Positions 1 through 58,183 of a DNA stretch of 58,183 bases are shown here, in pieces. The position numbers and the translations under genes are program-made. Source of the DNA: Candidatus Deferrimicrobium sp. (GTDB taxonomy: Bacteria; Desulfobacterota; Deferrimicrobia; Deferrimicrobiales; Deferrimicrobiaceae); assembly GCA_049664185.1 (NCBI GenBank), contig JBATEU010000236.1, positions 1 to 58,183 on the forward strand, written 5' to 3'. The notes beneath the pieces are model-generated. The model was given only the letters and a program-made list of their open reading frames with translations. It did no database searches and was not told the origin of the DNA. Within the stretch, counting starts at the first letter, position 1; each line of letters begins with the position of its first letter.

Positions 1-1
1 C

Positions 2-646
2 TCCGAGATGATCGGCCCGGGCGTCTCGTTCGAGTGCCACGAGATGCGCAACGGGCTCCACGTCAACGAGGACTACTTCTACCCCGAGATCATCCACCCC
101 GACACCGGCGAGGTGCTGCCCTACGGCGAGGAAGGGGAGCTCGTCATCACGAACTTCGCCAACGAGGGCCAGCCGCTGATGCGGTACCGCACCCGGGACA
201 TCTCGCGGCTGACCGTCGACCCGTGCGCCTGCGGGCGGACCCTCGTCAAGATGCAGCGGGTGACGGGCCGCACCGACGACATGCTGATCATCCGCGGAGT
301 GAACTTCTTCCCGTCCCAGATCGAGTCGATCATCATGAAGCGGTGGGGCGTGTCGCCGCACTACATGGTCGTCGTCGACCGTCCTGGAGCGATGGACGAG
401 GTCGAGGTGAAGATCGAGGTGAACGACGAGTTCATGAGGAAGGCCGCGGCCGACGTCCTCGCGGGGAGCGAGAACGACATCCTGAGCGACGTGGCGACCG
501 CGAAGCAGAAGAAGTCGAACCTGAAGCGCGACATCAAGGATATCATCGGGATCACCGTGCAGGTGACGCTCGTCGCGCCCGGGACGATCCCGCGCAGCGA
601 GGGGAAGGCGAAGCGCGTCGACGACCGGCGCCCGAAAGTCGTGTAA
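2..646 (+). CDS. paaK: Phenylacetate-CoA ligase (PaaK family), C-terminal fragment; 5' end lies outside the window
   Basis: The frame is open from the window edge. The translation (GELVITNF...MRYRTRDISR...CACGRT...GRTDDMLIIRGVNFFPSQIE) closely parallels the C-terminal half of the complete PaaK paralog at 45116-46417. Confidence 0.85.
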   Translation, partial: SEMIGPGVSFECHEMRNGLHVNEDYFYPEIIHPDTGEVLPYGEEGELVITNFANEGQPLMRYRTRDISRLTVDPCACGRTLVKMQRVTGRTDDMLIIRGVNFFPSQIESIIMKRWGVSPHYMVVVDRPGAMDEVEVKIEVNDEFMRKAAADVLAGSENDILSDVATAKQKKSNLKRDIKDIIGITVQVTLVAPGTIPRSEGKAKRVDDRRPKVV

Positions 647-898
647 CACCCGTTCGCGGGAGCGTACGGAGCAGGGGGGTCCCCCGAGCGGAGACCGTAA
701 GTGTGGAACCGGCGGAGACCTCGCGATAGTCAATGATAGGGACTCTGTAGATTCGATAGATATTGAAAAAACACCGGGAGATGAACGCAGGGCACGTTTG
801 CTGGATGCAGCCGGGGAGCCGCGCGGTCGGATGCGAGCGGGGAGCCCCCCTGCGGAGTAGCGATGATATTGCGGGCGCTTGATGTATAGGAGGTTCCG

Positions 899-1336
899 AT
901 GAAGTTGAAGCAGCTGTCGATCTTCCTGGAGAACGCGCCGGGGCGCCTGTACGAGGCGACCCACGCGCTGGGCGAGGCGGGGATCAACCTGCGGTCCCTC
1001 TGCATCAGCGACAGCGCGGACTTCGGAGTCCTGCGGATCCTCGTGTCCGACGTGGCGAAGGCCCGAAGGGTCATCATGGAAAAACAGATGCCGGCGCGCA
1101 TCGACGACGTCGTCGCGGTCGAGATCGACGACACTCCCGGGTCCCTCGCCCGGATCCTTTCCCCGTTCAAGGAGATCAGGGTGAACGTCGAATACATGTA
1201 TGCCCTGGCGGGCGCCTCGTCCGGGAAGGCGGTGATGGTCTTCCGGTTCAACGACAACGACAAGGCGATCGAAATCCTTCAAGGGAACAAGGTCCGGATC
1301 CTCGATGCCGAGGCGTTCGGAATGCTCGAGAAGTAG
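899..1336 (+). CDS. ACT domain-containing protein (tandem ACT), of the type commonly found next to paaK
   Basis: 145 aa. MKLKQLSIFLENAPGRL...GINLRSL plus a second repeat VVAVEIDDTPGSLARIL are typical ACT beta-alpha-beta-beta-alpha-beta signatures. AGGAGG lies a few nt upstream of the ATG. Confidence 0.8.
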   Translation: MKLKQLSIFLENAPGRLYEATHALGEAGINLRSLCISDSADFGVLRILVSDVAKARRVIMEKQMPARIDDVVAVEIDDTPGSLARILSPFKEIRVNVEYMYALAGASSGKAVMVFRFNDNDKAIEILQGNKVRILDAEAFGMLEK

Positions 1337-1339
1337 CGT

Positions 1340-2281
1340 ATGGGGAAGAGCAGCTACCAGCCGAAGCGGTTCGCGGTCGTCGGCGCCGGCCCGGTCGGCG
1401 CGATCGTCGCCGCTTTCCTCGCGAAGGGTGGGTGCGATGTCACCCTGTGCGACCTGGTGCCGTCGCTCCTCGCGCCGGCCCTGGACCCCGGCATCCGCAT
1501 CGAGGGGACCGACACCCTCCAGGCGAGGGTGGCCAGGACCACCACCCGGGTCGACGAGCTGATCGGGGATCCTCCCGACGTCGTGGTCGTGGCGGTCAAG
1601 GCCACCGCCCTCCCGCTGATCGCCTCCACCCTCGAGGGGTTGGCCGCCGGGGGGCGGTACGTCGTCAGCTGGCAGAACGGCATCGACACCGAGCGGGTCC
1701 TCGCGAAACACCTGGGCGCCGAAAACGTCCTGCGGGCCGTCGTCAATCTCGGCTGCGTCCCGGTGGGGCCCGCCCACGTGCGGATCGCCTTCCACCATCG
1801 TCCCCACTACATCCAGGAGCTCGACCCCCGGTCGATGGACGCCGCCGTCGGCATCTCCGAAGTCTTCACCGCGTGCGGGCTCGACACCCGGCACACCGAC
1901 CAGATCCAGCACATGGTCTGGCGCAAGGCGGTCCTGAACGCCTGCATGAACCCGATCTGCGCCGTTACCGGAAAGACGATGGCCGAGGTCATCAACGATC
2001 CGATCCTCTACCACCTGGTCGACGTTCTCATCAAGGAAGGGGTCCTCGTCGCCAGGACCAACGAGTTCCGGCTCGGCTCGAACTTCTACCCGTACTGCAT
2101 CGACTACATACGGAACGCCGGCCACCACAAGCCGTCCATGCTCCAGGACATCGAGGCGGGACGGCGGACCGAGGTCGACTACATCAACGGAAAGATCGTC
2201 GAGTACGGCGCCCAGGCCGGCGTCCCCACCCCGTACAACACGATGATCCGGGGTCTCGTCAAGGCGCTCGAACCGAAATGA
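1340..2281 (+). CDS. 2-dehydropantoate 2-reductase (ApbA/PanE) family NAD(P)H oxidoreductase
   Basis: N-terminal Rossmann motif FAVVGAGPVGAIVAAFL, a conserved C-terminal PSMLQDIEAGRRTEVDYINGKIV motif, and family-typical length. Confidence 0.8.
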   Translation: MGKSSYQPKRFAVVGAGPVGAIVAAFLAKGGCDVTLCDLVPSLLAPALDPGIRIEGTDTLQARVARTTTRVDELIGDPPDVVVVAVKATALPLIASTLEGLAAGGRYVVSWQNGIDTERVLAKHLGAENVLRAVVNLGCVPVGPAHVRIAFHHRPHYIQELDPRSMDAAVGISEVFTACGLDTRHTDQIQHMVWRKAVLNACMNPICAVTGKTMAEVINDPILYHLVDVLIKEGVLVARTNEFRLGSNFYPYCIDYIRNAGHHKPSMLQDIEAGRRTEVDYINGKIVEYGAQAGVPTPYNTMIRGLVKALEPK

Positions 2282-4599
2282 TCCGGGAAAACGTTGCGCG
2301 TCTCGCCGCGCGGATGCACGACCGCCCGCAATACCCGTCGCAGGGGGCGGTGCTCTTCGTCGACCTCGAGCGGCGGGAGCATTTCCCGAAGTACCTTCCC
2401 GTCGGGGTGTTGCGGTCGTTCCTCTCCGGCCGCGGCGCGAACATGTTCCTCCTCCATAACCTCCTTCTCGACGGCAGGGATCCTCTCGACCCGCAGATAC
2501 CGATGATCTTCGGAAGCGGCGTCTTCACGGGGACGCTTCCCTCCGCCGCCCGCGGCAACCTCACCGGCGTCGCCCCCGACAGCAACGCGATCCTCGACAG
2601 CAACTGCGGGGATTTCTTCCCCGCGTTTTTCAAGCGGAACGGGTACGACCACCTTGTCCTCTACGGGCGGGCCGCCGGATGGACCCTCCTCGAGCTCTCC
2701 CGCGGGGAGGTCCGCTTTCACGACGCCGCTCCCTACCTCGGGATGGACAACACCGACCTCACCCGGGCCGTCGAGAGGGATTTCTCCTGCGCCGAGCGGA
2801 AGGACATGGCGATGGCCCGCATCACGCGCGCCGGCGAGAACCTGGTCCTGTGCTCCGGGATCATGGGGGGGCCGAAGGCGATCTACGCCCGGTGCGGCAC
2901 CGGCGCGAAGATGGGCTCCCTCCGGCTGAAAGCCGTGATGATCCTCGGCCGGGGAGACACCCCCACCCTATCGAAGGTCTACAAGGAGAACAACCGGGAG
3001 CTGGCCCGGAAAATCCTCGCGACCAGCGTCGTCAAGTACGCCCTGAAAAAGGTGGGGACGCCCTTCCTCTACAAGCCCAGCCGCATCCTCGGCGCGATGG
3101 GGACGAAAAACAACCAGGAGACGATCTGGTACGACACCCTCGACGCCGACAACTTCGACGTGTACCGGCCGGGGATGGATGGCTGCTTCCAGTGCCCGAT
3201 CCGGTGCCGCCCGTTGAACGACCTCACCCCGGAAGGGAAGGGGGGGTGGGGCGCCGACGCGATGAAGGGGGTGACCGGGAACGCAGGGTACGACGAGGGG
3301 CAGGCCGGGATCGGGCACCTGCGGGAGAAGAGTTACAAGGGGATCCGGGGGGACGGCGCGTACGACCGGCACGACAAGGGGGACGGGCCCGATTACGTCA
3401 CCCTGGGGAAGATGGGCCCGATGATCGGGATCCGGGAGCCGGAACAGGTCCTGCGCCTGAACAACATCCTCAACGACCTCGGGCTGGACTCGGCCAGCAC
3501 GGGGAGCGCGATCGCCTGGGCGATGGAGCTTTACCAGCGAGGCATCATCACCTCGAAGGAGACCGGCGGGCTCGACCTGACGTGGGGAAAGTACGAAGTG
3601 ATCGAAAAGCTCCTGTACATGACGGCCCGGAGGGAAGGGTTCGGCGACGTGATCGCGGACTCCGCGCGGGCGGTGGAGCGGGGGAGGTACCCGGCGGAGG
3701 CGCTGAAGTACCGGATGGCCGTCAAGGGGCTGTTCCAGTCCGATCCGCACGACGCGCGCATCATCAAGGGGTTCGCCCTCGGCCTCGCCGTCTCGACCCG
3801 CGGCATGGATCACCTCCGGAACCGGCCCACCCTGGAGATCAACGCCAGGATCAACGACAACCCCGAATTCAAGACCGCCCTCTACGGCGGAATCGTAGCG
3901 AAGGAGCCCACGAGCTACGAGGGGAAGGAGCACGCCGTCGCCACGTGCGACAAGACGTTCGCGGTCGGGGACGCCGTCGGCGTCTGCCGCTTCGCGACGA
4001 AGCTGTTCAACTCCCCATCGACGGCCGACTACAACGACTTCGCCGTGCAGCTGAAGGAGCTGACGGGGGAGGAGTTCACCCCCGCGCAGCTGGACGAGAT
4101 CGGACGGAACATCACAGGGATCGAGCGCCTGATCAATGCGCGCCTCGGATTGACGGAGAAGGACGACACCCTCCCCGACCGCTGGTTCGAGGAGGAGATC
4201 ACCGCGGGGCCATTCGCGGGGGAGAAGATCGACCGGGCCGAGTTCGAGGCGCTGAAGGCCCGCTACTACTCCCTGCTCGGGCTGAACGCCGCGGGCGTGC
4301 CGTCGCTCGAATGGCATCGCCGCCTCGCGGAAGCGATCACGGGATTCGCCGTCCAGGTCGCGCTTCCCGCGGGGATCCCCGGAGCCCCGGAAGGGGCGGT
4401 CATCGTCGATCGGCCCGTGTCCGACGTCGCCGGGCTCCGGGAGGCGCTGAAGGAGCGGCTTCCCCACGCGGCCCGGAAACTGGAGGACAGCTCCCTGGTC
4501 GTTTCCGTCAACGGGATCATGGTCCTATCGAACGAGGACGCGGCCCCCGTCCGGAGCGGCGACGAGGTCGCCGTCATGCGCATCATCGCGGGAGGCTGA
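2278..4599 (+). CDS. Aldehyde:ferredoxin oxidoreductase (tungstopterin AOR family) with a C-terminal MoaD/ThiS-like beta-grasp domain ending in Gly-Gly
   Basis: The start ATG overlaps the upstream stop (ATGA). It has AFOR N- and C-domain-like sequence (GRGANMFLL, GNLTGVAPDSN, DSASTGSAIAWAMELYQRGII). The last ~84 aa (…VSVNGIMV…SGDEVAVMRIIAGG) look like MoaD/ThiS. The upstream part of track ORF 1432-4599 overlaps the panE-like gene in another frame and is rejected. Confidence 0.85.
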   Translation: MIRENVARLAARMHDRPQYPSQGAVLFVDLERREHFPKYLPVGVLRSFLSGRGANMFLLHNLLLDGRDPLDPQIPMIFGSGVFTGTLPSAARGNLTGVAPDSNAILDSNCGDFFPAFFKRNGYDHLVLYGRAAGWTLLELSRGEVRFHDAAPYLGMDNTDLTRAVERDFSCAERKDMAMARITRAGENLVLCSGIMGGPKAIYARCGTGAKMGSLRLKAVMILGRGDTPTLSKVYKENNRELARKILATSVVKYALKKVGTPFLYKPSRILGAMGTKNNQETIWYDTLDADNFDVYRPGMDGCFQCPIRCRPLNDLTPEGKGGWGADAMKGVTGNAGYDEGQAGIGHLREKSYKGIRGDGAYDRHDKGDGPDYVTLGKMGPMIGIREPEQVLRLNNILNDLGLDSASTGSAIAWAMELYQRGIITSKETGGLDLTWGKYEVIEKLLYMTARREGFGDVIADSARAVERGRYPAEALKYRMAVKGLFQSDPHDARIIKGFALGLAVSTRGMDHLRNRPTLEINARINDNPEFKTALYGGIVAKEPTSYEGKEHAVATCDKTFAVGDAVGVCRFATKLFNSPSTADYNDFAVQLKELTGEEFTPAQLDEIGRNITGIERLINARLGLTEKDDTLPDRWFEEEITAGPFAGEKIDRAEFEALKARYYSLLGLNAAGVPSLEWHRRLAEAITGFAVQVALPAGIPGAPEGAVIVDRPVSDVAGLREALKERLPHAARKLEDSSLVVSVNGIMVLSNEDAAPVRSGDEVAVMRIIAGG

Positions 4600-4627
4600 G
4601 AGAGGACGGACCCCATGGAGGACGCAA

Positions 4628-5833
4628 ATGACGGATGCCTATATCTGTGACGCGGTCCGCACCCCGATCGGGAGGTACGCCGGCTGCCTGTCGGCGGTCC
4701 GGACCGACGATCTCGCCGCCGCGCCGATCGTCGAGCTCATGAAGCGGAACCCCTCCGTCGATTGGGGAGGGGTGAACGACGTGATGTACGGGTGCACGAA
4801 CCAGGCGGGAGAGGACAACCGGAACGTGGCGCGGATGGCGGGGCTCCTGGCCGGTTTCCCTCCGGAGGTCGCGGGGGTGACGTTCAACCGACTGTGCGGT
4901 TCCGGGATGGACGCGGTCGGGAGCGCCGCCCGCGCGATCAAGGCGGGGGAGGCGGAGCTGATCGTCGCGGGGGGGGTCGAGAGCATGTCCCGCGCCCCTT
5001 ACGTGATGAGCAAGGGAGCCGCCCCGTTCGACCGGGGAGTCGAGATGCACGACAGCACGATCGGGTGGCGCTTCGTGAACCGCCGGATGAAGGAGCGGTA
5101 CGGGGTCGAGTCGATGGCGTCGACGGCGGAGAACGTGGCGGACCAGTTCGGGATCTCCCGGGAGGACCAGGACCTCTTCGCCCTGCGAAGCCAGCGGAAG
5201 ACCGCGGCCGCCGCCGCGAGCGGGCGGCTCCGGGAGGAGATCGTCCCGGTCGTTCTCCCGAGGAAAAAGGGGGAGGAGGTCGTGGTCGGTGCCGACGAGC
5301 ATCCGCGGCCGGACACCACGCTGGAGGGCCTCGCCCGCCTGAAGCCGATCGTGCGGCCCGACGGGACGGTGACCGCGGGAAACGCCTCGGGCGTGAACGA
5401 CGGCGCCTGCGCGCTCCTGATCGCTTCCGGGGAGTCGGCGAAACGGAACGGCCTGACCCCGCGGGCTCGCATCGTCGCGATGGCGGTCGCCGGGGTCGCC
5501 CCGCGGGTGATGGGGATCGGACCGATTCCCGCGACCCGGAAAGTGCTGGCCCTCGCGGGCCTCGACCTGTCCCGGATGGATGTGATCGAGCTGAACGAGG
5601 CGTTCTCTGCCCAGTCGCTCGCCGTCCTGCGGGAACTCGGCTTGCCGGACGACGCGCCCCACGTCAACCCGAACGGCGGGGCGATCGCCCTCGGGCACCC
5701 CCTGGGGATGAGCGGAGCCCGCCTCGTGACGACCGCGACGTACCAGCTTCAGAGGACGAAAGGCCGCTACGCTCTATGCACCATGTGCATCGGCGTGGGC
5801 CAGGGGATCGCGATGATCCTCGAGAAGGTCTGA
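4628..5833 (+). CDS. Acetyl-CoA C-acyltransferase / 3-oxoadipyl-CoA thiolase-like (thiolase II family)
   Basis: 401 aa with thiolase signatures ([47 protein letters not shown]). Confidence 0.9.
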
Positions 5834-5884
5834 CCCGGCACGAATCGACTGAAGCAGAACGGCCCTGGTGCCGATATATAAGGC

Positions 5885-6757
5885 ATGAAGCAAAGATTCG
5901 TCATGCACGGGAAAGGAGCGCAAATGACGGGCCTTATGAGAGTGGCCGTTGTTCTTTCGTTGATATTGTGCGGAGGCATCTGTTTTGCCGACGACAACAA
6001 TAGCAACCAGCTGGTGCAGACATTGATGCACAAGTCCGGACTGAAAAAACAGATAGAGCAGGTGCCGCAGCTGCTGCAAGCCGAATTGGATCAGCAGCAG
6101 ATGGAAGCCAAGGGCCTCACACAAGAGGATTTCAAAAAAATCAGCCGCATGGCGAGATCCGCGTTTGACGCAAAGACGATCCATGACACCGTGCAAACGT
6201 ATATCAAATCGAATTTGCCCGAGAATGATACGAGGGCCGTACTCGAATGGCTGGATTCTCCTCTCGGCAGGAAAATAACGAGGCTGGAGGAAGACGCATC
6301 AACGGCGGAAGCCTACACGGAGATGCAGGCGATCGGTCCGAAGTTGTTGGATGAAAATAAAGATTCCGCGCGCATTCAAAAAATTAAAAGGCTGGACAAC
6401 GCAATAGGAGCGACCGAATCCACGATCACCACGGTGCTGAATATTCAATTGGCCATGATTACCGCCATGTCGGGAGCGATGGAAGCCGATAAAGGGCCTG
6501 CCTTTGAAGATGTTCAGGAGTTAGTGAACAGGACCAGATCGCAGATTCAGGCAGTTATGGAACGGATGGTACAGATGCAATTTCTATATTCCTATCGTGA
6601 ACTGACGGACTACGAGATCGACAGGTATACACAGTTTGCGGAATCCAAACCGGGCCAACGATATCATTTTGTATCTATCAGGGCGATCGATGAAGCCCTG
6701 GTTCGGGCCGCCCGCAAAATGGGGAGTCAAATGGGAATGAGAATGAACAGGATATAG
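5885..6757 (+). CDS. Secreted hypothetical protein with two DUF2059-like repeats
   Basis: It has a signal-peptide-like N-terminus (LMRVAVVLSLILCGGICFA). Repeated motifs LEWLDSPLGRKI and YTQFAESKPGQRY resemble DUF2059; that family assignment is from memory. G+C is visibly lower than in the neighbours. The start could instead be the ATG at 5927. Confidence 0.6.
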   Translation: MKQRFVMHGKGAQMTGLMRVAVVLSLILCGGICFADDNNSNQLVQTLMHKSGLKKQIEQVPQLLQAELDQQQMEAKGLTQEDFKKISRMARSAFDAKTIHDTVQTYIKSNLPENDTRAVLEWLDSPLGRKITRLEEDASTAEAYTEMQAIGPKLLDENKDSARIQKIKRLDNAIGATESTITTVLNIQLAMITAMSGAMEADKGPAFEDVQELVNRTRSQIQAVMERMVQMQFLYSYRELTDYEIDRYTQFAESKPGQRYHFVSIRAIDEALVRAARKMGSQMGMRMNRI

Positions 6758-6792
6758 CGGCGCCTTAACCACACTGTTCGCGCGGCGTCGAA

Positions 6793-7200
6793 TCAGGCGG
6801 ATCCGGTTGCGCCCTTCGCCGGGATCAGCGTCCTGACTTTCCCGTCCTGCGCTTCGGAAGGCTCCGTTTCGCCCTTCATCCTGGTGCGTCCGTCGAAAAC
6901 CGCCCCCTCGGCGATCGCCAGCTTCGGGGCCTGGATCTCCCCGGCCATCGAGGCTTTCCCCGTCAACTCCACCGTTTCCTTGGCCTCGATGTTCCCCTCG
7001 ACCGATCCCCCGACGACCACCCCCCGGGCGTGGGTGTTCCCCACGATCTTCCCGGTCTCGCCGACGACCACCCAGTCGGCGTGGACATCCCCCTCCACGA
7101 TCCCGTCGATGCGGATCGTTCCCTTCACGCTCACCTGCCCCGCGACGTGCGTGCCATCCCCGACGATCGTCTCCAGTTTCCGGGACCCTTTTCCGAACAT
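6793..7200 (-). CDS. Bactofilin (CcmA/DUF583 family cytoskeletal protein)
   Basis: 135 aa. MFGKG…TIVGDGTHVAGQVSVKGTIRIDGIVEGDV… is the repetitive beta-helix bactofilin signature. The start was chosen at the internal ATG of track ORF 6793-8127. Confidence 0.85.
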   Translation of the reverse strand: MFGKGSRKLETIVGDGTHVAGQVSVKGTIRIDGIVEGDVHADWVVVGETGKIVGNTHARGVVVGGSVEGNIEAKETVELTGKASMAGEIQAPKLAIAEGAVFDGRTRMKGETEPSEAQDGKVRTLIPAKGATGSA

Positions 7201-7202
7201 GC

Positions 7203-8060
7203 TCACCTCCTGGCGAGATAACCGGCCGGGTTGGTGTGTCGGCCGTTCTTCCAGATCTCGTAATGCACGTGCGGGCCGGTGGATACACCGGTGGAGCCGG
7301 AGAGCGCGATCGGTTCCCCCCGGACGACGCGTTGGCCGACCTTGACCGACGCTTTCCGGTTGTGCGCGTACGCCGTGCTGAATCCGCGCCCGTGTTCGAC
7401 GACCACGACGATGCCGCTGTTCTCCGTCCAGCCGGCGAAGCTCACGATCCCGTCCGCCGTCGCGGCCACCTTGCTGCCGGGCGGGACGGAGATGTCCACC
7501 CCCGTGTGGAACCGGGGAGCTTGATACACCGGGTGGAGGCGGTTTCCGTAGACCGAGGAAAGGTGGCCTGCCGCCGGCCACCCGAGAGGCGTGGAAAGGT
7601 AGATGTCCTTCTGCTCCTCGACGTAGGTCCGGATTTCGGTGACCGACCGCATCGACGCCTCGATCTGCTCCCGGAGCATCTCCATGTCGAGGGATCCGGT
7701 ATCCGCGGGGTCCGTCGACTCGAGGACGGCGGTCTTCGATTTCACGCCGAACAGCTTCCTGAAATCCCTCTCCGACTGTTTCAAGGAAAGCATGGTGTCC
7801 CTCATCGCGAGGAATTGCGACGAGAGGTACGAGAGCCTCTCCTTCATCCGCTGGTGCTCCACGGCGCGGACCGACATGGCGACCACCACGGAGGCTCCGA
7901 GGAGGAACAGGCAGACAAATGAGGCGAGCGCAAGGACGGGGACCCGGATGCTGATCGGCTTCGTCCGGCTGTGAGGGACCATCAGGATGGTGACCGGTGT
8001 GAGAAGCCGTTTTAGAAACATCCTCGGTCGGTTCAATCCGGTTCCCTCCGCGATGGTCAA
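7203..8060 (-). CDS. M23 family (LytM-type) metallopeptidase, membrane anchored
   Basis: HTGVDISVPPGSKV…HGRGFSTAYAHN…GSTGVSTGPHVHYEI are M23 zinc-site motifs. It has an N-terminal TM segment. It ends 2 nt before the bactofilin start. The start may be the internal MFLKRLL. Confidence 0.85.
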   Translation of the reverse strand: MTIAEGTGLNRPRMFLKRLLTPVTILMVPHSRTKPISIRVPVLALASFVCLFLLGASVVVAMSVRAVEHQRMKERLSYLSSQFLAMRDTMLSLKQSERDFRKLFGVKSKTAVLESTDPADTGSLDMEMLREQIEASMRSVTEIRTYVEEQKDIYLSTPLGWPAAGHLSSVYGNRLHPVYQAPRFHTGVDISVPPGSKVAATADGIVSFAGWTENSGIVVVVEHGRGFSTAYAHNRKASVKVGQRVVRGEPIALSGSTGVSTGPHVHYEIWKNGRHTNPAGYLARR

Positions 8061-8242
8061 ATGAATTCAAGCAATAGGCATTCCAAGGGGAAGGGCGGGG
8101 TAACCGCCTGATAAGTAAAGCTTCCATCGCCGGTCGGGGGACGCTCCGGTACCATTTTTCGCATCCGCGCCGGATTCGATGACGGGAATGGAATTTCCGG
8201 GGAATCGGGAGCCCGCGGCGATATCGGCCTTGCCGCGCAGTG

Positions 8243-9085
8243 CTAGGACGCTTTCGGCAGCAGGCCGCGCTCCGAAAGCTTCCCGTGGCGGAAGGCGCCC
8301 CACAGGGCGGCGCCGATCGCGCCGGCGAACAGGGAGTCCGCGTGGGCGGCGACCTTCGTCTCCATCTTCTGCCGGACCATCCCGTCCTGGAGGGCCGAAA
8401 CCAGCCCCGCGTCCAGCGCCAGCCCGCCGGTCATCATCACCACCCCGCGCTTCACGTCGATCGACTTGAGCAGCTTGATCAGGCGCTCCGCCATCGACTC
8501 GTGGATGCCGCGCAGGATGTCGCTCGGCTTGATCGCGCGGGAGACCATGTTGATCACGTCGGTCTCCGCCAGGACGGCGCAGATGCTGCTCACCTTCTCC
8601 GGCTTCGTCGCCTGCCGCGACAGCGCGCCGATCTCGTCCTGGGCGATCCCGAGGTACCGGGAGATATTCTCGAGGAATTGCCCGGAGCCGGACGCGCACT
8701 GGCTGGTCATCCGGTAGGTCAGGACCTTCCCCTTCCCGTCGATGGAGATCGCGCGGCCGTGCAGCGCCCCGATGTCGAGCACCGCGCGCGCCTCGGGGTT
8801 TAGGTACAGGGCCCCCCGGGCGTGGGTGGTCATCGAGTAGAAGTGCCCCGTCGCGCCCGGAAGGCTCTCCCCCTCGCCGGTGGTCGCGACGTAGTCGACG
8901 TCGTCCCGCGCGAGGCCCGCGGAATCGAGGACGGATTTCATCGACTCCTCGACGAGGGCGAACGGGTTCCGCTGGCGGATGCGGGCGTCCCAGCGGGAGA
9001 GCCACTCGCTTTTTTCCCCTTCCATGCGGAACAGCGCGGTCTTGATGACTCCGGATCCGACGTCGACGCCGATCGAAACGGTCAT
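8243..9085 (-). CDS. bcrD: Benzoyl-CoA reductase subunit D (BcrD/BadG type, BcrAD_BadFG ATPase family)
   Basis: 280 aa acetate/sugar-kinase-fold ATPase (IGVDVGSGVIK, DIGALHG, CASGSGQFLE). It is the last gene of a C-B-A-D operon. Confidence 0.8.
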   Translation of the reverse strand: MTVSIGVDVGSGVIKTALFRMEGEKSEWLSRWDARIRQRNPFALVEESMKSVLDSAGLARDDVDYVATTGEGESLPGATGHFYSMTTHARGALYLNPEARAVLDIGALHGRAISIDGKGKVLTYRMTSQCASGSGQFLENISRYLGIAQDEIGALSRQATKPEKVSSICAVLAETDVINMVSRAIKPSDILRGIHESMAERLIKLLKSIDVKRGVVMMTGGLALDAGLVSALQDGMVRQKMETKVAAHADSLFAGAIGAALWGAFRHGKLSERGLLPKAS

Positions 9086-9109
9086 GGGCTCCTCTCCTTG
9101 GTGCGTCGC

Positions 9110-18412: not shown

Positions 18413-20142
18413 GCGGCAAACGGATCGGCGCCTTCATCTGCCACTGCGGGGGGAACATCTCCGACTACGTCGACGAGGAGAAGGTCCGCGCCGCGGCGGA
18501 GAAGGAATCCGGGGTCGCGGTGGCCAAGACGTTCCTCTTCGCCTGTTCGGAGGCCGCCCAGCAGGAGATGATCCGGATCCTCCAGGAGGAGAAGCTCGAC
18601 GGCATCGTGATCGCCTCCTGCTCCCCGAAGCTCCACCTCGCCACCTTCCGCGCCATGGCGCAGCGGTCCGGGTTGAATCCATACATGTACACCCAGGTCA
18701 ACATCCGGGAGCAGTGCTCCTGGGCGCACCGGCACGAACGGGAAGAGGCCACCGGGAAGGCGGTCCACCTCGTGCGGGCGGGGGTCGCGCGGACAAGGCT
18801 CGGGGTGCCGCTGACCGATCTCCGGATCGGGACGACTCCCGCGGCGCTGGTCGTCGGGGCGGGGGTGGCGGGGATGCGGGCGGCTCTTGCGCTCTCCGAC
18901 ATCGGGATGGCGGTGTACGTGGTGGAACGCGCCGCGGAGGTCGGTGGACGGGTCCCCCTGTGGGGGAGGATGTTTCCCAACGACCGGGAAGGGGCGGAGA
19001 TGATCGGGACCCTGCTCCAGTCGATCCGGGGCCGGGAGGGGATCACCCTCTTCACGGACGCCGAGGTGGTCGGGAAAAGCGGCAGCGTCGGGGACTTCAC
19101 CGTCAAGGTTCAAGTACGGGCCGCGGAGGAGATCGCGCTGCACGTCGGGGCGATCGTGGTCGCCACGGGGTTCGACCCGTACGCCCCGAAGGCGGGGGAG
19201 TTCGGTTACGGGCTCCCGGGCGTCGTCACGCTGCCGGAGTTCCGGGAACTTCTGGCCGGTGCCGGCGGGAAACTCCGGCATGGAGACCGGGAGGTCCGGA
19301 ACATCGTCTATGTCTACTGCGTCGGCAGCCGCCAGGCGGCCACGGAGGTGCACCCCTCCCCGAACCTGTACTGTTCCCGGTTCTGCTGCACGGCGGCGGT
19401 CCACACCGCCCTCCTGGCCAACGGGATCGATGGCGGCGTCAACCAGTATCACCTCTACCGCGACATGCGGACCTACGGGAAAAGCGAGATCCTCTTCGAG
19501 GAGGCGGGGCGGAAAGGGTCCGTCTTCGTCCGGTACGCCGACGACGCTCCCCCCGTGGTGGAGCGTCCGGACGGCGACCTGCTCGTCCGTGTACGGGACG
19601 GCCTCCTCGGCGGCGAGGAGATCGGGATCCCGGCGGACCTCGTTGTCCTGGTCACGGGGATGGTGCCCCGGGAGAACGCGAATCTCGTGAACGTGCTGAA
19701 GCTCCCGATCGACGCGGGGGGCTTCTTCAACGAGATCCATCCCAAACTGCGCCCCGTGGAGACGGTCATCGACGGCGTCTTCATCGCAGGGGCCGCCCAG
19801 GGGCCCAAGACGCTCGCCGAGAGCGTGGCATCCTCGATGGCGGCGGTCTCCAAGGGAGCGGCGCTGCTGCTCAAAGGGTACGTCGATCTTCCCCCCCTTG
19901 TCGCCAAGGTCGACACGGAACGGTGCGCCTGGTGCGGGGAGTGCGAAAAGACGTGCCCCTACGACGGGGCGGTCGAGAAGGTGCGGCAGGGGGAGAAGGA
20001 GGTCGCCTGCGTCCACCCCGCGCTTTGCAAGGGGTGCGGCGGGTGCGTTCCCGTCTGCCCCGTGGAGGCGATCGACCTGGAGGGATACACCAACGCACAG
20101 GTGAAGGCGATGATCGACGCGCTGGTCCGGGAGGCGGTGTGA
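18409..20142 (+). CDS. hdrA: HdrA/QmoA-like FAD and FeS oxidoreductase
   Basis: 577 aa. The ATG overlaps the upstream stop (ATGA). It has the N-terminal CHCGGNIS motif, VVGAGVAGM FAD fold, CVGSR…CSRFCC motif and a C-terminal 2x[4Fe-4S] ferredoxin domain (CAWCGECEKTCP, CKGCGGCVPVCP). Confidence 0.85.
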   Translation: MSGKRIGAFICHCGGNISDYVDEEKVRAAAEKESGVAVAKTFLFACSEAAQQEMIRILQEEKLDGIVIASCSPKLHLATFRAMAQRSGLNPYMYTQVNIREQCSWAHRHEREEATGKAVHLVRAGVARTRLGVPLTDLRIGTTPAALVVGAGVAGMRAALALSDIGMAVYVVERAAEVGGRVPLWGRMFPNDREGAEMIGTLLQSIRGREGITLFTDAEVVGKSGSVGDFTVKVQVRAAEEIALHVGAIVVATGFDPYAPKAGEFGYGLPGVVTLPEFRELLAGAGGKLRHGDREVRNIVYVYCVGSRQAATEVHPSPNLYCSRFCCTAAVHTALLANGIDGGVNQYHLYRDMRTYGKSEILFEEAGRKGSVFVRYADDAPPVVERPDGDLLVRVRDGLLGGEEIGIPADLVVLVTGMVPRENANLVNVLKLPIDAGGFFNEIHPKLRPVETVIDGVFIAGAAQGPKTLAESVASSMAAVSKGAALLLKGYVDLPPLVAKVDTERCAWCGECEKTCPYDGAVEKVRQGEKEVACVHPALCKGCGGCVPVCPVEAIDLEGYTNAQVKAMIDALVREAV

Positions 20143-20384
20143 TGGCGGACGAACGGAGACGGGACCCTTCCGAGGCGATGCGGGACGAGATGGTCATGAA
20201 GGGGAAGATCGCGTCCCTCCTTCGCGAGGAACCCAGGACCATTCCGGAGATCGCCGAGGCGCTGCGGTGCCCGGCCCGCGAGGTCACCCTCTGGGTGATG
20301 GCCCTTCGGCGGTACGGCGTCCTGGAAGAGATGCCGAAGGCGAAGGCGGACGATTACTACCGGTACAAGCCGGCACGGGAATAG
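20142..20384 (+). CDS. Small winged-helix-like protein embedded in the hdr operon (hypothetical)
   Basis: 80 aa. Its ATG shares one nt with the hdrA stop (TGATG) and the next gene starts 9 nt after its stop. IASLLREEPRTIPEIAEALRCPAREVTLWVMALRRYGVLEE resembles a wHTH. Confidence 0.6.
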   Translation: MADERRRDPSEAMRDEMVMKGKIASLLREEPRTIPEIAEALRCPAREVTLWVMALRRYGVLEEMPKAKADDYYRYKPARE

Positions 20385-20393
20385 GAGGCGGGG

Positions 20394-21527
20394 ATGGCGT
20401 ATCGCGTCGAACCCGGGCTGTACCGGGATGTCGCGAAGTTCGGCGGCGGCGACATCACGACCTGCATGAACTGCGGCAACTGCACGGCCGCCTGTCCCCA
20501 GTCCGCGGAGACCGGTGGTTTCCCGCGCCGGATGATCCATCTCCTGCAGGTGGGGCACAGAGGGAAGCTCGCCGGATCCCTCGAACCGTGGCTCTGCTAC
20601 TACTGCGGCGAATGCTCCGACACCTGCCCACGGGATGCGAACCCCGCCGAGACCATGATGGCGGCCCGCCGGTACCTCACGGGGATGTACGATTGGACGG
20701 GCCTGGGGAAGAAGTTCTACGCCTCCCCGGCGTGGGAGATCGGGGCGATCGGACTGGTCGGCCTGTTCGTCGTCGCCCTCTTCGCCCTCTTTCACGGTCC
20801 CGTGGTGACGGACCACGTGGAGCTCAACACCTTCGCCCCCGTGAAATGGGTCGAGATCGGCGACTGGATCCTGGGCGGCATCCTGGCCATTCTCCTTCTA
20901 TCGAACGGATGGCGCATGTACCGCCGGGTGACAGGCTCCTGGAAGGGAGTCCGCATCCCCGCCTCGATGTTCCTCCGGAAGGCACCCGCATTTTTCGGGC
21001 ACTTCGCGACGCAGAAAAAGTGGCGGGAATGCGAAGGACCGAAGACCCGGTGGCTCAAGCATTTCCTTCTGGTCACCGGGTACGTCACGATGATGGCGCT
21101 CGTCATCGTGTTCCTGCGGTGGTTCCAGACCGACGAGATCGTCCCCCTCTATCACCCGACCCGCCTGTTCGGGTACTACGCCACGGCGGCCCTGTTGTAC
21201 GTCACCGTCGATTTCCTTGCGGGCCGCCTGAGGAAACGCGACGCGATCCATAAATTCTCCGAGCCCACCGACTGGGTGTTCCTGATCCTCCTGTTCCTGG
21301 TGGCGCTCACCGGGATCCTGGTGCACGTGTTCCGTCTCGGGGGCCTTCCCCTCGCGACCTATTCCACGTACGTGATCCACCTTGCCATCGTGGTGCCGAT
21401 GCTGGTCGTCGAGGTGCCCTTCGGCAAGTGGGGGCACATGTTCTACCGGCCCTTCGCGGCCTATCTGGCCGCGGTGCGGCAGGGGGGGGCGGAGATCGCC
21501 GCCCGGGAAACAGAACGCGCGGCGTGA
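20394..21527 (+). CDS. QmoC-like membrane subunit: HdrC-like 2x[4Fe-4S] domain fused to an HdrE/NarI/DsrM-like multi-TM (haem b type) domain
   Basis: N-terminal CMNCGNCTAACP and CYYCGECSDTCP motifs are followed by about 5-6 hydrophobic helices with conserved His residues (HLAIVVPM…KWGHMFYRP). Confidence 0.8.
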   Translation: MAYRVEPGLYRDVAKFGGGDITTCMNCGNCTAACPQSAETGGFPRRMIHLLQVGHRGKLAGSLEPWLCYYCGECSDTCPRDANPAETMMAARRYLTGMYDWTGLGKKFYASPAWEIGAIGLVGLFVVALFALFHGPVVTDHVELNTFAPVKWVEIGDWILGGILAILLLSNGWRMYRRVTGSWKGVRIPASMFLRKAPAFFGHFATQKKWRECEGPKTRWLKHFLLVTGYVTMMALVIVFLRWFQTDEIVPLYHPTRLFGYYATAALLYVTVDFLAGRLRKRDAIHKFSEPTDWVFLILLFLVALTGILVHVFRLGGLPLATYSTYVIHLAIVVPMLVVEVPFGKWGHMFYRPFAAYLAAVRQGGAEIAARETERAA

Positions 21528-21590
21528 GACCGGGCGCACCCCCCGGAAATCGCATGCCGTTGTTCCACACATTCCACAAGGAGGGTTGAC

Positions 21591-21965
21591 ATGGCAGAAG
21601 GAAAAGAGGAGAAGATCGTCGTCATCGGCACACACGGCGGGGAGGACCCCGATCGGGCGACCTTGCCGTTCGTGGTCGCGAACGCCGCGCTGGCCATGGA
21701 CGTCAAGACCACCGTCATCCTGCAGGGGAACGCGGTGACGCTGGCGGTGAAGGGAGCCGGCGAGAACGTCCAGGGGATCGGCTTCCCCCCCCTGAAGGAC
21801 CTGATCGCGAGTTATTTCGCCCAGGGGGGGCAGATCCTTCTCTGCACGCCCTGCGTCAAGGGCCGGAACATCGCCCCGGAGACATTGGTAAGTAGCTCGT
21901 CCCTGGTCGCCGCGGCCCGGGTCGTCCAGGAGTGCCTCGAGGCGAAGGCCGTCCTGAACTACTGA
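21591..21965 (+). CDS. Cytoplasmic DsrE/DsrF-like sulfur-relay family protein
   Basis: 124 aa. KIVVIGTHGGEDPDRATLPFVVANAALAMD…LLCTPCVKGR is a typical DsrE-fold pattern with a conserved Cys. Confidence 0.8.
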   Translation: MAEGKEEKIVVIGTHGGEDPDRATLPFVVANAALAMDVKTTVILQGNAVTLAVKGAGENVQGIGFPPLKDLIASYFAQGGQILLCTPCVKGRNIAPETLVSSSSLVAAARVVQECLEAKAVLNY

Positions 21966-22024
21966 CGTTCCCGGCGTGGGGTCCGTCCGGATCCCGCGGG
22001 AGAAAGGACGAAAAACGGTACGGG

Positions 22025-22060
22025 AACGGGGAGCTCCCCCCATGGGGAGTTCCCCGTTTT
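22025..22060 (+). terminator. Rho-independent terminator after the hdr/dsrE cluster
   Basis: 15-bp stem AACGGGGAGCTCCCC / GGGGAGTTCCCCGTT (one G-U), 4-nt loop, ending in a TTTT run. Confidence 0.6.
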
Positions 22061-22215
22061 CATATCAATTTCCGGGGGACCCATGACGGTGGACGCATAT
22101 CGGGATTACTCGACAACTTGGCTCCTTCCGGATCTTCCGTTCGGAATATGGACGGGGAGTACACAACCGTCATATACTGGTGCCGGGTGATCCCAGGCCG
22201 GCGCCGGAGGATGGC

Positions 22216-23787
22216 ATGTCCTTCCTGAAGTCCCGGTATGAATCGATCCGAAGCGGTGCCGAAATCGCGGATATCGGGTTCTTTCTCCTGCGGATCGTCG
22301 CCCTTGCCGGTGCCATCGCATGGCTCGTGGCCACCCGCGCGTCCCGGGAAACGGCGGCAACGTTCCTCCGGATCTCTCTTTTCTTCGTCGCGTACGGCCT
22401 GCTGATCTACGCCCTCCTGCTCTACCGGTTCGAGAGGAAGAAGGAGATTTACCGGCTGTCTCTCCTTTTTGACCTCGTGTTCGTCGGTCTCCTGATCGTC
22501 CACTCGGGGGGGGTCGCCAGCAGTTTCTTCATAGGGTTCTACCTCCTCACGGCCCTCCACGCGTTTTATTACGGCTATCGCAGCGGGCTCGCGACGGCCG
22601 CTTTATGCGCGGTCGCTTACCTGGTCGCCGGTCTCCGCGTCTCGGTCATCGAGCCGGTCGACTTTCTCCTGCGCACCACCTTCCTTTTTCTGATCGGTCT
22701 GCCCATCGGACTTCTGTCGGGGATCCTCCGGAAGGACAAGGAACAGATCGGGGCGCTCAACCGGGAGCTCGTCCAGTCCATCGAGACGATGCGCCTGCTC
22801 CAGGGAAAGCTCGTGGAGGCGGAGAAGCTCTCCGCCCTGGGGCGATTCACGGCCGAAGTGGCCCACGAAATCCGCAACCCGCTGACGGCCATCGGAGGAT
22901 TCGCCAAGCGCCTCGAGAAGCGCCTCCCGGGGGGCACGCGGGAACGGGACGATGCGGGAATCATCGTGGCCGAGGTGGCGCGCCTCGAGCGGATCCTGAA
23001 GGACACGCTGACCTTCTCGCACGAGACGAGGACCCGCCTCGCCTACGTGGACATGAACGACGCCGTCGCCCTGGCGGAGCGGGATTTCGCCGACGCGTGC
23101 AGGGAGAAGGGGATATCGCTCGAGATCCGGCCGGACCCGTCCCTGCCCTTCTGCGTCGCGGATCGGGAGCAGGTCCGACAGGCCCTTGCGAACCTCGTGA
23201 TGAACGCCATCGACGCGATGGAGGCGGGAGGGGGGCTGACGATTTCCACCCGGACGGCGTGCGACAACGGGGTCCGCTCCATCACGATCGACGTCGCCGA
23301 CACGGGGCCGGGAATCCCCGCGGATCTCGCCGACCGGATCTTCGAGCCCTTCTATTCCACGAAAAAGATCGGTCACGGCACGGGGCTCGGCCTCTCCATC
23401 TGCAAGAAAATCATGGAGGAGCACCGGGGATGGGTGCAGATGACCACTTCCCCCGGCAAGGGCTCGGTGTTCAGCCTTCAATTCCCGTTTCTCCCGCCGG
23501 AGGAGACCTTCAAGGTGCAGTGCTGGGAAGCGATGCGTTGCGGCATGGAGAAGATCGAGGGCGTGGAGGGTCGATGCCCTGCCTACCCGAACTTCGGCCG
23601 CATCTGCTGGTCGGTGGCCGGTACGTTCTCGGAGACGAAGGTCCAGGGCATCGCGGCCCAAAAGCTCGGAGACTGCCGGAAGTGCCCGTTCTACATAACG
23701 ATCCAGCCGACATGCGATCCGCCCCCATCGACCGCCGAGCCGTACGAGGCCCACCGCCGCCATCTCCTCCCGGGGAAGTCCGCGTGA
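22216..23787 (+). CDS. Membrane sensor histidine kinase with a C-terminal Cys-rich two-CW-like domain
   Basis: It has several N-terminal TM helices, a coiled coil, an H-box EVAHEIRNPLTAI, N-box NLVMNAIDAM, and G-boxes DTGPGIP and GTGLGLSI. The tail is CWEAMRCG…CPAYPNFGRICWSVAG…CRKCPFY. The start could be 22180. Confidence 0.85.
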   Translation: MSFLKSRYESIRSGAEIADIGFFLLRIVALAGAIAWLVATRASRETAATFLRISLFFVAYGLLIYALLLYRFERKKEIYRLSLLFDLVFVGLLIVHSGGVASSFFIGFYLLTALHAFYYGYRSGLATAALCAVAYLVAGLRVSVIEPVDFLLRTTFLFLIGLPIGLLSGILRKDKEQIGALNRELVQSIETMRLLQGKLVEAEKLSALGRFTAEVAHEIRNPLTAIGGFAKRLEKRLPGGTRERDDAGIIVAEVARLERILKDTLTFSHETRTRLAYVDMNDAVALAERDFADACREKGISLEIRPDPSLPFCVADREQVRQALANLVMNAIDAMEAGGGLTISTRTACDNGVRSITIDVADTGPGIPADLADRIFEPFYSTKKIGHGTGLGLSICKKIMEEHRGWVQMTTSPGKGSVFSLQFPFLPPEETFKVQCWEAMRCGMEKIEGVEGRCPAYPNFGRICWSVAGTFSETKVQGIAAQKLGDCRKCPFYITIQPTCDPPPSTAEPYEAHRRHLLPGKSA

Positions 23788-24038
23788 TGGCCGCTTCCAC
23801 GCAATCGAAACGGAAGCGCTTCCACCAATAATTTCCTGATAGACAATTCGTAATTATGAATAATAATATGTCGCTACATTTATCTTTTGCCGTTACTGTT
23901 GATGAAACGGCAGGAAACGGAGGGAGGATGAGCGACATGTTCCACAGGATGGGAAAGGAGGTGAGCGGGTAAAAATTCCATGCCGGCCCCGTGAAGGCAG
24001 TGCGTGTTTCGAAAACAGGAAGTCCTTGAGAGGAGGAT

Positions 24039-25313
24039 ATGGTGAAACAACGCAACGGAATGCTCTTCATGATCGCGGTTGCCCTATGTGTTCCCTTGTT
24101 TTTCGCCGGGTGCGGAAGCAGCGACGACAATGCGGCTTCGAATGGGACCCCGGGGGGGGCCGGATCGGTCATCGGCACGACCCCGACGCCAAGCGCCGAC
24201 CTCCAGGAGATCGCCGCGCGAGTGAATGCCGTCCTGGCCCTCGGCTACAACACGACGAACCCCGACGCGGTAATGAAACAGCTGAGCGGTCTGGACAACA
24301 CCAAGGCCGCGGGTGCCCTCTTCGTGGTCGATACCCGGGAGCCCGCGGATTTCGACAGGGGGCACATCCCCGGCGCCGTCAACATACCGCTCCAGTCGCT
24401 CCCGCAGGCCCTGCTCGACAATACCTCCGGGATCCCGATGGACAAAGAGGTCGTCGTGGCTTCCTACTGGGGCAACGACGGCAACATGGCCAGTCTTCTG
24501 ATCAACATCTATCGCGTCGCCGATCCGGCGAACCCCGGAAGCTACCCAAAATCCACGGCGATTTTCGGCGGGATGACCGCGTGGTCGTTCAACCGGCTGC
24601 TGGTTCCATCGAAAACGCGCTTCGACGACGCGCTCGGCGTGGTCACCGTGCAGAAAGCCACGGAAACCACCGCGCACCCCGGCGTGGTCAAGGGCGCGTT
24701 CCCGAACTTCGCGGCCTTCACGGATACCGGCGTGGTGAACAAGATCCTGGTGCGGGCCACGAACTACCTGAACTCCGTGCCCACCCAGTTCGACCTGCAG
24801 ATGTATCCGAAAGCCCTGTCGGACAACCTCGAAGACGGAAATACCGCGAATGACCCTCAAATCATCAGCGTCCGATCCGGGCCCCACTACGCGGGCGGGC
24901 ACATCCCGGGCGCCATCAACATTCCGTACCAGCAGGCCGCCAACCTTGAAAACCAGACGAAGTTCGTGGACCCCTCGAAACCGGTGGCCGTTTACTGCTA
25001 CACCGGGCACACCGGATCGTTGGCCGCCATGGCCCTCGGCATCCTGGGGTACAACGCGAAGGATATCCTTTGGGGGATAAACGGCTGGAGCACCACGGTG
25101 CTCGGATCCGGCCAGCTGATCGCCTACGATCTGAACAAGAGCTGGGACTTCCCCCTGCACAACTGGGGCAGCGGCATCGACAATCTGGCCGCCTACACCC
25201 CCCCGTCCACCGGTTGCCAGGGGTGCCACACGAGCCTGACGGCCATCACCACCGAACTGTGGAAATTCCCGGCGGCAGGTGCGGTAACCGCACCCTCGTC
25301 GGGCGAAGGGTGA
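24039..25313 (+). CDS. Lipoprotein with two rhodanese-like domains and a terminal CxxCH haem motif; probably the N-terminal part of a longer protein (see 25332-26663)
   Basis: It has a lipobox LFFAGC. The first rhodanese domain lacks the catalytic Cys (ASYWGNDGN) and the second has it (VYCYTGHTG). CQGCH lies about 30 residues before the TGA stop. A strong GAGAGGAGGA RBS precedes the start. Confidence 0.8.
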   Translation: MVKQRNGMLFMIAVALCVPLFFAGCGSSDDNAASNGTPGGAGSVIGTTPTPSADLQEIAARVNAVLALGYNTTNPDAVMKQLSGLDNTKAAGALFVVDTREPADFDRGHIPGAVNIPLQSLPQALLDNTSGIPMDKEVVVASYWGNDGNMASLLINIYRVADPANPGSYPKSTAIFGGMTAWSFNRLLVPSKTRFDDALGVVTVQKATETTAHPGVVKGAFPNFAAFTDTGVVNKILVRATNYLNSVPTQFDLQMYPKALSDNLEDGNTANDPQIISVRSGPHYAGGHIPGAINIPYQQAANLENQTKFVDPSKPVAVYCYTGHTGSLAAMALGILGYNAKDILWGINGWSTTVLGSGQLIAYDLNKSWDFPLHNWGSGIDNLAAYTPPSTGCQGCHTSLTAITTELWKFPAAGAVTAPSSGEG

Positions 25314-25323
25314 GGCGGAACCG

Positions 25324-25343
25324 TTGCGTCCGTGCCGACGCAA
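25324..25343 (+). promoter_or_regulatory. SECIS-like hairpin 10 nt downstream of the TGA at 25311-25313
   Basis: Perfect 7-bp stem TTGCGTC/GACGCAA with a 6-nt loop CGTGCC. The apical loop lies 18-23 nt after the UGA. Confidence 0.4.
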
Positions 25344-26663
25344 AGAAAGATCTGGGTGTACAACGGACTGATCGAGCAGTATCCCGATAACTACCTCGCG
25401 ACAATTCATGGGTCCCAGGCATGCACCACGTGCCATGGCGGCAACGACAATGTCTCCACCAGGGCCTTGGCGCACACCGGGACGTGGGCAGCCATCCCCG
25501 GGTCCGACAAGTGCGGTGCGTGCCATGCCGCCATCGTCGCCTCGAGCGACAATAGCCTGCACACCACCCTGGGAGGGTATGTGAAATCCCTGGGCGACCG
25601 GGGGTTCGATTTCAACGGCCCCACCCAGGCCGCGCGTTTTACCGAGCAATGCACGAAGTGCCACGTTGCGAACAGCAGCGGAAAGGGAGCCTGCGGCTTC
25701 TGCCATGTCTCCGTTCCGACAACGGCGGGGGGCGGATTCCTGAACGGACACAACTTCCGATTTACTCCCGATATGGACCGCAACTGCACCGCGTGCCACG
25801 GGAGCCGGGTGAAGGACGAGTTCTACGGACTGAACAACGCGCTGATCACGAGAAACGGCCTGGGACTGGCGCCTGTGCAGCCGGATGTCCATTTCGCCCG
25901 GGCACAGGTGGTCGACATCGCCACCGGCCTCCCGAAGGGGTGCGCTTTCTGTCACAGCGGAAACGAGATGCATGGAGCGGGTGCACCCTCTCCGGCGGGA
26001 AGCGGCGGCAGGTATGACATCGCCGGCACTCCGAAGTGCACCGACTGCCACGCAGGCACGACGGGTGCGAACCCGCTTCACTCCTCCGGGCATCTGGCCA
26101 CCATGGATTGCCAGATCTGCCACGCTCAGCCCTACAAGAACTGTTTCGGCTGTCATACCGACGTCGATGTGGGGAAAAGCAATCTTCCCTTCTATAGAAG
26201 CAATGAGGGAGATCCGACGCTCGCGGTCCGTCCGGAGGGATCGGCGCCGGACGCGCTCATGACCTTCCGGATCGGGAAAAATCCGCTATGGCTGGGGACG
26301 GGGGACACGGGGAACAAGAAGTACGCCGTGCTTCGCCATGCCCCCGTGGACAAGGACCTGTTCCGGTACCCTCTGGCCGGCCCTGTCGACGGGCTCCTTC
26401 CCAACATGACGGCCCGGTCGACGTGGCGGTATGCCACTCCGCACAACATCCAAAGGAACTCGCTCGGGGCGACTTCCTCCTTTGCGTCCTTCAACGTGGC
26501 GAACTGCGGGAATTGCCACGGGGCGACGTATGCCGAGCACTGGCTTACCGACCCGGCACTCGACGCCAAGGGATGGCTGCAGCCCGCCTACCAGGCGGAC
26601 GAACAGGCCGCAAACGGCAGCGTGGTCCAACCCACCCCTCCAATTCCGTTGGCCTCGCCTTAG
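25332..26663 (+). CDS. Decahaem c-type cytochrome segment with no signal peptide of its own; in frame with 24039-25313 across one TGA
   Basis: It has ten CxxCH motifs (CTTCH, CGACH, CTKCH, CGFCH, CTACH, CAFCH, CTDCH, CQICH, CFGCH, CGNCH). The predicted GTG start lies in the hairpin loop. The N-terminus MPTQRKIWVYNG is not a signal peptide. Confidence 0.75.
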   Translation: MPTQRKIWVYNGLIEQYPDNYLATIHGSQACTTCHGGNDNVSTRALAHTGTWAAIPGSDKCGACHAAIVASSDNSLHTTLGGYVKSLGDRGFDFNGPTQAARFTEQCTKCHVANSSGKGACGFCHVSVPTTAGGGFLNGHNFRFTPDMDRNCTACHGSRVKDEFYGLNNALITRNGLGLAPVQPDVHFARAQVVDIATGLPKGCAFCHSGNEMHGAGAPSPAGSGGRYDIAGTPKCTDCHAGTTGANPLHSSGHLATMDCQICHAQPYKNCFGCHTDVDVGKSNLPFYRSNEGDPTLAVRPEGSAPDALMTFRIGKNPLWLGTGDTGNKKYAVLRHAPVDKDLFRYPLAGPVDGLLPNMTARSTWRYATPHNIQRNSLGATSSFASFNVANCGNCHGATYAEHWLTDPALDAKGWLQPAYQADEQAANGSVVQPTPPIPLASP

Positions 26664-26688
26664 CCGAGATCACCGGAAACGATCGATC

Positions 26689-26723
26689 GGACGGAGCCCG
26701 GGGGAAACCCCCCGGGCTCCGTC
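26689..26723. terminator. Bidirectional hairpin terminator between convergent cytochrome and dsrE-like genes
   Basis: Perfect 16-bp stem GGACGGAGCCCGGGGG / CCCCCGGGCTCCGTCC with a 3-nt loop, followed by ATTT. Confidence 0.7.
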
Positions 26724-26779
26724 CATTTCATGGCAAGGAGGGTTGGCGAATTGAATTTAATTCTTAAAGCAAAGCGGGG

Positions 26780-36493: not shown

Positions 36494-37429
36494 ATGAAGC
36501 GATCGGTTTCGCCGGTCCTCCTGTTCCTTCTGCTGGCCGCGCTCCTGGCGCTGCCGCAGGTCCTTCCGCGGTTCCACACCTATATCGCGGCGATCGTCCT
36601 GCTCACCGCCCTGCTCGCGACAAGCCTCAACATCGCCATCGGGTACACCGGTCTTTACCAGTTCGGCCACGCGGTGTTCTACGGGATCGGCGCTTATGGG
36701 ACGGCCCTGATGCTGACGCGGAGCGGGTGGCCCGCCCCGGTCGCGTTCCTCGTCGGCCCGCTCGCCGCCGCGGCCTTGAGCCTGGTGATGGGCCTGATCT
36801 GCATCCGCCTTTCGAAGCTCTACTTCGGGATGCTCCAGATCTCCCTCGGGTCGCTGGTCTGGGCCGTCGTCTACCGCTGGTACTCCTTCACCGGCGGCGA
36901 CGACGGGATCCACGGCATTCCGCTTCCCGACGCGATCGCCTCGCCGAAAGGCTCCTACTACTTCACCGTGACCGTGACGGCGCTCTGCCTTTTCGCGATG
37001 CACCGGATCGTCCGGTCCCCCTTCGGCAAGGTGATCCAGGGGATCCGGGACAATCCCGTCCGGGCCGCCTCGATCGGCGTCGACGTGCGGCTGCACCAGC
37101 TGGCGTCCCTCGTGATCGCCGGGTTTTTCGGCGGCGTGGCCGGTTCGCTGTTCGTCGTCGTCGAGAACTCGGTCTTTCCGGACATGATGTTCTGGACGTT
37201 CTCGCTCGAGGTGCTGATCATGTGCCTGCTGGGAGGGATGTACACCTTCTTCGGGCCGCTCGTCGGCGCCTCCGCCATCGTGCTGCTCCGGGTCTTCGCG
37301 AGCGTCCATACCCGGTACTGGTCCCTCATCCTCGGCACGATCTTGACGCTCGTGATCATCTTCCTCCCCGACGGCGTGCTCGGCGTGTTCGTCCGGCGCC
37401 TTCGTCCGAAGGAGGACCCCGGTGCTTAG
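36494..37429 (+). CDS. Branched-chain amino acid-type ABC permease (LivM family)
   Basis: 311 aa with YTGLYQFGHAVFYGIGAY and IRDNPVRAASIGVD motifs. Confidence 0.85.
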   Translation: MKRSVSPVLLFLLLAALLALPQVLPRFHTYIAAIVLLTALLATSLNIAIGYTGLYQFGHAVFYGIGAYGTALMLTRSGWPAPVAFLVGPLAAAALSLVMGLICIRLSKLYFGMLQISLGSLVWAVVYRWYSFTGGDDGIHGIPLPDAIASPKGSYYFTVTVTALCLFAMHRIVRSPFGKVIQGIRDNPVRAASIGVDVRLHQLASLVIAGFFGGVAGSLFVVVENSVFPDMMFWTFSLEVLIMCLLGGMYTFFGPLVGASAIVLLRVFASVHTRYWSLILGTILTLVIIFLPDGVLGVFVRRLRPKEDPGA

Positions 37430-38165
37430 GGTGGAATCGGTCGTCAAGTCGTTCGGCGGCTTCAAGGCGGTCGACGGGGCGAACCTCCACGTGAACGCGG
37501 GCGAGATCGTGGCCGTCATCGGGCCGAACGGCGCGGGGAAGACGACGCTGTTCCATCTCCTCACGGGGCATCTTTCCCCCGACTCGGGGCGGATCCTGTT
37601 CAAGGGGAAGGAGATCGGCGGTCTTTCCCCCCACGTCATCTGCCGGAGGGTGATCACCCGCTCCTTCCAGGTGGTGAACATCTTTCCGCGCCTCTCGGTC
37701 TTCGAGAACGTCCAGATCGCGGTCCTGTCGCGCGAACGGAAGACGTTCCGGATCTTTTCGCCGGTTGCGGGGATGGCGGAGGCGGAAGTCCACCGGATCC
37801 TCCGGAGCGTGGGCCTGTTCGACCAACGGGACATCGAAGGCGACCTGCTCTCCCACGGGGACAAGAAGGTCCTCGAGATCGCCGTCGCGCTGAGCGGAAA
37901 CCCCGAACTGCTCATCCTCGACGAGCCGACGGCCGGGATGGCGCCGGAGGAGACGGAACGTTGCATCCGCCTGATCCGGAAGCTATCCGAGGAGTCCGGG
38001 CTGACGATCCTGTTCTGCGAGCACGACATCGCGCTCGTGTTCGAGATCGCGAACCGGATCATGGTGATGGTGCGGGGCGCGACCGTGGTGCAGGGGAGCG
38101 GCGAGGAGGTGCGGCGCAACAGCGAGGTCCAGAGCGCCTACCTCGGAGAGAGCGGCGAATGCTAG
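37422..38165 (+). CDS. ABC transporter ATP-binding protein (LivG family)
   Basis: GTG start overlapping the livM end. It has Walker A GPNGAGKTT, an ABC-signature-like SHGDKK and Walker B LLILDEPTAG. Confidence 0.85.
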   Translation: MLRVESVVKSFGGFKAVDGANLHVNAGEIVAVIGPNGAGKTTLFHLLTGHLSPDSGRILFKGKEIGGLSPHVICRRVITRSFQVVNIFPRLSVFENVQIAVLSRERKTFRIFSPVAGMAEAEVHRILRSVGLFDQRDIEGDLLSHGDKKVLEIAVALSGNPELLILDEPTAGMAPEETERCIRLIRKLSEESGLTILFCEHDIALVFEIANRIMVMVRGATVVQGSGEEVRRNSEVQSAYLGESGEC

Positions 38166-38848
38166 ACGTCCGGGGGATCGACACCTATTACGGCCAGAGC
38201 CACATCCTGTTCGACGTCTCCCTGTCGCTGCGGCAGGGGGAGATCGTCGGCCTGCTCGGGCGCAACGGCGCGGGGAAGACGACGACGATGAAGAGCGTCG
38301 GCGGCATGCTCCATCCGAAAAAGGGGAGGATCCTCTTCGAAGGGGAGGATGTGACGGGCCGGAAGCCGTTTCAGCTGGTCCGCCGCGGCATCTGCTACGT
38401 GCCCGACGACCGGAGGATCTTTTCCGACCTCACCGTCGACGACAACCTCGGCATCGTCTACCGGAGGACCCGCGAATGGGACCGGGACAGGGTGTACGAC
38501 CTGTTCCCGGCGCTCCGGGGGATCAAAGGCCGGCGGGCGGGGGTCCTGAGCGGAGGCGAAAAAGCGATGCTCGCGGTGGGGCGGGCGCTCATGAGCGGTC
38601 CGAAGCTGCTCCTGCTCGACGAGCCGACGGAAGGCCTCGCGCCGCTGATCGTCAGGGCGCTCGAGGAGCAGATCCTGCGGCTGAAGGAGTCCGGCATCAG
38701 CATCCTCCTCTCGGAGCAGAACCTGAAATCGTCGCTGGCCCTCATCGACCGCGCCTACATCATCGACAACGGCAGGATCCGCTACCAGGGGACGGCGAAG
38801 GAGCTCGAGAACAACGCCGAGATCCAGCGGATGCACCTGATGATCTAG
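38159..38848 (+). CDS. ABC transporter ATP-binding protein (LivF family)
   Basis: The ATG overlaps the livG end. It has Walker A GRNGAGKTT, signature LSGGEKAML and Walker B LLLLDEPTEG. Confidence 0.85.
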   Translation: MLDVRGIDTYYGQSHILFDVSLSLRQGEIVGLLGRNGAGKTTTMKSVGGMLHPKKGRILFEGEDVTGRKPFQLVRRGICYVPDDRRIFSDLTVDDNLGIVYRRTREWDRDRVYDLFPALRGIKGRRAGVLSGGEKAMLAVGRALMSGPKLLLLDEPTEGLAPLIVRALEEQILRLKESGISILLSEQNLKSSLALIDRAYIIDNGRIRYQGTAKELENNAEIQRMHLMI

Positions 38849-38852
38849 CGCA

Positions 38853-40094
38853 TCAGGCCGTTGCCGGCTTTCGCAAGAACCCGCTCAGCACGATCGCGGC
38901 GCCGGCGAACGCGGCGGCCATGTAGAAGGAGCTGGAAAAGGACCCGGTCCGTTCCGCCAGCACCCCGGCGGCGGCGGGGCCGGAGATCTGCCCCAGCCCG
39001 AAGATGAACGTGACGAAGCCGATGGCGGCCGCGGACTTTTTCGGCCCGACGTAATCGCCGATGGCGGCCGCCATGATCGAGGGGATGCTCCACGCCACGA
39101 TGCCGAAAAAGACGATCGACAGGTACAGGAACATCCCGGGCAGCCGCGTGGCGATGAGAAGGTAGGAGACCGCCTGCAGGGAAAAGACGATCATCAGCCC
39201 CGCCTTCCGGCCGATCCGGTCCGACAGCGTTCCGAAGACGGGACCCGAGAACAGGCTCAGGAACCCGACCCACATCCAGAAATTCCCCGCCAGGCTCTCC
39301 GAGAATCCCCTCTCCCGGACCAGCGTCGTGACGATGAAGGTCGCGTAGATCACGTAGGTGTAGCCGAACAGGAAGTAGATCGCGCCGAGGTAGTAGATGA
39401 CCCCCTTCCGGTAGATGTTCACCTCGGCCGCCTCCGGGCCGGGGTCGAAGGAGACCGCGGTTTCGTCGGCGCCGACGGGGGCAAGGCCCTTGTCCTCCGG
39501 GCCGTCCCGGAGCATGGCGACGGCGACGACGGCGATCAGGATCACGAGGCCGCTGAGGAGGAGCCAGCTGGTGCGCCACCCCTCGGGGCCGATCCACCGG
39601 TTGAGGTACGGGATCAGGCGGCCGGCGATCATGATCGCGAACCCGCTTCCGATCACGATGAAGCCGGCGGCGCGCCCCCGCTTGCGGCTCGAAAACCAGG
39701 CGGCGACCAGCCCCATCACCGGGACGTTGGTGGCGCCGCTCCCGACGCCGGTGATCATGTACAGGAGGAGGACCGAGAGGAAGCCGGTCGCCCTGCTCAC
39801 CAGCGCCATGGAGAGGGCGACCGTCAGCAGCGCGAGGAAGATGAGCCTGCGCGACCCGATCCGGCCCGCCCAGTGGGCGCTCACGAGGACGGAGGCGAGG
39901 TACCCGAGGAAATTGGCCGTGCTGATGAACCCCATCTGGGAGTACGACAGGTGGAGCGTCGCGGCCATCGAGGGGAGGAGCATTCCGAGGGCAAAGCGGC
40001 CGAATCCCAGGCACGCAAGGATGCAGAGCATCCCCGCGAAGACGATCACCCATCCGTAATGGAACGATGGCCTGCGGGGGGGGGATTTTTGCAT
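38853..40094 (-). CDS. MFS transporter
   Basis: 413 aa from MQKSPPRR with about 12 predicted TM helices. Its G+C and codon usage match the host. Confidence 0.8.
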   Translation of the reverse strand: MQKSPPRRPSFHYGWVIVFAGMLCILACLGFGRFALGMLLPSMAATLHLSYSQMGFISTANFLGYLASVLVSAHWAGRIGSRRLIFLALLTVALSMALVSRATGFLSVLLLYMITGVGSGATNVPVMGLVAAWFSSRKRGRAAGFIVIGSGFAIMIAGRLIPYLNRWIGPEGWRTSWLLLSGLVILIAVVAVAMLRDGPEDKGLAPVGADETAVSFDPGPEAAEVNIYRKGVIYYLGAIYFLFGYTYVIYATFIVTTLVRERGFSESLAGNFWMWVGFLSLFSGPVFGTLSDRIGRKAGLMIVFSLQAVSYLLIATRLPGMFLYLSIVFFGIVAWSIPSIMAAAIGDYVGPKKSAAAIGFVTFIFGLGQISGPAAAGVLAERTGSFSSSFYMAAAFAGAAIVLSGFLRKPATA

Positions 40095-40414
40095 GAGGGG
40101 AAATATAACATGGTATTCCCGCGGCGCCCGAATTAAGATGGAAGTCGCCCCGGCGACGGGGACTGCCACGGAATTCCGTAAAACGACGTATTGCATTATT
40201 GTTGACGGATAAATGGCATAATGGTACTGTTTTGCGCATTGTATCTCCCGTGCCGGTGCTCGTCGTCTGGACCACCGGATCGACCGGGCGGCTTTGCCTG
40301 TTTAAGTTATCTATATTAAAGGTTTTTTTCCGGAAACGTACGGCACCTTTGGCGATGTGGCTTGTCGGTTGGGACGGATGAACCGGTAATCACAACGAAC
40401 GAAAGGAGAGGGGA

Positions 40415-41566
40415 ATGAAGGGAAAGAAGGGGATGGTGGCATTGGGAGTTCTTCTGGCGGTATTTCTGTCGGGGGCGTTCGCACAGGCGGCGGAGCCGAT
40501 CAAGATCGGCGCGATCCTGTCGGTGACCGGACCGGCGTCGTTCCTCGGAGCGCCCGAGGCGAAAACCCTCGAGATGCTCGTGGCGGAGACGAACAAGAAG
40601 GGCGGCGTCCTTGGGCACAAGGTCGAGCTGATCATCAAGGATTCCGGCGCCAGCCCCGAGAAGGCCTTTTCCTTCGCCAAGCAGCTGATCGACGAGGACA
40701 AGGTGTTCGCCATCATCGGCCCCTCGACGAGCGGCGAGACGATGAAGATCAAGGGCGTCGCCGAGGCGGGGAAGACCATCCTCCTGTCCTGCGCGGCGGC
40801 CGAGGCGATCGTCAACCCCGTCGCGAAGTGGGTGTTCAAGACCCCCCAGAAGGACAGCGACGCGGTCATCAAGATCTTCCAGCAGATGAAGAAGATGAAG
40901 ATCTCCAAGATCGGCGTCCTCTCCGGCAACGACGGCTTCGGGAACGCGGGGAAGGGGCAGATCGAGAAGCTCGCGCCGGAGTACGGCGTCACGATCGCCG
41001 CCAACGAGGTGTACGACGCCAAGGCGAGCGACCTGACGGCCGAGGTGACCAAGATCAAGGCCGCGAACGTCCAGGCGATCATCAACTGGTCGGTCGTGCC
41101 CGCGCAGGCGATCGTGATCAAGAACGCGCGCCAGATCGGCCTCAAGATTCCCATCTTCCAGAGCCACGGCTTCGGGAACATCAAGTACGTCGAGGCCGCC
41201 GGCGCGGCGGCGGAAGGGGTCATGTTCCCCGCCGGCCGGCTTCTGGTCGCCGACGTTCTCCCGAAGAACAACCCCCAGAGGGAGCTCCTCCTCAATTACA
41301 AGAAGAACTACATGAACTTCTGCATGGGGGAGGAGTGCAGCACCTTCGGCGGTCACGCCTACGACGCCTACACCATCCTGGTCAAGGCGATCGAGAATGC
41401 GAAGTCGACCGACAAGGAGGCGGTCCGGACCGCCATCGAGAACCTCAAGGGCTTCGTCGGGACGGGCGGCATCTTCAACTTCTCCCCGACGGACCACAAC
41501 GGCCTCAACGTCGACGCCTTCGAGATGCTGACCGTGAAGAAGGGGAAGTTCGCCATCCTGAAGTAG
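40415..41566 (+). CDS. ABC transporter substrate-binding protein (LivK family), second system
   Basis: It has a signal peptide MKGKKGMVALGVLLAVFLSGAFAQA, then IKIGAILSVTGPASFLGAPE…NKKGGVLGHKV. Confidence 0.85.
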   Translation: MKGKKGMVALGVLLAVFLSGAFAQAAEPIKIGAILSVTGPASFLGAPEAKTLEMLVAETNKKGGVLGHKVELIIKDSGASPEKAFSFAKQLIDEDKVFAIIGPSTSGETMKIKGVAEAGKTILLSCAAAEAIVNPVAKWVFKTPQKDSDAVIKIFQQMKKMKISKIGVLSGNDGFGNAGKGQIEKLAPEYGVTIAANEVYDAKASDLTAEVTKIKAANVQAIINWSVVPAQAIVIKNARQIGLKIPIFQSHGFGNIKYVEAAGAAAEGVMFPAGRLLVADVLPKNNPQRELLLNYKKNYMNFCMGEECSTFGGHAYDAYTILVKAIENAKSTDKEAVRTAIENLKGFVGTGGIFNFSPTDHNGLNVDAFEMLTVKKGKFAILK

Positions 41567-41590
41567 AAGGCCCCGGAAGCGCTGCCATTC

Positions 41591-41632
41591 CGATCGGGAG
41601 TACACGCGTCGCGCGTGTGCTCCCGATCGTTT
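41591..41632 (+). terminator. Strong intercistronic hairpin (attenuator/terminator) between the SBP and permease genes
   Basis: 18-bp stem CGATCGGGAGTACACGCG / CGCGTGTGCTCCCGATCG (one G-U) with a 3-nt loop, followed by TTT. Confidence 0.6.
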
Positions 41633-41649
41633 GAGGAAAGGACACGCAC

Positions 41650-42534
41650 CTGGAATTCTTTTTTCAATACCTGGTCGCGGGGCTCACGTACGGAACGATC
41701 TACGCGATCGTCGCCATCGGGTTCAACATCATCTACAACGCGACGGGGATCATCAACTTCGCGCAGGGCGAGTTCGTGATGCTCGGCGGTATGACCGCCG
41801 TCACGCTGAACCAGTTCGTGCCGATGCCGCTGGCGATCCTGCTCGCGGTCGTCCTGACGATGATCGTCGGCGCGGTCATCGAGATCGTCTTCATCCGCTG
41901 GCTTTACAAGCCTTCGGTGCTGCGGATGGTCATCATCACCATCGGCGTTTCGATCCTGATCCGCGAAATCGCGTTGCATATCTGGGGGGATGGCGTTCGG
42001 GCGCTCCCCTATTTCACCGGCTCCTCGGTGACCTCCATCAACCTGGGCGGGGTCTACATCTCGTCGCAGGTCCTCTGGGTGGTCGGCGTCGGCGGTCTCG
42101 CGGTCGCGGCGCTGACCGCGTTCTTCAACCTGACCATGCTGGGCCGGCAGATGCGCGCGTGCGCGGCGAACCGCGACGCGGCCCGACTCTGCGGCATCGA
42201 CACGGGAAACATGGTCACCCTCTCGTTCATCCTCAGCGCCGCGATCGGCGCCATCGGGGGATGCGTCGTCTGCCCGATCACCTACGTCCAGTACGACAGC
42301 GGGACGCCGCTCGCGATCAAGGGGTTCACCGTCGCCATCCTCGGGGGACTCGGAAACAGCACGGCCGCCGTCGGGGCCGGGATGATCCTCGGGATCCTCG
42401 AGTCGTTCAGCATCTGGGTCCTGCCGACCGCGTACAAGGAGGCGATCTCGATCGCCATCCTGCTCGTCATCCTGTTCTTCAAGCCGAGCGGCATCTTCGG
42501 CAGCGCCGAGGCCGCCCGGCTCAAGGAGTTCTGA
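41650..42534 (+). CDS. LivH family ABC permease; the conserved N-terminus has no canonical start codon (putative CTG start)
   Basis: The conserved LivH N-terminus (FFQYLVAGLTYGTIYAIVAIGFNIIYNATGIINFAQGEF) is encoded upstream of the first ATG/GTG (41773/41776). The frame opens after TGA 41632-41634. GAGGAAAGG lies 8 nt before CTG 41650. Confidence 0.7.
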   Translation: MEFFFQYLVAGLTYGTIYAIVAIGFNIIYNATGIINFAQGEFVMLGGMTAVTLNQFVPMPLAILLAVVLTMIVGAVIEIVFIRWLYKPSVLRMVIITIGVSILIREIALHIWGDGVRALPYFTGSSVTSINLGGVYISSQVLWVVGVGGLAVAALTAFFNLTMLGRQMRACAANRDAARLCGIDTGNMVTLSFILSAAIGAIGGCVVCPITYVQYDSGTPLAIKGFTVAILGGLGNSTAAVGAGMILGILESFSIWVLPTAYKEAISIAILLVILFFKPSGIFGSAEAARLKEF

Positions 42535-43607
42535 TGGCGCGGAGATACTTCGCCATCGCCGCGTTCGCCGGCCTGATCGTCACGATCCAGTTGGCGACCT
42601 TCGCGACCGGCACCGCCTATTACCTCACCCAGCTGACCATGACGGCCTACTATTCGCTGATCGTCGTCGGCCTCTGCATGCTCATCGGATACGCGGGGCA
42701 GATCTCGCTCGGCCATGCGGGGTTCTTCGCCATCGGCGGATACGTGACGGCGTTCCTGACGACCTTCGACCTCAAGTCCCACCACGGGGCCTTCGTCTCC
42801 CTCCTTTCGAAAGCGGGGGCGCTGGTCTCCCGCCAGGACGTTTACGGGGGCAGCCTGCTGACGGTTCACCCGTGGCTGGCCTGCGTGGCCGCGATCCTCC
42901 TGACGGTCGTCGTCGCGTATCTTGTCGGGGGGCCGGTCCTGAAGCTGAAGGGCCACTACCTGGCCATGGCGACCCTCGGGATCGGCATCATCGTCTACCG
43001 CATCGTTTTGGGAACCGAATACCTCGGCGCCGCGGACGGGATCTCCGAGGTCCCAGGGTTTCCGCTGCCCGGGGGGCTCCTCATCACCGGCGACGCCTCC
43101 TCGCGGGTCTTCAACTATTACCTGGCGTGGGGGGTGATGATCCTCGGGATGGCGCTCCTGCTGAACCTGATCCACTCCCGGATCGGAAGGGCCCTCGCCG
43201 CGGTTCACGGCGCCGAGGACGCGGCGGAGGCGATGGGAATCCCGACCGCCCGCTACAAGCTGCATACGTTCGTGCTGAGCGCGGTGTTCGCCGCCCTGGC
43301 CGGGGTCCTGCTCACCCATTACAACGGCGGCATCGGCCCGTCCGAGGCCGGGGTCATGAAGTCGGTGCGATACGTCGCGATCGTCGCGATCGGGGGGATG
43401 GCGAACCTCTGGGGCGCCCTCTCGATGAGCCTCGTCCTGAACTACCTGTCGCTTCGCGGGTATTTCGGGACCTACGACGACGCCGTCTTCGGCGTCATCC
43501 TGATCCTGATCATGCTGTTCGCTCCCGACGGGCTGCTTCGGCGTCATCTCCTCTCCGACCTGAAACGGATCGTCTCCCGGAATCCCGCCGAGGAGGAGGC
43601 GCCGTGA
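42534..43607 (+). CDS. LivM family ABC permease
   Basis: 357 aa. The ATG shares one nt with the livH stop (TGATG). It has YAGQISLGHAGFFAIGGY and a HGAEDAAEAMGI motif. Confidence 0.85.
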   Translation: MARRYFAIAAFAGLIVTIQLATFATGTAYYLTQLTMTAYYSLIVVGLCMLIGYAGQISLGHAGFFAIGGYVTAFLTTFDLKSHHGAFVSLLSKAGALVSRQDVYGGSLLTVHPWLACVAAILLTVVVAYLVGGPVLKLKGHYLAMATLGIGIIVYRIVLGTEYLGAADGISEVPGFPLPGGLLITGDASSRVFNYYLAWGVMILGMALLLNLIHSRIGRALAAVHGAEDAAEAMGIPTARYKLHTFVLSAVFAALAGVLLTHYNGGIGPSEAGVMKSVRYVAIVAIGGMANLWGALSMSLVLNYLSLRGYFGTYDDAVFGVILILIMLFAPDGLLRRHLLSDLKRIVSRNPAEEEAP

Positions 43608-44368
43608 CGCTGCTTTCGGTCCGCGGGATCAGCAAGCGGTTCGGCGGCCTCCAGGCCGTCAACGACCTTTCCTTCGACATCGCCACGGGTTCGATCAAGG
43701 CGCTGATCGGGCCGAACGGCGCGGGGAAGACGACGATCTTCAACCTGATCTCCGGTTTCCTTCATCCCGATTCCGGCGAGATCGTTTTCGGGGGGGCGGA
43801 GATCCAGGCCCTGTCTTCCAGCGAGGTCGCGGTCCTCGGCATGGTGCGCACGTTCCAGCACATCCGGCTCTTCCCGAAGATGACGGTCCTCGAGAACATC
43901 ATGGTCGGACGCCACGTCCACAGCCGGGCGGGGTTCCTCGCCGGGATGCTGAACCTGCCCTACACGTGGGGGGAGGAGCGGCGGATCCGGGAGAGGAGCT
44001 TCGAGATCATGGAGATGCTCGGCATCGTCGACCACGCCGGGGCGGAGGCGATCAGCCTCGCCTACGGCCAGCAGCGCGTCGTCGAGATCGCCCGCGCGCT
44101 CGCCTGCGACCCGAAGCTCCTCCTGCTCGACGAGCCCGCGGCCGGGCTGAACATGCGGGAAACGAACGAAATGGGGCGGTTGATCTCGAGGATCCGCGGG
44201 ATGGGGGTCACCGTGCTGCTCGTGGAGCACGACATGTCGCTCGTCATGAAGATCTCGGACGAGGTCGTCGTGGTGAGCTACGGGGAGAAGATCGCCGAGG
44301 ATCGTCCCCTCTCGATCCAGAAGAACCGGGAAGTGATCCGGGTGTACCTGGGGGACGACGAGTGCTGA
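43604..44368 (+). CDS. LivG family ABC ATPase
   Basis: GTG start overlapping the livM stop. It has Walker A GPNGAGKTT, signature-like YGQQRV and Walker B LLLLDEPAAG. Confidence 0.85.
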   Translation: MTLLSVRGISKRFGGLQAVNDLSFDIATGSIKALIGPNGAGKTTIFNLISGFLHPDSGEIVFGGAEIQALSSSEVAVLGMVRTFQHIRLFPKMTVLENIMVGRHVHSRAGFLAGMLNLPYTWGEERRIRERSFEIMEMLGIVDHAGAEAISLAYGQQRVVEIARALACDPKLLLLDEPAAGLNMRETNEMGRLISRIRGMGVTVLLVEHDMSLVMKISDEVVVVSYGEKIAEDRPLSIQKNREVIRVYLGDDEC

Positions 44369-45099
44369 GGATCAAGAATCTCGAGTCCGGATACGGCAGG
44401 CTGAAGGTGCTCAAAAAGGTCACGATGCATATCGGGGCCGGAGAGATCGTCACGATCATCGGGGCGAACGGCGCCGGGAAGACCAGCCTCCTGAGGACGG
44501 TCTCGGGACTGATCCCGGCACGGTCGGGAGAGATTCTCTTCGACACGAAGGAGATCGGAAGAATGCCCCCGGAGAGGATCGTCTTCCTCGGTTGCTCGCT
44601 CGTGCCCGAGGGACGCCAGGTCTTCGCTCCCATGACGGTGAAGGAGAACATCCTCCTGGGAGCCTACCCCCAATTCCGGAACAGGCGCGGCGATCGGGTC
44701 CGGGAGGACATCGAACGCATCTATGGGCTCTTTCCCCGCATCAGGGAGCGCGAGCGGCAGCTCGCCGGCACCCTCTCCGGAGGCGAACAGCAGATGCTCG
44801 CCATCGCGAGGGCCCTCATGGCCCGCCCGAAGCTGATCATGATGGACGAGCCCTCGATGGGGCTCGCGCCGCTGATCATCAAGGATATTTTCTCGATCGT
44901 CACGAGACTCCGGGATGAGGGGAACACGGTTCTGCTCGTCGAGCAGAACGCGAAGGCCGCGCTGGGCATCGCGGACCGCGGATATGTTCTCGAAACCGGC
45001 AGGATTATCATGGAAGGGACGGCGGAGGACCTGCTCTCGAACCGCGAGGTGCAACGGGCCTACCTCGGGCGGGATCTGGACACGGAAGGAACGATGTAA
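44362..45099 (+). CDS. LivF family ABC ATPase
   Basis: GTG start overlapping the livG end. It has Walker A GANGAGKTS, signature LSGGEQQML and Walker B LIMMDEPSMG. Confidence 0.85.
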   Translation: MLRIKNLESGYGRLKVLKKVTMHIGAGEIVTIIGANGAGKTSLLRTVSGLIPARSGEILFDTKEIGRMPPERIVFLGCSLVPEGRQVFAPMTVKENILLGAYPQFRNRRGDRVREDIERIYGLFPRIRERERQLAGTLSGGEQQMLAIARALMARPKLIMMDEPSMGLAPLIIKDIFSIVTRLRDEGNTVLLVEQNAKAALGIADRGYVLETGRIIMEGTAEDLLSNREVQRAYLGRDLDTEGTM

Positions 45100-45115
45100 C
45101 GGATCGGAGGGCGGC

Positions 45116-46417
45116 ATGTACTGGGAACCTGACAAGGAGTGCCTGGACCGGGAGGAGCTCGAGCAGCTCCAGCTCGAGCGGCTGCAGTCGACGCTCAACC
45201 GCGTTTACGCGCACGTCCCGTTCTACCGGAAGAAGTTCGACGCGCTCGGGATCTCCCCGGAGGAGATCGGTTCGCTCTCCGACCTCTCCCGGCTGCCGTT
45301 CACGACGAAGGAGGACGTGAGGGGGAATTACCCCTACGGGCTGTTCGCGGTCCCGCTGCGGGAGGTCGTCCGCATCCACGCCTCGTCCGGCACGACGGAG
45401 ACGTCGTCGGTCGTGGGCTACACGCGCAACGACATCTCGATGTGGAGCAAACTGGTGGCCCGCGTCCTCGTCGCCGGCGGGGTGACCAAGGACGACGTCG
45501 TCCAGGTCTCGTTCCGGTACGGACTGTTCACGGGGGGATTCGGGCTGCACTACGGGGCGGAGCGGCTCGGCGCCTCGGTGATCCCGGCGTCCAGCGGAAA
45601 CACCGCCCGCCAGATCCAGATCATGAAGGACTTCAAGACGACGGCGCTGGTGTCCACCCCCTCCTACGCGATGCTGGTCGCCGACACGATCCGCGAGATG
45701 GGGATCCCCGTTTCGGCGCTCTCCCTCAAGTACGGCCTCTTCGGAGGGGAGCCGTGGTCGGAGAAGATGCGACAGGAGATCCAGGACGCCCTCGGGATCG
45801 TCGCCACGGACAATTACGGTCTCTCCGAGGTCATCGGGCCCGGGGTCTCCGGCGAGTGCCTCGAGCGCAACGGCCTGCACATCAACGAGGACCATTTCCT
45901 CGTCGAGGTCATCGACCCGAAAACCCTCCAACCCGCGCCGCCCGGCCGGACGGGAGAGCTCGTCGTCACGACGCTGACCAAGGAGGCGTTCCCGATGGTG
46001 CGGTACCGGACCCGGGATCTCACCAGCCTTCTTCCGGGGGATTGCCCGTGCGGCCGGACGGGGCGCAGGATGAGCCGGCTGGCGGGCAGGACGGACGAGA
46101 TGCTGATCATCCGCGGGATGAAGGTGTCCCCCGCCAAGATCGAGTCCCTGCTCTTCGAGATCGAGGGGAGCGAGCCGAACTACCGGATCGTGATCGACCG
46201 GAAGGGTGCGATGGACGAGGTCACGGTCCTCGTCGAGGCCGCCGGGGAGGCGCCGTACGGGCAGGAACGCCGGCACGTCGGGACGACGGTGGAGACGATC
46301 CGGAAGCGGCTGACCCACGAGCTGGGGGTGACGGTGGACGTGAAGCTCGTGGAGAAGAGGAGCCTCGAGCCGGTCGACGGGAAGGCGTTGCGCGTCGTCG
46401 ATCTCAGGAAGCTGTGA
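45116..46417 (+). CDS. paaK: Phenylacetate-CoA ligase family (PaaK-like aryl-CoA ligase) with a divergent P-loop
   Basis: 433 aa, PaaK-like throughout (LSRLPFTTKEDVR, YGLSEV, RYRTRDL, GRTDEMLIIRG). The phosphate-binding loop reads SSGTTETSSVV instead of the usual SSGTTGKPTVV. Confidence 0.85.
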   Translation: MYWEPDKECLDREELEQLQLERLQSTLNRVYAHVPFYRKKFDALGISPEEIGSLSDLSRLPFTTKEDVRGNYPYGLFAVPLREVVRIHASSGTTETSSVVGYTRNDISMWSKLVARVLVAGGVTKDDVVQVSFRYGLFTGGFGLHYGAERLGASVIPASSGNTARQIQIMKDFKTTALVSTPSYAMLVADTIREMGIPVSALSLKYGLFGGEPWSEKMRQEIQDALGIVATDNYGLSEVIGPGVSGECLERNGLHINEDHFLVEVIDPKTLQPAPPGRTGELVVTTLTKEAFPMVRYRTRDLTSLLPGDCPCGRTGRRMSRLAGRTDEMLIIRGMKVSPAKIESLLFEIEGSEPNYRIVIDRKGAMDEVTVLVEAAGEAPYGQERRHVGTTVETIRKRLTHELGVTVDVKLVEKRSLEPVDGKALRVVDLRKL

Positions 46418-46469
46418 TCGCCGCCGAGGCGGACGATCACGGCTTCCAAATGCAACAAGGACGGACCGC

Positions 46470-47315
46470 ATGGGCCAGGAGGTCAGAATGGGCCTTGGAA
46501 CCTTGTACGTCGTGGCGACGCCGCTGGGGAACCTGGAGGACATCACCTTCCGCGCCGTGCGCGTCCTCAAGGAGGCGCCGGTGATCGCCTGCGAGGACAC
46601 GCGGCGCACGGTAAAGCTTCTGAACCGATACGAGATCCGCACACCGATGGTCGTCTTCCACGAATACAACAAGGCGCGCGCGGGGGCGGGGATCCTGCGG
46701 CGCCTCCGTGAAGGGGAGAGCGTGGCGCTCGTCTCGGACGCCGGGACTCCCGCGATCTCGGACCCGGGGTACGACCTGGTTCGGGACGCCGTCGCGGAGG
46801 GGATTCCCGTGGAGGTGGTCCCCGGCCCGTCGGCCCTGGTGGCCGCCCTCGTGGTCTCCGGCCTGCCCACCGACCACTTCGCCTTCGAGGGCTTCCTCCC
46901 GAACCGTCCGGTGCGGCGCCGCAAGGCCCTCGCGGCCCTTTCCCGCGAGACGAGGACGATGATCTTCTACGAGTCCCCGCACCGCCTCGCCTCGTTCCTC
47001 GCGGACGCCTCGGCCGAGCTTGGGGAGCGGCGGGCGTGCGTCGTGCGGGAGTTGACGAAGGTGCACGAGGAGATCGTCCGGGGGACGCTGCCGGAACTGT
47101 CGGCGGAGTTCGCCGGGCGGTCGAGCGTCCTCGGCGAAGTCACCGTGGTGGTGGCCGGAGCAAAGAAGACGGTGGAACTGTCGGTGGAGGAGATCGTCCG
47201 GGCCGCGATCGAGGACGGCTCGGGATCGTCCCGGGACCTCGCGAAGGAGATCGCCGATCGCACCGGCCTGTCGCGGAAGGAGGTCTACGAGGAGATCCTG
47301 CGGCAGAGGGCGTAA
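46470..47315 (+). CDS. rsmI: 16S rRNA (cytidine1402-2'-O)-methyltransferase
   Basis: GTLYVVATPLGNLEDIT.RA…ACEDTR…SDAGTPAISDPG…GPSA are tetrapyrrole-methylase-fold RsmI signatures. The start may be 46488. Confidence 0.85.
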   Translation: MGQEVRMGLGTLYVVATPLGNLEDITFRAVRVLKEAPVIACEDTRRTVKLLNRYEIRTPMVVFHEYNKARAGAGILRRLREGESVALVSDAGTPAISDPGYDLVRDAVAEGIPVEVVPGPSALVAALVVSGLPTDHFAFEGFLPNRPVRRRKALAALSRETRTMIFYESPHRLASFLADASAELGERRACVVRELTKVHEEIVRGTLPELSAEFAGRSSVLGEVTVVVAGAKKTVELSVEEIVRAAIEDGSGSSRDLAKEIADRTGLSRKEVYEEILRQRA

Positions 47316-47317
47316 TA

Positions 47318-47456
47318 GTGGGCAGGGGACACTCTATCCCGCAGTGGGAGGACACTCCTTCCCAGCAGTGGGGGACACACCTTCCCTGCATCCCGTGTTT
47401 ACACCAGGTATGTCCCCCTTGGCCAGGAATGTCCCCCCCTGGCAAGAGTGTCCCCT
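47318..47456. repeat. Composite palindromic intergenic repeat (GGGGACAC-type units; three direct plus three inverted)
   Basis: The left half has three ~25-nt units, GTGGG.GGACAC.C.TTCCC.GCA. The right half has inverted copies (GGTATGTCCCCC, GGAATGTCCCCCCC, AGAGTGTCCCC). The outer arms CAGGGGACACTCT / AGAGTGTCCCCTG are perfect complements. The first two units recur at 55029-55076. Confidence 0.6.
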
Positions 47457-47515
47457 GAAAGCGCCTGCTCCTAATAGTTGGATTTTCCTGCCGTACCTTC
47501 AGCCGGATGCGGCCT

Positions 47516-47806
47516 CTACAGCGTAACGAGCAGCGAGTCGCTGACGTGGGTGACCAACCCGTGGAACTTCTCCTTCGCCCTCCGGAAGCCCGGATCCGTG
47601 AGGATCTTCTCGAGGGTGGCCAGCGATTCGAGGTCCACCTGGACGACGCGCTGGGGAGAGGAGCCTCCCAGCATGCTCTTGTACTTCCGCACGGCCTTCA
47701 CGCCCCTGAACTTCGACCAGATGTTCTTTCCCTGCCCCTTCACGTATTTCTCGTACGCGTCGGTCTTGCCCGGGAGGACGTCGAACCGGTACTCGAAGGT
47801 GATCAT
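47516..47806 (-). CDS. Small hypothetical protein (about 96 aa, possibly a Dabb/ABM-like alpha+beta fold)
   Basis: MITFEYRFDVLPGKTDAYEKYVK… with AAGGGGG 7 nt upstream of the ATG. I recognise no confident family. Confidence 0.5.
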   Translation of the reverse strand: MITFEYRFDVLPGKTDAYEKYVKGQGKNIWSKFRGVKAVRKYKSMLGGSSPQRVVQVDLESLATLEKILTDPGFRRAKEKFHGLVTHVSDSLLVTL

Positions 47807-47868
47807 CGCGATGCCCCCTTTGGAAAGTTTCTTCCCGCTCCGTAACGTATCAAACGGGGCCGGCACCG

Positions 47869-48903
47869 TCAATCGACGCGCAGGACGATCTTGCCGAACT
47901 GGCGCTTCTGCTCGAGTCGCCGGAGCGCCTCCCCGGCCGAAGGCAACGGAAAGACCGCGTCGACCACCGGCTTCACCCTCCCGTCCCGGAAGAGCTTCAG
48001 CATCCCCGCGAACTCCGCATGCGTCCCCATGGTGGAGCCGTACACGGTCAGCTGGTTCCAGAAGATCCGCCCGAGGTCGGTCTGCGGATCCGGGCCGGTG
48101 GTGGCGCCGCAGGTGAGGAGCCGCCCCCCCCTGGCCGCGGACGCGATCGACTGCTTCCACGTGGCCTTTCCCACCGAATCGAGAACGACATCGACGCCGC
48201 GCTTCCCCGTGAGCCTGCGAATCTCCCTGGAGAAGTCCGTCCTGCCGTGGTCGATCCCGGCATTCGCGCCGAGCTCCTTCGCGCGGTCGAGTTTCTCCGG
48301 GCTCCCCGAGGTGACGAAAACGGCAAGGCCGAGAAGCTTCGCGATCTGCAGCGCGGCCACCGCGACGCCGCCGCCGATGCCGACGATCAGGAGCGACTCG
48401 CCGGGTTTCACCCGCGCTTTCGTGACGAGCATCCGCCACGCGGTGAGGAACGTGAGCGGGAACGCCGCCGACTCCTCCCAGGAGAGGCCCTCCGGCTTCG
48501 GGTAGGCGTTCATCGCGGGGGCGACGACGAGGTCCGCGAACGTTCCGGCGACGTGCTCCCCGAGGAGGTGGAAGGCGACGCAAAGGGAGTGCTCCCCCGC
48601 AAGGCAGAACTCGCACTCCCCGCAGTTGATCCCGGGGTTCAGCACGACTTCGTCGCCGGGCTTCACCCGGGTGACGCCAGGGCCCACCGACTCGATCACC
48701 CCGGCCCCGTCGGACCCCATCACGTGGGGGAGCGCCACCGGGATTCCGGGAATGCCGTTGCGGACGAAGATGTCGAGGTGGTTGAGGGCGGCTGCCTTTA
48801 TCCTCACGCGGACCCGCCCCGGCCCGGCGGCCGGGGAATCCGGAAGATCGCCGAACTCGACGCGGTCCGGCCCGCCGTGTTCGCGGAAAAACGCGGCTTT
48901 CAT
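47869..48903 (-). CDS. Zinc-type medium-chain alcohol dehydrogenase / quinone oxidoreductase family
   Basis: 344 aa from MKAAFFREHGGP. It has the GSDGAGVIESVG, CGECEFCLAGEHSLC (structural Zn) and IVGIGGGVAVAALQIAK (Rossmann) motifs. Confidence 0.85.
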   Translation of the reverse strand: MKAAFFREHGGPDRVEFGDLPDSPAAGPGRVRVRIKAAALNHLDIFVRNGIPGIPVALPHVMGSDGAGVIESVGPGVTRVKPGDEVVLNPGINCGECEFCLAGEHSLCVAFHLLGEHVAGTFADLVVAPAMNAYPKPEGLSWEESAAFPLTFLTAWRMLVTKARVKPGESLLIVGIGGGVAVAALQIAKLLGLAVFVTSGSPEKLDRAKELGANAGIDHGRTDFSREIRRLTGKRGVDVVLDSVGKATWKQSIASAARGGRLLTCGATTGPDPQTDLGRIFWNQLTVYGSTMGTHAEFAGMLKLFRDGRVKPVVDAVFPLPSAGEALRRLEQKRQFGKIVLRVD

Positions 48904-48931
48904 GGCACTCCTCCTTATCCGGAAGAACCGG

Positions 48932-50146
48932 TTATTGCGGGGGACGCCTGCGCAGGTTCCGGTACAGGATCTCGGGCGGGATGTCCGTGGAGTCGACCAT
49001 CGTTCCCTGCTTCTTCTTTCCCGAGATCGCGCGGACGAGATCCCGCAGCTCCCGGACGTTCCCCGGCCAGTCGTACGCTTCGAGAGTGGCGATCGCCGAG
49101 GAGGTGAACCCACGGAGCGGCTTCTTCCGCTCCCGGTTCGCCTCCTGCAGGAAATGGTGCAGCAGCAACGGCACGTCCTCGATGCGCTCCCTCAGCGCGG
49201 GAATGCGCACGATCCCCGGCTCCAGCGCCTTGAGCAGCGTCGGCGGAACGTTCTCCCGCCGCGCCAGTTCGTCCGCGGGAACCGCGCTGGAAGCGATGAC
49301 ACGGATGTCCAGCGGGACCGGTTCCGTTCCACCGTACGGCACCACCGTCTTGTCGGCGAGGAAACGGTCGATCCGCTCGAGGACCTCCCGTCCCGCCTCG
49401 GGGAAATCGGCGAGGTAGAGCGTGCCGTGGTTCGCGAGCTCCATCTTTCCCGAATGGGGGACGGATATCTGGTCTTCGATGGTGTACGGGCCCCCGAACA
49501 GCTCCGCGATGAGCGTCTCTTCCGGAACGCCCGCGCAGTGGACCGGGACGCACATCTCCGCGGACCGCCGGCTGTGGAAGTGCACGATGCGGGCGAAGAA
49601 GCCGCGCCCGGTGCCGTGTTCCCCGGCGAGCAGCACCGGTTCGTCCACGCCCGAGATCCCCTGGAGGGTGGCGATCAGCCGCAGGATGGGCTCGCTGTCG
49701 CCGACGACCGACTGGACGTGGTGGGCGGCGCGGATCTCCGATTTCAGGAACCGGTTCTCCCGCTGCAACTGCCGCTGGGAGTACGCCTTCTCGACGAGGT
49801 TCACCACCTCGTCGGGCTTCAGCGGTTTCATGATGTAGTGGAAGGCGCCGTTGCGCATCGCCTCGATGGCGGTGTCCGCGGTGGCGTACCCCGACATGAG
49901 GATCACCTCGACGTCGGGGTGGATCTCCTTGGAGGCACGCAGCAGGTCGATGCCGCTGTCCCCCGGCATGACGAGGTCGGTGAGGATCACGTCGAACCGG
50001 CCCCTGTCCAGCTGGTCGATCGCGTCCGTTCCGGACCGCGCCTCCGTGACGACCCATCCCTTCGACCGCAGGACCGAGGAGAGGAGGGAGACGATCATCG
50101 GCTCGTCGTCGACGACCAGGACCCGTTTCAGGGGATTCCGGTTCAT
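48932..50146 (-). CDS. Response regulator with a degenerate sigma54-interaction (AAA+) domain and no DNA-binding domain
   Basis: The receiver domain is intact (VLVVDDEP…DVILTDLVMPG…MKP). In the AAA+ domain Walker A is GEHGTGRG (Lys to Arg), Walker B is LYLADF instead of LFLDE, the GAFTGA loop is absent (ELFGGPYTIEDQ), and PALRERIEDV and PGNVREL are retained. The protein ends without a Fis-type HTH. Confidence 0.8.
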   Translation of the reverse strand: MNRNPLKRVLVVDDEPMIVSLLSSVLRSKGWVVTEARSGTDAIDQLDRGRFDVILTDLVMPGDSGIDLLRASKEIHPDVEVILMSGYATADTAIEAMRNGAFHYIMKPLKPDEVVNLVEKAYSQRQLQRENRFLKSEIRAAHHVQSVVGDSEPILRLIATLQGISGVDEPVLLAGEHGTGRGFFARIVHFHSRRSAEMCVPVHCAGVPEETLIAELFGGPYTIEDQISVPHSGKMELANHGTLYLADFPEAGREVLERIDRFLADKTVVPYGGTEPVPLDIRVIASSAVPADELARRENVPPTLLKALEPGIVRIPALRERIEDVPLLLHHFLQEANRERKKPLRGFTSSAIATLEAYDWPGNVRELRDLVRAISGKKKQGTMVDSTDIPPEILYRNLRRRPPQ

Positions 50147-50147
50147 G

Positions 50148-50423
50148 TCAGGGTTTCTTCCTGCGGACCGCCCAAAAGATGGCGGCCCCGCCCGCGACGA
50201 GGATGACGATCAGGGACGCCACCTCGAGGTCCCGGTAGCGCGATCGGCTCATCTTCTCCGCGGTCGCGCGGTTCTCGTACGTCCCCTCCTTGCCGTTGTC
50301 CGTCGCGGCGGAGGAGGGCAGGGGGAAGAGCAGGCAGAGGGCGAGAAGGAGGGCGGAGAGAGCCCTCCCCGCCCCCGAACCGGCGAGGATCCCACGCTGG
50401 CCGTGCGGGCGCGAACGTTTCAT
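50148..50423 (-). CDS. Small secreted/membrane-anchored hypothetical protein
   Basis: 91 aa from MKRSRPHG, with a signal-like segment ALSALLLALCLLFPLPSSAA and a C-terminal TM VASLIVILVAGGAAIFWAV followed by RRKKP. The stop is 1 nt before the regulator start. Confidence 0.45.
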   Translation of the reverse strand: MKRSRPHGQRGILAGSGAGRALSALLLALCLLFPLPSSAATDNGKEGTYENRATAEKMSRSRYRDLEVASLIVILVAGGAAIFWAVRRKKP

Positions 50424-50431
50424 CGGTTGGT

Positions 50432-51433
50432 TTATACCACGAATCGCAGGCGCGCGCCGCAGGCGGCGCACCGGTTTCCGGACAGGCCGCGGGCGTCGAC
50501 GCGGTACGCCTCCCGGCGGATGACCGTGGCATGGCACTCGGGGCAAACCGTGTCCTCCGCCCCCGGCAGATGCATGTTCCCGACGTAGACGTTCCGGAGA
50601 CGTTCCCGGGCGATTCGGTATGCCGCGGCGAGACGATCCGGCGGGGTCGGAGGCGCCGTGGCCCGGTGCGCCGGGAAATAGCGGGAGAGATGAAGAGGGA
50701 TCCCCGGGTCCGTCCTCGCGATGAATTCGACTACTTCGCGGATCTGCAGGTCGGCGTCGTTGTGACCCGTGTACAGGAGCGTGGTCAGCTCGACGTGGGT
50801 CGCCTTCGCGGCCGTCCGGATCGTCGCAAGGACCGGTTCAAGATCCCCTCCGCAGATCTTCCGGTAGAAGCCGGGGTCCATCGACTTGAGGTCGATGTTC
50901 ATCGCGTCCACGTAAGGGAGGAGGTCGGACAGCGGTTCCGGACAGACGTACCCGTTGGTGACCAGGACGTTCTTCATCCCCGCCGCCCGGAACGCCTTGG
51001 CGCATTCGAGGACGAACTCGAACTGGATGAACGGCTCGTTGTAGGTATAGGCGATCCCCACCGATTTCTCCCGGCGCGCCGTTCGCAGCAAATCCTCGAT
51101 TCGCACCGGTTCGATCGGGACCTGCCGCAGGACCATGTGATAGTTCTGGCAGAACTCGCACCGGAAGTTGCAGCCGACGGAGCCGATGGAGAGGATGGGA
51201 GCCCCGGGGTGGAAGTGGAACAGCGGTTTCTTCTCGACGGGGTCGACCGCGACGGCGGCGACCTTCCCGTACGTGGTGGCGATGAGCGCCCCCCCCCGGT
51301 TCTCGCGGATCCCGCAGATCCCGGCCTTTCCCTCCGCGATCCGGCACCGGTGAGGGCACAGCCCGCACCGCGCGGCGTCCCCTTCCGGGAGCCAGTACGC
51401 GGCAACCTTGTCAGTAGCGGATGTCGAAGCCAT
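50432..51433 (-). CDS. amrS: AmmeMemoRadiSam-system radical SAM enzyme (AmrS; PflA-like activase family)
   Basis: It has the radical SAM motif CNFRCEFCQN, an N-terminal CGLCPHRC…GICG cluster and a C-terminal CPEC…CAACG zinc-ribbon-like pair. Confidence 0.8.
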   Translation of the reverse strand: MASTSATDKVAAYWLPEGDAARCGLCPHRCRIAEGKAGICGIRENRGGALIATTYGKVAAVAVDPVEKKPLFHFHPGAPILSIGSVGCNFRCEFCQNYHMVLRQVPIEPVRIEDLLRTARREKSVGIAYTYNEPFIQFEFVLECAKAFRAAGMKNVLVTNGYVCPEPLSDLLPYVDAMNIDLKSMDPGFYRKICGGDLEPVLATIRTAAKATHVELTTLLYTGHNDADLQIREVVEFIARTDPGIPLHLSRYFPAHRATAPPTPPDRLAAAYRIARERLRNVYVGNMHLPGAEDTVCPECHATVIRREAYRVDARGLSGNRCAACGARLRFVV

Positions 51434-51692
51434 GAAACCTCTCCCCCGCCGGGCGCCAGGAGACGACGCATTCGACCACCGATGACCCCGGCGGCCCGGC
51501 TCGTATGAGATCGATCACGCTCTCCACCGCGATGCGCTCTCCCTGGAGGACCGCCTCCACGCGGCGGTCGGGGAGATTGCGCACCCACCCGTGGACGCCG
51601 GCGGCGGAGGCGGCGCGCTGCGTGTATCCGCGGAACCAGACCCCCTGCACGCGGCCCGCGACGACGACGTGCGCCTCGTCGAGCCCGGTCAT
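51411..51692 (-). CDS. acyP: Acylphosphatase
   Basis: 93 aa. VVAGRVQGVWFRGYTQ…GWVRNLPDRRVEAV is the canonical acylphosphatase signature. It overlaps the amrS start by 23 nt. Confidence 0.85.
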   Translation of the reverse strand: MTGLDEAHVVVAGRVQGVWFRGYTQRAASAAGVHGWVRNLPDRRVEAVLQGERIAVESVIDLIRAGPPGSSVVECVVSWRPAGERFHGFDIRY

Positions 51693-51695
51693 CGC

Positions 51696-54954
<3,259 letters not shown>

Positions 54955-55028
54955 CTCGAAACCTCCTTGGAATCTGAGAGCGTGGCCATCACGAAGGAAT
55001 ATTATCAAAACCGAAGGGGATTGTGGGT

Positions 55029-55076
55029 TGTGGGCGGGGGACACACTTACCCGCAGTGGGAGGACACTCCTTCCCT
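55029..55076. repeat. Partial copy (two direct units) of the GGGGACAC-type repeat, upstream of pgk
   Basis: GTGGGCGGGGGACACACTTACCCGCAGTGGGAGGACACTCCTTCCC is nearly identical to 47318-47363. The 25 nt CCCGCAGTGGGAGGACACTCCTTCCC are identical. Confidence 0.55.
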
Positions 55077-55080
55077 TGCG

Positions 55081-56178
55081 CTACCAGCGGAGCAGGCCCA
55101 TCACGATTTCGATCGCGATCAGGAGGATGATGATCAGTTCGAGCGTCTCCGCGCGCGCCGCCTGGGCCTGGTTGTTCAGCACCGTGTAGATATCCGTGAG
55201 GGCGGCGAGCTGGTCGCGCACCGTTCCCTCGTGCTTCTCCGCCCCCACCTTCCGGCGCGCCTCCTCGTATACGCGGGCGAGGTAGGCGTCCCCCACGAGT
55301 TTCAGGGCGTTGTAGATCCGTTCCCGGATGAGGGAGACGTCGGTCCGGATCCCGGAAAGCTTGCGCAACGGGACCGCGTACGGGTCGTGGAGGATGTGGA
55401 AGAGCCGCCGGCGGGGGCGCAGCTCCTCGGACACCCCCTCGATCGCCTCGTGGAGGAGGTGGTCGAAGAAGCGCAGCTCGAGCACCTGGACGTTCAGGAA
55501 CTCGAGCACCTCCGCCGTGTCCTGGAACTTCGGGTCGTAAACGAAGGCGGCGTTCCACTCCGCGAGGAACAGGTCGTTGTCGAAGTACCGCATCGGGACG
55601 CGGACGATTTCGGCGACCGCGGCTTCGCTCAGCTCCCCCCGTTCGAGGGTCAGCAGGCGCGCGATCTCCCGCGGAAGGCGGGCGAGCGCCTCCGTCCCGC
55701 TCAGACCCGGGGAGAATCCGCCCACGTGCCACACGCAATACTCCTCCACGAGATCCGCGAACATCGGGCGGATCACGGCGGGGCGGATCCGCTCGAACAG
55801 TCGCCGAGCCGTCTCCCGGGCGAACTTCTCCATCCCGCTTTCCGAGGCGAGGGAAAGCGCGATTTCCGTGTACTCGTCGAGAGGGAGATCCTCGACGGGC
55901 AGGGAGAGCGTCACGGAGAGGGCCCCGAAGTCGAAGATCTTGACCGTCGCGTCGAGCCGATGCGTTTTTCCGGAAACGGGGAACGAAACCGCCCCGGCGG
56001 GCACCGTGAGAGGCCTCGGACGGTACTGGAGATGGGCGGGTGCCGGGCGCAGACCCGCGATCCCCGGGGAATCGGACGCTTCGCACCGCGGGCGCGCCTC
56101 CTCCAGCGCGATCTCGAAGCCCACGTCGTAGGCGTAGAAGAAGAAGAGATGCCCGGACGCCGCATGGATGCCGCTCAC
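55081..56178 (-). CDS. RMD1/DUF155 family protein (C-terminal TM helix)
   Basis: GTG start preceded by GGAGG and overlapping the upstream stop (GTGA). FFFYAYDVGFEI… and the C-terminal LELIIILLIAIEIVMGLL resemble DUF155/RMND1 proteins; the family assignment is from memory. Confidence 0.65.
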   Translation of the reverse strand: MSGIHAASGHLFFFYAYDVGFEIALEEARPRCEASDSPGIAGLRPAPAHLQYRPRPLTVPAGAVSFPVSGKTHRLDATVKIFDFGALSVTLSLPVEDLPLDEYTEIALSLASESGMEKFARETARRLFERIRPAVIRPMFADLVEEYCVWHVGGFSPGLSGTEALARLPREIARLLTLERGELSEAAVAEIVRVPMRYFDNDLFLAEWNAAFVYDPKFQDTAEVLEFLNVQVLELRFFDHLLHEAIEGVSEELRPRRRLFHILHDPYAVPLRKLSGIRTDVSLIRERIYNALKLVGDAYLARVYEEARRKVGAEKHEGTVRDQLAALTDIYTVLNNQAQAARAETLELIIILLIAIEIVMGLLRW

Positions 56179-56777
56179 GGCGAACCTCCGATCAGGGAAG
56201 GGAAGAGGTTGTACAGGAAGTGGACGGCCGTCGGGACGTACACGTTCCCCGAACCCTTTCTTCCCCATCCGAGGAGGAGCGCGGGGAAGAAGGTCAGCAG
56301 GCGGAACGGGGACGGGGCGATCACGAAGTGGCCGACGGCGAAGAGCAGGGCGACGGGCAACACCGGTTCCCGCCCCGCCTCCTCGAAGGCGTCGTAAAGG
56401 TACCCCCGGAAAAAGACCTCCTCGGGCAGGGCGACCAGCAGCAGGTGGTGGGCGGCCAGCGCCGCCGTCAGGGGAACGGTCCCGTGGTACGGCGAGATCG
56501 CCGGGGGCAGGGGAAGCCGCACGAACAGAAAGTAGGCGATCGCCCCCGCGCCGGCGAGCAGCGCGAAGAACGCGACGCTCCTTCCGGGGTCCGCAGCGCG
56601 AGCCCACTCCGGGAAACCGCGACGCCGATACCGGGGGAGGGGGGCGTACAGGAACAGCGCCGCCGCGATAAGGGACGGGGAGAGGAAGGGCGTCAAGGGA
56701 ATGGAAAGGGAGAGCCGGATCGTCGCGGTCACGGCGACGAAGACCAGCATCGGCCTCCCCGGGAACGGTTTCCTCAT
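56175..56777 (-). CDS. CPBP family intramembrane glutamic endopeptidase (CAAX protease-like)
   Basis: It has the motifs EEVFFRGYL, FAVGH and HFLYN in a polytopic membrane protein. The ATG overlaps the upstream stop (ATGA). Confidence 0.8.
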   Translation of the reverse strand: MRKPFPGRPMLVFVAVTATIRLSLSIPLTPFLSPSLIAAALFLYAPLPRYRRRGFPEWARAADPGRSVAFFALLAGAGAIAYFLFVRLPLPPAISPYHGTVPLTAALAAHHLLLVALPEEVFFRGYLYDAFEEAGREPVLPVALLFAVGHFVIAPSPFRLLTFFPALLLGWGRKGSGNVYVPTAVHFLYNLFPSLIGGSP

Positions 56778-57430
56778 CCCGCGGGCCGGATACGGCGGAA
56801 CAGGTCGGGGAAGCGGTCGACGGTGAAGTCGGGCGGATACTCGGCGAACCCGGATGCCCCCAGGCCGTAGGTGACGCCGCAGGTGACGGCGCCGGCCGCC
56901 CTTCCCGCCAGCACGTCGTTGCGGGAATCCCCGACCATGATCGCTTCCCGCGCCTCGGCCCCCGCCTCCCGGAGGAGGTGGAGCAACCCTTCCGGGTCGG
57001 GCTTTTTGGTGTCGAAGCTGTCCCCCCCGCGCACCTCGAAGAAGTACCCGTCGAGGGAGAGCCCCGAAAGGATCTCCCTCGACATCGCCACTCCCTTGTT
57101 CGTCAGCACGGCCATCCGGTAGATTCCCGCCCATTTCCGCAGCGCCTCGGCCACCCCCGGATATGCCCGGGTGGAGTCCAGCAGATGCCTCCGGTAATAC
57201 GCCAGGAACCGGTCGAGGACCTCCGGGAGCAGGGCGGCCTTTTCCTTTGGCAGGGCGCGCAGGATCAGCGCGGACGCGCCGTCCCCGACGTACGAGTAGA
57301 TCACCGGCTTCGGCAAGGGAGGGAGATCGAACGACTCGAGAGCCACGTTCACGGCGTTCGAGAGGTCCTCCTTCGAATCCACCAGCGTTCCGTCCAGGTC
57401 GAAGACCAGCAGCCTCGCCGCGTACTCCAT
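56774..57430 (-). CDS. HAD-superfamily phosphatase (phosphoglycolate phosphatase-like)
   Basis: 218 aa from MEYAARLLVFDLDGTLVDS (DxDGT motif I), TNK (motif II), K…GDSRNDV (motifs III/IV). Confidence 0.8.
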   Translation of the reverse strand: MEYAARLLVFDLDGTLVDSKEDLSNAVNVALESFDLPPLPKPVIYSYVGDGASALILRALPKEKAALLPEVLDRFLAYYRRHLLDSTRAYPGVAEALRKWAGIYRMAVLTNKGVAMSREILSGLSLDGYFFEVRGGDSFDTKKPDPEGLLHLLREAGAEAREAIMVGDSRNDVLAGRAAGAVTCGVTYGLGASGFAEYPPDFTVDRFPDLFRRIRPAG

Positions 57431-57566
57431 CCCGTCATTGTAATGAAAATCCCGCTCAAAATGGCAGTCGCCGCCGGCGGCTGAAAAGAGCCCGGTTTGG
57501 GCTGGGGACGCCTGCCCCCGCAGCCCTTGGATCGACAGGCCTCCCGGCACCATCGCGCATCGCCGC

Positions 57567-57608
57567 TTGACCGGCCTCGCGGATGCCACTACATTCCTTA
57601 TAGGAATG
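57567..57608 (+). promoter_or_regulatory. Candidate sigma70 promoter of bfr with an overlapping palindromic operator
   Basis: TTGACC (57567-57572), a 17-nt spacer, then TACATT (57590-57595). The palindrome CATTCC-TTATA-GGAATG (57592-57608) overlaps the -10 element. Confidence 0.4.
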
Positions 57609-57637
57609 ATCAACTGCAGATCCGGGAGGAGGCGTCG

Positions 57638-58105
57638 ATGAAAGGAAATGGAAAGCTCTTGGAAACGTTGAACTCGCTGCTGTCGGAGGAACTGACCGCC
57701 ATCAACCAGTACATGGTCCATTCGGAGATGAGCGCCAACTGGGGGTACGAGAAGCTGCACAAGCATTTTGAGAAACAGGCGATCGATGAAATGAAACACG
57801 CCGAGAAACTGATCGGCCGGATCCTTTTCCTCGAGGGAACACCGATCGTCAACAAACTCGGGCGGATATCCATCGGCGCGGATGCATCCAAACAGCTCGC
57901 CAGCGATCACGCACTCGAGTTGAGCGCCATCAAGGCGTACAACGACGCCATCAAACTCGCCGGAGAGGTCGGCGACTTCGCCACCCGGGAGATCCTGGAG
58001 CATATTCTCCAGGAGGAGGATGCGCATATCGATCGGATCGAGGGGCTGCGGGACCAGATAGGACACATGACGCTTCCCATCTTTCTCGCCACCCAGAACG
58101 GATAG
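57638..58105 (+). CDS. bfr: Bacterioferritin
   Basis: 155 aa. LNSLLSEELTAINQYMVHS…EMKHAEKLIGRILFLEG…ILQEEDAHIDRIE carries the ferroxidase-centre and Met haem-ligand pattern of Bfr. GGGAGGAGG RBS. Confidence 0.9.
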   Translation: MKGNGKLLETLNSLLSEELTAINQYMVHSEMSANWGYEKLHKHFEKQAIDEMKHAEKLIGRILFLEGTPIVNKLGRISIGADASKQLASDHALELSAIKAYNDAIKLAGEVGDFATREILEHILQEEDAHIDRIEGLRDQIGHMTLPIFLATQNG

Positions 58106-58183
58106 AAGGATCGAGCGCCGTCGAGCCGATCCCTTGCCGGGAAGCCGGATCTTTTGTGACGGTACGGATGGACGACCATGGAG

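What the first reader, a model, noticed from the sequence alone, without database searches (positions are those of the whole stretch)
25311..25343. Single in-frame TGA joins a rhodanese lipoprotein to a signal-less decahaem cytochrome: candidate selenocysteine/readthrough fusion (about 874 aa, 11 haems)
ORF 24039-25313 has a lipobox, two rhodanese domains and a lone CQGCH haem motif about 30 residues before its stop. ORF 25332-26663 has ten CxxCH motifs. Both are in the same frame and the only stop between them is TGA 25311-25313 (…APSSGEG-TGA-GGTVASVPTQRK…).

The downstream cytochrome has no signal peptide although c-type haem attachment needs export. Its predicted GTG start also sits in the loop of a perfect 7-bp hairpin (TTGCGTC-CGTGCC-GACGCAA). 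That hairpin begins 10 nt after the TGA, which is close to the spacing of the E. coli fdhF SECIS element.

Together with the second TGA/hairpin case in hdrL, this suggests one exported rhodanese-multihaem selenoprotein, or programmed readthrough. A rhodanese-undecahaem fusion with Sec in the linker would be new to me.
Basis: partly seen in the sequence, partly recalled or inferred. Interest (0 to 1): 0.8.

Follow-up and report, generated by a model that had tools for sequence, protein, structure and literature searches.

The report
Rhodanese-fused selenocysteine undecahaem cytochrome
The apparent stop codon between a sulfur-transfer (rhodanese) lipoprotein gene and a ten-haem cytochrome gene is almost certainly read as selenocysteine, giving one exported 874-residue, 11-haem selenoprotein from a very large family that every public annotation we saw splits into two genes.

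Summary
TGA 25311-25313 is the only stop between two same-frame ORFs, and a 7-bp hairpin starts 10 nt after it.

The selenocysteine reading is strongly supported.
- In an unbiased scan of species-representative genomes, 75 of 78 evaluable homologous loci from at least eight phyla have TGA at this column. None has TAA or TAG, although the true 3' ends of the same genes are 79% TAA/TAG.
- The residues around the codon are conserved: CxxCH-(~25 aa)-S-x-G-E-G-U-G-G-[STE]-V.
- Continuous homologs carry Cys there, and others carry Trp, Leu or Asp.
- The hairpin stem covaries (93-99% paired, 5 of 7 pairs compensatory). It is absent from diverged Cys forms.
- No cytochrome half has its own signal peptide. 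The upstream parts carry lipoprotein signals.
- A selB gene lies 4 kb from one homolog.

One refinement is needed. Sec is not in a linker. It lies inside a conserved 11-haem module, between haems 1 and 2.

Rhodanese is a near-constant partner of that module: fused as here, or encoded by the adjacent gene in 55 of 65 distant loci. FeS/NrfD-type quinol modules often lie nearby.

The family is unrelated to the Geobacter selenoenzyme MccSep, and no NCBIfam model covers it. The function, probably respiratory sulfur or selenium chemistry, is inferred only.

The parts
24039..26663 (+). Single coding sequence of the selenoprotein (874 codons including UGA = Sec at codon 425; stop TAG 26661-26663)
   Evidence: Translation has one internal stop only. 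Homologous loci keep both halves in one frame across a conserved TGA.
24039..24113 (+). Lipoprotein signal peptide with lipobox FFAG-C25
   Evidence: Read directly from the sequence. Upstream parts of homologs likewise carry a lipobox or signal peptide: 73 of 77 have a hydrophobic N-terminal stretch (examples).
24315..24600 (+). Rhodanese domain 1, with no cysteine in the active-site loop (ASYWGNDG), so probably non-catalytic. Limits are approximate.
   Evidence: Pfam PF00581 gives two stretches. NCBIfam rhodanese models match residues 93-152. The missing Cys is read from the sequence.
24810..25091 (+). Rhodanese domain 2, with the catalytic loop C320-Y-T-G-H-T (nt 24996-25013)
   Evidence: Pfam PF00581 matches residues 258-351. 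The CYTGHTG loop is conserved in P0001, P0006 and P0033. The six-residue loop is of the sulfurtransferase type (established knowledge of the rhodanese/Cdc25 superfamily).
25215..25229 (+). Haem-binding motif 1 (CQGCH), the first haem of the conserved 11-haem module
   Evidence: Invariant in 48 of 48 aligned family members, including those without a fused rhodanese.
25296..25322 (+). Conserved Sec motif S-S-G-E-G-U-G-G-T
   Evidence: G38, G40, U/C41, G42 and G43 are at least 95% conserved in 38 Sec/Cys forms. The flanks are conserved in 75 loci.
25311..25313 (+). UGA read as selenocysteine (residue 425)
   Evidence: All 75 loci with a stop at this column use TGA, whereas the true 3' ends of the same genes are TAA 37, TAG 24 and TGA 16. 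Continuous homologs have Cys at the column: L041, L053, P0271, P0261, P0264, P0330.
25324..25343 (+). SECIS-like hairpin: 7-bp stem (25324-25330 with 25337-25343) and loop CGUGCC (25331-25336)
   Evidence: In the window's clade, 98.9% of cells are paired, 5 of 7 pairs show compensatory changes, and 0 of 500 shuffles reach this. The distant clade has a stem in the same register: 93.3% paired, 5 of 7 pairs, 0 of 500. The hairpin is absent from the diverged Cys forms L091 and L092 and from the Asp form L021.
25314..26660 (+). Haems 2-11 of the cytochrome module (ten CxxCH motifs at 25422-26519) and ten conserved non-motif histidines
   Evidence: Motif coordinates are and conservation. Pfam Cytochrome_C7 matches at E 1e-10. 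The module has no signal peptide of its own.

Best explanation
Nucleotides 24039-26663 are one gene.

**Recoding (steps partly shown, partly inferred).** The ribosome reaches UGA 25311-25313. The hairpin that begins 10 nt downstream acts as a bacterial SECIS element and recruits SelB carrying Sec-tRNA(Sec). Selenocysteine is inserted as residue 425 and translation continues to TAG 26661.

**Product.** The product is exported through its single N-terminal lipoprotein signal and lipid-anchored. c-type haem is attached at 11 CxxCH sites. This yields a mature protein of about 850 residues:
- an inactive rhodanese domain;
- a catalytic rhodanese domain (Cys320);
- an undecahaem cytochrome with Sec in a glycine-rich G-E-G-U-G-G loop between haems 1 and 2.

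**What is shown by comparison.** The TGA, its flanks, the hairpin with its spacing and covariation, Cys at the same column in continuous homologs, the lack of any export signal on the downstream half, and the conserved partnership of this cytochrome with rhodanese.

**What is inferred (about 50% confidence).** The protein is the catalytic subunit of an extracytoplasmic respiratory oxidoreductase acting on a chalcogen substrate. Candidates are polysulfide or elemental sulfur, thiosulfate or tetrathionate, or selenium species. In this model:
- the rhodanese Cys binds or hands over sulfane sulfur (or selenium) as a persulfide;
- the Sec selenolate attacks it;
- the haem chain supplies or removes the electrons.

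In many homologs the electron route would run through neighbouring FeS/NrfD or cytochrome b quinol modules. In this window it may run through the adjacent DUF3373 porin and octahaem cytochrome, and perhaps the Qmo/Hdr-like genes.
For: **Conserved TGA.**
- An in-frame walk upstream from tblastn matches found TGA at the column in 13 of 13 close loci and 62 of 65 distant loci. These come from delta-proteobacterial, Desulfuromonadales, Actinomycetes, Planctomycetota, Chloroflexota, KSB1, Ignavibacteria, Eisenbacteria, Phycisphaerae and Bdellovibrionales MAGs.
- The three exceptions are continuous ORFs with Cys (L041, L053) or Asp (L021).
- As a control, the real stop codons of the same genes are TAA 37, TAG 24 and TGA 16.

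**Conserved flanks.** All rhodanese-half homologs of the clade end in ...S[EAS]GEG. The cytochrome halves begin at varied, artefactual starts just after GG[ST]V and have no signal peptide.

**Cys forms.** P0271 (..PGEG-C-GGTVPEMEAWEK..), P0261, P0264 and P0330 are continuous, each with an N-terminal signal peptide followed by haem 1.

**Hairpin.** Covariation statistics are. The hairpin is missing from the diverged Cys forms and decaying in L041.

**Sec machinery.** selB lies 4 kb from the homolog in L003-L005. A second in-frame TGA occurs in the window's hdrL-like gene.

**Gene structure.** No promoter-like or terminator-like site lies between the halves.

**Function.**
- A rhodanese gene is adjacent on the same strand in 55 of 65 distant loci. 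It is fused at the C-terminus in P0078 and lies next to the Cys form in L092.
- A TAT-type FeS subunit occurs in 31 loci, with NrfD or cytochrome b561 and further multihaem cytochromes nearby.
- The window's neighbours are TusA, two DsrE genes, QmoC-like and Hdr-like genes, a DUF3373 porin and an OTR-family octahaem cytochrome.
- There are ten conserved non-motif His for 11 haems, and the only extra conserved redox residue is Sec/Cys.
Against: - No tRNA-Sec, selA, selB or selD is present in the 58-kb window. Sec competence of this organism rests on the hdrL TGA and on relatives.
- Rfam found no family here.
- The hairpin's energy alone is unremarkable.
- Part of the stem sequence in the distant clade also encodes a conserved P-P-L-E-x-W peptide, so some conservation comes from the protein.
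- One Cys form (L053) still has a perfect hairpin. This could be a fossil SECIS, or the hairpin could have another role.
- Several continuous homologs carry Trp, Leu, Asp or other residues at the column. Sec is therefore not indispensable for the fold, and perhaps not for every function.
- The AlphaFold model is below pLDDT 50 for residues 23-72 around Sec. No geometry relative to a haem is available.
- No structural or sequence relative of known function exists, so the substrate is unknown.
Confidence: 0.9

Rival explanations
1. Two separate genes. TGA is a true stop, and the decahaem cytochrome is translated independently from GTG 25332 or by termination-reinitiation.
For: This is how every gene caller treated it. 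A GTG lies 18 nt after the stop.
Against: - The downstream product has no signal peptide, so c-type haem could not be attached. The same holds for more than 200 homologs, whose predicted starts are inconsistent.
- The 18-nt 'spacer' is in frame and conserved as protein (GG[STE]V..).
- The stop is TGA in 75 of 75 loci, whereas true stops are 79% TAA/TAG.
- Continuous Cys forms exist.
- The GTG is sequestered in the hairpin loop, and no Shine-Dalgarno sequence is evident.
Confidence: 0.03
2. Programmed or leaky readthrough of UGA by a standard tRNA (Trp, or Cys by near-cognate decoding) rather than Sec. This would give the same fusion without selenium.
For: Continuous homologs with Trp (TGG) at the column exist: P0269, P0414, P0415 and P0424. 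No Sec machinery lies in the window.
Against: - The conserved, covarying hairpin sits at SECIS-like spacing with G-U in its loop.
- It is lost in diverged Cys forms.
- Cys, the classical Sec counterpart, is present in several lineages.
- selB lies next to one homolog.
- The motif is glycine-flanked and invariant, as at catalytic Sec sites.
Confidence: 0.04
3. Sequencing error or decaying pseudogene. The real codon is TGC or TGG, or the locus is dead.
For: One homolog, L001/P0001, does show two compensating frameshifts around the TGA. That is either a sign of assembly error or a sign of decay there.
Against: - The same protein-coding sequence was found on four independent contigs.
- TGA is present in 75 independent loci.
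- All 11 haem motifs and all conserved His are intact in the window.
- The cytochrome half is 89% identical to P0086.
Confidence: 0.01
4. The hairpin is not a SECIS. It would be a regulatory or mRNA-stability structure that happens to follow the TGA.
For: The Cys form L053 keeps a perfect 7/7 hairpin. No Rfam family was hit.
Against: - The spacing from the TGA is fixed at 10 nt in two clades whose stems and loops differ in sequence.
- The hairpin is absent in the diverged Cys forms and the Asp form.
- L053 and L041 are close relatives, consistent with a recent Sec-to-Cys switch that left a fossil SECIS (5/7 pairs in L041).
Confidence: 0.03

Closest known systems
MccSep / ExtKL (GSU2937-2936) of Geobacter sulfurreducens, a pentahaem selenoprotein polysulfide reductase (PMC13510729)
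   Same: - It is a periplasmic multihaem c-type cytochrome whose gene was annotated as two ORFs split at an in-frame UGA followed by a SECIS-like hairpin.
- Sec sits on a flexible glycine-containing loop (D-G-U-P there, G-E-G-U-G-G here).
- It is linked to a rhodanese lipoprotein (ExtH, in the same gene cluster) and a porin.
- Sulfur and selenium chemistry has been demonstrated for it.
   Different: - There is no detectable sequence relationship. MccSep chains are in the PDB copy, but neither phmmer nor a family profile hits them.
- MccSep has 5 haems against 11 here.
- Its Sec is near the C-terminus in an Ig-like domain, not between haems 1 and 2.
- MccSep has a conserved haem-ligating Cys, whereas this family has no conserved Cys outside the CxxCH motifs.
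- Rhodanese is fused or adjacent here rather than three genes away.
ExtM / ExtN multihaem cytochromes of the Geobacter 'selenite/tellurite reduction operon' (NCBIfam NF040943, NF040967)
   Same: They are the best-scoring curated families. 14-17 of 21 cytochrome halves match them at E down to 1e-16. ExtN is also a decahaem protein of about 47 kDa, encoded in a cluster with a rhodanese lipoprotein and a porin (PMC5877670).
   Different: Scores (about 54 bits or less) are far below the curated cut-offs of 200 and 800 bits, and the window protein itself does not match at E <= 0.001. ExtM and ExtN are not reported as selenoproteins.
Bacterial SECIS element of E. coli fdhF, and the bSECISearch model
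   Same: It is a stem-loop immediately 3' of the UGA, inside the coding sequence. The spacer is about 10-11 nt, and G-U in the apical loop lies about 21-23 nt from the U of UGA. The fdhF numbers are recalled from the literature, not tested here.
   Different: The loop sequence differs (CGUGCC or GUU here) and no bulged U is evident. No Rfam model matched. SelB binding is untested.
His/Cys-ligated haem enzymes of sulfur metabolism (TsdA, SoxAX) and multihaem reductases with NrfC/NrfD-type partners (MccA-MccCD, NrfA)
   Same: These are extracytoplasmic multihaem enzymes acting on sulfur compounds with a chalcogen residue at the active haem. FeS and NrfD quinol-module genes lie next to many homologs. 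Weak profile matches to NrfA, NrfB and cytochrome c3 were seen.
   Different: Only motif-level similarity was found. Whether Sec ligates or approaches a haem is unknown.
Previously listed rhodanese-domain selenoproteins (forms 1-5 in PMC13188914)
   Same: A rhodanese domain and Sec occur in one polypeptide.
   Different: - The listed motifs for forms 1-4 (UxxS, UxxG, CxU, UxxG) were taken, from knowledge of the rhodanese catalytic loop, to lie in the rhodanese domain itself. Form 5 (TsoB, UxxxxU) is a rhodanese/DsbD fusion. No sequences of forms 1-4 were checked.
- Here the rhodanese keeps Cys, and Sec lies in the cytochrome module.
- TsoB (NF045694) matched only at E 0.003, against a cut-off of 805 bits.
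- Identity with form 1 (UxxS, a Geobacter protein) could not be checked by sequence. However, no Geobacter protein appeared among the 85 homologs.

Membership tests
Bacterial selenoprotein gene (comparative-genomics criteria) | In-frame TGA conserved among orthologs, with protein-level conservation on both sides | tested here: met
   TGA is at the column in 75 of 78 loci, and the flanks S-x-G-E-G | G-G-[STE]-V are conserved. As a control, true stops of the same genes are TAA 37, TAG 24 and TGA 16.
Bacterial selenoprotein gene (comparative-genomics criteria) | Homologs with Cys aligned to the TGA | tested here: met
   L041 (TGC), L053 (TGT), L091/P0271 (TGT), L092/P0330 (TGC), P0261 and P0264.
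Bacterial selenoprotein gene (comparative-genomics criteria) | Sec-decoding machinery (selA, selB, selC, selD) in the same genome | tested here: inconclusive
   None is present in the 58-kb window. selB lies 4 kb from the homolog in three Thermoleophilia MAG contigs. A second in-frame TGA occurs in the window's hdrL-like gene. The rest of the genome was not available.
Bacterial SECIS element | Stem-loop in the mRNA starting about 10-11 nt 3' of the UGA, maintained by compensatory changes | tested here: met
   The stem starts 10 nt after the UGA in both clades. Cells paired are 98.9% and 93.3%, 5 of 7 pairs have changes on both sides in each clade, 0 of 500 shuffles reach this, and slid controls give 31-57%.
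Bacterial SECIS element | Apical loop with conserved G(U) that binds SelB | not testable with these tools
   The loops CGUGCC and GUU contain an invariant G-U. SelB binding needs experiment.
Bacterial SECIS element | Presence tied to the UGA (lost when Sec is replaced) | tested here: met
   No hairpin in the canonical register (fewer than 6 of 7 pairs, within +/-2 nt, loops of 3-6 nt) occurs in the Cys forms L091 and L092. In the Asp form L021, tested in the exact register with loops of 3 and 6 nt, only 2-3 of 7 pairs form. L041 retains 5/7. The recent Cys form L053 keeps 7/7.
MccSep (ExtKL) multihaem selenoprotein family | Sequence homology to MccSep, five conserved haem motifs, a haem-ligating Cys, and Sec in a C-terminal D-G-U-P loop | tested here: not met
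   MccSep chains 9wt8 and 9wt9 are in the searched PDB copy but are not hit by the protein or the family profile at E <= 10. This family has 11 haems, and no conserved extra Cys.
ExtM / ExtN (NCBIfam NF040943 / NF040967) | Score above the curated cut-off (800 / 200 bits) | tested here: not met
   The best member scores about 54 bits, and the window protein has no hit at E <= 0.001.
Rhodanese-type sulfurtransferase domain | Rhodanese fold with a catalytic Cys in a six-residue active-site loop | tested here: met
   PF00581 scores 97.9 bits against a cut-off of 22.2, in two stretches. Domain 2 has C320-YTGHT, conserved in homologs. Domain 1 lacks the Cys. Enzymatic activity was not tested.
Exported multihaem c-type cytochrome | Multiple CxxCH motifs with matching distal ligands and an export signal | tested here: met
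   There are 11 CxxCH motifs and ten conserved non-motif His. The only signal peptide or lipobox is at the N-terminus of the upstream ORF.

The most novel reading that the evidence does not exclude
This is the founding example of an undescribed and very widespread class of respiratory selenoenzyme. The scan found relatives of the cytochrome module in at least 590 stretches of species-representative genomes (Sec status was checked in 78 loci) and more than 1,300 protein clusters, dominated by Chloroflexota. The class would be an undecahaem cytochrome whose selenocysteine, on a G-E-G-U-G-G loop, is the missing eleventh axial ligand or the catalytic nucleophile at a haem. It would work obligatorily with a rhodanese persulfide carrier to reduce or oxidise sulfur or selenium species outside the cytoplasm. 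If Sec ligates the iron, it would be the first natural His/Sec-ligated haem.
Probability: 0.35. Interest if true: 0.85.

Novelty: new variant of a known kind. Interest (0 to 1): 0.72.

Why it matters
**Annotation.** Every public annotation seen here splits this protein into a 'rhodanese' and a signal-less 'cytochrome' or 'hypothetical protein'. JGI even names many of the cytochrome halves 'thiosulfate/3-mercaptopyruvate sulfurtransferase'. Metabolic reconstructions therefore miss or misread the protein in hundreds of uncultured Chloroflexota, Desulfobacterota-like, Actinomycetota and Planctomycetota genomes.

**Biology.** Only one multihaem selenoenzyme (MccSep, 2026) has been characterised. 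A second, unrelated and much more widespread family, with a conserved rhodanese partner and quinol-module neighbours, suggests that Sec-plus-haem chemistry is a general solution for extracytoplasmic chalcogen respiration. It also offers a concrete, testable candidate for sulfur or selenium cycling by abundant anaerobic Chloroflexota.

**RNA-protein constraint.** The SECIS stem visibly forces amino-acid covariation (Ala..Pro against Pro..Ala). This is a clean example of RNA structure constraining protein sequence.

Tried and rejected
- **Rfam scan** of the whole window: no family at gathering score.
- **ARAGORN**: no tRNA-Sec in the window.
- **Single-sequence folding** of the hairpin: not better than shuffles. 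It was rejected as evidence on its own.
- **P0001** (946 aa, 95% coverage) at first looked like a continuous non-Sec fusion. Reading its DNA showed the TGA and hairpin in another frame, flanked by two compensating frameshifts, so it is not evidence for a non-Sec form.
- **AlphaFold2** on the haem-1-to-end core gave mean pLDDT 79, but below 50 around Sec, so no Sec-haem geometry could be drawn.
- **Foldseek against PDB**: no match at E <= 0.001.
- **PDB sequence and profile searches**: only generic multihaem hits.
- **NCBIfam**: no dedicated model for either half, for the Cys forms or for the DUF3373 neighbour.
- **Literature searches** for a selenocysteine-containing rhodanese or multihaem protein found only MccSep/ExtKL and general selenoprotein lists.
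  - The 2004 paper that defined 'rhodanese-like selenoprotein form 1' was not available.
- **ExtH orthology** of the rhodanese part was considered and dropped, because no ExtH model was hit.
- **An arsenate-reductase-type (Cdc25-like) rhodanese** was considered because of the ars genes next to L001. It was dropped because the loop has six residues and lacks the CX5R arginine.
Full report
**1. The observation**

- ORF 24039-25313 begins at an ATG five bases after AGGAGG.
- It encodes a signal peptide ending in the lipobox FFAG-C25 and two rhodanese stretches (Pfam PF00581, 97.9 bits).
  - The first lacks an active-site cysteine.
  - The second has C320-YTGHT.
- It has one haem motif, CQGCH, at residues 393-397.
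- The only stop in frame before TAG 26661-26663 is TGA 25311-25313.
- The part after the TGA has ten CxxCH motifs and no signal peptide.
- TTGCGTC-CGTGCC-GACGCAA (25324-25343) begins 10 nt after the TGA. The gene-caller's GTG start lies in its loop.

Taken alone, the hairpin is not thermodynamically unusual in this 66% G+C DNA (z = -0.22). No promoter-like or terminator-like site separates the halves.

**2. The TGA is conserved where a stop codon should not be**

Proteins similar to the rhodanese half form a clade whose members all end in ...S[EAS]GEG. They carry SLH domains in Thermoleophilia, PKD or carbohydrate-binding domains elsewhere, or a lipobox.

More than 100 listed proteins similar to the cytochrome half start at inconsistent positions just after the junction (VPAQKK.., MAPVPAPKK.., MVWVYDG..). 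None has a signal peptide.

On the contigs that encode them, the two halves are always adjacent and in the same frame, separated by TGA.

To avoid selecting for TGA, I scanned one genome per species with peptide patterns taken from deep inside the cytochrome (at least 590 related stretches). I then walked upstream in frame from each tblastn match to the first stop.

- 13 of 13 close loci have TGA at the same column, and so do 62 of 65 distant loci (33-38% identity; mostly Chloroflexota, but also KSB1, Ignavibacteria, Eisenbacteria, Phycisphaerae, Bdellovibrionales and Acidimicrobiia).
- The context is CxxCH-(~25 aa)-S-x-G-[EPVAS]-G-TGA-G-G-[STED]-[VL].
- The G+C content of the loci ranges from 42 to 74%.
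- The genuine stop codons of these same genes are TAA 37, TAG 24 and TGA 16.

**3. Cys and other residues at the column**

The three exceptions in the scan are continuous ORFs.

- L041 and L053 read ..AGEG-C-GGTVSPLEPWE.. after a lipoprotein signal and haem 1.
- L021 has Asp at the column.

An exhaustive HMMER search of 1.8 billion cluster representatives with the fused sequence found a dozen proteins whose single matched stretch spans the junction.

- Four have Cys (P0271, P0261, P0264, P0330).
- The others have Trp, Tyr, Met or other residues.
- All carry an N-terminal signal peptide followed by haem 1.
- P0269 is a continuous rhodanese-cytochrome ORF with Trp at the column.

A third search, with a Chloroflexota member, gave more than 1,370 clusters. 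Nearly all are truncated at the junction (74-75% coverage). A few full-length forms have Trp or Leu.

Sec is therefore the dominant state, and Cys is the classical alternative. The Trp forms (TGA to TGG, one step) show that the scaffold tolerates loss of the chalcogen.

**4. The hairpin is a conserved RNA structure tied to the TGA**

- In the window's clade (13 sequences), the 7-bp stem is paired in 98.9% of cells. Five of seven pairs show changes on both sides. No shuffle of 500 reaches the observed values, and sliding the partner by 1-3 columns drops pairing to 31-57%.
- The loop CGUGCC is almost invariant.
- In the distant clade (60 sequences), a different stem-loop (consensus UGCCUCC-GUU-GGAGGCA) occupies the same register, again starting 10 nt after UGA. 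It shows 93.3% pairing, five covarying pairs and 0 of 500 shuffles.
- One pair alternates C-G (34 sequences) and G-C (23 sequences). At the protein level this appears as Pro..Ala against Ala..Pro.

The hairpin's presence tracks the TGA.

| Locus | Residue at the column | Pairs in the canonical register |
|---|---|---|
| L091 (diverged Cys form) | Cys (TGT) | fewer than 6 of 7 |
| L092 (diverged Cys form) | Cys (TGC) | fewer than 6 of 7 |
| L021 | Asp | 2-3 of 7 |
| L041 | Cys (TGC) | 5 of 7 |
| L053 (close relative of L041) | Cys (TGT) | 7 of 7 |

The pattern is what a recent Sec-to-Cys switch with a fossil SECIS would give.

The spacing, and a G-U in the loop about 21-23 nt from the U of UGA, resemble the E. 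coli fdhF SECIS. That comparison is recalled from the literature and was not tested here.

A selB gene lies 4 kb from the homolog in three Thermoleophilia contigs. The window itself holds no Sec machinery or tRNA-Sec. It does hold a second in-frame TGA in an hdrL-like gene.

**5. What the protein is**

Aligning 38 Sec/Cys forms with 10 forms that lack the chalcogen shows the following.

- All 11 haem motifs are conserved in both groups.
- Ten non-motif histidines are conserved in both groups.
- Only the G-x-G-[U/C]-G-G motif distinguishes the groups.

Haem 1 and the Sec motif are present in homologs that have only a short signal-bearing N-terminus of 70-190 residues. The TGA therefore lies inside an 11-haem module, not at a domain junction. 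The rhodanese domains are a clade-specific N-terminal addition.

Eleven haems with ten conserved histidines leave one axial position unaccounted for. This is compatible with Sec ligation or with an open catalytic haem, but it does not prove either.

The AlphaFold2 model (mean pLDDT 79) is unreliable exactly around Sec. Foldseek found no PDB relative.

**6. Rhodanese is a constant partner, and the context is respiratory**

- A rhodanese-domain gene lies directly next to the cytochrome, on the same strand, in 55 of 65 distant loci (confirmed by Pfam for L023 and L062).
- It follows the cytochrome in L090 and in the Cys-form locus L092.
- In P0078 two rhodanese domains are fused to the C-terminus instead.

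The window protein is thus a Rosetta-stone fusion of a conserved gene pair.

Clustering the ORFs of all loci shows a TAT-signal 4Fe-4S subunit in 31 loci. It is accompanied by NrfD or a cytochrome b561-type membrane subunit, further multihaem cytochromes, LysR or sigma-54 regulators, and cytochrome c maturation genes.

The window's neighbours, in order, are:
- an ArsR-type regulator;
- TusA;
- FlpD/MvhD;
- the hdrL-like gene;
- a QmoC-like protein;
- DsrE;
- a histidine kinase;
- the selenoprotein itself;
- a second DsrE;
- a sigma-54 activator;
- a DUF3373 porin;
- an OTR-family octahaem cytochrome.

All of this points to extracytoplasmic redox chemistry on sulfur, or selenium, linked to the quinone pool or to other cytochromes. 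The substrate and the direction of the reaction are not established.

**7. Comparison with what is known**

The nearest concept is MccSep/ExtKL of Geobacter sulfurreducens. It is a pentahaem selenoprotein polysulfide reductase whose gene was likewise split at a UGA. It lies in a cluster with the rhodanese lipoprotein ExtH and the porin ExtI (PMC13510729, PMC5877670).

The present family is not MccSep.
- MccSep chains are in the PDB sequence copy, but neither the protein nor a family profile hits them.
- The haem number, the Sec position and the absence of a haem-ligating Cys all differ.

The best curated matches are sub-threshold hits to ExtM and ExtN (best E 1e-16, about 54 bits against cut-offs of 200-800). 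That suggests distant kinship with Ext cytochromes, not membership.

NCBIfam release 20 has no model for the family. A 2026 review table of prokaryotic selenoprotein families lists ExtKL, a GSU2204-family protein, an OTR-family octahaem cytochrome and five rhodanese forms. None of the listed motifs (UxxS, UxxG, CxU, UxxxxU) or model accessions points to this cytochrome family.

Full-text searches found no description of the family. I could not retrieve the sequence of 'rhodanese form 1', so a small chance of prior listing remains.

**8. Verdict**

The finding is better described as follows: a UGA-encoded selenocysteine between haems 1 and 2 of a conserved undecahaem cytochrome. Here the cytochrome is fused to its usual rhodanese partner and anchored as a lipoprotein.

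I rate it a new variant of a known kind. Bacterial SECIS-dependent selenoproteins are known, and so now are multihaem selenoenzymes. This one belongs to a large family that appears to be undescribed and is mis-annotated in every annotation examined here. Its biochemical function is an inference at about 0.5 confidence and needs experiment.

Noticed in passing
window 15605-18412 (TGA at 16175-16177): The hdrL-like gene (FAD/NAD-binding plus a GltD-type 4Fe-4S domain) is interrupted by a single in-frame TGA in the context ..SSPCTFT-TGA-PAGVKAHGY... That is where a cluster-binding Cys-Pro would be expected. It sits between FlpD/MvhD and a QmoC-like gene. It is a candidate second selenoprotein and indirect evidence that the organism decodes Sec.
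   Followed up: partly
L001 7480-7700 (JGI Ga0436546_0000063; protein P0001): The only 'continuous' 946-aa rhodanese-cytochrome call reads through the junction in another frame. The TGA, the GEG/GGS flanks, the hairpin and haem motif 2 are intact in a second frame, flanked by two compensating frameshifts. This is either assembly indels or a decayed copy. Its neighbours are arsenic-resistance genes (ArsR, ACR3/SBF, LMW phosphatase, ArsP, thioredoxin, DsbD).
   Followed up: partly
window 28107-30756: Downstream of the selenoprotein lie a DUF3373 outer-membrane beta-barrel and an octahaem cytochrome with a signal peptide. The cytochrome matches the tetrathionate-reductase (OTR) family at 2e-43, which is below the cut-off. 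With the rhodanese lipoprotein this resembles the rhodanese-porin-cytochrome layout of the Geobacter ext cluster, although no ExtI or ExtH model matched.
   Followed up: partly
alignment A5, columns 22 and 34 (loci L020-L084, 15-17 and 27-29 nt after the TGA): A SECIS stem pair alternates C-G (34 sequences) and G-C (23 sequences). This forces coupled amino-acid changes: Val-Pro-Pro-Leu-Glu-Ala against Val-Ala-Pro-Leu-Glu-Pro. It is a clear case of RNA structure constraining protein sequence.
   Followed up: partly
proteins P0269, P0414, P0415, P0424 (Trp), P0374 (Leu), L021 4950 (Asp): Several continuous family members have Trp (one step from TGA), Leu or Asp at the Sec column instead of Cys. 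The Sec residue can therefore be lost without replacement by a thiol. These lineages may have a changed or purely electron-transfer function.
   Followed up: partly
protein P0078 (Thermodesulfobacteriota MAG, 639 aa): The domain order is reversed: the cytochrome module comes first and two rhodanese domains sit at the C-terminus. The call starts without a signal peptide (MEPQEKVLVAKDFL..), so it is probably also truncated at an upstream TGA.
   Followed up: no
JGI product names: Dozens of the signal-less cytochrome halves, which contain no rhodanese domain, are named 'thiosulfate/3-mercaptopyruvate sulfurtransferase' by JGI. This is presumably annotation transfer from a fused or adjacent rhodanese, and it is a systematic mis-annotation.
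   Followed up: no
window 27312-28055 (-), 22180-23787 (+); L001, L088, L090: Sigma-54 activators (often with PAS domains) and histidine kinases recur next to the selenoprotein gene in unrelated loci. This suggests sigma-54-dependent regulation. The window's activator ORF is short (247 aa, no receiver domain).
   Followed up: no
L015 4908-4960: One close homolog has a different hairpin after the TGA (GAGGCC-GGUC-GGCCUC) and a divergent peptide (GGSVEAGRPLDK). Its loop sequence resembles the fdhF-type GGUC loop, a comparison made from memory.
   Followed up: no
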